Assembly (NCBI GenBank): GCA_023139575.1
Contig: JAGLNJ010000116.1
Coordinates: 1 to 51,573 of the forward strand
Source: Candidatus Omnitrophota bacterium
GTDB taxonomy: Bacteria > Omnitrophota > Gorgyraeia > Zapsychrales > JANLHA01
DNA length: 51,573 nucleotides
Reading direction: 5' to 3'
How positions within the stretch are numbered: position 1 is the stretch's first letter; the number at the start of each line of letters is the position of its first letter. Shown piece after piece: positions 1 through 51,573 of this stretch. Made by a program: the position numbers and the translations under genes. The notes below the pieces were generated by a model. It was given only the letters and a program-made list of their open reading frames with translations, ran no database searches and had not been told where the DNA came from.

Positions 1-1
1 A

Positions 2-202
2 TTCCTGAATATCATCGCTTTAACAGATTTTGGTAAAGGAGCACAGGACATCCAATGGAAAAGGCTGCACGCAAAAAGGCTGAATATTTTTATCATTGGT
101 GCTATGATAGATGATAAATTGCACATTGAAACGCTACTGGGTGAAACCAATAAAATGTTTTTTGTTAGAGTTCAAGAAAATTCCTCCCTTCGGTCGTCAT
201 AA
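2..202 (+). CDS. Possible 3' end of a gene truncated by the window edge (hypothetical protein)
   Basis: Frame 2 is open from base 2 to TAA at 200-202 (FLNIIALTDFGKGAQDIQWKRLH...ENSSLRSS); no recognisable motif. Confidence 0.35.
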   Translation, partial: FLNIIALTDFGKGAQDIQWKRLHAKRLNIFIIGAMIDDKLHIETLLGETNKMFFVRVQENSSLRSS

Positions 203-291
203 CTTCTTGCGTTCTTAGGAAAGGAGTTTTCAGCAGTTTGGAAAATTTTATATTTTCCTAAACTGTAAAATATTTACTTGAGGAAGGATTC

Positions 292-1287
292 ATGGACCAA
301 CAGGGCGTAGAACATTTAGAAAAACTTATTAAACAAGAACATGAATTTTTCAACCAATTCTTTACAGAAATGGAAAAAGTCATCGTCGGACAACGGGAAT
401 TGGTTGAAAAAATATTATTAGGGCTACTCGCTAATGGGCATATTCTTATTGAAGGCCTGCCGGGCCTGGCAAAGACTCTGGCCGTAAAAACCTTTGCGTC
501 AATCGTTCAACTGGAGTTCAGCCGTATTCAATTCACACCTGATATGCTGCCTACTGATTTGATCGGTGCCCCTGTCTACACCCCGAAAAGCCAATCCTTT
601 GAAATAAAAAAAGGGCCGATCTTCTCACAAATTCTTCTTGCCGATGAAATCAACCGCGCCCCGGCAAAAGTTCAAAGCGCTCTGCTAGAGGTGATGCAGG
701 AAAAACAGGTAACCATCGGCGATCAATCTCTAAGCCTGAAAGAGCCCTTTCTTGTTTTGGCTACGCAAAATGATATTGAGCAGGACGGAACATATCCCCT
801 GCCGGAATCGCAACTGGACAGGTTTATGCTCAAGGTCAGAATTTCATACCCCAATCGCGAGGAGGAAGCTGAGATTGTTGAACGAATGTCTTTTACGCAA
901 ACAAACACACCGGTCGAACCTGTGTTTTCTTCCGGGCATATTCTCAAACTTCGTTCTTATGTTGATCAAGTTTATGTCGATCAAAAAATACGGGATTATA
1001 TTTTAGATATCGTCGCGGCAACACGCGAACCACAGCGTTTTGGTTTGCCGGATCTGGAAAATTTTATCCAATATGGCGTTTCGCCGCGCGCAACACTGCA
1101 TTTAACCCTGGCAGCCAAGACATTCGCTTTGATTCAAGGCCGGGGATATGTTCGCCCCCAGGATGTCAACGCCATGGGAATTGATGTTTTGGGACATCGA
1201 ATAATTGAGAGTTTTCATGCCCGATCCCAAAATGTTACCGCGGATGATCTGGTTCAAAGAATCCTGGATAAAATTTCCATGCCCTGA
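292..1287 (+). CDS. MoxR-family AAA+ ATPase
   Basis: GHILIEGLPGLAKT Walker A, RIQFTPDMLPTD, LLADEINRAPAKVQSALLEVMQE, GTYPLPESQLDRF, GVSPRA; SD GAGGAAGG upstream. Confidence 0.95.
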   Translation: MDQQGVEHLEKLIKQEHEFFNQFFTEMEKVIVGQRELVEKILLGLLANGHILIEGLPGLAKTLAVKTFASIVQLEFSRIQFTPDMLPTDLIGAPVYTPKSQSFEIKKGPIFSQILLADEINRAPAKVQSALLEVMQEKQVTIGDQSLSLKEPFLVLATQNDIEQDGTYPLPESQLDRFMLKVRISYPNREEEAEIVERMSFTQTNTPVEPVFSSGHILKLRSYVDQVYVDQKIRDYILDIVAATREPQRFGLPDLENFIQYGVSPRATLHLTLAAKTFALIQGRGYVRPQDVNAMGIDVLGHRIIESFHARSQNVTADDLVQRILDKISMP

Positions 1288-1299
1288 TTGTTTCATATT

Positions 1300-2298
1300 A
1301 TGAATCCTCATCTCTTTATCACAGCATTCACTTTTTTTATATTAATAAAAACCTTTTGGTCTGAAAAGCCTCCTTACATCTTGTTTTCTCTATCGGCATT
1401 ACTCACTCTTTTTGGTTTTCTCAGTAAATACGGCTGGTGCTTTGATATTGCGTCTCATTTTAGAGTACAATATCTTGTTATTCAATTACTCAGCGGGATT
1501 TTTTGCGTTTTTTTAAAAAGATGGAAATTATTTGCCCTGGCATTATTATGTGCTGTTATCAACTTTTCCATAATTCTTCCTCTCTATCTTCCCGGAGCTG
1601 ATTTAGAAAATACAACAGTGCAAAAAACACGAAACATTAAATTACTTCTTATGAACGTCAACTCACAAAATAAAGATTACAAAAAGACTATTGAATATAT
1701 CGAATCCATACAGCCTGACATACTCGCCTTAGAAGAAATTAACACTGCCTGGATTGAGGCCCTATCCGGCGTTCTATCAAAGTACCCGTACTATCAACAT
1801 ATACCTCGTTCAGACAATTTCGGCATCGGTTTGTACTCAAAATTACCCCTTGAAAAAATTAATGTAAAACACTACAGCTCTGTCACAGTACCGAGCATAG
1901 TGGCAAATTTCAACATGGCGGGAATTCCATTTACGCTGCTTTTAACGCACCCCGTTCCACCCTCCAGCAACAGATATTACCAGTGGCGTAACGAGCAACT
2001 TAAAAATATCGTTAAGGAACGAGGGGAATTTGAAGAAAATTTAATAGTATTGGGCGACCTTAACAGCACTTCCTGGTCTTATTACTTTCAAGATTTCTTA
2101 CAGGGGTTAAACCTGAGAGACTCACGTAAAGGTTTTGGCCTGCAAAACACATGGCCTTCACACTTGTTTATACTGTCAATCGCTATCGACCACTGCCTTA
2201 TCAGCAACCGCTTTTCTGTCCTGGAAAGAAAAATCGGCCCCGACATCGGATCCGATCACTACCCTCTCTATGTTGAACTAAGACTTGCCGGGAGTTAA
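1300..2298 (+). CDS. Endonuclease/exonuclease/phosphatase (EEP, YafD-like) protein with N-terminal TM helices
   Basis: LMNV, PDILALEE, VLGDLN, IDHCL and GSDHYP EEP motifs; SHFRVQY membrane segment; ATG at 1300 (alternative TTG at 1288). Confidence 0.9.
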   Translation: MNPHLFITAFTFFILIKTFWSEKPPYILFSLSALLTLFGFLSKYGWCFDIASHFRVQYLVIQLLSGIFCVFLKRWKLFALALLCAVINFSIILPLYLPGADLENTTVQKTRNIKLLLMNVNSQNKDYKKTIEYIESIQPDILALEEINTAWIEALSGVLSKYPYYQHIPRSDNFGIGLYSKLPLEKINVKHYSSVTVPSIVANFNMAGIPFTLLLTHPVPPSSNRYYQWRNEQLKNIVKERGEFEENLIVLGDLNSTSWSYYFQDFLQGLNLRDSRKGFGLQNTWPSHLFILSIAIDHCLISNRFSVLERKIGPDIGSDHYPLYVELRLAGS

Positions 2299-2307
2299 CC
2301 ACCTAAT

Positions 2308-2669
2308 ATGAACAGCACGCCAGCCAAAAAGTCATTAAAATATCTTGGCAGTAAAGAAAAAGCGAAGATCTATCAAAGATCAGGGAAAGCCGGTTTGAGG
2401 ACACATTAAAGATCGCAAGAATTCTTTTTATGAATAATCATGATCTCATACATAAAGCGGTGGGTTGGATGCTGCGGGAGGTCGGCAAAAAAGATTTATC
2501 GGAGGAAGAAATTTTCCTCAAAAAACACTGCCAGAAAATGCCGCGCACGATGCTGCGCTATGCCATCGAGAAATTTCCCGAGACAAAACGGCAGGCATAT
2601 CTGAAGGGAAAGATTCAACAGTTAAAAAGTCGAAAAAAACCTCGACTATTCAAACAGATAATATTTTAG
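2308..2669 (+). pseudogene. alkD: DNA alkylation repair glycosylase AlkD-like, internal deletion plus frameshift
   Basis: N-terminus MNSTPAKKSLKYLGSKEKAKIYQR from ATG 2308 joins near 2378, out of frame, to the C-terminal part IRESRFEDTLKIARIL...HDLIHKAVGWMLREVGK...MPRTMLRYAIEKF. Confidence 0.8.
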
Positions 2670-2734
2670 ATTTTATGCGAATAAACTTTGGAAAACTAGA
2701 ATTTTTTATTTCTTGGGACGAATAATGTTTAGGC

Positions 2735-3655
2735 CTATAATTCATCAATACTTTTCTTATAAACCGCTGCGGAAGCATGAAGGGCGGCTCGTTCTTCATC
2801 GGAGAGTTCCAGCTCAATGATTTCTTCAATCCCGCCTTGTCCCACCTTAACCGGAACACCGACGCATACATCTTCCAGGCCATACTCTCCTCGAAGGCAA
2901 ACGGAAGCGGACAGGAAGCTCTTCTTGTCTTTCAAAACAGCCTCTACCATATGCACCGAACTGGCAGCCGGGGAATAATAAGCGCTGCCCGTTTTAAGAA
3001 GCGAAACAATCTCCCCTCCGGCCTTGCGTGTCCGTTCAATGATCTTCTCGAGCTTGTCTTTTTCAATCAGCTCGGAAACAGCAACCCCATTGACGGTCGT
3101 ATAGCGCGGCAAAGGCACCATACTATCCCCATGCCCGCCCAAGACCATGGCCCGCACATCCTGCATGGAAACTCCAATAGCATCGGCGATAAAACAGGCA
3201 AAACGCGAGCCGTCCAAGACACCAGCCTGGCCGAATACCCTCTCTCGCTTGAATCCCGATTTCTTTAAGGCATGATAGGTCATCACATCAACAGGATTGG
3301 TGACCATAATGATAAAAGACCCCGGCGCATATTTAGAAATATTCTCAACAACACTTTTAATAATGGCGGCGTTCTTCTTCAATAAATCCAGACGCGTCAT
3401 CCCCGGTACGCGGGCCAAACCGCTTGTGATCACAACAACATCCGCCCCTTCAATATCCGCGAAAGAATTCGTGCCCACAACCTGCGTGCTGTAGCCCAAC
3501 ACCGGGCCGGCCTCCATAAGGTCTAGGGCCTTGCCCTGCGGCATACCCTCTACAATATCAACCAGAACAACATCGCCCATTTCTTTTTGCGCTAAGTACA
3601 ACGCCGCTGTGGCGCCGACGTTTCCCGCGCCGATAACCGCTACCTTGTTATTCAT
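2735..3655 (-). CDS. mdh: Malate dehydrogenase (LDH-like type)
   Basis: GAGNVG, GMPQGKALD, ARVPGMTRLDL, VTNPVD, LGGHGD, LLKTGSAYYSPA. Confidence 0.95.
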   Translation of the reverse strand: MNNKVAVIGAGNVGATAALYLAQKEMGDVVLVDIVEGMPQGKALDLMEAGPVLGYSTQVVGTNSFADIEGADVVVITSGLARVPGMTRLDLLKKNAAIIKSVVENISKYAPGSFIIMVTNPVDVMTYHALKKSGFKRERVFGQAGVLDGSRFACFIADAIGVSMQDVRAMVLGGHGDSMVPLPRYTTVNGVAVSELIEKDKLEKIIERTRKAGGEIVSLLKTGSAYYSPAASSVHMVEAVLKDKKSFLSASVCLRGEYGLEDVCVGVPVKVGQGGIEEIIELELSDEERAALHASAAVYKKSIDEL

Positions 3656-3671
3656 TTCGCTTTGCTCCTTT

Positions 3672-4130
3672 TTAATTAATAGTGACTATTTTGTAGTCAA
3701 GACTGAAAAATGAGGTTTTTTTGAGATGTCTTAGCAGAATGACCGTCATACAAAAAATGGAGATATCCATCACCAGGATCATCCAAAGGGGTACCCCGAT
3801 TAGATCGCCAAAACAGCCGCAATCCTCAATGGGGAGTTTGCGGATGATCGCTTGTGATACAGCGATAATAAAAGTGCCGGTGCAGGCCAACACGGCGAAT
3901 AATGATATCTTCGTCCATAAACCGGCAATGAGATAAACGCCTGTCAAGAATTCAAGCAAAGGAAAAATGCTGGCCGCGATATATTCCAATGAGCCATGAG
4001 GAAGCATGTCATAGCCCTGAATGACATAGAGAAAATTCTGCCGGGGCTGTATGATCTTCTCAAACCCGGAAACAAGAAATATGGCGCCGATAATAAACCG
4101 GGATAAAAAGAAAACGTTAATTTTTTTCAT
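3672..4130 (-). CDS. MauE/DoxX-family redox membrane protein
   Basis: RFIIGAIFLVSGFEKI start, about four TM helices, DCGCFG motif. Confidence 0.85.
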   Translation of the reverse strand: MKKINVFFLSRFIIGAIFLVSGFEKIIQPRQNFLYVIQGYDMLPHGSLEYIAASIFPLLEFLTGVYLIAGLWTKISLFAVLACTGTFIIAVSQAIIRKLPIEDCGCFGDLIGVPLWMILVMDISIFCMTVILLRHLKKTSFFSLDYKIVTIN

Positions 4131-4773
4131 CTTTTGGGGCTTTCGTCGGGATTCCTAAAATCTTTTCTAATTCCTTTTTAATATTACCTGAGCCCACAAC
4201 CATTTCACCATTAAGAAAATAGGTCGGGGTAGCCCGCACGCCCAACTTCTTGCCGGCATCCTTTTCTTGAAGGACGGTTAATTCGGCTTCAGAGGATTCC
4301 ACGCATACTTTAAATTTCTCCATGTCCAACTGCATTTGCTCAGCCTGGCCCAACATTTTTGCCACTGGGCTAATGCTACGGCTAATCACCCTTGCATTTT
4401 CAAATAAATAATCATGGTAGGCCCAAAATTTCTCCTGCTTGGCAGAGCATTCGGCATAAGTCGCCATTTTAACGGCATACGGGTGCAGGCTGGGCAGCGG
4501 GTAATGGCGGTAGGTCAAAAAGATTTGGTCGGAATAAAGATTCATAAACTCATGCAGGACATTAGCCCCTACAGAGCAGGCCGAACATTGGAAGTCAGTA
4601 TACTCAACAATCTTTATCCCGGCATCGGGATTGCCTTTGGACTTCTTATTCTCTAAAATAAGCTTATGCCCTTTGCCGTAAAAACCCGTTATCCAACGAC
4701 CGCCAAAAATGGCCATAACGGAAAGGGCTAAAACAATAATTGTGGCGATTTGTCTGGTCATCTTAATTTTCAT
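4117..4773 (-). CDS. DsbA-family thiol:disulfide oxidoreductase, membrane anchored
   Basis: KGNPDAGIKIVEYTDFQCSAC, YRHYPL, GVRATPTYFLNG. Confidence 0.9.
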   Translation of the reverse strand: MKIKMTRQIATIIVLALSVMAIFGGRWITGFYGKGHKLILENKKSKGNPDAGIKIVEYTDFQCSACSVGANVLHEFMNLYSDQIFLTYRHYPLPSLHPYAVKMATYAECSAKQEKFWAYHDYLFENARVISRSISPVAKMLGQAEQMQLDMEKFKVCVESSEAELTVLQEKDAGKKLGVRATPTYFLNGEMVVGSGNIKKELEKILGIPTKAPKDEKN

Positions 4774-4892
4774 CTAAAAGCCTTTTTTCAGATAGAGTAA
4801 TATCTTTTTATAGTATAAAAAAATGTTTTCTCTGTCCATCTTTTAATATAATATAAGTACCAAAGCATCCTGAAAATACCCGGCACCTAAAA

Positions 4893-5735
4893 ATGAGAAA
4901 ATATCGTAATATAATCAAAATCTTATCCCTATCACTGCTGATCTTCTCGCTTACACTATTCATCAATTCAAATACAGACCAGAACTATCCAGCAGAAATG
5001 AGCGGACTTTGCCTTGATGTCCTGCCACAGGCCGGGCATTGCAGCAAAGTTAACACTCCCTTTGTTCATTACAAAGGATGGGAAACGGACATGCAGACCG
5101 GTAAAGACTCTTTATCCGGCATCGCCTTTTTTACCACAGAACTCGCCCCGGATATTAAAGGTTACGGCGGTCCCATAAAAATATTAGCAGGCCTAGACAC
5201 CAAAGGACGGCTGACAAAAATCAAGATCATCGAGCATGCTGAAACAGGTTCATTCATTAAAAAGATGGATAATTTCATCACTCAGTTTGAAGGCAAGAGG
5301 TTTAATGACCCTTTTCAATTGGGAAAAGATATCGACGGCATAACAAAGGCGACTGTATCCAGCGAGGCAATAACAAAGGCTTTGTATTTAAGCCTGCGGA
5401 AAGCCGTACCTTTGCTTGAAAAAAGACACGACAGATCAAAAAAAACCTTCACGCATCGAAAAATATGGATTGTTCCTATTATTATTTTGTTTTTCTTATT
5501 CATCTGGTCTTTTGATTTAAGTAAAAAAATAACTTTTATTTTCTTTATCGTCGGCATCCTTCTATTTGGGGTTTTGGTTACGTCTTTTAATGATTCTCCT
5601 CCCGTATCATTAAAAGAAACTACCCCTGCCCAGTCGTCTTCAAAATCATCAAAAGATGCCGCCGCGCTCAAGAAGATGCTGAACGAAAAGGGCATTAAGC
5701 CACACCCTGCAAAGTACTGGAAGGAAATACATTGA
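4893..5735 (+). CDS. Membrane-anchored FMN-binding (flavinylation) domain protein with C-terminal TM pair and PAKYW tail
   Basis: KGYGGPIKILAGLD, HAET and DIDGITKATVSS match the FMN_bind motif of RnfG/NosR; N-terminal anchor and two C-terminal hydrophobic helices. Confidence 0.85.
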   Translation: MRKYRNIIKILSLSLLIFSLTLFINSNTDQNYPAEMSGLCLDVLPQAGHCSKVNTPFVHYKGWETDMQTGKDSLSGIAFFTTELAPDIKGYGGPIKILAGLDTKGRLTKIKIIEHAETGSFIKKMDNFITQFEGKRFNDPFQLGKDIDGITKATVSSEAITKALYLSLRKAVPLLEKRHDRSKKTFTHRKIWIVPIIILFFLFIWSFDLSKKITFIFFIVGILLFGVLVTSFNDSPPVSLKETTPAQSSSKSSKDAAALKKMLNEKGIKPHPAKYWKEIH

Positions 5736-6709
5736 AAACGATAGAATGCACATTATGCCCCCGCCATTGCCGCCTGAAAGAAGGTGAACGGGGCAATTGC
5801 CGGGTACGCGTTCATCTCGACGGCAAGTTGCAAACCCTGGTTTATGGCAATCCCTGCTCCGTCCATGTCGATCCGATCGAGAAGAAGCCGGTCTTCCATG
5901 TCCTGCCCGGTTCCGCCGCTTTTTCAGTAGCAACAGCGGGATGCAACCTGCATTGTAAATATTGTCAGAACTGGCAAATCTCCCAACGAGCCCCGGAGGA
6001 AACAACTAATATTGATCTCCCGCCACAGGCCCTTGTGGCCAATGCCTTAAAATACAATTGTCGCAGTATCGCTTACACTTATACCGATCCCGTTATTTTT
6101 TATGAATATGTCTTAGACTCAGCCAAAATCGCTCACAGTCAAAACTTACTCAACATTATGGTCTCCGCCGGATACATTGAACAGGATCCCCTACTTGAAC
6201 TCTGCCCTCACATCGACGCCGCTAACATCGATTTAAAAGGCATTACAGATGATTACTATAGAAGAATGAGCGACGCCACCTTAAAACCAGTATTGGATTG
6301 CATTCAAACCATGAAAAAACAAGGCGTGTGGGTAGAGCTGACAAACCTGATCGTTCCCACGTGGAATGATGGCGAAAAAGATATCCGCGCGCTGTGCCGC
6401 TGGATCGTTGATCACCTCGGGCCGGACGTGCCTTTACATTTTTCCCGCTTCTGGCCGCAGCATCAACTGAAGAACCTTCCTCCCACGCCAGTCGAAACCT
6501 TAAGCCTGGCCTGGGACATCGCTAAAACGGAGGGCCTGCATTATGCTTATGTGGGCAATATCCCGGGACACGACGGCAACAGCACCTTTTGCCCCCATGA
6601 CAACAAACTATTGATCAAGCGTATCGGCTATCGAATTTTGGAGAATCACATTGAAGATGGGAAATGCAAATATTGCTCCCACAAAGTGCCTGGCATCTGG
6701 AAAATATAA
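5732..6709 (+). CDS. amrS: AmmeMemoRadiSam system radical SAM enzyme (N-terminally short)
   Basis: CTLCPRHC...GNCRVR, VDPIEKKP, GCNLHCKYCQNWQISQ, YTYTDP, LHFSRFWP, YVGN, C-terminal Cys pairs; TTG start overlaps upstream TGA, SD AAGGA. Confidence 0.93.
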   Translation: MKTIECTLCPRHCRLKEGERGNCRVRVHLDGKLQTLVYGNPCSVHVDPIEKKPVFHVLPGSAAFSVATAGCNLHCKYCQNWQISQRAPEETTNIDLPPQALVANALKYNCRSIAYTYTDPVIFYEYVLDSAKIAHSQNLLNIMVSAGYIEQDPLLELCPHIDAANIDLKGITDDYYRRMSDATLKPVLDCIQTMKKQGVWVELTNLIVPTWNDGEKDIRALCRWIVDHLGPDVPLHFSRFWPQHQLKNLPPTPVETLSLAWDIAKTEGLHYAYVGNIPGHDGNSTFCPHDNKLLIKRIGYRILENHIEDGKCKYCSHKVPGIWKI

Positions 6710-6742
6710 TTGAACTAAACTATGTCTTGGAGGAACCAACCT

Positions 6743-6913
6743 ATGCTAAAAAATAAAATGAACAGAAAAGAATTCTTAGGCCGTGTGGCTCTGTTTGTCT
6801 CCGGAATCGCCTTGCTCCCTTTTCAGAAACTTTTCTCCCATCCAAAAGGAATAAAAAGAAGCCATATTAAAGAAGCCAAATACTTCCGTTCCGGCGATCA
6901 CCTGGCGGGGTAA
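6743..6913 (+). CDS. 56-aa peptide with Tat-like signal (NRKEFL) and C-terminal KEAKYF motif
   Basis: Strong SD GGAGGA 8 nt before ATG 6743; MNRKEFLGRVALFVSGIALLPF hydrophobic segment; lies directly after amrS. Confidence 0.7.
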   Translation: MLKNKMNRKEFLGRVALFVSGIALLPFQKLFSHPKGIKRSHIKEAKYFRSGDHLAG

Positions 6914-6960
6914 GACCAGGATTTTCCTGACTCCAAGGGTTATCGAACAGCCCTCAAGTC

Positions 6961-7413
6961 TTAAGGACACGCTCCCAATGAGGAAAACACCACCGTCCCG
7001 CATAAAGATGTCCCGGTATTCGTATCATATAACAATTCAATTTTGCTGCTGCCGTCACCGCCATCGACGGCATTTCTCGTAGCTACAACGGTGAATGAAT
7101 ATGTCGGGGGAACCCATCCACCATTAGTCGTAACACCAAAAGCATAAGCGAAGCGCCTTGCGGGATTGTCATCAGGATTTTCAACATCCAAGTCCGCCAT
7201 GATAACACAGCCGGCATCAAGCCCCGAATTCATGATCACACAGCGATTAACTGAATCACGAACAATCTTTAAGTTAGTAACCGCCTCCACATTCTTGGAA
7301 AACTCCACCATACTGAAGAACCGGGGCAAAGCCAATGAAGCCAGCACAGCAACAATAATAATAACAATGATAAGTTCTAAAAGCGTGAAACTTTTGAGGT
7401 TTTTCTTTAACAT
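6961..7413 (-). CDS. Type IV pilin-like protein (prepilin N-terminal cleavage/methylation domain)
   Basis: MLKKNLKS|FTLLELIIVIIIVAVLASLALPRF with E5 and P22; C-terminal Cys pair. Confidence 0.92.
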   Translation of the reverse strand: MLKKNLKSFTLLELIIVIIIVAVLASLALPRFFSMVEFSKNVEAVTNLKIVRDSVNRCVIMNSGLDAGCVIMADLDVENPDDNPARRFAYAFGVTTNGGWVPPTYSFTVVATRNAVDGGDGSSKIELLYDTNTGTSLCGTVVFSSLGACP

Positions 7414-7437
7414 ATCTTTTTCAAAAATTTTTCGTTA

Positions 7438-9084
7438 TTATTCTACCGTAAATATTTTTTCCACAAGCTGTTTCCCTTCATGGAGGATTTCGATCTTCCA
7501 TTTACCCGGAACGACTTCCCAGGGACACTCAAAAACCCATCCCGCATGTGACATTTTATTCAACAAAACGGTTCGTTCTCGCTCATCGATGGTTGTCGTT
7601 TCCCCCGTTTGAGGATTAGTGAGCGGAGGATGTGTAAAGCGTGTAACCACTTGCGCAAAGCCTTCCTCGGGGGCACCTTTTACCTTGAAAGCAAAACCAA
7701 ATTCTACATTTAATCGGGCGGGAACCATTTCTGTCTCTACGTCAAAAACCATTGTGTTCGACAATAAACACACCGGCGCATCTGATTGACTCTTTAGTTT
7801 CTTCATTCTTTCTTTTATGTCATGAACAAACCCATAACGAACGATCTGAACTGACTCAACAGTTGGATTCATAAAGTCGCCGGTATAATTCCCCTCCTCA
7901 TCAAAGTATTTGATGTTTACCATCTTCCCGTCTTTTACATGAATCTCTTTACTGATCTGTCCGTTTTCATAGTATTCCCGGGACTGAACACCATTTTTCA
8001 CTAATATATCTGACTCGCGATATAATTTTCCATTTTCATGATAAGTTTTTATTTTTTCTATCTCCCCTTCTATAAACATTGCTTCGCTATTAAGGACGCC
8101 GTCTTCATTGTAAACCTGAGTGACGCCATCAAGAAACCCCTCGACAAAGTTGCTCTTTACTCTATTTTTAACAGGGAATTCAACAACAAATTCTTTGATC
8201 CTGGAAAAAAGCCCCCCCTGCTCATCCAACAATTTCCCCTCCTTGAAAACAAATTCATGAGAGAGAGCGCCATTCTCACCATATAATCTCTGCACCCCAT
8301 CCTTATTGCCGTCCTTATAATATTCATCTACAACTAACATGCCGTTTTCATTGTATACTCTAAAAAAACCATGCCGCTCTCCATCTTTTCTTTTCTGCAT
8401 TTCTCGGGTTACTTTTCCGTTGGAATCATAATAGATTTTCGTCAGGACATTCATCCCCTTTAAAGAATGATATTCCGGCGGGCGGGGCACTTTTTGCAGC
8501 CATTTACAATAGCGCGAATCACACTGCTTTTTCTCCAGAAATTTTTTGGCAATTTCATATTGATTGTTATGTACATAAGACCATATCAAACCCGTCACAG
8601 GATCAACATCATTCGTCCACGGCTCCTCTTTCCCGGGCCTCATGGCAAAGGCCTTCTTGAAGTAGTCAATGGCCTGATCATAATCACTATATTTGTCGTG
8701 ATAAAGATCGCCTAGATTATTCAATGTAATGTATTTGTTTACCGGATTCTTCATCCCATGCTGCAGCGCAAGTTTATAATACTCTTCCGCCTCCTGATAT
8801 TCTCGCTTATCCATATATACCACAGCCAGCATCAAGTATACCTTTCCATCTATCCCCTTATGTGTGACCGCTTCATGCAGCAATTCTAGCGCTTCATCAG
8901 TTTTACCCTGTTCCCGCAGGACTTTTGATTGCGAGTACAAATCAAACCATTCTTTATTGGCATTCGATACAGACATATACTCAACAAATTTGTTATATCG
9001 TGGCCAGGACACTTTGACGAACACAATCGCAACTACGATAAGCGCAATGATTTCGAAAATGACCCCCAAGCGACTCTTTGTCAT
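7438..9084 (-). CDS. Membrane-anchored TPR + MORN-variant repeat + DUF3859-like protein
   Basis: N-terminal TM; TPRs (YQEAEEYYKLAL, YDQAIDYFKKAF); repeats Y[NH]ENG/KDG; C-terminal EFGFAFKVKG...THPP...PWEVVPGKWKIEI. Confidence 0.8.
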   Translation of the reverse strand: MTKSRLGVIFEIIALIVVAIVFVKVSWPRYNKFVEYMSVSNANKEWFDLYSQSKVLREQGKTDEALELLHEAVTHKGIDGKVYLMLAVVYMDKREYQEAEEYYKLALQHGMKNPVNKYITLNNLGDLYHDKYSDYDQAIDYFKKAFAMRPGKEEPWTNDVDPVTGLIWSYVHNNQYEIAKKFLEKKQCDSRYCKWLQKVPRPPEYHSLKGMNVLTKIYYDSNGKVTREMQKRKDGERHGFFRVYNENGMLVVDEYYKDGNKDGVQRLYGENGALSHEFVFKEGKLLDEQGGLFSRIKEFVVEFPVKNRVKSNFVEGFLDGVTQVYNEDGVLNSEAMFIEGEIEKIKTYHENGKLYRESDILVKNGVQSREYYENGQISKEIHVKDGKMVNIKYFDEEGNYTGDFMNPTVESVQIVRYGFVHDIKERMKKLKSQSDAPVCLLSNTMVFDVETEMVPARLNVEFGFAFKVKGAPEEGFAQVVTRFTHPPLTNPQTGETTTIDERERTVLLNKMSHAGWVFECPWEVVPGKWKIEILHEGKQLVEKIFTVE

Positions 9085-9668
9085 TATCCCTCCTTCTTTT
9101 CCATGATTCCCCTGCCGTCCTTAAAAGCCGTGCCCAGGCGTGAGCCGATGAGATGATATTCCCGCGCATCGGGACTGAAGACAAACGGCTGAACTTTTGC
9201 CACATCGGGGCGCCCCGAATCGTCCAGAACCTCATCATCTACTTTGACATCAACAATCTCCCCTACAAAATGCGTGTGCAAACCAAGTTCATGGTGATGC
9301 ACAACTTTACATTCCAAAATCATCGGAAATTCTCCCACATACGGAGCGTCTATATGTTCCCCCATTTCCGGGGTGAGACCCGTCGCCTTGAATTTATCCG
9401 TGTCACGCCCCGATGCGAGGCCAAAAAAGTCTGCTTCCTTATAGTATTTCACCGATGGAACACTCAGCGTGTAAACTTTTCCCCGCATGATGTTGTCATA
9501 AGTATACGTCGCCTGACGCAATGAAACAGTTACACACGGCGGTCGCGAACAGCATATACCGGCCTAGGATGCGGTCATCACATTGGGTTTACCTTCAGCA
9601 TCATAAGTCCCGACACACCATACCGGTGCGGGATAAATCAGCGTTCTTGCTCCTAATGATTTTTTCAT
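9084..9668 (-). pseudogene. Flavin reductase / flavoredoxin family protein interrupted by in-frame TAG at codon 35
   Basis: ATG 9668 [43 protein letters not shown]...SGRDTDKF...LECKV...HTHFVGEI; TAG at 9564-9566 where homologues have Trp. Confidence 0.85.
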
Positions 9669-9716
9669 AATGCGCTTTCCTTTCTTAAAGCAGGGAATAT
9701 GTTCTCCGCTTAGGCA

Positions 9717-9953
9717 TTATTCCCTTTGAATTTTTATTCTTTCCTTTTCATATTCTATTTCATCTCCCGCGACGATCTTACGGCGCTTACGCGTCTCTAC
9801 CTCACCATTTACCCGTACCAGTCCTTGAGAAATAACCATCTTGGCCTCACCGCCGCTTTCGACCATATTCTCAAATTTAAGAATCTTATAAAGCTCCGTA
9901 GGCTCCTGATTGATAAAAACAATACGAAATCCCTGGTGATTATCTTCGCTCAT
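9717..9953 (-). CDS. S4-domain RNA-binding protein (YaaA/YbcJ family)
   Basis: ELYKILK...ESGGEAK...VRVNGEVETRKRRKIVAGD. Confidence 0.9.
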   Translation of the reverse strand: MSEDNHQGFRIVFINQEPTELYKILKFENMVESGGEAKMVISQGLVRVNGEVETRKRRKIVAGDEIEYEKERIKIQRE

Positions 9954-9983
9954 AATTTATGTCTAATCTTCTGATTATCTTTC

Positions 9984-12275
9984 CTAAAGCAGCAACAAAA
10001 CCGCGAAATTAATCGCCGCGCAGAAATATACTACCGCATTTATGCCGAGAAGAGGAACCAGAACGGCTCCCGTCACCAACGCGCCAATTGTCGCTCCGGA
10101 AACATCCATCGCATAAAGAAAACCGGCATTTTTGCTCGCAGACCCGCCCTTATTAATATCAGCTTCAAAGGCCTCCCCCCGGATACAAACAGCCAGGGGA
10201 TACTGCAGCCCGCCGATAAAACCGGCGATAATCGGTAAAGACGCAAAGACGCTGGCAAAGAAGGCGCTGGAAAATATCTCCGATCCGACATGTTGAAAAT
10301 AAACAAAAAACACCGGCAGTAATAACGGATACAAACAGATACTCCATTGCGTCCATTTATATATTTTAACTAATTTCTTTTTCTTTTCAATAGAGGGTAG
10401 AGGCAAAATACTCCTTATTAATTTCCGGGCAAACAGCGTCCCCAAGGCCAAGCCCGACATGAATGAGGCCATGATGAAACCGATTTTATAATACGCATAA
10501 CCATAGAGAGCTTGAAAGGACAGAATAATCACAATTTGAAATATGACTTCGGAAAATCCGGTTGTCATAATTGATAAGGTTATAGGCGAGAACGGCCTCC
10601 TTTTCCTTAAAAGCCATCCACCAACAAGCACCACCAAGGGCACAACCAGTAAATGTTTGAATCGCAACCAGCTGATTTTATGAAACACATCTTTAAATCC
10701 CTGATTGAAATGCGTCGACCATAAAACAATATCAAAGAGATAAGCGACAGGTTTCGCGTCGGTATTTATACGCCCCGGAGTTTGCAATACATCATTAATA
10801 TAATCCATTCTGTCGGGGCTCATGCGATAAGAAAAATAATATTCCCTGACATAACGTGTTTCCACCCCCCACCTTTCCAGGCTCCGGGTAAAAATATCGA
10901 TATTAATGTTCAACCCTTCCGGGTCTCTGGAGGCCAGAAAGATATGCGTATCCCCCGGTATAGACCGAACGTCAGGAAACACTTGCTTTAAAGTTGAATT
11001 GATCGAACGCAGAAATTCTTTTGTTTCTTTATTTAAATAATTCTCCGACGACGAAACGCTCAAAGCCATTATCCCTTGCGGCTTGAGGACACGAAAAGTT
11101 TCTTTGAAATATTCCAAAGTATAATAACGGTTGATCAAAGCCGTAATGGGATCACCCAAATTGACTATAACGACATCAAAAAGGGGAGCGTCTCTTCTTT
11201 TAATAAACTGACGGGCATCTGTGATGATGGTTTCAACACGTGGATCGTTTAAAGGGGCGACCACATCAGACGGCATATATTTTTGAGCCAAATCAATGAC
11301 TTTCCCGTCAAGTTCGATATAAGTCACTTTGATATCAGGATATTTAAGAATTTCCTTAATACTGCCATCTAGACCGCTGCCAATCAGCAAGACATGACGC
11401 GGGCGGGGATGTGCGTGTGCCAACATGGCATAATGCACGCCTTCTTCGCTGCTCAAATCATCCTTGGTAGCAAAAGACAATAAGCCGTTTTCATAAAGTT
11501 GATAGGTGTCTTTGAGTTTCGTGATCGTGATATTGCCGTATATCGATTCCGCTGAACTAACAACCTCCAGCCCCTCCCAACGTTTGTCCCGTGACCACTC
11601 ATCAGCCCATCGCAAAAATCCTGAGGCATAACATAAGAATACAATGATCAACTCTCCCAAAATAATGAAGGTGCGCGCTTTTCTTTTGACGAACAGCAGA
11701 ATTAAAACTAAAAAGACTAATGCGCATAGAAAAAACACAATAGAAAAAGCGCTAAAAAGTTTTATTAGAAATGCAGAAAAAATTAACCCGCCAATACCGC
11801 CGCCTATTGCCTCCCAAAGATAAACAGACCCTGCCCCCATGACAACAGCTTCCTGTTCTCGGCCTTCTTCCTTATATCGGCAGATAAGGGTAAACAAACC
11901 GCCAATAACCATTGTTAACGGCGCCAGCAGTAAAAAGGACAGCGCCGTCATGGGGATGATGCCCATAATCTCCCCTGTTTGAATATGCATAAAATTGTTC
12001 ACGAGACGAGAACTAATGACGGTGGCGGGCAGGAAAATAATAAAAAGAAAAAAAAGAATGGCGATAATATTCCTGGGGCACCGGACGTTTTGGATAAATG
12101 AGCTGGCGCAAAAATTTCCCATCGCTACCCAAAAGAGCCACGCCGCCAAAATCACCGCGTAAACCAACTCATTACCATAGAATACACTGACCAATTCCCT
12201 CATCAGGACAACTTGGCTCAGCACAGAAGAAAAACCTAAAAGAAAGGCCATGAGTTTTGATTTATTTTTCCGCAT
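9984..12275 (-). CDS. Polytopic membrane protein with central spermidine-synthase-like SAM-binding domain
   Basis: QVVLMRELVSVFYGNEL TM block, ESIYGNI, VLLIGSG, IELD, DARQF, YTLEYF, second TM block. Confidence 0.85.
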   Translation of the reverse strand: MRKNKSKLMAFLLGFSSVLSQVVLMRELVSVFYGNELVYAVILAAWLFWVAMGNFCASSFIQNVRCPRNIIAILFFLFIIFLPATVISSRLVNNFMHIQTGEIMGIIPMTALSFLLLAPLTMVIGGLFTLICRYKEEGREQEAVVMGAGSVYLWEAIGGGIGGLIFSAFLIKLFSAFSIVFFLCALVFLVLILLFVKRKARTFIILGELIIVFLCYASGFLRWADEWSRDKRWEGLEVVSSAESIYGNITITKLKDTYQLYENGLLSFATKDDLSSEEGVHYAMLAHAHPRPRHVLLIGSGLDGSIKEILKYPDIKVTYIELDGKVIDLAQKYMPSDVVAPLNDPRVETIITDARQFIKRRDAPLFDVVIVNLGDPITALINRYYTLEYFKETFRVLKPQGIMALSVSSSENYLNKETKEFLRSINSTLKQVFPDVRSIPGDTHIFLASRDPEGLNINIDIFTRSLERWGVETRYVREYYFSYRMSPDRMDYINDVLQTPGRINTDAKPVAYLFDIVLWSTHFNQGFKDVFHKISWLRFKHLLVVPLVVLVGGWLLRKRRPFSPITLSIMTTGFSEVIFQIVIILSFQALYGYAYYKIGFIMASFMSGLALGTLFARKLIRSILPLPSIEKKKKLVKIYKWTQWSICLYPLLLPVFFVYFQHVGSEIFSSAFFASVFASLPIIAGFIGGLQYPLAVCIRGEAFEADINKGGSASKNAGFLYAMDVSGATIGALVTGAVLVPLLGINAVVYFCAAINFAVLLLL

Positions 12276-12290
12276 GAATTCTATTTCACC

Positions 12291-12384
12291 GTCATCCTCC
12301 GGCTTCCTCCCGAGGCGGATCTGCCTCTGGCCCGATGACCGGGGGATACAAACATTCGATTGCCCGATCTATTCGGGCAATGAC
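12291..12384. repeat. Composite REP-like palindromic element, copy 1
   Basis: GTCAT-CCTCCGG..[GAGGCGGATCTGCCTC]..CCGGGGGA-linker-GATTGCCCGA.TCTAT.TCGGGCAATGAC; same architecture as 26484-26575. Confidence 0.8.
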
Positions 12385-12390
12385 AGGGTA

Positions 12391-13425
12391 TCAGTCTATC
12401 GTTCCCTGCTTAATCACATCATTTTCCTTCACCCATGCCGGGTCTCCGGGATATTTCCATTCGGCGGGCGGCAGCCCTTCGTCCAAATCTCTTTTTTCCG
12501 CATCAGAAAGCGGCTCAACATAAATCGCTTTCCGTATGGCTTCACGACACGTCAACATCCGCTGCGGCAAAATAGAACGGATTTTTTGTTCCTGACACAC
12601 CACGCGGGTTGCTAACCCCTCGACAAGGGGGCGCGCGAGATATGACGAAACAGGTGTGACAATATGAATCCAATACGAACTCAATTTCGGTGTTAAAAAA
12701 GGCGTCGGGAGAATAACACGTTTCATCAATCGCGCTTCCTGGGCAAAGATTTCCATCAGTCTTTGATAAGAAAGAATATCCTGCCCCCCGATATCAAAAA
12801 AGCCGTTCTCTGTCTGCGGCTCGTTGACACATTCTGTTAAATAATGCAGGACATTACTTATTGCAATGGGCTGAGATTCGGTTGTCACCCAGCGGGGTGT
12901 TACCATAATCGGAAGGCGCCGGACCAAGTAGCGCAGTATTTCAAAAGAAGCGCTGCCCGATCCGATGATCATGGCGGCGCGAAAAATGGTAGCAGGCACT
13001 TTCCCTGAAGCTAATATTTTTCCGACTTCAATTCGCGAACATAAATGTTCACTCAGATGCCCCTTTTCATTACCCAATCCGCCGAGATAAACAATACGCT
13101 TCAAGCCCTTTTCATCTGCGGCCTCAACAGTCAACCGCGCCGCCTGACGGTCGGCCTGCGCAAAGTCCTTATGCTGCTGATTCATGGAATGTACTAGATA
13201 GTAAACCCCCCAACAGCCTTCACAAGCCTTAAGCAAGGCCTCCTTATCACCCACATCTACAGCAAATAGCTCAACCTGCTCATTCTCCGCCCAATGGCGT
13301 TTGCGCAGAGTTTTTACCGATCGGCTTGCCGCACGCACCTTGTAACCTTTATGCACTAAGCGTGTCACCAGACGGGATCCCACATACCCGGAAGCCCCCA
13401 AAACAAGCAGTTTTTTCTCTGCCAT
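12391..13425 (-). CDS. Atypical SDR / NAD(P)H-binding protein (YbjT-like), short form
   Basis: GASGYVG, YYLVHSM, IVYLGGL, SEHLCSR, IGSGSASFEILRYLV, TPRWV, LTPKLSSYW. Confidence 0.88.
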   Translation of the reverse strand: MAEKKLLVLGASGYVGSRLVTRLVHKGYKVRAASRSVKTLRKRHWAENEQVELFAVDVGDKEALLKACEGCWGVYYLVHSMNQQHKDFAQADRQAARLTVEAADEKGLKRIVYLGGLGNEKGHLSEHLCSRIEVGKILASGKVPATIFRAAMIIGSGSASFEILRYLVRRLPIMVTPRWVTTESQPIAISNVLHYLTECVNEPQTENGFFDIGGQDILSYQRLMEIFAQEARLMKRVILPTPFLTPKLSSYWIHIVTPVSSYLARPLVEGLATRVVCQEQKIRSILPQRMLTCREAIRKAIYVEPLSDAEKRDLDEGLPPAEWKYPGDPAWVKENDVIKQGTID

Positions 13426-13533
13426 AACCTATAATCCTTTCGCGTAAGGATTGTTTTTCTTCTGTGACCAAATTATAATGATGATTGAAATTATTATAAC
13501 AACCCGTAAATCTATTACCAAGGAGATTTCCTT

Positions 13534-13908
13534 ATGATATATAAACACATTTTAACCGGATCTATTATATTTTTTTTGCTTACCCCTGCCTCTTCTTTTG
13601 CCGAGAACTCTCCCCCAAGAAAATTCAACCGCGGGGTTATTAACATTGTTACGGCTCCCGTTGAAATCCCCAAGCAGACCAAGGCCTATTGGCATGAAGG
13701 AGGGAAAATCACTGCCCACATAAGCTTTTGGTTGTTTTCCGGAATGGTCAAAGGAGTGGTCAACACTATCACGCGTGCTGCTTCCGGGATATGGGATGCG
13801 ACCACGTTTCCTTTGGAAAAACCCGGGAATTATGAATCACTCATCAAGCCGGATTCTGTTTTTGAAGGAGATAACATCACTTTGAGCGTATATGTCTTCC
13901 AAACTTAA
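13534..13908 (+). CDS. TIGR04073-like (exosortase-system-associated) exported/membrane protein
   Basis: Signal peptide, RKFNRGVINIVTAPVEIPK, KG...RAASGIWDATTFP. Confidence 0.75.
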   Translation: MIYKHILTGSIIFFLLTPASSFAENSPPRKFNRGVINIVTAPVEIPKQTKAYWHEGGKITAHISFWLFSGMVKGVVNTITRAASGIWDATTFPLEKPGNYESLIKPDSVFEGDNITLSVYVFQT

Positions 13909-13988
13909 ACAGGTGACCCCTAATTTCCCGTTTTCCGCACTGAAAACCGCTAAGCGCATATCGATAACACCTCCTTCTTTCCCGCCAA

Positions 13989-14573
13989 TTAGATTTGATA
14001 GGCAATAATTTCCCAGTCAACGGTAATGTGATTACCGACCAAAATGCCCCCTTTATCAAGGAACCGATTCCATATAATATTATAGTCTTTGCGATGGAAT
14101 ACCCATTCCCCCTTAACACGCACAAAGGATCGCCCTTGTTCATCCCGCATCGGCCCTTCAAACGTGAATAACGAATCCAGACGCTGAATAACTCCATGCA
14201 AATCTAAATGCCCTACAGACTGAAATTGGCCATCATCATCGGGTTGGACATCAAAACTCTCATAAATGATTTCCGGGTATCTTTCGGCATTTAGGAGTTG
14301 CGGCGACTTCACAATATTGTCCAAATTCGGCGCCTTTGATTTGATGCTTGCGGTCTTAATGATCAACTTAACGCCTTTAATCAGTTCGGTATTCGGGTCA
14401 ACGTATACTGTCCCACCGAAATCTTCAAAAATAGCACGATATTTACCTACCACAGTATAGTGAATGGAACCGTCTATGCGTGATTGGCTAAAATTAATTT
14501 TGTAAGTTTCCAAAGCAAAAGCGGTATGTGAAAGAAATAATGTCAATAATAATGCTATGAATATTTTCTTCAT
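13989..14573 (-). CDS. YceI-family periplasmic lipid/isoprenoid-binding protein
   Basis: Signal peptide; IKTASI, KSPQLLNAERYPEI, GHLDLHGV, RKDYNIIWN. Confidence 0.88.
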   Translation of the reverse strand: MKKIFIALLLTLFLSHTAFALETYKINFSQSRIDGSIHYTVVGKYRAIFEDFGGTVYVDPNTELIKGVKLIIKTASIKSKAPNLDNIVKSPQLLNAERYPEIIYESFDVQPDDDGQFQSVGHLDLHGVIQRLDSLFTFEGPMRDEQGRSFVRVKGEWVFHRKDYNIIWNRFLDKGGILVGNHITVDWEIIAYQI

Positions 14574-14750
14574 TTTACTTTCGCTTTCATTTATAGATAT
14601 CCTTAGGCGACATTCCTTAATCGTTTAAAAATTCTGCTACTTACAGCAGATATCAATCACTTGAACCCGCCAGTCAAGGAAACAGGAGCCCAAATAACTA
14701 TATTAATTATAATCAGTTTTAAAGAAGGTGTTCTGGGCGTGGGAACAATA

Positions 14751-15557
14751 TCACATAAAATCCTGATCAAACTTTAACTCGCCGCTTTCGCTATATGTTT
14801 TGCGATTAACCCGTTTTCCTTGTATATAGGTGTCTTCATACTGAATATTGCCGTTCTTAAAATAAGCGATATCTTTTCCGTGCTGGACATTGTCTTTATA
14901 GTTGATTTCAAAGAATATTGACCCATCCTCATCATAAGCCATATACGGGCCGTTCAACTCACCGTTTACAAAATTTTTTTCCTGATGGAGACGGCCATCT
15001 TCATAATAAGTCCGGAAAAAACCATCCAGTTTGCCATCTTTATAGCTTCGCTCCAGTTTGAGCTGACCATTTTTATATAATTCCCGATAAACTCCTGTCA
15101 CGATATCGGCTTCCACTTGATCGCCAACAACACTGACGCCGGGATCTTTCATATCAGGCGTATTATTTCTTCCAGATGTCAAATCATTATCTATTTCCAA
15201 TTTTTGCTGACCCTGCTCAGCAACGGCACCGCTGACAAAGGTTTCAAAATCAACTTTTTTGTCTTGTTTATAATAATCCTTAGCAACCAATTTACTGCGG
15301 TAAAAAGTTGTTTGAATCTTATAACGCACATATTCCCAACCAACCCAATAGACAATGACCACAAGTATCAGACTACAAGATAAAAAGACATAAAACAGTG
15401 CCCAGAAAAACCATTTAGCTGCTGTTGAAACATATAGCGTTATCCCCAGCGTCATAACAGACTTATTGAGGAACTTCAAGGCCAGGATTAAAATGGCGCC
15501 CCATTTTATTCCTGATAAAAAAACCTCTAGCAGTCTGCTGAATTTTGCGCTTTTCAT
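14751..15557 (-). CDS. Membrane protein with C-terminal MORN-variant repeats
   Basis: Two N-terminal TM segments; repeats YKNGQL, YKDGKLDG, YYEDG, YFKNG. Confidence 0.8.
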   Translation of the reverse strand: MKSAKFSRLLEVFLSGIKWGAILILALKFLNKSVMTLGITLYVSTAAKWFFWALFYVFLSCSLILVVIVYWVGWEYVRYKIQTTFYRSKLVAKDYYKQDKKVDFETFVSGAVAEQGQQKLEIDNDLTSGRNNTPDMKDPGVSVVGDQVEADIVTGVYRELYKNGQLKLERSYKDGKLDGFFRTYYEDGRLHQEKNFVNGELNGPYMAYDEDGSIFFEINYKDNVQHGKDIAYFKNGNIQYEDTYIQGKRVNRKTYSESGELKFDQDFM

Positions 15558-15574
15558 AATACCTTTAAAATACG

Positions 15575-16372
15575 TTACACTTTATAAGTTTGCACGCTAT
15601 AGGCGACGTTTTCAGCCAACTTATCTTTTGCCAAGAATTCCATTGTTAACCAGCCTTGATAGCCTTCTTCTTTAATGACCCGGGCTATTTTTTCGTGCTG
15701 ATAATTCTTTCCTCCCGCCGGAGCCAATTGCGGATCATTTATATGTATATGCTGAGTCAAACCGATAAAATTATGAATCTGCTCTAAGGAATCCTCGCCA
15801 TTTAAAAACATACTTCCCGTATCGATCAGCAAACGAAGGTTGGGATGTCCTACCGCCTCAACAAACTCTGCCCCTTGGGCAATAGTGTTAACAAAATCGC
15901 AATGATAAACCGGAGATAACGGCTCAAAACATATGTAAATGTTTCTTGTTTTGGCATGCTCTGCCGCCATACAGAAAAAATCCCTGGCGATGCGTTGCGC
16001 TGTTGCCAAATCCAAATCACCCCTTTTTCTTGTTCCGGCTGCCCCGAATACGATGAGCTCTCCACCGAGATCGGCACACAGATCAACCATCCCCAACAAA
16101 TGCTGCAAACATTTTTTGCGGCATGGCGATTCTGCGAATATCTGCAAATCAGGATGTTTATAAAACAAAGATTGCAGGCCGACAACAGACACATCATGTG
16201 CGGCGATTTTCTTTTTCATAGAAACCCGTTCCTCTATGGTTGAGCCAAGAGGGTCTTCCCACAAACGGCTGGGCGCCATTTCAACACCTTGTATATGAAG
16301 CTCAGCCAATTGAGGAAGGACGTCTTCGAGGGGAGAATCTAAAAATGCGAGGTTAGATATGCTAAGTTTCAT
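15575..16372 (-). CDS. Sugar phosphate isomerase/epimerase (xylose-isomerase-like TIM barrel)
   Basis: MKLSISNLA, GVEMAP, LQSL, CFEPL, LIDTG, HIHI, WLTME metal-binding pattern. Confidence 0.88.
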   Translation of the reverse strand: MKLSISNLAFLDSPLEDVLPQLAELHIQGVEMAPSRLWEDPLGSTIEERVSMKKKIAAHDVSVVGLQSLFYKHPDLQIFAESPCRKKCLQHLLGMVDLCADLGGELIVFGAAGTRKRGDLDLATAQRIARDFFCMAAEHAKTRNIYICFEPLSPVYHCDFVNTIAQGAEFVEAVGHPNLRLLIDTGSMFLNGEDSLEQIHNFIGLTQHIHINDPQLAPAGGKNYQHEKIARVIKEEGYQGWLTMEFLAKDKLAENVAYSVQTYKV

Positions 16373-16392
16373 TTGCGGTTAAATGGTTTTTG

Positions 16393-17340
16393 TTAAACGC
16401 TCTTAATGATATCTTTGACATTCTCTCGGCGCATCACTCGCGCCCGCGCTTCTAATTGATAAAAATAATCAACCGCCCAATATAACGAATAAGAAATAGA
16501 CGCTATCGCGAGTGCCGCGCAACCACTTGCACCGTAGAAACGCCTAAAAGAAAAGCCCCTTGATCCGTGAATAACAAACTCAGTCAATATTAATATAATG
16601 CCTATACCCGCCGTAAACAATCCCCATCTATAAAACTTATACTTATCTGAGGGTTGCAGGACAATAGCGAATATGATAACAATGAGATCCTGTATGCCGC
16701 GAATAACCCGCGTGAAAAAATTGTACTTTGATATCCCGTGCTCGCGTTTGTGATGCGTGATGGGTATTTCCGTGACCTTAAATCCTTTTTGATGGGCTAA
16801 GACGGCAACAAAACGAAACAGGTCCCCGTATACATTTATTTCTTTCATCATACTCATGCGAAAACACTTCAAGCCGGAAAAATAATCGTCAAAATTTAAC
16901 CTGATCAGCAGCCGGACAATGATGTTAAAAATTTTGGAAGTAAAAACCTTGAACGCGCTGTCATGTCGATCCGTTCGCTCCCCGGAAACAACATCATACC
17001 CTTCTTCCATCTTTTCGATCAGTTTCGGAATATCTTCGGGAAGATGCTGCAAGTCACTGTCAATAATCACCGCATAATCTCCTGTTGCCACATCGAAACC
17101 CCTCTCCAAGGCGGCAGCCTTGCCCCCTCTTTCCCGAAGATTAATCACCGTGACATGCGCATAATCATTATGCATGGCCATCAGGATTTTCTCACTATCA
17201 TCCGTTGAGCCGTCATTGACAAAAATAATCTCATGTTCTTGCGTCAACTGGCTCGCCGTCTGATGCAGACGCGCAGTCAACGCAGGCAAATTTTCCGCCT
17301 CATTGTGCAAAGGGATAATAATGGATAGTTTATAACTCAT
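16393..17340 (-). CDS. GT2 polyprenyl-phosphate glycosyltransferase (DPM1/ArnC/GtrB-like)
   Basis: SIIIPLHNE, VNDGSTD, GKAAAL, IDSDLQH, GYDVVSG, R.HGISKY; C-terminal TMs. Confidence 0.9.
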   Translation of the reverse strand: MSYKLSIIIPLHNEAENLPALTARLHQTASQLTQEHEIIFVNDGSTDDSEKILMAMHNDYAHVTVINLRERGGKAAALERGFDVATGDYAVIIDSDLQHLPEDIPKLIEKMEEGYDVVSGERTDRHDSAFKVFTSKIFNIIVRLLIRLNFDDYFSGLKCFRMSMMKEINVYGDLFRFVAVLAHQKGFKVTEIPITHHKREHGISKYNFFTRVIRGIQDLIVIIFAIVLQPSDKYKFYRWGLFTAGIGIILILTEFVIHGSRGFSFRRFYGASGCAALAIASISYSLYWAVDYFYQLEARARVMRRENVKDIIKSV

Positions 17341-18692
17341 ACGAATATTTTTTTAATGAGACCCCATGCCCTTTTAAAACTGAACAGCTTAAAAACCTTT
17401 ACCGGTGATAATAAATAATATGACAGATAACACCCCGTTTGAAAACGGATTAATTCTTTTCTGCTGAATTGGTCAAATTCCAAGGCAACCCCCGCCTGCT
17501 TGCAATATTCACTCCAATCATGCGTGCGCAAGCTGTAGCCGCCTTTATTCTTCTCTGCCATATCATAAATAGCCGTCGCCGGGAAAGGGGTTAATATGGC
17601 AAAATTGGTCCGGGAAGAATAATGACGCATCTTTAAGGCGAATTTCCTGGTCTTTTTTAAAGATTCTGTTGTCTCTCCGGGTAAGCCCAAAATAAAATTC
17701 ATTTCCACACTCTTGATCCCGATTTTTTTAAATATTTTCAAAACCTTTTCTGCCTGTTGGGGGCTTGTTCCTTTACCGCATTGTTTTAAGATTTCCGGCT
17801 CGGCCGACTCAATCCCCAAGCTCACGTCCACGCAACCGGAATCTTTCATGGCCCGTATCAATTCTTCATCAACGGTATTCACCCTGGTACTGGCTATCCA
17901 TTCAATTTTAAGATTCCGTCGGATGATCTCCTGAAACACTTCCATCGCATGGGATTTCTTTAACGGAAACGTCCCGCACTTTAAAGAAAACCGCTTTAAT
18001 CCATAGGTGACGATATTGTGTTCTATTTCATCAACAATTCTTTGCGGATTTTTGTAGCGCACATTCACGCCTAAAGCCCGGAAACAAAAAACGCAGGTAT
18101 AGGGACAACCACGAAGCGGCTCAACAGGAATAATGTGATACTTATTTAAATCATAAAGATGCCAGGCCGGGAAAGGTTGCGCTTCAAGATCTTCAAACTC
18201 ACCTCGCGGAGGATTAAGATGAACACCCCCTTGATCATCACGATAAACAATGCCTTGCACCTCATTTAAAGGTGTTCCCTTGACAACCTCTTTAAATGTC
18301 GTCTCTCCTTCCCCCACCACACCGATATCAAACATAAGAAATTGTTTAAGAGTTTCTTCGGGCAAAGCGGTGACATGATGACCGCCCACCAAGGTTGCAA
18401 TACCCGGGTTCTCCTTTTTTACCGCTTCAGCAATCCGGGCGGCATCATGGGTCTCTTCGGTATAAGCCGGCATACCCAAAAACTGCGGGCAAAAAGAAAT
18501 GATCTTGTTAACAATTTCTGCTAAACCTGATCGGTCAGCCTGCGGGTCGCAAATCAAAACATCATGGCCTTCTTTGCGCAAAACGGCGGCCAGAAGAGCC
18601 ATGCCGACGCGCAAATGCGGTTCCGTATTCTGCACATTATCTTTTCGGGCAGAAACAAAAGAGCTATTCAATAAAACGATTTTTTTACTCAT
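17337..18692 (-). CDS. Cobalamin-binding radical SAM protein (class B methylase-like)
   Basis: B12-binding domain (LVGGHHVT, VGEGE), RGCPYTCVFC, GIES, FILGLPGET. Confidence 0.92.
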   Translation of the reverse strand: MSKKIVLLNSSFVSARKDNVQNTEPHLRVGMALLAAVLRKEGHDVLICDPQADRSGLAEIVNKIISFCPQFLGMPAYTEETHDAARIAEAVKKENPGIATLVGGHHVTALPEETLKQFLMFDIGVVGEGETTFKEVVKGTPLNEVQGIVYRDDQGGVHLNPPRGEFEDLEAQPFPAWHLYDLNKYHIIPVEPLRGCPYTCVFCFRALGVNVRYKNPQRIVDEIEHNIVTYGLKRFSLKCGTFPLKKSHAMEVFQEIIRRNLKIEWIASTRVNTVDEELIRAMKDSGCVDVSLGIESAEPEILKQCGKGTSPQQAEKVLKIFKKIGIKSVEMNFILGLPGETTESLKKTRKFALKMRHYSSRTNFAILTPFPATAIYDMAEKNKGGYSLRTHDWSEYCKQAGVALEFDQFSRKELIRFQTGCYLSYYLLSPVKVFKLFSFKRAWGLIKKIFV

Positions 18693-19672
18693 TTTAAATC
18701 AGCATCCGTTTTTTTTATTAACATCTCTTTATGCGCCGCTGACAGAAGAAAGTAGGGGACGGCTCCCATCAGACTGGGCAGCAGCAAGAAGAAAAATAAG
18801 TACAATATCGAGAAACCGACAATCGTTTCATCCTTGATCTCCAGAAATGAAAAGAAGAATATCAGAACCGCGTCACGTGTCCCTAGCCCGGCTATGGAAA
18901 TAGGTAAAAAGGTCAGGATCATCGCGGCTGACATGCTCACCGCCAAATACCAAAAGGGTATTTCCATGCGCAAAGAATTTGCCATTAACCTGAGCGCGAA
19001 AAAAAAAATCCCATAAGCCAGGACATTTAATAGAACAGGAACAACGACCCTGTTTGTCCTGAGCATACGCAACCCATTGATCGCCTCATCAAAATGAGAC
19101 GTCCAGCTTATTTCGTTCGACAAACCATCTGCCGGCTTTAAAAAGGGCTTAACCTGATCAATGATTTTGTGACGAAAACTATACATCACCCAGCAAAGCC
19201 CAATAACAAAAACACTGATAAGCGCCATTTCCCGAAACCAGATTTTAAACAAAACAGGGATGCCTATCAAAGCCATACATGCCACCAACGCCAGATCAAA
19301 AAAACGATCAACAAAAACATTAGCAAAGATCTGGCCCGCCACCCTTTCCGGCGCATGATATTTTTTAATAAAATATACCCGGCTCAAATCTCCTACTCGA
19401 GCCGGTGTAAAGGCCCCCATAAATGTGCCGATAAAATATATGCGTAAAGTCGATAAGATGGAACAGCTTATGCCATTAAGGCGCAATAAGGCATTCCAGC
19501 GGAGAGATTTCATCATTTGGACGAGACAGGACAGCAGACCGACAGAGAACAATAAACCGATTTGCGCCTCCTTTAATTCACCCCAAATACGGCTGATATC
19601 GATCCGATATAAAATAAAAATGAAGCCGGCAACCCCTATGAATTGATAAAGTCTTTTTGGTTTCATATGCAA
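18689..19672 (-). CDS. Lysylphosphatidylglycerol-synthase TM / UPF0104 flippase-like protein
   Basis: KSLRW, FTPARVGDLSR, DRFFD, LPISIAGLGTRD. Confidence 0.88.
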   Translation of the reverse strand: MHMKPKRLYQFIGVAGFIFILYRIDISRIWGELKEAQIGLLFSVGLLSCLVQMMKSLRWNALLRLNGISCSILSTLRIYFIGTFMGAFTPARVGDLSRVYFIKKYHAPERVAGQIFANVFVDRFFDLALVACMALIGIPVLFKIWFREMALISVFVIGLCWVMYSFRHKIIDQVKPFLKPADGLSNEISWTSHFDEAINGLRMLRTNRVVVPVLLNVLAYGIFFFALRLMANSLRMEIPFWYLAVSMSAAMILTFLPISIAGLGTRDAVLIFFFSFLEIKDETIVGFSILYLFFFLLLPSLMGAVPYFLLSAAHKEMLIKKTDADLK

Positions 19673-19682
19673 AGCGGAAAAA

Positions 19683-20630
19683 TTATGAACATCTTAAGGC
19701 GTCCAAGACCTCGGTAACGGCAACCGAGCCTTCAAGATTGTCTTGACGATTTCTGAGACCCTCAAAGAAATCCTCAAGGGCCAGGCGCAGGTTGTGACTT
19801 TCATCTATTTGAAAAGACTTCTCTTCCCGGATAAGATCCGGATCTAAAACGTTTTTATCCTGTCGATATACGCTGAGTTTAACGGAATCGGGAACCATGC
19901 AGTCATAAATGATCGTACCCTGCTCGCCGTAGATAAAAACTTTTTTCTCACTCTCGGGACAATGCAGGCTTAAATCAATGAATCCCTTAACACGGGCATC
20001 TTTTGTTTGAAAGGTAATAATCCCGGATGTGATCACGTCATTAGTAACCATGGTTGTTTGTGCAGAAAATTGCATGGTATTCAGCGGAAGAAAGAGGTTG
20101 ATAATGGACAACGCATGCGATCCGATAAGGGCATACACATCATAATCCGTGAAGCGTCCTAATTGGCGGATGAAAACATCAATACTCTTTAAGTCCCCGA
20201 TGACCCCTTCGTTTATCATTTTCTGGACCATCTTCAATGCCTTGGAAAAAGTAAATGTATATTCGGTCATCAAAACCTTTTTCTTCTCCTTTGCCAGGGA
20301 CTGCAGTTCATGGGCTTCCTGCCTGGTCATGGTAATGGGCTTTTCCACCAAAACATTCTTATTATTCATAAGCGCCTGCTTGGTCAAGGCGTAATGCGTA
20401 ATAATAGGTGTAGCGATAACAACCTGGCCGACATCCTCGTCCCGCCAAACGCGTTCGATATCAGGAACAAATTCTGCGCCGTATTCCTTTCCAATGTTTT
20501 CCTGTGTAAGATTTTTTAACGAACGGAAATGCACGTATTTGAGGTGAAACTGCTCGCTTTTTTTGAGATAGGAGTATAGTTTCTTTCCCCAATAGCCATA
20601 TCCCAATAAAGCAATATTTTTTTTATTCAT
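19683..20630 (-). CDS. Gfo/Idh/MocA-family oxidoreductase
   Basis: IALLGYGYWG, IATP..TH, NVLVEKP; ATG 20630 (alternative 20639). Confidence 0.9.
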   Translation of the reverse strand: MNKKNIALLGYGYWGKKLYSYLKKSEQFHLKYVHFRSLKNLTQENIGKEYGAEFVPDIERVWRDEDVGQVVIATPIITHYALTKQALMNNKNVLVEKPITMTRQEAHELQSLAKEKKKVLMTEYTFTFSKALKMVQKMINEGVIGDLKSIDVFIRQLGRFTDYDVYALIGSHALSIINLFLPLNTMQFSAQTTMVTNDVITSGIITFQTKDARVKGFIDLSLHCPESEKKVFIYGEQGTIIYDCMVPDSVKLSVYRQDKNVLDPDLIREEKSFQIDESHNLRLALEDFFEGLRNRQDNLEGSVAVTEVLDALRCS

Positions 20631-20631
20631 A

Positions 20632-21771
20632 TTATGCATCCCTGATCGATTGAATGGCGTTAAACTCGCGGTTGATTTCAAAGGCCATACGGTTGCATCG
20701 CGCCCCGTGGCTGAAGCATTCAAAACAGCGAAAATCCGGATCCTGCCCCTTAAGAATCATTTTTTCCAATTCTTTGACGGTTTCGGGAATCGGCCCGATA
20801 ATACCGTAACTAAATGTCGGCGATCCGATGCTTGAACAACGATAAACGTTACCGTCCGCAGCTAAAGTGATCTGATAATAGGTATAAATGCATTGAGAAT
20901 AATTCATCTGGTCAACATCCTGATTAGAAGGCGGAAAATAAAAGATGAACGGTCTTTGCTGTGTATCAAGTGAGATATATTTCTGAAGGCGCCGCTCATA
21001 ATCAATATTTTGCGGTACCTCAACGGTTTCTTTATAGTTATGGACTTTATCAAACGACTTACCGTATTGGTCATAGGGAATGGAGAAACGCAGCGAATCC
21101 ACTTCAAGCTCTCGGGTGATTTCGACTATCCGGGCAATCTCTTCATCCGAAGAATTGAAGCGGTTCATCAAATAGCATACCCGCACAGCCGGATTATCGG
21201 GATTCTGATCTCGAAACTTCACCATCATCCGAATGCCTTCAATAATGTCGTCAAAATAATTTTTATCGAGATTTTTGGTTTTCATGTGGCTTTCCGGCGT
21301 TCCCGCATCAAGGCTCACCGACACATAATCCTTATGCTCCATCATCCGAAAAACTGTGGTCAGAAAGCCGCTCTCCGATTCCATCGCCTTCAGACGAGAT
21401 CCATTGGTATGAATACCGAAGAAAACTTTATGTTTTTTAGTAACTTTGAGAAAGTCTAAAAGGTGAGGATTTAAAAGCGGCTCAGTGTAGGCGCCGCCAT
21501 AAATATAATATTCACATTTATCCGGGCCGATCTCATCAATAAGCTTTAAGGCCCGCGGTTCATCCATCCCCAAGGCCTGATTAAGGAGCCCTCCCTGACA
21601 GTAATAGCATTTGAAATCACAGGCCCGCTCCTTATCACCCGGAAGGTGGATTTCTAACTGGCGCGGGTAAACCAATTCTCCGGAAAAGACCTTTTTAAGA
21701 CTCCCCCCCAGAAAATTTTTGAGGATTTCCAAATAATTATAATTTTTAAGGCGATTTTTTGATTCTTGCAT
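20632..21771 (-). CDS. Radical SAM protein with C-terminal twitch/SPASM-like Cys cluster
   Basis: CDFKCYYC, GGAYTEP, HTNG, VSLDAG; C-terminal CIYTYY..AADGNVYRC...CFEC....C. Confidence 0.88.
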   Translation of the reverse strand: MQESKNRLKNYNYLEILKNFLGGSLKKVFSGELVYPRQLEIHLPGDKERACDFKCYYCQGGLLNQALGMDEPRALKLIDEIGPDKCEYYIYGGAYTEPLLNPHLLDFLKVTKKHKVFFGIHTNGSRLKAMESESGFLTTVFRMMEHKDYVSVSLDAGTPESHMKTKNLDKNYFDDIIEGIRMMVKFRDQNPDNPAVRVCYLMNRFNSSDEEIARIVEITRELEVDSLRFSIPYDQYGKSFDKVHNYKETVEVPQNIDYERRLQKYISLDTQQRPFIFYFPPSNQDVDQMNYSQCIYTYYQITLAADGNVYRCSSIGSPTFSYGIIGPIPETVKELEKMILKGQDPDFRCFECFSHGARCNRMAFEINREFNAIQSIRDA

Positions 21772-22011
21772 TTCTTTTATATATAAATCTAATTTTATTG
21801 ATATATTACCCCCAAAATATTTTTAAAACAAGCAATATAGTCAAAAAAAATTATTAATCTCTTTATACGCCAAACCGCAAGATAAAACTGGACTTTGGGA
21901 TTAATTTATATATAATCTTAAGCTTAGACAGAATGATACACATCAAATCCAGATTTTTATCTTTAGGTATAAATTAACGCCAAACAACCATTATTAACAA
22001 AGGAATGAAAC

Positions 22012-23019
22012 ATGACTTCTTACAAGGAATTAGGGTTTGTTAATACCCGCGAAATGTTTAAGAAAGCCATGGCAGGCAAATATGCTGTTCCTGCCTATAA
22101 TTTCAACAATATGGAGCAGATTCAAGCCATCATTACTGCCTGCCTTGAATCGCAATCTCCTGTTATTTTGCAAGTCTCAAGCGGCGCCCGCAAATATGCC
22201 GACCAGACACTTCTCAAATACATGGGGCAAGGCGCTATTGAAATGATGCGCACCCATGCCAAAGAAAAAGGCCTGAAAGAAATACCGATCGCCCTTCATT
22301 TGGACCATGGCGACACTTTTGAATTATGTAAATCATGCGTGGAATCCGGTTTTTCTTCAGTTATGATCGATGGTTCGCATCATCCTTATGACAAGAATGT
22401 TGAATTAACCAAACAAGTTGTGGCATACGCTCACCAGCATGATGTCACCGTTGAAGGCGAACTCGGCATCTTGGCCGGCATCGAAGATGATGTTGTCGCG
22501 GAAAAGTCATCATATACCAATCCGGAAGAAGTTGTCGATTTTGTTCAGAAAACCGGCGTTGATTCGCTGGCCATCTCTATCGGGACATCTCATGGGGCTA
22601 ATAAATTCAAACCTGAACAATGCACGCAGAATGAAGACGGCGTTTACATTCCACCGCCATTGCGTTTTGATATTCTCGAAGAAATTGAAAAACAAATCCC
22701 CGGCTTCACGATCGTTCTGCACGGTTCTTCTTCCGTTCCGGTTGAGGCGGTAAAGATCATCAATGATAACGGCGGGGCTTTAAAGGATTCAGTCGGGATC
22801 CCTGAAGAACAGATCCGTACTGCTGCTCAATCAGCTGTGTGTAAAGTGAACATCGACTCTGACGGCCGTCTCTGGATGACCGCCGCCGTCCGAAAGCATT
22901 TTAACGATAAACCGGCTGATTTCGATCCAAGAAAATATCTTGGGCCGGCACGTGTTGCGCTCATCGAGATGTATAAGCATAAAAACGAAAGTGTCCTCGG
23001 CTCAGCAGGCCAGGCATAA
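22012..23019 (+). CDS. fba: Class II fructose-1,6-bisphosphate aldolase
   Basis: AYNFNNME, LHLDHG, SSVMIDGSH, VEGELG, GTSHG, LHGSS, KVNIDSD, FDPRKYL. Confidence 0.96.
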   Translation: MTSYKELGFVNTREMFKKAMAGKYAVPAYNFNNMEQIQAIITACLESQSPVILQVSSGARKYADQTLLKYMGQGAIEMMRTHAKEKGLKEIPIALHLDHGDTFELCKSCVESGFSSVMIDGSHHPYDKNVELTKQVVAYAHQHDVTVEGELGILAGIEDDVVAEKSSYTNPEEVVDFVQKTGVDSLAISIGTSHGANKFKPEQCTQNEDGVYIPPPLRFDILEEIEKQIPGFTIVLHGSSSVPVEAVKIINDNGGALKDSVGIPEEQIRTAAQSAVCKVNIDSDGRLWMTAAVRKHFNDKPADFDPRKYLGPARVALIEMYKHKNESVLGSAGQA

Positions 23020-23036
23020 AGTATTGAATATCTAAT

Positions 23037-23076
23037 AATGGGGCACCCCGCCGGCAGTGAGGTGCCCCATTTTTTA
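23037..23076 (+). terminator. Rho-independent terminator after fba
   Basis: AATGGGGCACC...GGTGCCCCATT stem followed by T run. Confidence 0.85.
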
Positions 23077-23081
23077 TCTCT

Positions 23082-24017
23082 TTAAAAAAGCAGTAATTCT
23101 ATCTCATCAATGTTGAAACTCTCCCCTTCACCGCTGCGCTGTAAAATCATATATTTTCGCGTAACCAACGCTGCCTTCTCAACACTTCCCATGGCTGAAA
23201 GGCTGTCCGCTAAAAGCCGATACGCATCAATCGCATGAGGATTAAGAGCAATCAATTCCTGGGCGTTTTTTAAAGACTCAACATAATTCTGCAAATGATA
23301 CAACGCCACCCCCTTTTGCCATGTGAAAACACCGTCGGCATTAAGCCCCATACTGATAGCGGCCAAGGAATTATACCTCATAATTTTATATTTCTTTTCA
23401 TGTAAACAGCATTGATTAAGCAAGACAAAAGTATCGCGATAAGCATCCCTTAATCTTTCTGACAATTCCCTGGTCAGATCTTCTCCTTTACGGTGTTGAA
23501 TAAAAGGAAATATGATCGGCGATGACGTTATAAAATGAAAAACCTCCTCTTTTGACGGGGCTAAAGCCTGCAGGAGAAACCTCATCGCGTCCTGATACTT
23601 TCCTTCCTTAAAAGAAATAGCCCCCAAATTATAGCTCAGCGTAAAATACTCCGGGGCTATTTCAACGGCCCGTTGGTAATACTCATACGACTTCTCCTTC
23701 TCTCCAAGATAATAATTACAAAATCCCAGCATACTGTAGGCACCATACCTATCGGCCCCGGGGGGAGAATATTTCATTATGTGCTCATAATACTGTTTGG
23801 CATCGGCAAAGATCTTCTGATCTGCTTCGGCATAACCGCCTTGATATGATGCAAAAGCAGTTAAATCCGGCATCAACCGGCTTGTGGCGAACGCCTTGGC
23901 TGATGTCCAGGCATCATTGCTTTTAAAAACACAAATTGCCGAAATAGTTAAAAGCAGATAAACGAATCCTAAGCGGAATCCCAGGGCTTGAGGATATTTT
24001 TTCAACCGATTAAACAC
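23082..24017 (-). CDS. Membrane-anchored TPR protein
   Basis: N-terminal TM; AYSMLGFCNYYLG, YQRAVEIAPE, YNLGAI TPR patterns. Confidence 0.8.
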   Translation of the reverse strand: MFNRLKKYPQALGFRLGFVYLLLTISAICVFKSNDAWTSAKAFATSRLMPDLTAFASYQGGYAEADQKIFADAKQYYEHIMKYSPPGADRYGAYSMLGFCNYYLGEKEKSYEYYQRAVEIAPEYFTLSYNLGAISFKEGKYQDAMRFLLQALAPSKEEVFHFITSSPIIFPFIQHRKGEDLTRELSERLRDAYRDTFVLLNQCCLHEKKYKIMRYNSLAAISMGLNADGVFTWQKGVALYHLQNYVESLKNAQELIALNPHAIDAYRLLADSLSAMGSVEKAALVTRKYMILQRSGEGESFNIDEIELLLF

Positions 24018-26181
24018 GCCTTCTTTCTTCTTTCCATGACATAATGATCAAGCTGATAAATACAGCAGAAAACACCACCAAACAAAAAATGTGAAACACA
24101 TAGTCGCTGAATTTTCCAAATCGGAAAAAAAGAATATTCTCCCCCGGAGGAACCCACACCCCTTTAAAGGCCGTGTCAGCAGGATACAGCGCAGTTTTGC
24201 TGCCATTAATAAACGCCTGCCACTTGCTATGATAGGCATCATGATAGACAAGAAATTTCTCTTTTGGAAAATCCGTCTTAATTTTCAAGCTGTTGGCATC
24301 AAAGGCAAGAACTTGCAATTCCGGGGAATTCTCCTCAAAAAACTGCGGATATCTTCTGCCTGTGCCCCCCCTTAAAGCATCTTCTTTAAGGCTGTCTTTC
24401 GGCACATAGGCGATGTTCTTCACATGTGATACTTTTTTCTCAAGATCAATAAAATTTTCTTCCTGGACGTATTGGGCAGCATCGTAAGCGACAAACTTAT
24501 GGCTGAAATAACTGCGAAAGAGATAATGATTAATATTCATATTCAGCAGATTAACACCCCTCATCGCATAATATATCGACCGGGGCTGCCACTGTGGAAT
24601 AGGTCGATCTTCCGCCGCACCGATATCAATGAGTTCTTGATAGGGAATGGCCTCACCCCAATCATTATTTGTGAATAAAAATTCTTGTGAAAAGTTGTCG
24701 TATCGATTGGGTGTTTGAGGCGCATTGACATTCTTACTGAAATAATGATAAACCTGCAAGGGCTGGATCAAAATAATAAAAAACAGGAGAAGAAACAGCC
24801 ATCCCCTTTTATTTTTAAATATTCCCAAATAGTATAAATGAAAAACCGCCAAACTCCCCCCTATCGACAGAAAAGAACTGGCAATCGGCCGCTCAAAGAT
24901 AATCATCAGTACCACTGAAACAATATGCACCATCCAAATAACGATCAGCGCCCAGGCCTTATGCCTGTTCGGGGCTGTTAGCAGGCTGAAAATCCTTCCT
25001 AATATATCAACCATTAACAGGATCAGGAGTGGCAGCACGGCAAACCATAAAAAGAAATGGAAATTCCGGAAGTATTTAAAGTAAAAGACATGCTGATACA
25101 AAATTTTATACAAGGGAGTGAATTTCGGAGCGCTCAGCAGAAAGAAAAAAATCAGAGAACAAACAAAAAATAAAATCCGTTTATTAACCTTGATAATTGC
25201 TCCCGAAATTAATAAAAGATACCCGAATAACGGAATATAAAAAACGGCAAATTTGAACCGACTCAACTCGTTGAGAAAAGCGTACGAAAAAAAGATTTCT
25301 TCCAAAATTGACCAGATGCCAATGGTGGCAACATGCACACCTAACACATTAGAGGTCGTCTTAAGGGACTGGCGTCCGGGCAGGCTCATCTCCCCTTGCG
25401 AGGCTCTTATAAAAAATAATATGCCTGGTAATACGGCTATCATGATGGCTCCCAGACACAACAACACCAGCAGTTTATTCTCTTTAACAAACCCGACCCA
25501 TCTACGCCAGATAACAGGAATGGTCGATGCGTAAACTAAAAAAAAGACAGCCGCAAGCAGGATTACGCATGTCAGGAAATAAAACGGAATATATGTGGTC
25601 AATAGCAGCATGATAGTAAATGTCATGCCAACTAAAAGACTCTTCTGCGGCTGGCGGCAGAATCGAAATATAAGACAAAAGAACCAGATCATCGGGACAA
25701 AAACTAAAACAATATATGAATCAAATATCCTCGTACCCATTGACGAAAATAGTAACAAGAGAAAAGCCGTAAAGGCAAGAAGCCGGTCTCGAAAAATATC
25801 CCGGGCCAGCATATAAAAGCCTGTTGTTCCCAGAAAGAAGTAGAAAGAATGAAACAGAAGATATGCCGTCTTGAAGGGGAAATTAAATATTTTATGGAAT
25901 ATGAGAATCAGCGCTAAGAAAGGATTGAAACAGCCGATGCGCATCAGGAAAAAATCATTATTCGACCCGAAGTTCCACTGCGGATCCCATAAAGGAATAA
26001 CACCTTTTGCCAAGTTATCTAAATAAAATTTGGTGTGTTCGTAATAAGAAATGGCATCTGAAGTGATGTCTAACTTGCAGAAAAGAAAATCGCGGAAAAG
26101 AAAAAGCCAAACAGCAAATGAAACGGCAAATAATAAAAAAACCCCTTTGCCGCCCCACTCTTTATTTCGTTTGGCGTTCAT
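24010..26181 (-). CDS. YfhO-like GT-C fold polytopic membrane protein
   Basis: SDAISYY, GVIPLWDP, many TMs, C-terminal FLVYHDAYHSKWQAFING...AFKGVWVPPGEN. Confidence 0.82.
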   Translation of the reverse strand: MNAKRNKEWGGKGVFLLFAVSFAVWLFLFRDFLFCKLDITSDAISYYEHTKFYLDNLAKGVIPLWDPQWNFGSNNDFFLMRIGCFNPFLALILIFHKIFNFPFKTAYLLFHSFYFFLGTTGFYMLARDIFRDRLLAFTAFLLLLFSSMGTRIFDSYIVLVFVPMIWFFCLIFRFCRQPQKSLLVGMTFTIMLLLTTYIPFYFLTCVILLAAVFFLVYASTIPVIWRRWVGFVKENKLLVLLCLGAIMIAVLPGILFFIRASQGEMSLPGRQSLKTTSNVLGVHVATIGIWSILEEIFFSYAFLNELSRFKFAVFYIPLFGYLLLISGAIIKVNKRILFFVCSLIFFFLLSAPKFTPLYKILYQHVFYFKYFRNFHFFLWFAVLPLLILLMVDILGRIFSLLTAPNRHKAWALIVIWMVHIVSVVLMIIFERPIASSFLSIGGSLAVFHLYYLGIFKNKRGWLFLLLFFIILIQPLQVYHYFSKNVNAPQTPNRYDNFSQEFLFTNNDWGEAIPYQELIDIGAAEDRPIPQWQPRSIYYAMRGVNLLNMNINHYLFRSYFSHKFVAYDAAQYVQEENFIDLEKKVSHVKNIAYVPKDSLKEDALRGGTGRRYPQFFEENSPELQVLAFDANSLKIKTDFPKEKFLVYHDAYHSKWQAFINGSKTALYPADTAFKGVWVPPGENILFFRFGKFSDYVFHIFCLVVFSAVFISLIIMSWKEERRRV

Positions 26182-26204
26182 GAAGAAAAAATAATCCTTC
26201 CTTT

Positions 26205-26426
26205 TTAAATAATGCCGCGATAACGATCCATCCCATCATTAACGGCCTTGAGAAAAGCGGGAAACTTACGCGAGGGGATCACCATTTCCGTCACCTTTTC
26301 CCGGGTCACATCTTCAAAAATCATGGTCATCCCTTTCCGTCCGTCTTCATCCACAAAATGCTTTATATATACACTATAATGAGTTCCCAGATAATCCCAC
26401 TCAATTAAATCATTAACTTTCGGCAT
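26205..26426 (-). CDS. Small hypothetical protein (73 aa)
   Basis: Strong SD GAAAGGAG before ATG; co-directional with the downstream GT-C gene. Confidence 0.7.
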   Translation of the reverse strand: MPKVNDLIEWDYLGTHYSVYIKHFVDEDGRKGMTMIFEDVTREKVTEMVIPSRKFPAFLKAVNDGMDRYRGII

Positions 26427-26483
26427 AAAACTCCTTTCGGACAGAAAAAAATATTTTCCTTAAATATTCATTTATCTCTCATC

Positions 26484-26575
26484 GTCATCACCCGGTTTTC
26501 GCCTGAGGCGAATCTGCCTTTGGCGCGATAACCGGGTGATCCATTCCAGATCCTCCGGCCGCGCCGGAGGATGGC
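26484..26575. repeat. Composite REP-like palindromic element, copy 2
   Basis: GTCAT-CACCCGG..[GAGGCGAATCTGCCTT]..CCGGGTGA-linker-GATCCTCCGG.CCGCG.CCGGAGGATGGC. Confidence 0.8.
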
Positions 26576-26700
26576 TGACAATTCTTCCTAATCAAAAACC
26601 CCGCCCCTAAAAGCCAATTCCATTCATAAATCGCTTGCGCCGTGTTCATTCTTCATCTAAAATTGATACATTAATTTACTCGAGCGATTGTTATTCTCTC

Positions 26701-29046
26701 ATGAAAAATTTTTTCCAACAAGAAAAATTTATTATAATCGGCATCCTTCTGGCCGTCATCTTCATCGCCTTTTATGATGTAGTATTCTTAAACAAAACCT
26801 TTAAGGTCACTACAGCGAATCCGCAGGCCCTCATAACGGGAGTATACGGCCAGGAGGCCAACCGGCCGGATTTCTTCCCTGTTCACAGCACCACCACGCC
26901 ATTTATGGAAGAGCCTGTCTTTGAATTCATCAGAAACTGGCTGCAACAAGGATCGTTTCCCCTCTGGAATCCCCATCAGGGATGCGGCTATCCTTTGATC
27001 AGTATGATGCACCTGGGTTTTTTCTGGCCGGTTAACTGGATCATGTTTCTCCTCCCGAGCCTTATCGCCTGGGACATCGTTATTCTGGTGCGTTTCTTGC
27101 TGGCCGGTATTTTCACTTATTGGTTCATGCGTTATTTAAGATTCACCGAGATTCCGTCATTAACAGCTGCCATCGTTTTTATGCTAAGCGGGCCAATGGT
27201 ACTTTTGCAATATTCTTTTGCCAATGTCGACATATTAACACCTTTGCTTTTGATCACCCTGGAACGCCTCCTGCGCAAACCCAATATGCAGAGTGCCTGT
27301 TTCACCTCTTTAGCCGTTGCAGCCACTGTAATCGCAGGGCATCCGGAGCATATTGTTCTCGTCAACACTTTCGGCCTTTTGTATTTTGTATTTCGAATTC
27401 TCACAGGCAGGAATTTCTCATCCCGTTTAAAATCATGCGGCCTGCTCTGCCTGTCTTTTATCCTGGGTGTCGGCTTATCCTCTATTGCGCTGCTTCCCTT
27501 TTTAAGAGACTGGAAAGACATTTTCTGGCATACGCACCCGGACAGCATGGGCGCCCACGTCGGCGGAACGGAATACCTCCGCGAATTTCTTTTAACTGTT
27601 ATCACCCCCCATTTTTTTCAGAAGCATCCGGTTACACTTGATTTCGTCCGCCATACTTTCTGGGGACATTTCGGGGTTATTCCTTTAGGCCTGGTCTTTA
27701 TCGGCTTGTTCTCAAAGCAACGCAGGGGTTTAAACTGGTTCTTTGCCTTCCTCTTCTTCGCTATCATGGCAAAGACCTACATCAACCTCCCCTTTATCAA
27801 TTGGATCGGATATCTCCCCATCCTTAAGCATATCCGCTTTTCTCTGCATACCGGACATCTCTTTGCTTTTGCAGGCGCCATTGCTGCCGGCATGGGAATG
27901 CGGCGAGTTATAAACTTGAAAAGAAAGTCCGTGCTATTAGGCTTACTTTTTGCCCTGCTCGCACTTTTCTGGATGGGTGAAGGCCTTTTCTTCTACCGTG
28001 ATGCCCCTCATATTTCGCAGTCGATCAAGGCCTGTTGGTTGACTGCCGGGATTCTGACGGTTTTCCTGATTTTCCTGTTTCTTAAAGAAAATCGAATGAT
28101 CAAATTAAAATACTTTGCTCCGATATTTATTCTCGTGATATTTCTCGAGATCTTTCTATATATACCACGGGCCAACATCAAACGTTTTGATTCTTTTCCC
28201 GAAGTCCCCTATATTGAAAACATCAAACGCCCCCCCCAAAGACAAAGGTCTTACGGTGTTTTTTGGACCCTTTATCCGAACACCGCGACAGGCTATCTCA
28301 TTGATGACTTAGGCATCAACCAGGGATTGTTGACCAAAAGATTCGTGCAGTTTGTCAATCGCCTTCTTGTTAAAGATTATTTTAATAAAAATTTTCAGCG
28401 ATCTGCCTTTATGGTGATCCCGGCCACTTTTTACCCTGATATCCGCCCTTTTATGGATCTTTTAAACGTGCGTTTTACGATCGCCCCTGACAAAATTGAG
28501 GAACTCTTTCCGGTCACACGCAACCCCGACTTCTTAAAGCCTATCTACAAAAATGAAGTATCTATTTACAATCATCCCAAAACTCTCCCGAGGGTTTTTA
28601 TTGTGCATAAGGCCATATTTGAACCAAATGCCGACAGGGCCCTCATAAAGACCCAATTATTAAAAAACAATCTGGCCGATGTTGCTGTTATTGAAGGACA
28701 ACTCCCTGAAGACGACGTGAACTTACTAAGGCTAGCTCCGACTAAAGACAAGTCTTTCGCCCAAATTCACAGCTATAAGCCAAATGAAGTTATCATCGCC
28801 GCATATTTGGAAAATCCGGGATTTCTGATCCTTGGCGACACCTTTCATCCTGACTGGCGGGCACTTGTTAACGGCAGGGATACTAAAGTTTATCCTGCTG
28901 ATTATTTACTGCGGGGGGTTTATCTTTCTCCAGGACGAAATGTTGTTGTATTCCGCTTTAAACCGGTTGCTTATTATTTCGGCGCTTTCTTAAGTCTATT
29001 CAGCCTGAGTATTCTAGGGATTCTCTTTTTTTACCGACGCCTTTAA
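26701..29046 (+). CDS. YfhO-family GT-C fold membrane glycosyltransferase
   Basis: GSFPLWNPHQGCGYP, AGHPE, LPRVF, GFLILGDTFHPDWRALVNG, ADYLLRGVYL; ATG 26701 preferred over TTG 26635. Confidence 0.88.
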   Translation: MKNFFQQEKFIIIGILLAVIFIAFYDVVFLNKTFKVTTANPQALITGVYGQEANRPDFFPVHSTTTPFMEEPVFEFIRNWLQQGSFPLWNPHQGCGYPLISMMHLGFFWPVNWIMFLLPSLIAWDIVILVRFLLAGIFTYWFMRYLRFTEIPSLTAAIVFMLSGPMVLLQYSFANVDILTPLLLITLERLLRKPNMQSACFTSLAVAATVIAGHPEHIVLVNTFGLLYFVFRILTGRNFSSRLKSCGLLCLSFILGVGLSSIALLPFLRDWKDIFWHTHPDSMGAHVGGTEYLREFLLTVITPHFFQKHPVTLDFVRHTFWGHFGVIPLGLVFIGLFSKQRRGLNWFFAFLFFAIMAKTYINLPFINWIGYLPILKHIRFSLHTGHLFAFAGAIAAGMGMRRVINLKRKSVLLGLLFALLALFWMGEGLFFYRDAPHISQSIKACWLTAGILTVFLIFLFLKENRMIKLKYFAPIFILVIFLEIFLYIPRANIKRFDSFPEVPYIENIKRPPQRQRSYGVFWTLYPNTATGYLIDDLGINQGLLTKRFVQFVNRLLVKDYFNKNFQRSAFMVIPATFYPDIRPFMDLLNVRFTIAPDKIEELFPVTRNPDFLKPIYKNEVSIYNHPKTLPRVFIVHKAIFEPNADRALIKTQLLKNNLADVAVIEGQLPEDDVNLLRLAPTKDKSFAQIHSYKPNEVIIAAYLENPGFLILGDTFHPDWRALVNGRDTKVYPADYLLRGVYLSPGRNVVVFRFKPVAYYFGAFLSLFSLSILGILFFYRRL

Positions 29047-29251
29047 CCGGGATGCCATTTCCGGCTTAAGAAAAATTTTTTGCAGAAAACAGCAGGGCAC
29101 TATTATCCTTTCTTTTGTTAATACATTTTTTTATAAGTATTTGTTAGTATATCAGAATCTCTTTATAAGCCTCTTGAAAAATTACCCTTGTCAAAACCCC
29201 CATATAATCTTAAAATCATCAGTATCTTAAAATCTAATTGGAGGATTTGTT

Positions 29252-30883
29252 ATGAACACACCGACGTGGCTACAAGGTTGGCATCTAGATGCAGCGATTA
29301 TCCTTTTTGAATTGCTGTTTATCACAATCGCCTGCACGATTATCAATGTTATTATAGGGCTTCTTTTTGACCGTGTTCATTTATTTGATTTCCTCAAGAG
29401 ACACAAAAAAGAGTCCTCCCTCATCAAAAAACGTCTGCAGAAATTCTTCTCCCTTTTAACTTTTTGTTCCGGGGCCTTTATTTGTTTCTACAACGGATAC
29501 CTTATCTACAAGAGAACCGACCTTCTTGCCCACACCAAAGGTTTACTTAGGCAGATATCCCCGGAATTCTGGCGGGGGCTTGGCGCCGGTTTCTTTAAAG
29601 TTATCATCATCGTCTATGCTGCTAAAATTCTTATTCAGCTACTTGAGAAGGGGTTGTTTCATCTTATGCGTAAGGCCAAAACATGGGAGCAAATCAAGGC
29701 GAATGATGAAAGCATTGAGGATGTTTTTCAAACGTTTAATCAAATACAGAAATCAGGGGTTTGGCTAGGCATTATTATCTTTTCCTTATTCGTTTTACAT
29801 GCCCCCGAGGCCGGCATAAACACACTTGTTGTCATCCTGAAAATCTATTTGATCATTTCCATCGGCCTGCTTTTTGTCAAAGCCTCGACAGCCATTATCG
29901 AGAGCGTAGACGCCTTAAGCAAAAAATATTCCCATAAAAACGATCTCTTGGTCATGATTTATGAAAGGCTGCGCAACCTCATTCCTTTATTAAGGCGTTG
30001 CCTGGAATACATCATTTATATCATTGTTGCCACACTTGTTTCTTTGCAGATTAATTTCATCGCCAAATATGCAGAATGGGGACCGCGTGTTATCCAGACA
30101 ATCAGCATCTTCTTTTTATGCCGGGTAATTGTTGAAGTCACGAACCTGATTGTCGACAAATACCTGTTGCCGACCGAAGGCATTTCCGACACAGAATTAC
30201 AGCGGCGAAAAACCCTCAACCCTTTGATCAAGAGTTTGCTTAAATATATCGCCTTCTTTGTCTCATTTGTGCTCATCCTCGCAGCGCTCAATCTAAACCC
30301 GACGCCTATCCTGGCCGGTGCCGGGATACTGGGCGTTGTGGTCGGTTTGGGTGCCCAGCCTTTAATTAATGACCTCGTCTCCGGATTTTTTATCATCTTT
30401 GAACATCTTTTTTTGGTCGATGATTATATCGAGACCGGATCCGCCCGCGGCACGGTTGAAGCCATTGATATCCGCACCACCCGCATCCGCGACCCTGACG
30501 GCCAACAGCACATTTTGCGGAATGGCCAATTGGGAGACATTACGAATTATTCAAAAAAATATACTTACGCAGTTGTTATCGTAGGGGTCGCTTACGATTC
30601 CGACCTGGATAAGGTGTATCAAATCCTTTCTGATATCGGAGAGACGCTCAAAAAACAAAATAAAGACGTCCTTGATCCAACGCAAGTGAGCGGGCTGGAC
30701 AATTTCGGGGAATCGGAACTGACTATACGTACTATCACGAAAGTCAAACCCGGAAAACACCTTCAGGTGGCAAGGGATTTACGTAAAATGATTAAGGAAG
30801 CCTTTGATCGTGAGGATATCGAGATTCCCTTTGCGCGACGGGTATTGATATTTAAGAATGAGAGTGACAAACAATTTTCCTGA
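29252..30883 (+). CDS. MscS-family mechanosensitive channel with extended N-terminal TM region
   Basis: LAGAGILGVVVGLGAQ..DLVSGFFI, GTVEAIDIRTTRIRD, NG....NYS, IEIPF. Confidence 0.92.
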   Translation: MNTPTWLQGWHLDAAIILFELLFITIACTIINVIIGLLFDRVHLFDFLKRHKKESSLIKKRLQKFFSLLTFCSGAFICFYNGYLIYKRTDLLAHTKGLLRQISPEFWRGLGAGFFKVIIIVYAAKILIQLLEKGLFHLMRKAKTWEQIKANDESIEDVFQTFNQIQKSGVWLGIIIFSLFVLHAPEAGINTLVVILKIYLIISIGLLFVKASTAIIESVDALSKKYSHKNDLLVMIYERLRNLIPLLRRCLEYIIYIIVATLVSLQINFIAKYAEWGPRVIQTISIFFLCRVIVEVTNLIVDKYLLPTEGISDTELQRRKTLNPLIKSLLKYIAFFVSFVLILAALNLNPTPILAGAGILGVVVGLGAQPLINDLVSGFFIIFEHLFLVDDYIETGSARGTVEAIDIRTTRIRDPDGQQHILRNGQLGDITNYSKKYTYAVVIVGVAYDSDLDKVYQILSDIGETLKKQNKDVLDPTQVSGLDNFGESELTIRTITKVKPGKHLQVARDLRKMIKEAFDREDIEIPFARRVLIFKNESDKQFS

Positions 30884-30896
30884 ACTAACAGGGACA

Positions 30897-30974
30897 ATCA
30901 CGCAGGAAACAGACGATTAGTTCATCTGCCCTTCTCTCACACAACCGTACGTGCCGTTCGGCATACGGCGGTTC
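30897..30974 (-). mobile_element. Group II (class C-like) intron 3' relic: domains V and VI only
   Basis: Minus strand GAACCGCCGTATGCCGAACGGCACGTACGGTTGTGTGAG (D5 with CGC triad), then stem GCAGATGA/TCGTCTGT ending CCTGCGTGAT; no RT ORF. Confidence 0.85.
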
Positions 30975-31001
30975 GATAAAATTTGGGTCAGGCCATCAAT
31001 T

Positions 31002-31017
31002 TTAACCGATCGGTTAA
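31002..31017. promoter_or_regulatory. Perfect 16-bp palindrome TTAACCGATCGGTTAA (operator-like)
   Basis: Exact dyad symmetry; overlaps the stop codon of the ATP-grasp gene; function unknown. Confidence 0.35.
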
Positions 31018-32090
31018 CGAGAAAGACTAGTTATCTTTTTAGCCAGATTACCCATCAAATCAAATCCTATTTCATGCCCGGGGAACGAATGAGCCTCTAA
31101 GGCATAGATCTTTTTGTAATCTTTTGAAAAAATAATATCGATTCCAGCATAATTCAATTTGAGTTCACGAGCAATTTTCCGGGCCAAAGATTTAACCTTG
31201 TTTAATTTAGCAGCAGATATATATTGGGAGAACTTCTTTTTTTGCTCGATCTTTCCTCCTTGGGACCAATTAGTCACAAGAGTAATCGCCGGTGTAGATC
31301 TGACATAGTAATAGCACACCTCGCCATAAATACAATACACTCGAAAATCAGACCTTCTTCCCTTATGTATGGGAGGATCTATGGCTTCCTCAAAGATAAA
31401 TCCCCGAGATAGCAGAACCTTTAGAAATTTATCTTTATCGCTGTCCTTAACATCATGAAATCGCCAATGATAATCATAGGGATGACTGATGATCTCGCCC
31501 TTTTGGAATAGAAAATTTGTAATTAGCAAGTCATTACTAAGGTATGTGATACCTTTACCCATAGCGCCAAATCTCGGTTTTATATATAATGACAATCCTT
31601 GATTAATGAGCCGATGAAGATCTTTTAAATTATTCACACAGAAACTTTTCGGAGTGGGAATTTTGTGTTTTCGGAAAAACTTTTTAGTTTGTTCTTTATC
31701 CCTATCCAATATGGATATATTCGGAGGGTTTACATATTCAATTTTTCTCTTCTTGTATTTTTTCTCTATCGCATTCCCCACTCTTTCGAAATATTTTTTA
31801 AACTCCCGACCAAATGATTTGTCCCCATAGACTTTGGAATCTTTTTTGTACACCTCTATATTTGCATCCCAATATTTATAAGGAAAAAATAAAAGCACGT
31901 TTAAAACAGGGTTGGATATCTCGGGGAGATTGCCGTTTAATAAATCTTTATAACTAATAATATGCGCCTCTAACCCTTTGCCCCTTGAATCCTCAATGAT
32001 TTTGACAAATGCATTGAAAGAGGGGTCAAGCGCGCAGCCTCTGCTTCTTTTATCTCCTACAATTAAAAGGGGGTTTTTTGTTCTTCTCAT
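31014..32090 (-). CDS. ATP-grasp ligase (RimK/YheCD-like)
   Basis: YVNPP..DRDK, IPTPKS, YIKPRFGAMGKGI, EEAI, DFRVY, TNWSQGG, AGIDII, LEAHSFPG; ATG 32090 preferred. Confidence 0.88.
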   Translation of the reverse strand: MRRTKNPLLIVGDKRSRGCALDPSFNAFVKIIEDSRGKGLEAHIISYKDLLNGNLPEISNPVLNVLLFFPYKYWDANIEVYKKDSKVYGDKSFGREFKKYFERVGNAIEKKYKKRKIEYVNPPNISILDRDKEQTKKFFRKHKIPTPKSFCVNNLKDLHRLINQGLSLYIKPRFGAMGKGITYLSNDLLITNFLFQKGEIISHPYDYHWRFHDVKDSDKDKFLKVLLSRGFIFEEAIDPPIHKGRRSDFRVYCIYGEVCYYYVRSTPAITLVTNWSQGGKIEQKKKFSQYISAAKLNKVKSLARKIARELKLNYAGIDIIFSKDYKKIYALEAHSFPGHEIGFDLMGNLAKKITSLSR

Positions 32091-32097
32091 AATAAAT

Positions 32098-33099
32098 TCA
32101 ATATTTATCCGGATCGATAACAGCATTCTTGATAGACTTCGGGAGCTTCCCGAAGGATGTGGATGCGATTTTTAACAAAACAGGTAATACTTGTTTTGAA
32201 TATCGCTGAGAGCTGGAAACAGGGGCCAACCTGGGGTAACCATATATACTAACACATTTTATACCGTCAATCTTGTAAACCGGTTTATTCAGCAATGAAG
32301 GACGACAAGGCTCAATAGGATTGGGATAGTCTACAGAAAGATCCAGAATTACCGCATCTCTATTAAGAAGAGAAAACATGTCCTTTGTAATAAGATACTC
32401 TCTTTTATCCCTTCTTCCTTTAGGCCACTGAATGCCGTTAACCACGATATCTTTATCTTTAATAAATTGTTTTATATGCGGATATTCTTGCTTCCTCAAG
32501 ATTTTGACCTTAGCCCCGAGACCAAAGGCCACCTTCAAAGCACCGGAGGCAACAGAGCCATAGCCTAATACTAATACGTTGCAATCACAAGGACTTTTTT
32601 CGGCAAGATGAAAGGCATAAATCATACCCTGCTCGCCGGATATATCTGAGCACTGAATAAGGCGTTCACCTTGTCTGTTCCTAATTATCTCCATCGCAAT
32701 AGCTTTAACATTCCTTTTTTTTAAGGCCTTTATATATTTCGGGTTTTGTTCAGCATGAAGCATGCTGAACAATAAATTGTTCTTTAGCAATCTAAATTCC
32801 TGCGGCAAAGGGGGTTTTAATTTTACAACAATAGATTTGTTGAAAATATTTCTTCGCTCGATAATTACTTTTGCTCCGGCCTGTTTGTATTCAGAATCAT
32901 TAATGTATATGCCCTTCCCTAAACCTTTCTCAACAAAAACTTGATTTCCCGCTTCAATTAATTTGTTAACCTCTTTCGGCAAAAGAATCGCTCTGCGCTC
33001 TAAAATTCCGGCGCCTATTTCTTTGGCTATTCCTATATTCATTCCTTTATATGCCATTTTTCTTATTTTCCTATCACTTGAATTTTCTCTTTTTATCAT
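32098..33099 (-). CDS. AlaDh/PNT-superfamily NAD(P)H enzyme, N5-(carboxyethyl)ornithine-synthase-like
   Basis: IGIAKE..ERRAILLP, VFVEKGLG, VKLKPP, SMLH, VLGYGSVASGA, DIVVNGIQW, ILDLSVD, P.Y.IDG. Confidence 0.78.
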   Translation of the reverse strand: MIKRENSSDRKIRKMAYKGMNIGIAKEIGAGILERRAILLPKEVNKLIEAGNQVFVEKGLGKGIYINDSEYKQAGAKVIIERRNIFNKSIVVKLKPPLPQEFRLLKNNLLFSMLHAEQNPKYIKALKKRNVKAIAMEIIRNRQGERLIQCSDISGEQGMIYAFHLAEKSPCDCNVLVLGYGSVASGALKVAFGLGAKVKILRKQEYPHIKQFIKDKDIVVNGIQWPKGRRDKREYLITKDMFSLLNRDAVILDLSVDYPNPIEPCRPSLLNKPVYKIDGIKCVSIYGYPRLAPVSSSQRYSKQVLPVLLKIASTSFGKLPKSIKNAVIDPDKY

Positions 33100-33191
33100 T
33101 TCATTAAATCAAAACTATTCTACTATCATTATCCAGATCCACAATGAAATTTCTAAAATTTCTTTCATCTTTTTGACTCATAACCTGTCTC

Positions 33192-33872
33192 CTAAACAAT
33201 TAAAGCTGATATAATATATGCCCAAATATAATAAAGACCAACTAAGATAAAAATAACCCCTGTTATTTTCTTAGTATATCTTTCAAACGCGCTCATTTTC
33301 TTAAACCAAAAAGATGCTTTTGTCACTCCGAGAGCAATTCCTAACGCAAGAATGATAACCGGGAGTCCTGTTCCTAACCCATACAAGAACGGCAAAACAA
33401 TCCCCAGCCTGCTATTCAAAGCCAAGGGAATTAAGCTTCCAAAAAAAAGTGCGGCCGATACAGGACAAAAAGAAAGAGAAAAAATAACCCCTAACGCAAA
33501 TGCCCCGCCGATACCGTAATCCACCAATGACTGTTGTTTTTCCTGAGAAATAGATAAACCCGCGATGTTAATCCTGATAATATCTAAAAGAAACAACCCC
33601 ACAATAATAAGTAAAGGCCCTAAAATTTTATTCATGTATTCTTGAAAAAAGCTTGCGATACTCGGAACGCTCACAAGTGACATAATAATAGCTACACCTA
33701 AAATGGCATATGTAAGCATACGTCCCAAAGTATAGGCCATTCCGAAAGCAAAAACCGTCTTGGGATGATTGATACGCTTTGATAAAAAGGACACTGCGGC
33801 AATGTTCGTCGCAAGCGGACACGGACTGATTGAAGTAAGAATACCCAACCACAATGCCGACAATAGAATCAT
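33192..33872 (-). CDS. ArsG-like / DsbD-CcdA-type membrane protein
   Basis: ALWLGILTSISPCPLATNIAA, YTLGR, LSFCPVSAALFFGSLIP, GTGLPV. Confidence 0.85.
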   Translation of the reverse strand: MILLSALWLGILTSISPCPLATNIAAVSFLSKRINHPKTVFAFGMAYTLGRMLTYAILGVAIIMSLVSVPSIASFFQEYMNKILGPLLIIVGLFLLDIIRINIAGLSISQEKQQSLVDYGIGGAFALGVIFSLSFCPVSAALFFGSLIPLALNSRLGIVLPFLYGLGTGLPVIILALGIALGVTKASFWFKKMSAFERYTKKITGVIFILVGLYYIWAYIISALIV

Positions 33873-33874
33873 TG

Positions 33875-34303
33875 CTATTTCTCCTCTTGGGCAAGCATAT
33901 CCAGATATTTTTGTGTTTCACTTCTTACATACTCACCAAATTTGTCTTTATTCCTAACAAGTTGCCAAACATCCTCTAAATTATTAAATGTCATCTCTCG
34001 GCCGCCTTGAATCAATGACAAAACAACCGATTGTGTGAAAAAACCGTAGTCCTTCACAAAATGCTTATTTTCTTTCATGTCATAATTGACGGTTTTTATT
34101 TCTATCTTACCTCCATCAACCTCCGGCTTAAAATTCTCCAATATTGATTCTTTTGTTTGCCGTTCGATTGTCACGCAGGTAGGACAACGGAAGTTTCCGT
34201 GAAAGTAATAAACAATAACCTTATCTGACAACTGTTCCTGACCATATGCGTTAAAAGATAAACACACAAATAAAACTAAGAAAAAAGAAAATGCTTTCTT
34301 CAT
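33875..34303 (-). CDS. ArsF-like exported thioredoxin-fold protein
   Basis: Signal peptide; VIVYYFHGNFRCPTC, NLEDVW. Confidence 0.82.
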   Translation of the reverse strand: MKKAFSFFLVLFVCLSFNAYGQEQLSDKVIVYYFHGNFRCPTCVTIERQTKESILENFKPEVDGGKIEIKTVNYDMKENKHFVKDYGFFTQSVVLSLIQGGREMTFNNLEDVWQLVRNKDKFGEYVRSETQKYLDMLAQEEK

Positions 34304-34318
34304 TAGAGCTTCCTTATA

Positions 34319-34552
34319 TTAACTGATAAATTTTTTTATTTCGTCAACTGTGCTGACCTTTCCTGCCGCCTTAACCTTTCCATCTACAACCAAAGCAGGT
34401 GTTGTCATAACCCCATAGTCCGTTATTTTGTCCATATCTTCGACCTTTACAACCACAGCCTCTATCCCAGCTTCTTTAACGGCAAATTGAGCGTTATCGT
34501 AAAGCACTTTACACTTTGGGCATCCCATACCCAAGACTTCTATTTTCATCAT
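34319..34552 (-). CDS. Small redox-active disulfide protein (MTH895/ArsE-like thioredoxin)
   Basis: IEVLGMGCPKC, YGVMTTPALVVDG. Confidence 0.9.
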   Translation of the reverse strand: MMKIEVLGMGCPKCKVLYDNAQFAVKEAGIEAVVVKVEDMDKITDYGVMTTPALVVDGKVKAAGKVSTVDEIKKFIS

Positions 34553-34562
34553 TCAACTCCTT

Positions 34563-35735
34563 TTAAGTAACAATGTTTCCAAATATTATTCCGCTTAATG
34601 TCGCCATAACAACCACAAGGCTGACATAAATCGCTGTTTTCTTTGTTCCAATTACCCCTCGAATAACAAGCATGTTAGGCAGACTCAACGCAGGGCCAGC
34701 TAACAAAAGCGCAAGAGCGGGGCCTTTACCCATACCTGCTCCGATAAGACCCTGTAAAATGGGCACTTCGGTGAGCGTAGCAAAATACATAAATGCTCCA
34801 ACTATCGCCGCAAAGAAATTAGCCGTCAGGGAATTGCCGCCGACAGCTTTTGCTATAATCCATGACGGAATAATCCCCTCTTTATCCGGTCTCCCCAAAA
34901 GAAATCCAGCCACCAAAACACCAATAAGAAGAAGCGGCATAATCTGTTTCGCAAAAGTCCATGATGCAGACACCCATTCGCCGAGTTCATCTTTCTTAAA
35001 CCATTTAATAAGCGTAATGCCTGTCATTATCAAAAACCCACCGGCTAAATACCACTTCGCCGCAAATATTGACACCCATAAACCTGCGTCACCCGCTTGA
35101 GGTCTTGCCCAATTAGCGAACACTAAAAATCCAACCATTGCAGCAAAATAAATTCCATTTTTAGCTAATGTCCTTGCCTCCTTAACCTCTCCCGCGAATA
35201 ATTCACCCTCTGCGTTCCTGGCTCTCTCCTCTTTAATAAAAATAAAGTGCATCATAAGACCTATGATAACGCTAAATAAAACTGCCCCGACAGCTCTCGC
35301 AATTCCAAGCTTCCATCCAAGTATCCTCGCAGTCATAATAACAGCTAATACATTTATCGCCGGGCCGGAATAAAGAAAAGCCGTAGCAGGCCCCAAGCCG
35401 GCGCCTCTTTTGTAAATACCTGAGAATAAGGGTAAAACTGTACAGGAACAAACCGCCAATATTGTTCCTGAAACAGATGCCACGGTATAGGCAAGAAATT
35501 TATTTGTCTTCGCGCCAAAAAACTTAATGACAGCCGCCTGACTGACAAACACCGAAATAGCACCGGCAATAAAAAACGCGGGGACAAGGCAAAGCAAAAC
35601 ATGCTCTTTCGCATACCCCCTTACCAATGCCAGAGATTCAAAAACAGGGTTCCTGAAAGGCAACAGTTCAACCGGCAGATAAAGACATCCCAAGAAAGCT
35701 ACAATCATTAACATCAACTTTCCTCGTTCTTTCAT
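34563..35735 (-). CDS. ArsP/DUF318-family permease
   Basis: EHVLLCLVPAFFIAGAI, LAVCSCTVLPLF, FLYSGPAIN, FMYFATLTEVP, GPALSLP. Confidence 0.9.
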   Translation of the reverse strand: MKERGKLMLMIVAFLGCLYLPVELLPFRNPVFESLALVRGYAKEHVLLCLVPAFFIAGAISVFVSQAAVIKFFGAKTNKFLAYTVASVSGTILAVCSCTVLPLFSGIYKRGAGLGPATAFLYSGPAINVLAVIMTARILGWKLGIARAVGAVLFSVIIGLMMHFIFIKEERARNAEGELFAGEVKEARTLAKNGIYFAAMVGFLVFANWARPQAGDAGLWVSIFAAKWYLAGGFLIMTGITLIKWFKKDELGEWVSASWTFAKQIMPLLLIGVLVAGFLLGRPDKEGIIPSWIIAKAVGGNSLTANFFAAIVGAFMYFATLTEVPILQGLIGAGMGKGPALALLLAGPALSLPNMLVIRGVIGTKKTAIYVSLVVVMATLSGIIFGNIVT

Positions 35736-36034
35736 TTCTTTCCGCCAACAATCTTACAACATCCACCCTCAATCTTGACTGCCTTGATATTAACAAATGC
35801 GTCCGCTATCTTTTCATGAGCCGATGCTAATATTCTTGAAATTGTGGAACGATGAACTTTCATTCTTCTGGCAACTTCTGCCTGTGTTAATTTTTCTAAA
35901 TCAGCTAAACGAATTGCTTCAAATTCATCAATGGCAAGATTCACGCCCTCTAATTTACTCTGAGGCTTGCATTGCGGACGGAAACACCTCTCCCCCGGCT
36001 CACACTTAACCCATCTTGTTTTCTTTGGTCTCAT
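35732..36034 (-). CDS. DUF134-family helix-turn-helix protein
   Basis: MRPKKTR, F.P, DEFEAIRLADL.KLTQ.EVA..M.V.RSTISRIL.SAH.KIADA..IEGG. Confidence 0.9.
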   Translation of the reverse strand: MRPKKTRWVKCEPGERCFRPQCKPQSKLEGVNLAIDEFEAIRLADLEKLTQAEVARRMKVHRSTISRILASAHEKIADAFVNIKAVKIEGGCCKIVGGKK

Positions 36035-36051
36035 TCTAATCTCCTCTTGTT

Positions 36052-36067
36052 ATGCACATATGTGCAT
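36052..36067. promoter_or_regulatory. Perfect palindromic operator candidate ATGCACATATGTGCAT
   Basis: 16-bp dyad overlapping the -10 box and likely start site of the DUF134 operon promoter. Confidence 0.7.
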
Positions 36068-36093
36068 TATAAAGGCAAAAAAATATTTGTCAA
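36066..36093 (-). promoter_or_regulatory. Sigma70 consensus promoter of the DUF134-arsP operon
   Basis: Minus strand TTGACA-16 nt-TATAAT, about 30 nt upstream of the ATG (SD GAGGAG). Confidence 0.75.
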
Positions 36094-36261
36094 TCCAAAA
36101 AAGACTCCATAAAACTTACTGGAAACCGCTTAGGGGATAGTAAGAATCCATAAACTGTATTGTAAACTGAAATTATCCGAAACAACATTACCTTTTTCTA
36201 ATTCTTATTTTTTAAATCAGACTTTTTATTCTTGAATAAGCTTCTTTTGGCACAGACTGAC

Positions 36262-37626
36262 TCACTCATTTACATGAAACTCATCATCAGCTATATTGAG
36301 GTCTAATTCTAATTCTTCAATATTCCAATCCATTGTCATATTAGCATATTCTCTCACGTGACCTATTGTTTTTCCTCGAGTGGGCAAATATTTACCTGAA
36401 TATTTCTTTACGCCAACCACAAGCTCATCTTTTGCTAATTCATATTCATTCCCTGACCCAAGTATTCCTATCCAATAATCTCTTAGTGCCACAACCAACT
36501 CAAGATTTAAGTCAATTATTATCTCAACCTTTGGTCGAGGGGGATATGGGCCACCATTTGGGTCTTTCAAAGAACCTGAAATTAAATAAAGATTTGGCTC
36601 AACATCAAAAGTATAAAGCTCATCTAAATAATTGGGCACATTTGCTAATTTATTAACTTTCAAATTATAATCTTGTTGCACCTGGTATAAATTATCCAAT
36701 CCAATGCGATGAAGAATAGGTATTGTATTTATATCTAGGTTACTTTGGTTTAATATTCTCTCTTGATTAGGGTCAAGGACAAAATAATCTCCATCCTTTA
36801 CAATAGTAACTGCGTCATTTTGAATTGCTTTGAAAAAGCCGGGTTTACGGTAAAATATCTCCTCAAGCGTTTGGTTCCCGCCGTTGGTTAGCTTAAAATG
36901 GACAGATTCTAAAGAATCCAACTTTCTTTGAATAACCTTAATAACCTCATTTACAGTTTTATCACTTTCAACTATCTGATAAAGAGCTGCTCTCGCCTTC
37001 AAATTAAACTCTGACAAACGATTTTCAGCCTTACTCTTGAAAGAAATCTTTATATCATTGCTAATTCCATCATCATATAAGTAAAAATCCTTTCCGTCGC
37101 CACCTGTTTCCATCATTTTTGCACCTATCTTCGCCATGTCGTAGTGTCCAATGGTTTTTCTTAAAAATTCCATATACTCTTTATCATTTACGAGCTCAGG
37201 CGATTCATTAAGAAATATTTCTGTGTGATAAATAATTCTTAAACACAATTCGTCTGTAAAATGATGCTTTTGACCGAGAGAGTTGTATGCTCGAACTAAA
37301 TTCTCATGAAGTTCCTTTGGTGCTTTGTCGCCAGTCGATTCAATGGCATTAAAAATGTTGATATAGTTTCCAATCGCAGTTTGATATTCTTGCAAATTAT
37401 GATAGGTTTCAGCCATAGCAAAAACAAAGGCCATTTGACCAGGATTTTTATTATATCCTTGCTCGAGAATTGCTAATGCCTCATTATATTTGCCCTGATA
37501 AATTAATTGATACGCAGTATCCAAATATTCGTTTATAGATTCTGCTCCTGCCGTATTGGCAGGAATTATAAGTAGGCTAAAAAACAAGCTTAAACTTATG
37601 CTTATTGTAATTACTGAATTTCTCAT
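36262..37626 (-). CDS. Exported TPR protein with possible LolA-like C-terminal domain
   Basis: Signal peptide (AGA-ES), TPR (GKYNEALAILEQG, AETYHNLQEYQTAI), YRKPGFFK and C-terminal LDLNIADDEF pattern. Confidence 0.65.
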   Translation of the reverse strand: MRNSVITISISLSLFFSLLIIPANTAGAESINEYLDTAYQLIYQGKYNEALAILEQGYNKNPGQMAFVFAMAETYHNLQEYQTAIGNYINIFNAIESTGDKAPKELHENLVRAYNSLGQKHHFTDELCLRIIYHTEIFLNESPELVNDKEYMEFLRKTIGHYDMAKIGAKMMETGGDGKDFYLYDDGISNDIKISFKSKAENRLSEFNLKARAALYQIVESDKTVNEVIKVIQRKLDSLESVHFKLTNGGNQTLEEIFYRKPGFFKAIQNDAVTIVKDGDYFVLDPNQERILNQSNLDINTIPILHRIGLDNLYQVQQDYNLKVNKLANVPNYLDELYTFDVEPNLYLISGSLKDPNGGPYPPRPKVEIIIDLNLELVVALRDYWIGILGSGNEYELAKDELVVGVKKYSGKYLPTRGKTIGHVREYANMTMDWNIEELELDLNIADDEFHVNE

Positions 37627-37830
37627 AATTTACCTTTCATCAGATTATAAACTTGAGACTAATTATACTTTGCGATACAATGATAGTCAATGCCAAGTCT
37701 TTTCCAATACAAGATGCGCCTGTAGAGACCCAAAGAAAAAATTGAGTCTCTACAGGCTCTTTATTGGATTAGAAAAGACTTCAAGGTGTCATTCTATTAA
37801 CATCATATATAAGGTTATTAAGTTATATTC

Positions 37831-40488
37831 ATGAATAAAGAACTCATCGCTGTTATTCTGCCCGACGGGACAATCCAACTTGAATGGATTGACGCCCAGG
37901 ATAAAATTAATAAAAGCACACAAATATTAGAGAAAGAAATTCTCAAACAATTTCAAGAAGGCTTGCCCTCTTGTCTGCTTTTTCTTGGATTCTGTGATAA
38001 AACTGTCGGGCTATCTCCCTCTCTTGGATTCTTAAGAGACTTTTCCCGTCTATTTGCACTAAAATTGAGCCACACCCCTAATCTTGAACTCATCCGTGAC
38101 AAAGCCGTTATCACCATTGAAGAGCGCGAAATCACAGAAACCTTAAGCAAATCCCCTTTCATGACAGGAGCAGAATATCTAAATGAAAACATTCTTAACA
38201 CACTATGGAAACAGTTAAATACTCAATTTCAACAAAAAATAAAAAAGCACAGAGGATCTGTTGCAGACTTTATCAGAAACTACAGCCCTGATGTCCATCT
38301 TGTTGGTCGTGTTTATTTTCATCTCGTTGAGAATAAAAAAAATGAAGAACTTCCTTTTGCCTTTCTTTCAACATACTCAACAGGTTTTAACAATCAAGGA
38401 AAATCAAAACATTTACCGCTCAAGCATGCCTTGAAAGAATATGGCCATGACAAACAAAGGCTTATCGATCTTCTGGCTACTGTTCATTTAGCCGCTAAGG
38501 AAAGCAAACTTATTACCCGAATTCTGAATTCCGGAGAAATCTTTCATCCCCTGGCCTGGTCGTCAAAGGAAGCATTCAGATTCTTAAAGGAGATAGCGCA
38601 TTATGAAAATTGCGGGATTTTATGCCGGATTCCTGACTGGTGGAAAGCCAATTCAAATTCCTTAAAAATTAACATCTCCATCGGCGACTCTTCTCCCGCT
38701 CATTTGGGAATGGACGCTCTTTTAAATTTTAACGCGCAGATGCTCCTGGGCGATGATGTGATTAGTGCAGAGGAAGTCCAAAAGATCCTCGTGGAATCCG
38801 AAGGGCTCGCTTACATTAAAGGAAAATGGGTTGAAGTTGATCCTGAAAAACTGAACCGGGTTCTTGAGGCCTTTGAAAACGCGAAAAATGCGGAAGAACA
38901 AGGTCTAACACTCAAAGAAGCAATGCGTATCCAAATGGGGACAACTGTTATCTTTAACGGGTCATCAAACGATCTTCTGGAAATCTCAAACGGTCAATGG
39001 CTTAACTCAGTGATTCAAAAATTGCGGCAGCCCGAGATGATCAAATCGATTCATCCAGACAAGGACTTTAAAGCAATCTTAAGAGATTACCAACAAAGTG
39101 GATTAAACTGGCTTCATTTCTTACATTCCCTTCAATTCGGCGCATGCTTAGCTGATGATATGGGATTAGGCAAGACTATTCAAGTCCTTGCCTTTTTAAT
39201 GCTACTAAAAAAGAAAAAGAAGACCTGTTCAAATCTTTTAATTGTTCCCGCTTCCATATTAGCGAACTGGCAGAGTGAAATTCACCGGTTTGCTCCGTCT
39301 TTAAACTTTCTCATTGCGCATCCTGGTGTGAATCCAAAGAGTAAGGAAATTCTGAAAAAGGAACAATTCAGTCAAGAATACGATCTTGTCATCACAACTT
39401 ACGGCCTAACTCAAAAATATGAATCATTAAAATCAAAGCAATGGTATTACATTATCTTAGACGAAGCTCAAGCCATCAAGAACCCGGGAACAAAACAGAC
39501 AAAGGCTGTCAAACAATTAAAGTCACATAACAGAATTATTCTTACTGGAACCCCTATTGAAAATAAACTTTCTGATTTATGGTCCCTCTATGACTTCATC
39601 AATCCAGGGTTATTGGGAAGCCCTAAGGAATTCACAGACTACACCAAAGGATTAAAAGATGATCCTAATCAATATAGTCGATTAAAGAATGTCATTAGCC
39701 CCTATCTCTTAAGACGACTTAAAACTGACAAATCCATTATTTCGGATTTGCCGGATAAAATAGAAATGAAATCCTACGCGGAGCTTAGGAAAAAACAGGT
39801 CGTCTTATATAAACAGCTGATTGATCATATGAGTGAAACCTTAGAAGAATTAAACGGCATTCAGCGCAAAGGCATGATATTATCATCACTGATGAAATTT
39901 AAACAGATTTGTAATCATCCCGGGCAGTATCTCGATAATAACGATTATAACGAACAGGATAGCGGAAAGTTCAGACGGTTAAAAGAAATCTGCGAAACCA
40001 TATTTGATAAAAGAGAAAAAGTCCTCATCTTTACTCAATTCAAAGAGATTACCTCCCCTCTTCATGATTTTCTTAAAACCGTATTTCAGCGGGAAGGATT
40101 GATTTTACACGGCAGTGTCCCGGTGGCTCAAAGAAAAAATATTGTTGAACGATTTCAAAGCAAAGAATATATTCCTTTTTTCATTCTATCGATCAAGGCC
40201 GGTGGTGTTGGACTAAATCTGACAGAGGCGAATCATGTGATTCACTTTGACAGATGGTGGAATCCCGCTGTTGAAAATCAGGCCACAGACCGGGCGTTTC
40301 GCATCGGACAGAATAAAAAAGTGATTGTCCATAAATTTATCACCAAGGGAACCGTTGAGGAGAAAATTGACAATATGCTTGAGGAGAAATCAACTCTTTC
40401 CAAAAGTATAATTCAAAGCTCGAAAGAAAACTGGATTACGGAAATGAACAATAACGCAATCCTGGATTTATTCAAACTCAATTTATAA
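37831..40488 (+). CDS. SNF2-family (SWI2/SNF2) helicase-like ATPase
   Basis: LADDMGLGKT, ILDEAQAIKN, LTGTPIEN, LIFTQF, KAGGVGLNLT, DRWWNPAVENQATDRAFRIGQ. Confidence 0.95.
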   Translation: MNKELIAVILPDGTIQLEWIDAQDKINKSTQILEKEILKQFQEGLPSCLLFLGFCDKTVGLSPSLGFLRDFSRLFALKLSHTPNLELIRDKAVITIEEREITETLSKSPFMTGAEYLNENILNTLWKQLNTQFQQKIKKHRGSVADFIRNYSPDVHLVGRVYFHLVENKKNEELPFAFLSTYSTGFNNQGKSKHLPLKHALKEYGHDKQRLIDLLATVHLAAKESKLITRILNSGEIFHPLAWSSKEAFRFLKEIAHYENCGILCRIPDWWKANSNSLKINISIGDSSPAHLGMDALLNFNAQMLLGDDVISAEEVQKILVESEGLAYIKGKWVEVDPEKLNRVLEAFENAKNAEEQGLTLKEAMRIQMGTTVIFNGSSNDLLEISNGQWLNSVIQKLRQPEMIKSIHPDKDFKAILRDYQQSGLNWLHFLHSLQFGACLADDMGLGKTIQVLAFLMLLKKKKKTCSNLLIVPASILANWQSEIHRFAPSLNFLIAHPGVNPKSKEILKKEQFSQEYDLVITTYGLTQKYESLKSKQWYYIILDEAQAIKNPGTKQTKAVKQLKSHNRIILTGTPIENKLSDLWSLYDFINPGLLGSPKEFTDYTKGLKDDPNQYSRLKNVISPYLLRRLKTDKSIISDLPDKIEMKSYAELRKKQVVLYKQLIDHMSETLEELNGIQRKGMILSSLMKFKQICNHPGQYLDNNDYNEQDSGKFRRLKEICETIFDKREKVLIFTQFKEITSPLHDFLKTVFQREGLILHGSVPVAQRKNIVERFQSKEYIPFFILSIKAGGVGLNLTEANHVIHFDRWWNPAVENQATDRAFRIGQNKKVIVHKFITKGTVEEKIDNMLEEKSTLSKSIIQSSKENWITEMNNNAILDLFKLNL

Positions 40489-40497
40489 GGAAAAGCC

Positions 40498-41379
40498 ATG
40501 TCATATTGGAGCTATTATCCCCCTTATGTCTCTGTCGCGAAAAAACGAGCCAAAGCAGATAAAAAACTTAAAAGCCTGCAAAAGAAAAATCCGAATATTC
40601 GGCCAGTCGTTATTGAAGGCCGTACCATCGCCAGGACATGGTGGGGGAAGGCCTGGAACACAAATCTAGAAAGCTATGCTGACTATACCAACCGTATCGG
40701 ACGTGGACGCAGCTATGTGCGGAATGGTTCCGTACTGGATTTGCAAATACAATCTGGGCTTATCAAAGCTCTGGTACAGGGAGCATTGTCCAGGCCGTAT
40801 AAAGTTCAAATTAAAATAAAAAGTCTGAAAAAAGACATATGGAGAAAAATTAAAACAGAATGTCAGGGAAGTTTTGATTCTCTCCAAGAGCTTCTTCAAG
40901 GCAGCTTTCCAAAATCTTTATCTGACACATTTACTAATCAAAAATCAGGTTTATTTCCCTCTCCTAAAGAAATCTCCTTCGACTGTAGCTGTCCCGACTG
41001 GGCTAACATGTGTAAACATGTCGCGGCTGCACTATACGGCATAGGCGCCCGATTAGACTCAGAACCTGATTTGTTTTTTACTTTAAGAAATGTCAAGATG
41101 GAAGACCTGATAACAGAAGCCGTTAAAGATCAAACAACATCCCTTATCAGCAAAGCCGAGAGGACAAGTTCCAAGGTTATCGATGATTCTAACCTATCAG
41201 AAATCTTTGGGATCGACATTGACGAAACACCGACTCAACCCAAGCCAACACCAAGAAAATTAACAAAAAAACGATCACAAAAATCAGCAAAAAACATAAA
41301 GAAAGCACCGTTTCGAAAGACGAAAAAATTTCAACAAAAAAAGAAGACTACCGCCAGAAAATTGTACCACAAAAAATAG
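40498..41379 (+). CDS. SWIM zinc-finger protein with Lys-rich tail
   Basis: TWWGKAW, NRIGRGRSY, CSCPDWANMCKH. Confidence 0.92.
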   Translation: MSYWSYYPPYVSVAKKRAKADKKLKSLQKKNPNIRPVVIEGRTIARTWWGKAWNTNLESYADYTNRIGRGRSYVRNGSVLDLQIQSGLIKALVQGALSRPYKVQIKIKSLKKDIWRKIKTECQGSFDSLQELLQGSFPKSLSDTFTNQKSGLFPSPKEISFDCSCPDWANMCKHVAAALYGIGARLDSEPDLFFTLRNVKMEDLITEAVKDQTTSLISKAERTSSKVIDDSNLSEIFGIDIDETPTQPKPTPRKLTKKRSQKSAKNIKKAPFRKTKKFQQKKKTTARKLYHKK

Positions 41380-41409
41380 CCAGTCACTCTTTAATGCTGC
41401 CACTGGCTA
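41371..41409 (-). terminator. Possible intrinsic terminator between convergent SWIM and response-regulator genes
   Basis: TAGCCAGT...ACTGGCTA stem, T run on minus strand; long loop. Confidence 0.45.
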
Positions 41410-41461
41410 CTCAGAATTCTTGTTACAGCACTGCCTTCCAAGAATTACTTCTTAATGATAT

Positions 41462-41938
41462 TTATCCATTTAAAATCTTTTTAACTATCGCAATAAGAGC
41501 TTCTTGAGTAAAAGGTTTCGGCAATGAATATCTCACGCCGTATTTATTAACAACTTCAGAGGAAAAATTCTCTGCCGAAGGCTCACCAATAATTTCTTTT
41601 TTCCGATCTTTTTGCAACTGATCTACCATCGTATCATGACGGTCCGTTTCCTGAAAATAAACCTCAGTACCCAACCCGCTCATAATGACCACCTCAACAT
41701 CCTTAGCGCTGCCAACATTTTCAGTAATGTATTGTAAAACTTTATCACCTTTGATCTTTGGCATGACAAAATCAAGAAAGACCACGTCCGGCATCACCTT
41801 AACAGCCATCTCCTGACCTTTTAACCCATCATGCGCCACAAAAACTTCATATTTATCGTTGAGAGATAAGGCCTCGCTCATCAAAAATGTCAGGTCCTGC
41901 TCATCATCAATGATCAAAATTTTTTTCTTTTCCGTCAT
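41462..41938 (-). CDS. Single-domain response regulator with internal insertion
   Basis: ILIIDDE, PDVVFLDFVMP, IMSG, KPF. Confidence 0.9.
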   Translation of the reverse strand: MTEKKKILIIDDEQDLTFLMSEALSLNDKYEVFVAHDGLKGQEMAVKVMPDVVFLDFVMPKIKGDKVLQYITENVGSAKDVEVVIMSGLGTEVYFQETDRHDTMVDQLQKDRKKEIIGEPSAENFSSEVVNKYGVRYSLPKPFTQEALIAIVKKILNG

Positions 41939-41959
41939 AAATAATTTCTTTTTAATGTA

Positions 41960-43891
41960 TTATATTTCTGAAAGAGGAATCTTAATAGTAAATATTGTCC
42001 CGACGCCCACTTCGCTTTTAACCGAAATTGTCCCTTTATGCCGCTCAACGATCATATAAGCAGTACTCAATCCCAAACCCGTTCCCTTCCCTTGCTCCTT
42101 TGTTGTGAAAAAGGGCTCAAAGATCCTGGAGAGTCTTGCCTCCGGGATACCCTCACCCGTATCGACAATTTCTACTATGGCCTGTTTCGGTTTCTGCGAA
42201 TCAGTTGAAATGCTGGATCTAATGGTAATCCTTCCTCGAGTCATAGCATCCAAGGCATTGGTCAACAAGTTAAAAAATACTTGTTGCAACAATATCTTAT
42301 CGGCATTCACCTCAGTTGACGCCTCGCAAGAACTCTCTTTTATTAAGGCAACATTCTTTATCTTGGCATTATTCTCTACTAAAGCAAGCGTTGACTCAAC
42401 AACTTCTTTCAAATTAACGGGGTTCAGCTCAATATCTGAAAAACGCGAGAAATTGAGAAGCTCCACAACAACCTTATTAGCGCGTTCAGCTGCATCTTTA
42501 ATCATTTTGACATGCTTGAGGCATTTTTCATCCTGTTCCACCATCCGTGCCTCCAGGGAGTCGCTACTTAATATAATAATCGCTAAAGGATTCTTGATTT
42601 CATGGGCCACCCCTGCCGACAACTGACCGACAGCCGCCATTTTCTCTGTTTGGATAATCTGGCTCTGGGCTATCTTCAACTCTTCATTAGCCTTCTTGAG
42701 CTGACTTTGAGTATTTTTCATGTCGTATAACATATTCTTCAAGGCCCGCTCATTATGTTGCAGATCCTGATTCGCCAACTTAAGTTCTTCCTCGAATTTC
42801 ACTTTTTCAATATTCTCGGACTCTAATTTCTGATTAGCCATCTTCAGTTCTAAAGCAGAGTTTGCCTTCAATTCAAATTCCATTTTTTTCTTCCGGAAAT
42901 GATAAGAAAAAAACATCCCTGCTAATGCAAATAAAACAATAAATTCAACCCAAAGAAAAATATGCCGTGAATGGGCAAGAACAGGTTCGGCAATCTGGGC
43001 ATAATTGCCGAAAATCCCAATCACCCATTCATTGTCCCCGATCTTCATCGGCATGAAGGCAATCATAAACTTCTCCTTAATTAATCTCCTCGCCTTCTGC
43101 TTGGGCTTTTCGAAAACCCCTACCCCTTCTTGACCATCAAGCATGCGGTTAACAACATCCTTGAGCTGGTGCCAATCAAAATCAGGATATTTATTTTGTG
43201 AATATTCAAAAATATTCTGATTAACCATCAATGGATCCGGTGAAAACAATGTTCTTCCCTGCTTATTCATAGCATAAACATCGTGCACAACTTCTTTACC
43301 GGCCATTTTAAAGTATCTTTTTAATTGATCCAATCTGATCACGCTGAGGATATATCCCACAGGTTCACTGCCATCAAATACAGGATGCGAAATCGATATG
43401 GATAAGCCCCCTTTAGGGTCATCATACGGCTCACTGATAAACAATCCATCTTCCTGCATAAGCTGCCGCACATCGTCTTGCTGGGAAATATCAACCCCGA
43501 TCATATTTTTATTTTCGGGCAACAAGGCCAAGACTTTACCCGAAGCGTTCAAAACGAACAATTTATCAACCATATGCCTAGCCTGAGAAAACACATGAGA
43601 GGCGGGACCATATTCCCCTTCGGCAATATGGGCGCTAATAGTTCCAGTCTTAATTCTTTCAATAACCGCAGGTGTTTTTGAAAAAAAGATCAGTTCTTCT
43701 TCAAAATCGGCTAGAAAATCATGCAGGTAATCAGCAGAAAATCTTAAGGAAACCGCCAGTGTTCTCTGTGCTTGAGAGACAACCGTATTTTCAAACTGCA
43801 CAACATGAAACCTGGCGAAAAATACAAGCCCAAGCACAAAAAGACAGGCTGGTATAAAAAGCAGTTTCTTTCTGAAATTTTTCTGATTCAT
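41960..43891 (-). CDS. Sensor histidine kinase with Cache-like periplasmic domain
   Basis: Two TMs flanking FISEPY/ISISHPV Cache pattern; EKMAAVGQLSAGVAHEIKNPL, NLLTNALDA, DTGEGI, FEPFFTTK, GTGLGL; start uncertain (43891-43921). Confidence 0.93.
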   Translation of the reverse strand: MNQKNFRKKLLFIPACLFVLGLVFFARFHVVQFENTVVSQAQRTLAVSLRFSADYLHDFLADFEEELIFFSKTPAVIERIKTGTISAHIAEGEYGPASHVFSQARHMVDKLFVLNASGKVLALLPENKNMIGVDISQQDDVRQLMQEDGLFISEPYDDPKGGLSISISHPVFDGSEPVGYILSVIRLDQLKRYFKMAGKEVVHDVYAMNKQGRTLFSPDPLMVNQNIFEYSQNKYPDFDWHQLKDVVNRMLDGQEGVGVFEKPKQKARRLIKEKFMIAFMPMKIGDNEWVIGIFGNYAQIAEPVLAHSRHIFLWVEFIVLFALAGMFFSYHFRKKKMEFELKANSALELKMANQKLESENIEKVKFEEELKLANQDLQHNERALKNMLYDMKNTQSQLKKANEELKIAQSQIIQTEKMAAVGQLSAGVAHEIKNPLAIIILSSDSLEARMVEQDEKCLKHVKMIKDAAERANKVVVELLNFSRFSDIELNPVNLKEVVESTLALVENNAKIKNVALIKESSCEASTEVNADKILLQQVFFNLLTNALDAMTRGRITIRSSISTDSQKPKQAIVEIVDTGEGIPEARLSRIFEPFFTTKEQGKGTGLGLSTAYMIVERHKGTISVKSEVGVGTIFTIKIPLSEI

Positions 43892-43904
43892 CGTTTTCAT
43901 CCTT

Positions 43905-44084
43905 TTAATAACCCATTCCAAAACAACCGATGAAAAAATTCACCAACAAAGCAATCCATATAATCAGCCCAAAAATAAAAGGCTTGCTTAGATGGGGCAT
44001 GATTTCCCTGAATTGAACGGACCGGACGGCCCCAAACTGGTCATGGCCAACGTCAGCGCTATCCCCGGGAACATTCCTTTCCAA
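43905..44084 (-). CDS. Possible small membrane protein (59 aa from TTG, or 31 aa from an internal ATG)
   Basis: Open frame filling the gap between the PAS gene and the kinase, ending MPHLSKPFIFGLIIWIALLVNFFIGCFGMGY. Confidence 0.3.
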   Translation of the reverse strand: MERNVPGDSADVGHDQFGAVRSVQFREIMPHLSKPFIFGLIIWIALLVNFFIGCFGMGY

Positions 44085-45701
44085 TCATTCGCCTTTGTCA
44101 AATCCCTCCCCTTCAATAAAGGACAAGTCATAAGGTCGCGGTAATTTTAAACGCGCAGATAAATCGTTTACTTCTTTTTTTAACTCAATCATGCGTTCTT
44201 CCCGATCTATAGTCGCCTCGTAATATTTTTTTAATTCTTCCAAATTCTCATGAAGAAACTTTTCACTATGTTTTCTATCTGTAATATCCGTAAATATCCC
44301 CAGCAACCCTATTACTTCCTCATTAGTATTCCTTAACGGCACCTTGCTGGATAATGTCGTTGCTTCTTCCCCGCCATTCACCACCATCTGCTCCTCGACA
44401 TTAATAAGCGGTTCGCCTTTATCAATTATTTCCTTTTCAGTTTTTAAAATGGCCTCTCTCTTCTCTGTCCCCCAATTTAAATCTTCATCCCTTTTCCCAA
44501 TAATGCATTCGGGGGATTCAAGATTAACCATTTGAGCAAACTTCGTGTTGCATCCCATATAAACCAGATCCCTGTCTTTCCAAAAAATATAGTGCGGAAT
44601 GCGCGTTAACACATTACTCAATATATCCTTCTGTGTCTTTAACGTATCCTCAATCTCTTTTCGTTTTGTTATGTCCTGCATGGTTCCCAGCATCCTAAGG
44701 CTATTTGGCCTCTCATCATCAATAAAAATGCCGCTATCGTCTATAAAACAATACGTTTGATCTTTTCGTTGGAAACGATAATCCACATGGTAATAACCTG
44801 TTCGGGCACGGGCTTCCTTCAGCAAAAAGACGGCGTGTTTTCGGTCCTCAGGATGAATCATTTTTTCCCAAGCCTGGATATCTACGCTCTGGAACTCCGT
44901 GCTTGAGCACCCCGTGATCTGTTCTATCGCCCCAGCCCAATGGATCTTTCCTGATTGCACGTCATAATCATAGACAAGCTGACCTGTCTGCTCGGTAATA
45001 ACGCGATACCGCTCTTCACTTTTCCGCAGCAATCCGTCGGCCTTTTTTTCTTCACTGACATCTGTATAAACAGCCACCAGCCTTCCCGAGGGCAATTTAT
45101 AAACATGATTTTCATACCAGGCCTCAATCTCTTGATCTTTATAAGAAGCCGTTGGTAAATACTCAGAGACACCCGTTAAATAGACCCGCCGAAAAACATC
45201 ATAAAGCCCCATATCCTTAACGCCGGGAAAAACTTCTATTATATTTTTATCTAAAATATCCGCCTTAGATTTTACTCCGGAAATACGCATACCCTCCGCA
45301 TTTATATCCTTAATGTAATATTCCTCGCCGTTCTTCCTTGCCTCATAAACAACAACCCCGGAAAAAATATTTTCAAAAAGGGCGCGGAACGAATCCTCAT
45401 TCTCCAACAAGGCTTTTTCCGACTTCAATCTATATGTGATTTCATGTAATAATTTTATCTGCGAACCGCGCAATCTTTGGTTTAAAATTAAAACCCAAAT
45501 AAAAATAACCGCAAGCCCCATTAGTAGATATTTATATTCCCGTATTACATCGTCTAAAAAGATTGTGTCATTAACCTCACCCTCTGCTATTTCAGCTTGT
45601 ATGGAATACTCTTGCGGGGATGTTTGTTCAGCAAAAACGACGGGAACCTGAAACAGCAATAAAAAAAAGATGAAGTATTTAAAATTCAAACTATATCGCA
45701 T
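44085..45701 (-). CDS. Membrane-anchored multi-PAS sensor protein without catalytic output domain
   Basis: Signal-like N-terminus, TM, three PAS/PAC units (IHPEDR, GTMQDIT, IFWKDRD..YMGCN, GIFTDIT), C-terminal REERMIELKKEVN coil. Confidence 0.88.
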   Translation of the reverse strand: MRYSLNFKYFIFFLLLFQVPVVFAEQTSPQEYSIQAEIAEGEVNDTIFLDDVIREYKYLLMGLAVIFIWVLILNQRLRGSQIKLLHEITYRLKSEKALLENEDSFRALFENIFSGVVVYEARKNGEEYYIKDINAEGMRISGVKSKADILDKNIIEVFPGVKDMGLYDVFRRVYLTGVSEYLPTASYKDQEIEAWYENHVYKLPSGRLVAVYTDVSEEKKADGLLRKSEERYRVITEQTGQLVYDYDVQSGKIHWAGAIEQITGCSSTEFQSVDIQAWEKMIHPEDRKHAVFLLKEARARTGYYHVDYRFQRKDQTYCFIDDSGIFIDDERPNSLRMLGTMQDITKRKEIEDTLKTQKDILSNVLTRIPHYIFWKDRDLVYMGCNTKFAQMVNLESPECIIGKRDEDLNWGTEKREAILKTEKEIIDKGEPLINVEEQMVVNGGEEATTLSSKVPLRNTNEEVIGLLGIFTDITDRKHSEKFLHENLEELKKYYEATIDREERMIELKKEVNDLSARLKLPRPYDLSFIEGEGFDKGE

Positions 45702-46100
45702 TCGTTAAACAATTAAAATATTATTTGTCTGTAAAAAATCTTGAGAATATTATCCCTAATTATTGTATATCAGTTATTTGCGAAAGAAAGAAAGGAATAA
45801 TATTTCTAATACTATAACTTATTTATATGCCTCGTTAATAGAATCTGTGGGTGCATAGATAGCCAAATGCGTCTTAACTAGCTGATAATAAAAGGCTTAT
45901 TAATAGATAAAGCCTTGTGTTTTTTGAGTTCACTTTCAATAATAGCAGTAGAGGCTGTGGGATCTGTGGGAAACCTTTGAGAATTACAGTTTTCCATAGA
46001 TTCCATAGCCTCTAATAACCAATCTTTACCCATAGATTTTGTTAAAGAGCCATTTATATATGTCGTTAATATTAGACGGGCAAACGAATCCTGCTTGCTA

Positions 46101-47603
46101 TCATTTGGCAGGCAACACACGAATCGCACGCTTCGGCCTTACAGGGCACTTATTCTGACAAATGCCGCAACCGACACACTTCGACTCATCAACATAAGGT
46201 TTGTGGATCACTTTTCCTTCATGGATAGAAGTCTGCGTCTTAATAGCTTTATCCGCCACAGGGCAGTGCTCTTCGCAGACAATGCATTCTTTATTGTATG
46301 CCCATGCTAAACAGATTGAGCGATCGATTTTAGCCGTTCCCAACTTCGTTCTTCGTTTCTTTTCTTCATCGAGCCTGGCAATCGCACCTGTCGGGCAAAC
46401 ATTCCCGCATAGTGTACAATTATATTCGCAATAACCGACCTCGGGAACAAGCTGCGGCGTCCATACCCCCTGCCACCCGCTCTCCAGCATGACGGGCTGC
46501 AATCCATTGGTAACGCACACCTTCATGCAATTCCCACAGCGAACACAAGCATCAAGAAAAACTTCTTCCTTGAGAGCTCCCGGCGGACGGATCACAGGTC
46601 TTTGCGCGGGTAATTGCTTCTGTTTAAACCCAAACAAAGACAGGCCGCCTAAAAGAAATAGAAACTCAGATCTTGTTATGCCCTTTTCCGATTCAACGAC
46701 ATCCGGAGCCATTTGTTTGGAACCCGTCCGCCATGAAAACTTTGTTGCCCTCGTCGGACAACTATAAACACAATCCATGCAAAGAATACATTCCCCTTTA
46801 ACATAATCCTCATCTTCTTTTATCGCTCCCATACGGCAGTCATCCCGGCAATGGCCGCAACCTTTGCATTCAACAATTTGCCTTTCTAAAAATGCAAATT
46901 TACTAATCAATCCATACAAGGCTCCTAAAGGACACAACATCCTACACCAAAGACGGCTCATAAAAGCTGTGGCAAGAATAATCAAAAGGAACACAATAAA
47001 GGTCGTCAATGAATTGCTAAAAAAATGGACATCCACACCCAACAGCGATCCCCGCAAATCCCGGTAAAAATCATAAACCGGGCCATAAAGGTCAAAGCGT
47101 TGAATGAGCACCATAAAGGTTTTTTCTAAAGCCCAAGTTGTTCCGGGAATTATATTTAAAGAAATTACCCGGGCCAACATGACAATGGGATCCAGCACCC
47201 ATGCCACCTGGAATCCAAAAACGGCAAAGACAAAAATAACGCCCAGGAAATAAAATTTCACACTGCTAAGTTTCTTATTTTGTTTATCACTTTGAAGCAT
47301 TTTCTGATTTCTATGAAGTATTTTTCCCCCTGCATCAATAAGCGTTCCCAAGGGACATATCCAACCGCAAAAAAACCGGCCAAAGATAGCCGACAACAAC
47401 ACCATCACCGAGGAAAAAATAAAACCTGGCATCAAAACCCTACGGCTTAGAGCCGTAAAGAAAAAGATCAGCGGATCCAGCTTAAAAATAAATTGTGGGG
47501 AAATGGCCCCTTTTAAGGGATAGGTCGTGGACCAAAGAATATAGATAAATAAACCAAGGAAAACTAATTGGAAGAATTTTCTGAGGATAATGAGCTTGCG
47601 CAT
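46101..47603 (-). CDS. Membrane 4Fe-4S polyferredoxin (NapH-like fused to MauM/NapG-like)
   Basis: GRFFCGWICPLG, WCRMLCPLG, several CxxCxxCxxxC motifs, IRPPGA, CVRCGNC, CEYNC. Confidence 0.9.
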   Translation of the reverse strand: MRKLIILRKFFQLVFLGLFIYILWSTTYPLKGAISPQFIFKLDPLIFFFTALSRRVLMPGFIFSSVMVLLSAIFGRFFCGWICPLGTLIDAGGKILHRNQKMLQSDKQNKKLSSVKFYFLGVIFVFAVFGFQVAWVLDPIVMLARVISLNIIPGTTWALEKTFMVLIQRFDLYGPVYDFYRDLRGSLLGVDVHFFSNSLTTFIVFLLIILATAFMSRLWCRMLCPLGALYGLISKFAFLERQIVECKGCGHCRDDCRMGAIKEDEDYVKGECILCMDCVYSCPTRATKFSWRTGSKQMAPDVVESEKGITRSEFLFLLGGLSLFGFKQKQLPAQRPVIRPPGALKEEVFLDACVRCGNCMKVCVTNGLQPVMLESGWQGVWTPQLVPEVGYCEYNCTLCGNVCPTGAIARLDEEKKRRTKLGTAKIDRSICLAWAYNKECIVCEEHCPVADKAIKTQTSIHEGKVIHKPYVDESKCVGCGICQNKCPVRPKRAIRVLPAK

Positions 47604-47613
47604 AATAAAAAAT

Positions 47614-48594
47614 CTACAGGGCTACCGTTAATATATCCGCTTTCGCTGGATCAGTGATCCCATAGCCTCGATTAACGGCTTCTTTTATATTAGGAATAGT
47701 TTGCGGATCTCTTTTGACCAATTGTGCCGCGTAATAATCAGCCAAAGTGGCATCTTGAGAAGCAATAACCGTATCCAAATTGATTACATCTTCCAGATTA
47801 CCGCCGCTGGGCCCGTTCTTTGTCAACACGCGTGTGGCATCAATAACGGTAAGTTCCGGCTTAATATAATCGGTCAAATCCACTAACTTGCGTCCAATAT
47901 CCATATGTATCAACCCGCGCGTCCCGCTGCAAACACCCATCAGGTTCTTCATCGACAACGTCAACCCGGCCAAGCTGTGATCCTTGAGCACAGGAACATT
48001 GATAAAAGTATCACAGACAACAGCGTCCCGAATAATAGGCCAGTTTTCCATCGGACTTTTGTAAGGGAATTGCGCCTTGACGACATTCCAGTGATCCGCA
48101 AAAAAAACTTTCGCCCCTTTCTCTTTAGCTGCTTTTTCGATGCCGCTGTTCACATATACACGCCGAGCATCATTGCAGGGGACATCAAAAACATTAACAC
48201 GCTTGGCACCTGCCTTATAACAGAGTTCAACCAAAGCCGCCACCACTTGTGGATCAGTATTAGCTGCTTGTGCGGGGTTTCGGTCCCAAGCCATGTTGGG
48301 CTTCACGACGACAACATCACCCTTGTTGACAAAACGGCTCATGCCGCCTAATGCCGCAATGGCCTTCACAGTATTTTGATAAGGATCCTTGCCCGAGACA
48401 GAAATCAAATCATGATCCACCTTGATATCTTTTTTTTGCCGGGGCGGAAATTTCTTGCTTTTAGCAAAAGCGAATTTCAAAAATTTATTCTCCGCAATAA
48501 AAACCAAAATTGCTCCAAGACAAATCCGCAAAAATCCTCCTCGAGTAATATGCCGTCTTAAAAAGGACTCCAGATTGTATAATAGCTTTTCCAT
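47614..48594 (-). CDS. DUF362-domain protein with Tat-like N-terminus
   Basis: LGGMSRFV..GD.VVVKPN.AWDR, ANTDP, INVPVLKDH, TLSMKNLMG, GPSGG. Confidence 0.9.
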   Translation of the reverse strand: MEKLLYNLESFLRRHITRGGFLRICLGAILVFIAENKFLKFAFAKSKKFPPRQKKDIKVDHDLISVSGKDPYQNTVKAIAALGGMSRFVNKGDVVVVKPNMAWDRNPAQAANTDPQVVAALVELCYKAGAKRVNVFDVPCNDARRVYVNSGIEKAAKEKGAKVFFADHWNVVKAQFPYKSPMENWPIIRDAVVCDTFINVPVLKDHSLAGLTLSMKNLMGVCSGTRGLIHMDIGRKLVDLTDYIKPELTVIDATRVLTKNGPSGGNLEDVINLDTVIASQDATLADYYAAQLVKRDPQTIPNIKEAVNRGYGITDPAKADILTVAL

Positions 48595-48613
48595 AATTCA
48601 AGCTCCTTTGTAC

Positions 48614-49363
48614 TTACTTAAGATTCCGATCTCTTTTTTTCTCAATAAAGGCCGCCAAGATGATCCCCACTTCATAAAGGAGAAACATCGGCACGGCAAA
48701 AACCATCATGTTAACTAGATCCTGTGTCGGGGTAATGACTGCGGCGATAATAAGAATGATCAATAAGGCATACTTTCTTTGTTTTTTGAGCATAGCCGTC
48801 TTAATCATCCCCACTTCGGTTAACAAGCCAATGATAATAGGGATCTCAAAAATCACGCCGCCGATCAGCATGAAGGCCCCAAAAAAAGAAATATATTTGG
48901 CAATAGTAATATTGGGTGTCGCGACACCCTGACCGAAAAAAAGCAAAAACTTTAGTGCTGCGGGTAAGGCTATAAAATAGGAAAAATTAAGTCCCGCAAT
49001 GAAACCCAACATAGCCAAAGACATCCAAAAATAGGTGTTAGCCTTCCCTTTAGATGAAACGGCCGGTTCTATAAACTTCCAGGATTGATATAAAATAATC
49101 GGAAAGCAAATAAAAAACGCTGAAAGCAAGGACACTTTAATATAAGCCACAAAAACTTCCGAGGGCGTGATAAAAATAAGCTCGTCAACCATACCGTTGA
49201 TCGGCCGTTTAGCCAGAGACATAATCTTGTGCCCCTGTGAGAACATCACAATACCTGCAATAAGGAGGAATCCCAAGCATACCAGAAGACGTCGACGCAA
49301 TTCTTCCAAATGGCCGATAAAATCTAATTTCTGAGACTCCGGAGGGTATAAATCATTCATCAT
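48614..49363 (-). CDS. tatC: Twin-arginine translocase subunit TatC
   Basis: HLEELRRRL, YQSWKFIEP, FEIP, AAVITPTQD, PMFLLYE. Confidence 0.95.
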   Translation of the reverse strand: MMNDLYPPESQKLDFIGHLEELRRRLLVCLGFLLIAGIVMFSQGHKIMSLAKRPINGMVDELIFITPSEVFVAYIKVSLLSAFFICFPIILYQSWKFIEPAVSSKGKANTYFWMSLAMLGFIAGLNFSYFIALPAALKFLLFFGQGVATPNITIAKYISFFGAFMLIGGVIFEIPIIIGLLTEVGMIKTAMLKKQRKYALLIILIIAAVITPTQDLVNMMVFAVPMFLLYEVGIILAAFIEKKRDRNLK

Positions 49364-49541
49364 TCTTCATGTCTTTTCCGGATTTGCCATCAAAGTCATC
49401 CGTGAAAGCCTGCATGCCCTTTTTAAACTCACGCAAGGCCTTCCCCAGGGCCCGGCCGACTTCAGGAAGCCTTCCCGCCCCAAAAAAAAGCAAAGCCACC
49501 ACCATGATAAACAAAAGCTCTTGCCAACCAATTGCCGACAT
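49353..49541 (-). CDS. tatA: Twin-arginine translocase subunit TatA/E
   Basis: IGWQELL...LFFGAGRLPEVGRALGKALREFKKG; SD AAGGAG. Confidence 0.93.
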   Translation of the reverse strand: MSAIGWQELLFIMVVALLFFGAGRLPEVGRALGKALREFKKGMQAFTDDFDGKSGKDMKNDE

Positions 49542-49631
49542 CAAACACTCCTTCCACGCTAATATTCTTTTAAAACATCATTAATTCGAACCGCATTATA
49601 CCCTTTTAAATTTATAAAAACCAAAACAAAA

Positions 49632-50795
49632 TCAATCCTTTATCAACTTTTCTGATGTGCCAATAGGGGTAGGGTATCTGAAAACAACTATATAACTTGA
49701 CGCAATGAAGGTAAGTATCGTAACCAACTGAATGAACTGTGAAGCATCGCTGCTGATGTGGCCCAGCTCAAAGGCCAGAAGAGCCACCAGCAAGGAAAAC
49801 TCACTCAACTGCCCCAGTCGTATTCCGGTCTCTTTGGCAAAATCAGGGGTTTCCCCGGCTAAAACGAAAAATTTCTTAAACAGCCAGGGCTTAAGCACAA
49901 TAAAGATACTGCCCAGAATCAGTGCGGGCAGCAATATCGTCTTCATAACCAGCAAATCGAGTTTCGCGCCCAAAGTGAAGAAAAATAAGACCAGAAAAAA
50001 ATCGCGTAGTGGTTTTAACTTTTCAGAAATAAACAATGAGATTGGATGACGCGCCAAAACCACCCCCGCAAAAAAGGCCCCGGTTTCATAAAAAAGCCCC
50101 ATTTCATTGGAAATGGTCGCAATGCCAAAACACCATGCCAGACCCAACACAAACAATGTTTCATGCAGCCTCTCGACTTTCGCCATAATCTTTCTTAAAA
50201 CAAACTGCTCAAAAACGAGAAGAATCCCTATAAAGATAACAAGCTTGATAAGCAAAACCCCAAAACTTGCCGCTACCCCCTGTGGAGCCCCCAAACATCT
50301 GATCATGGCGAGTACCGTTATCGCCAAAAGATCTTGCATAATCAAGACCCCAATACAAATGGCTCCCATTTTTTGTTGATGCAATTTTGTCGTAGGGAGA
50401 AGCTTGACTGTCAATATGGTGCTGGAAAACATAAGGGCCAATCCTATACAAAGACTATCAACCATCCCAAATTGAAAAAAGCGGGCAAAAAGAAAAGCGA
50501 CCAAAAATGAAATGAGGCAGTTACCTAAGGTCGCGAAGAATGTCTTTCTGAAAAGTCTGACAAGTTTTTGAGGATGCAGACAAAGCCCTGCCAAAAAAAG
50601 CAAAAGCGTTATCCCAAGGTGAGAAATCAGCTCAATAAATTCGGCATTCTTAATCCAACCTATGCCCCACGGTCCAATGACTATGCCGCAAACAATATAA
50701 GCTATGATGATGGGTTGCTTCAAGAGGACAGCGAAAAAAGATAGAATAGCCGCTCCGACCAAAACGACACTCAAATCAAGAAAAAAACTTTCCAT
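49632..50795 (-). CDS. CPA2-family cation:proton antiporter (no RCK domain)
   Basis: KQPIIIAYIVCG...GP, LGITLLLFLAGL, FSST, QD, LRDFF...FF, GQLSEFS. Confidence 0.9.
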   Translation of the reverse strand: MESFFLDLSVVLVGAAILSFFAVLLKQPIIIAYIVCGIVIGPWGIGWIKNAEFIELISHLGITLLLFLAGLCLHPQKLVRLFRKTFFATLGNCLISFLVAFLFARFFQFGMVDSLCIGLALMFSSTILTVKLLPTTKLHQQKMGAICIGVLIMQDLLAITVLAMIRCLGAPQGVAASFGVLLIKLVIFIGILLVFEQFVLRKIMAKVERLHETLFVLGLAWCFGIATISNEMGLFYETGAFFAGVVLARHPISLFISEKLKPLRDFFLVLFFFTLGAKLDLLVMKTILLPALILGSIFIVLKPWLFKKFFVLAGETPDFAKETGIRLGQLSEFSLLVALLAFELGHISSDASQFIQLVTILTFIASSYIVVFRYPTPIGTSEKLIKD

Positions 50796-50842
50796 GTTTG
50801 ATATTATAGCAAAAAAGCCAAGGTTCAGCCCTTTTTCTTACG

Positions 50843-50889
50843 AAAAAAATCGGGACACATCCCTATTTAGGAAGTGTCCCGATTTTTTT
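50843..50889. terminator. Bidirectional hairpin / terminator AAAAAAATCGGGACAC...GTGTCCCGATTTTTTT
   Basis: Long perfect arms with A and T tails just downstream of the FKBP fragment. Confidence 0.75.
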
Positions 50890-50904
50890 GCCATTACGAC
50901 CTGC

Positions 50905-51164
50905 TTATTTAATCTCAGCAATCTTTACGTCAAATTTCAATTCTTCGCCTGCCAGCGGATGGTTAAAATTTACCACCACAACCTCTGCCTTCACTTCTTC
51001 AATGATTCCCGGCAAGGCCTGACCATTTTGCGTTTGCATTTGCAACATCATCCCCTTTTCTGGTGTCATATCAGGGGCCAAATTTGTTTTCGGAATTTCC
51101 ACTACTGCTCTCGGATCAACAGGGCCATAACCTTCTTCCGGAGAAACGACGACCACTTTTTCAT
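50905..51164 (-). pseudogene. FKBP-type peptidyl-prolyl isomerase (SlyD-like) lacking its N-terminal half
   Basis: VSPEEGYG...VVVNFNHPLAGEELKFDVKI C-terminal half present; out-of-frame ATGAAAAA at 51164 behind an SD-like sequence. Confidence 0.8.
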
Positions 51165-51200
51165 AATCACATCCGATCTTTGCGAATTGTTAAGTAGGCC

Positions 51201-51234
51201 AAAAAAAAAGGCCGGTATAATATACCGGCCTTTT
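51201..51234 (-). terminator. Rho-independent terminator of the cold-shock gene
   Basis: AAAAGGCCGGTAT/ATACCGGCCTTTT stem with 9-T tail on minus strand. Confidence 0.88.
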
Positions 51235-51245
51235 CAATCTTCTCG

Positions 51246-51446
51246 TTACATCTTCACTACGTCCTTGGCTTGCTCACCTTTCGGGCCTTCAACAATTTCA
51301 AACTCAACTTGCTGACCTTCCTCAATAGTTTTATAGCCTTCACCCTGGATCTCGCTATGATGAACGAATACATCTTTGCCAGATTCAGGCGTAATAAATC
51401 CATAACCCTTTTGATTACTGAACCATTTTACAATACCTTTAACCAT
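51246..51446 (-). CDS. cspA: Cold-shock protein (CspA family)
   Basis: GIVKWF..KGYGFI, DVFVHHS, GPKG; SD AAAGGAGG. Confidence 0.95.
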
Positions 51447-51472
51447 TTCGCACTTCCTCCTTTCAACGATAC

Positions 51473-51530
51473 TTGGGTAACCTATTTACCCAATAAAAAA
51501 ACCGCAAGGTAAGCTTCTTTTCCTTTGCGG
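51473..51530 (-). promoter_or_regulatory. Structured region upstream of csp: terminator-like hairpin plus second hairpin
   Basis: CCGCAAAGG...CCTTGCGG followed by T7, then TTGGGTAA/TTACCCAA just upstream of the SD. Confidence 0.5.
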
Positions 51531-51573
51531 CGTAAGACTCTTCATCCTTTTTCATAAAAATTATGCACTATTT

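Follow-up and report, generated by a model that had tools for sequence, protein, structure and literature searches.

The AmmeMemoRadiSam-type radical SAM enzyme (AmrS) encoded in the window (the whole stretch of DNA analysed, 51,573 nucleotides) is produced without the first β-strand of its family, and a matching strand motif stands at the C-termini of the products of both flanking genes, an FMN-binding membrane protein upstream and a 56-aa peptide with a Tat-type signal downstream. We give a little better than an even chance to the reading that the three genes make up one enzyme in pieces, whose Tat peptide exports it and whose upstream tail docks it to a flavin donor. The features referred to below are as follows (window coordinates).

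4893..5735, + strand: FMN-binding membrane protein, 280 aa (PF04205 match, hydropathy)
5703..5732, + strand: putative upstream donor tail HPAKYWKEIH, homologous to AmrS family profile positions 1-10
5721..5735, + strand: junction, with Shine-Dalgarno sequence AAGGA (5721-5725) and TTGA stop/start overlap (5732-5735)
5732..6709, + strand: AmrS core, an AmmeMemoRadiSam-type radical SAM enzyme without its first strand; 325 aa, start codon TTG (TIGR04337)
6729..6733, + strand: Shine-Dalgarno sequence GGAGG, 9 nt 5′ of the ATG at 6743
6743..6913, + strand: putative free-standing Tat-signal escort peptide, 56 aa (family profile, complex prediction)
6761..6778, + strand: Tat-type motif N-R-K-E-F-L (family consensus RRxFLK)
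6869..6910, + strand: putative downstream donor segment KEAKYFRSGDHLAG, with family-invariant C-terminal Gly (logo, complex prediction, cis register)
9984..12275, − strand: spermidine-synthase-like polytopic membrane protein, 763 aa (PF01564), a convergent neighbour
48689..49312, − strand: TatC, context (PF00902, 191 bits)

Junctions and conservation of the split genes

The upstream ORF (4893-5735, 280 aa) ends in ...GIKPHPAKYWKEIH, and its TGA stop codon (5733-5735) overlaps the TTG start codon of the AmrS ORF (5732-5734), with AAGGA located 6 nt 5′ of this start. The small ORF, whose likely start is the ATG at 6743 (the longest possible ORF begins at 6722), ends in ...HIKEAKYFRSGDHLAG. The initial annotation had reported a strand motif at both C-termini, and this is correct: in the six-frame translation of the whole window (~103,000 positions, 889 open frames of at least 30 aa), the regular expression [EP]A[KR][YH][YWF] has just two matches, one in the C-terminal 16 residues of each ORF that flanks AmrS. 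Such a coincidence is far beyond chance.

It was also proposed from the TTGA overlap and the Shine-Dalgarno sequence that the upstream junction reflects translational coupling. One can argue instead that 4893-6709 is really a single fused gene, interrupted by an indel that arose in assembly or sequencing, and that the small ORF is there by chance; a one-nucleotide change at 5730-5735 would join the frames, and one relative (L022/L034) does carry a 773-aa fusion of anchor and enzyme. However, every one of the 16 orthologous loci from related genomes (63-75% identity) has the same three parts, and their junctions differ. At each of them AmrS has its own ATG 3-8 codons 5′ of the first Cys, the upstream ORF ends in the tail motif, whose pattern G[LIV]xPx[EP]Ax[YHF]W is kept throughout, and a downstream Tat peptide of 50-59 aa follows; N-terminally short AmrS genes in other genomes are indeed flanked by motif-ending ORFs, a point that the initial annotation had proposed to check. 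At four of these loci the tail ORF shares the reading frame of AmrS and is separated from it by a stop codon; at 11 it lies in another frame, and at one it is located 145 nt upstream. The region 5300-7000 is free of indels in contigs from four runs (one study), and contig X4, a variant with three substitutions, spans the junction between the upstream ORF and AmrS. Together with the family of 169 clusters to which the small ORF belongs, these results leave the broken-gene explanation with practically no probability. We conclude that the upstream junction is a real coupling of two genes and not a frameshift.

Two candidate explanations were rejected in this way: a frameshift or assembly error, on account of the 16 split orthologous loci and the indel-free contigs, and a chance origin of the small ORF, on account of its 169-cluster family and its fixed register relative to the cis forms described below. 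At seven or more loci (at least L048, L053, L061, L064, L069, L082 and L090) the Tat peptide is present and no tail is visible, so the split does not depend on a tail. The spermidine-synthase-like neighbour, 46% identical to its counterpart in L030, is conserved beside the module in relatives.

The missing strand and its counterparts in cis

AmrS of the window begins with (M)KTIECTLCP and, in agreement with the initial annotation, carries no N-terminal strand motif. It matches TIGR04337 with 386 bits (E 1.3e-115, curated cut-off 220), and the alignment covers profile positions 11-334 of 349; positions 1-10, which form the first strand, are absent. In cis relatives the match begins at position 2, and in one canonical paralogue at position 4. 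The radical SAM motif CxxxCxxC is found as CNLHCKYC at residues 71-78, with C71, C75 and C78 invariant in 17 of 17 orthologues; the Pfam Radical_SAM match has an E value of 7.5e-16, and mean column identity over the 17 orthologues is 75%. The sole match among solved structures is PFL activase (27.7 bits, aligned along the radical SAM core), and none of them provides a template for the N-terminal sheet. Glycyl-radical activases are distant relatives of AmrS.

Many relatives keep on the enzyme itself what the window's AmrS lacks. Among the 80 best loci elsewhere, 42 encode an enzyme with an RR signal and the strand in cis, and another 13 one with a different hydrophobic N-terminus (no RR motif) and the strand. 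In total, 55 of the 80 relatives have the strand motif on the enzyme itself, with constant spacing to the first Cys. These cis forms are 49-57% identical to the window's AmrS core. The canonical, cytoplasmic paralogues found in related genomes carry no signal, and their strand is in cis. A profile built from the free peptides matches 25 of the 42 RR cis N-termini at E ≤ 0.001, end to end and in one fixed register, with the first Cys at profile position 55, i.e., two residues past the peptide end, in all matches that reach the strand segment. Alignment of the tails with full-length AmrS N-termini, which the initial annotation had called for, leads us to regard both as homologous to the N-terminal strand of full-length enzymes.

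The cis forms carry one strand only. Tail ORFs were found beside none of 13 of them, and three unconvincing matches to the regular expression were obtained among 42. The fully fused relatives (L021/L035 and L022/L034) have the strand of the anchor in cis and lack a downstream Tat peptide. Text searches of the literature returned no paper on Tat-signal-bearing long AmrS forms.

The downstream peptide and its predicted complex with AmrS

Signal-peptide and topology calls were made by hydropathy, the positive-inside rule and inspection. The description of the downstream product as a Tat-signal peptide has to be amended: a Tat-type motif is there, but it reads N-R-K-E-F-L-G in the window, with R-K in place of twin arginine, and Pfam TAT_signal does not match the window's peptide. 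A profile search at E ≤ 0.001 revealed a family of at least 169 clusters of free-standing, unannotated peptides (11 of 12 database entries with a source name are labelled “hypothetical protein”). The best 150 of the 169 clusters are 34-92 aa long; 148 of these align to their very end, all 150 have the C-terminal Gly, and RRx[FLIW][LIFM] is present in 119, or in 141 in a relaxed form. The C-terminal logo is L-K-E-A-[KR]-[YFH]-Y-x-x-[AG]-D-x-L-A-G, with E, A and Y conserved. The uncharged core comprises 12-15 residues (median 13.5), and an AxA-type cleavage site is seen in only 13 of 142 family peptides. A word-indexed database search retrieved no proteins longer than 105 aa that match the peptide profile, which is weak evidence since the cis forms turned up later by another route.

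Complex prediction for AmrS with the 56-aa peptide gave scores of 0.88, 0.87 and 0.88, the best of three controls reaching 0.00 (agreement between runs of 86% or more, partner pLDDT of 65 or higher). The score mark was calibrated on solved complexes, 58 of 80 of which reach it, and on mismatched pairs, of which 2 of 110 do. The predicted contacts, 76-77 of them confident, connect peptide residues 29-33 and 35-47 with AmrS residues 2-8, 32-40, 88-97, 124-128 and 150-156, the peptide's strand being modelled against residues 2-8 and 32-40. The Tat peptide is therefore predicted to bind AmrS through its strand, and the model favours, as far as this peptide is concerned, the docking strand supplied in trans that had been suggested. 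The high score may reflect what the predictor learned from full-length cis relatives, and would then back likeness rather than binding in the cell. The invariant C-terminal L-A-G of the peptide lies outside the confident predicted interface, and the docking model does not account for it.

A small ORF adjoining a radical SAM gene could also point to a RiPP-like arrangement, in which the small peptide, possibly along with the tail, would serve the enzyme as substrate or as a precursor for a cofactor and would have no structural role. The C-terminal Gly of all 150 peptides, the conserved E, A and Y, the position of L-A-G outside the interface and the distant kinship of AmrS with glycyl-radical activases would all suit such a role. 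We consider it very improbable, because 55 of 80 relatives carry the motif in cis with constant spacing to the first Cys and the family profile includes it, because the peptide profile matches cis N-termini end to end, and because the motif is modelled as a strand at AmrS 2-8 and 32-40, away from the SAM-cluster region.

We propose that the AmrS core has lost its own Tat signal and first β-strand, both of which many relatives keep N-terminally, and that the 56-aa peptide would be this detached N-terminus. In the cytoplasm, the KEAKYF strand of the peptide would complete the N-terminal sheet of the core, by then folded and loaded with its cluster, and the peptide's Tat signal would take the complex through the Tat translocase, a form of hitchhiking in which the escort is minimal. 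TatC is encoded within the window (PF00902, 191 bits).

The proposed flavin-binding partner and the cell envelope

The upstream protein was described as an FMN-binding membrane protein, which is borne out by an FMN_bind domain (PF04205, residues 90-164, E 1.2e-13) and three hydrophobic segments, an N-terminal signal-anchor and two later helices. The order of its parts is signal-anchor, FMN_bind, two hydrophobic helices, linker and C-terminal strand tail. Flavinylation motifs have the form [S/T]GA[S/T]; the window's flavinylation-type motif, DGITKAT, has T-K-A-T instead of the usual SGAT. At the loci where the motif was found (in L018 the flank is too short), the final Thr is present in 16 of 16; seven keep the Gly, and nine have Q, R or K at its position. 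Between the FMN motif and the tail there are no helices in five loci, two in the window and six in three loci, as counted by crude hydropathy, which returns odd numbers (5, 5 and 7) for three of 12 proteins. The 280-aa protein of the window has no NapH-like Fe-S membrane part (PF12801, CxxxCP motifs); such a part is common to most relatives, PF12801 being found in L030, L031 and L034. The FMN-binding domains of NapH-like proteins are described as extracytosolic (PMC8238504), and the predicted topology places the upstream tail on this same, FMN side of the membrane. The upstream-tail profile matches only 2 of 13 membrane-anchored cis forms at E ≤ 0.001, so the kinship of the tail with these forms rests mostly on architecture.

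ApbE is encoded in the genome, as is one Memo-AMMECR1 fusion with a hydrophobic N-terminal leader. The latter is located on contig C191, away from AmrS (the assembly is fragmented into 204 contigs); in other split loci, e.g., L040, L042 and L045, it adjoins the enzyme. In one Chromatiaceae genome (G041) the Tat peptide is fused to mature Memo-AMMECR1, replacing the leader. Since the peptide is a separate ORF in four relatives of this genome (41 searched, 30 with a match), the fusion is a single case; the search yielded no other proteins with its N-terminus.

After export, according to the proposed scheme, the second copy of the strand, carried extracytosolically by the upstream protein, would occupy the same site on AmrS and tether the enzyme beside the covalently bound flavin, which would supply the electron for reductive SAM cleavage in the role of flavodoxin. 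We infer the exchange of donors from the fact that cis forms have one strand and that tail genes occur only beside strand-less enzymes; hand-over and electron transfer from FMN, like export itself, are inferred. Alternatively, the Tat peptide may stay bound after export as a permanent subunit, with the tail binding another AmrS or a second surface, or acting as a weak regulator. The loci with a Tat peptide and no visible tail indicate that the peptide alone can serve, and 76-77 confident contacts amount to a large interface, which argues against easy release. A separate site for the tail would not predict that tail genes accompany strand-less enzymes only; cis forms make do with one strand, and in the fused L021/L035 and L022/L034 the anchor's strand stands in cis and the Tat peptide is absent. 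We judge permanent binding to be possible but unlikely.

A further alternative is that the “signals” do no more than anchor to the membrane and that the enzyme always stays, and works, on the cytoplasmic face. SAM and Fe-S assembly are cytoplasmic, the N-termini of 13 of 80 relatives have no RR motif, and the window's own motif is R-K. Against this, RRxFL is present in 119 of 150 peptides and cis RR signals in 42 of 80 relatives, the tail comes straight after the extracytosolic FMN domain in five loci, the partner Memo-AMMECR1 proteins have N-terminal leaders, and an uncharged core of 12-15 residues is on the short side for anchoring a protein stably. We regard this alternative as improbable. 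The non-RR N-termini of the 13 relatives do not sit well with Tat-dependent export of a folded Fe-S protein. We also count the R-K and TKAT motifs of the window, the missing NapH-like part and the AxA site in 13 of 142 peptides against the scheme of export and hand-over.

The proposed system shares elements with several known ones. The canonical AmmeMemoRadiSam enzyme (TIGR04337) has a similar core (386 bits) and a Memo-AMMECR1 partner that is also encoded in this genome; it differs in having the strand in cis and no signal, whereas the window's AmrS is without profile positions 1-10 and its partner is on another contig and bears a leader. Tat-signal-bearing long forms (42 of 80 loci) have the same signal, strand motif and register to the first Cys, but signal and strand are on the enzyme; here, they form a separate downstream gene, and the upstream membrane protein carries the strand once more. 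In chaperone-usher pili, a strand of another chain completes an incomplete sheet and a second donor may replace the first. The fold and proteins are unrelated to those considered here, the acceptor here is an enzyme, the exchange is conjectural, and the donors would be, unlike in pili, an export tag and an electron carrier.

Described Tat hitchhiker partners include the gamma subunit of Burkholderia FAD glucose dehydrogenase (PMC6719666) and hydrogenase small subunits HyaA/HybO (PMC10924467). As in these cases, a signal-less cofactor enzyme would be exported via a twin-arginine-bearing partner, to which binding is predicted here; however, the partners described there are folded subunits, whereas the present escort has ~50 residues comprising a signal, a linker and a strand of the cargo fold, and its export function is putative. 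In NapH-like/NosR systems (PMC8238504), too, an extracytosolic FMN_bind domain is part of a membrane protein, and ApbE is present in this genome; relatives of the window's protein add Fer4_5 (PF12801) and ferredoxin domains, the window copy is without the NapH-like part, and the partner here would be a radical SAM protein. The terms “Radical SAM”, “AMMECR1” and “Memo” have zero occurrences each in the main text of that paper. Our text searches found no paper describing a split AmrS or a detached Tat-peptide system.

Radical SAM enzymes are, to our knowledge, regarded as strictly cytoplasmic; none is known to us to work outside the cytoplasm, and SAM is not known to occur there. Only tentatively, and as rather doubtful, do we suggest extracytoplasmic radical SAM chemistry with a detachable 50-residue Tat escort, exchange of its strand for an identical one on a covalently flavinylated membrane protein, a link from the enzyme's cluster to the membrane electron pool and, in many phyla, a Memo/AMMECR1/radical-SAM system that would as a whole belong to the cell envelope. 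If true, the Tat-exported clade, secreted Memo-AMMECR1 and the flavin conduit would move radical SAM chemistry to the cell envelope and raise the question of the route by which SAM reaches it. Conservation of Memo and AMMECR1 extends as far as humans, and we are not aware of a known biochemical role for either; to know the compartment and physical partners of the bacterial system would narrow the search for a substrate. The split would represent natural fragment complementation for targeting, in which an export signal, as a gene of its own, completes the fold of its cargo, a principle that is directly testable and possibly reusable. One vacant strand site would thus serve first as a transport handle and second as an electrical plug.

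The split AmrS locus and its conservation

Three adjacent genes on the forward strand of the window make up the module:

4893-5735, +, FMN-binding membrane protein of 280 aa; FMN_bind (PF04205, E 1.2e-13) at residues 90-164
5732-6709, +, AmrS, an AmmeMemoRadiSam-type radical SAM enzyme of 325 aa; TIGR04337, 386 bits (cut-off 220 bits)
6743-6913, +, small ORF after AmrS; probable ATG at 6743, with GGAGG 9 nt before it

The first protein consists of a hydrophobic N-terminal segment, FMN_bind, two more hydrophobic helices and a hydrophilic linker leading to the C-terminus ...GIKPHPAKYWKEIH; a domain search found that it lacks a NapH-like module. The TGA stop of its ORF (5733-5735) overlaps the TTG start of the AmrS ORF (5732-5734), and AAGGA is located 6 nt upstream of this start. 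The window AmrS is aligned to TIGR04337 profile positions 11-334 only and is therefore without the first ten profile positions. The alignment begins at position 4 in the canonical paralogue of a related genome and at position 2 in two long forms, with the first Cys at profile position 14 in all of these. No Pfam or NCBIfam family was matched by the product of the small ORF, MLKNKMNRKEFLG...HIKEAKYFRSGDHLAG. The pattern [EP]A[KR][YH][YWF] occurs twice in the entire six-frame translation of the window, at the C-termini of the two ORFs flanking AmrS. The initial annotation, which had placed the motif at these two termini, was correct in every detail checked.

The window's genome, a 204-contig assembly, contains a single AmrS scoring above the family cut-off. 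When this genome and 40 relatives were searched (41 genomes), 16 orthologous AmrS loci at 63-75% identity were retrieved, as well as a second, canonical AmrS paralogue at 40-46% identity. Each of the 16 orthologous loci has the same three parts: AmrS begins at an ATG of its own, 3-8 codons ahead of the first Cys; the upstream ORF ends in G[LIV]xPx[EP]Ax[YHF]W...; and downstream comes an ORF of 50-59 aa that starts with an RRxFLK-type sequence and ends in ...EA[KR][YHF][YF]...LAG. The tail ORF is in the same frame as AmrS behind one or two stops in four loci, in another frame in 11, and ends 145 nt upstream of AmrS in one. Logan contigs from four runs, all belonging to a single study, span positions 5300-7000 with zero inserted or missing letters; three of these runs may be the source of the window DNA, and the contig of the fourth (X4), which carries three substitutions, bridges the junction. 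The differing junctions and own ATGs of the 16 split loci, together with the lack of an indel in the Logan contigs, exclude both an indel artefact and a programmed frameshift. The split is real, as had been proposed for the junction.

The canonical paralogues of related genomes carry the motif in cis (e.g., ...ARYWEKLDNGDIVCxLC). This signal-less paralogue, not found in the window's own, incomplete genome, adjoins an exonuclease-III-like gene in four of six loci (L023, L024, L025 and L027) and has Rnf-type membrane genes nearby in L024 and L025; by eye only, no AMMECR1 or Memo gene was noticed around it in L024-L029.

Origin of the two proposed donor strands

The downstream Tat peptide belongs to a family for which an exhaustive search of 1.84 billion representatives by profile returned 169 clusters at E <= 0.001, of which 64 remain at 1e-10. 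The 150 best-scoring members are 34-92 aa long, and the alignment reaches the last residue in 148. Their C-terminal logo is L-K-E-A-[KR]-[YFH]-Y-x-x-[AG]-D-x-L-A-G; Gly is conserved in all 150, Leu and the first Ala of the motif (the one after E) in 144 each, and the second aromatic Tyr in 138. The RRx[FLIW][LIFM] motif is present in 119/150 and an AxA-type site in only 13/142; the median length of the uncharged core is 13.5 residues. The named database holds 47 family members; a source name accompanies 12 of them, 'hypothetical protein' in 11 cases and 'twin-arginine translocation signal domain-containing protein' in one, and a single member has a precomputed TAT_signal match.

The 80 best loci from a wider scan of species-representative genomes come from many phyla and share 49-69% identity; those nearest to the window are from Omnitrophota MAGs.

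Classes of the 80 AmrS loci
RR-type signal and strand in cis: 42
Other hydrophobic N-terminus and strand in cis: 13
Short AmrS, peptide found with the free-peptide profile: 10
Short AmrS, no profile match: 10
Longer N-terminus, left unclassified by the regex: 4
Locus cut by contig end: 1

Inspection by eye revealed a divergent downstream RR peptide in eight loci classed as short without a profile hit or as unclassified, ending in ...EAMFWRK[LV]D (L048, L053, L061, L064), ...KW[AS]G (L069, L090) or ...LAG (L082, L101). No peptide was seen in L066 and L096, and in L060 the contig is cut directly after AmrS.

The free-peptide profile matched 25/42 cis-RR N-termini at E <= 0.001 (E-values for a database of 55 sequences). 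Every cis alignment that extends into the strand puts the first Cys at profile position 55, two residues behind position 53, the peptide's terminal Gly. Given this fixed register, the downstream peptide is the N-terminal part of a Tat-type AmrS, comprising signal and strand, in detached form.

The upstream tail has three types of carrier: a stand-alone single-pass protein of 65-96 aa, a preceding NapH/NosR-like protein with FMN_bind, Fer4_5 and ferredoxin domains, and a bare FMN_bind protein, as in the window. The anchor is fused onward to AmrS in two relatives, L035 (380 aa) and L034 (773 aa), neither with a Tat peptide downstream. Since the tail profile reaches only 2/13 membrane-anchored cis forms, the kinship of tails with these forms rests mainly on architecture.

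Several further features were observed. In the 13 relatives whose cis strand follows a hydrophobic N-terminus without RR (L050, L051, L055, L057, L077, L081, L085, L087, L094, L098, L103, L108 and L112; L098 has a lipobox-like LVTC), membrane crossing of a folded Fe-S domain is puzzling. Two cis-RR enzymes from Anaerolineae and Chloroflexia MAGs (L056, L100) have an insert between strand and first CxxC, with one CxxCH motif (CTSCH or CGDCH) followed by a second conserved YCH; CxxCH is the pattern of covalent heme c attachment and, if real, would be a further hint of extracytosolic location. L048, L053, L061 and L064, from Thermodesulfovibrionales/Nitrospiraceae MAGs, have a second type of free Tat peptide (...KEAMFWRK[LV]D) that is without the L-A-G extension; a leader-bearing Memo-AMMECR1 gene follows, and no upstream tail ORF is visible. 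The FMN protein of the window contains at 5330-5350 a flavinylation-type motif, DGITKAT (usual form SGAT), with matching sites in L005-L020; of the 16 loci in which the motif was found, nine have Q, R or K instead of its Gly (K in the window), and all 16 retain the final Thr.

Membrane side of the tail and genomic context

The positive-inside rule was used to orient the stand-alone single-pass tail proteins, whose N-terminal flank is mostly the more positive. Between FMN_bind and tail there are no hydrophobic helices in L013, L017, L040, L041 and L042, two in the window and six in L011, L020 and L038; a crude hydropathy count gives five in L012 and L039 and seven in L016. FMN-binding domains of NapH-like proteins are extracytosolic according to passages of PMC8238504. 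TatC is encoded within the window, and the genome also encodes ApbE. In the genome's Memo-AMMECR1 fusion, the Memo domain begins at residue 25 behind a hydrophobic leader, and a leader-bearing gene of this kind lies directly 3' of the Tat peptide in L040, L042, L045 and others. Four Chromatiaceae-related genomes have the order TM-tail protein, short AmrS, Tat peptide, Memo-AMMECR1. One Chromatiaceae MAG (L119, G041:C36, 1459-3249) encodes an in-frame fusion in which the Tat peptide (...LREADFYRPHDLAG) precedes mature Memo-AMMECR1 and takes the place of its leader; four relatives (L121-L124) encode them as separate ORFs. Together, these observations place the tail outside the cytoplasm and, we infer, the enzyme as well.

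Divergent from the module, window positions 3672-4773 (-) encode a MauE/DoxX membrane protein (PF07291) and a DsbA-like thioredoxin (PF13462), likely an envelope thiol-redox pair, which was not seen beside the module in the relatives' widened loci. A neighbour of the module in 6/6 widened loci is a polytopic membrane protein of 700-784 aa that contains a spermidine-synthase domain (PF01564); it is convergent in five and upstream on the same strand in L035:

window 9984-12275, -, 3 kb downstream of the module; 46% identity to the L030 protein
L030 9219-11573
L031 4793-7012
L032 9282-11582
L033 9333-11681
L034 8561-10663
L035 8040-10229

Since this fold class binds SAM-derived nucleotides, the neighbour might bear on SAM supply.

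Predicted binding and proposed strand exchange

Complex prediction was performed with the AmrS core and peptide residues 22-51 (alignments of 17 each). The complex scored 0.88, 0.87 and 0.88, against 0.00 for the highest-scoring of three controls; the score mark is attained by 58/80 solved complexes and 2/110 mismatched pairs. Runs had at least 86% contact agreement and partner pLDDT of at least 65. Peptide residues 36-40 are predicted to lie antiparallel to AmrS 33-38, and Y42 to R44 against AmrS 4-8 and 152-153; residues 48-51 (H-L-A-G) are outside the confident interface. No solved AmrS structure was found (the nearest, PFL activase, gave 27.7 bits), so recall of a solved complex is unlikely; full-length relatives may, however, have taught the model this arrangement. 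The prediction supports a fit of the peptide at the cis-strand position.

Each cis form has a single strand, and the split cores are without additional domains. Beside the 13 hydrophobic non-RR cis forms no tail ORF was found (0/13); beside the 42 cis-RR forms there were three regex matches, none in a G[LIV]xP context and two ending >600 nt upstream. By this distribution, both donors go with the vacant site. The peptide occurs without a visible tail in at least seven loci, which speaks against necessity of the tail.

In the proposed mechanism, the core would fold and get its clusters in the cytoplasm, where the Tat peptide would complete its N-terminal sheet and target it to TatBC. After transport, the strand of the FMN protein would displace this escort, and the tethered flavin would reduce the radical SAM cluster, which in the cytoplasm is reduced by flavodoxin. 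If the tail is extracytosolic and a core with a single site can cross only with the Tat peptide, the strand would have to be exchanged after export. The initial annotation had interpreted the missing strand as supplied in trans by both flanking proteins, and this is supported in part: the homology of both tails to the cis strand and the modelled fit of the Tat peptide agree with it, and exchange between the donors we only infer.

Among the full-text matches listed, mentions of AmmeMemoRadiSam were incidental, AMMECR1, Memo and radical SAM together retrieved only other systems, and radical SAM with Tat terms retrieved no exported radical SAM enzyme. The main text of the flavinylation survey PMC8238504 has zero occurrences of 'radical SAM', 'AMMECR1' or 'Memo'. 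Tat hitchhiking is known, according to passages in the respective papers, for the FAD glucose dehydrogenase gamma subunit (PMC6719666) and hydrogenase small subunits (PMC10924467). The AmrS system would be a new variant that combines hitchhiking with fragment complementation. If export is real, radical SAM chemistry would be located in the envelope.
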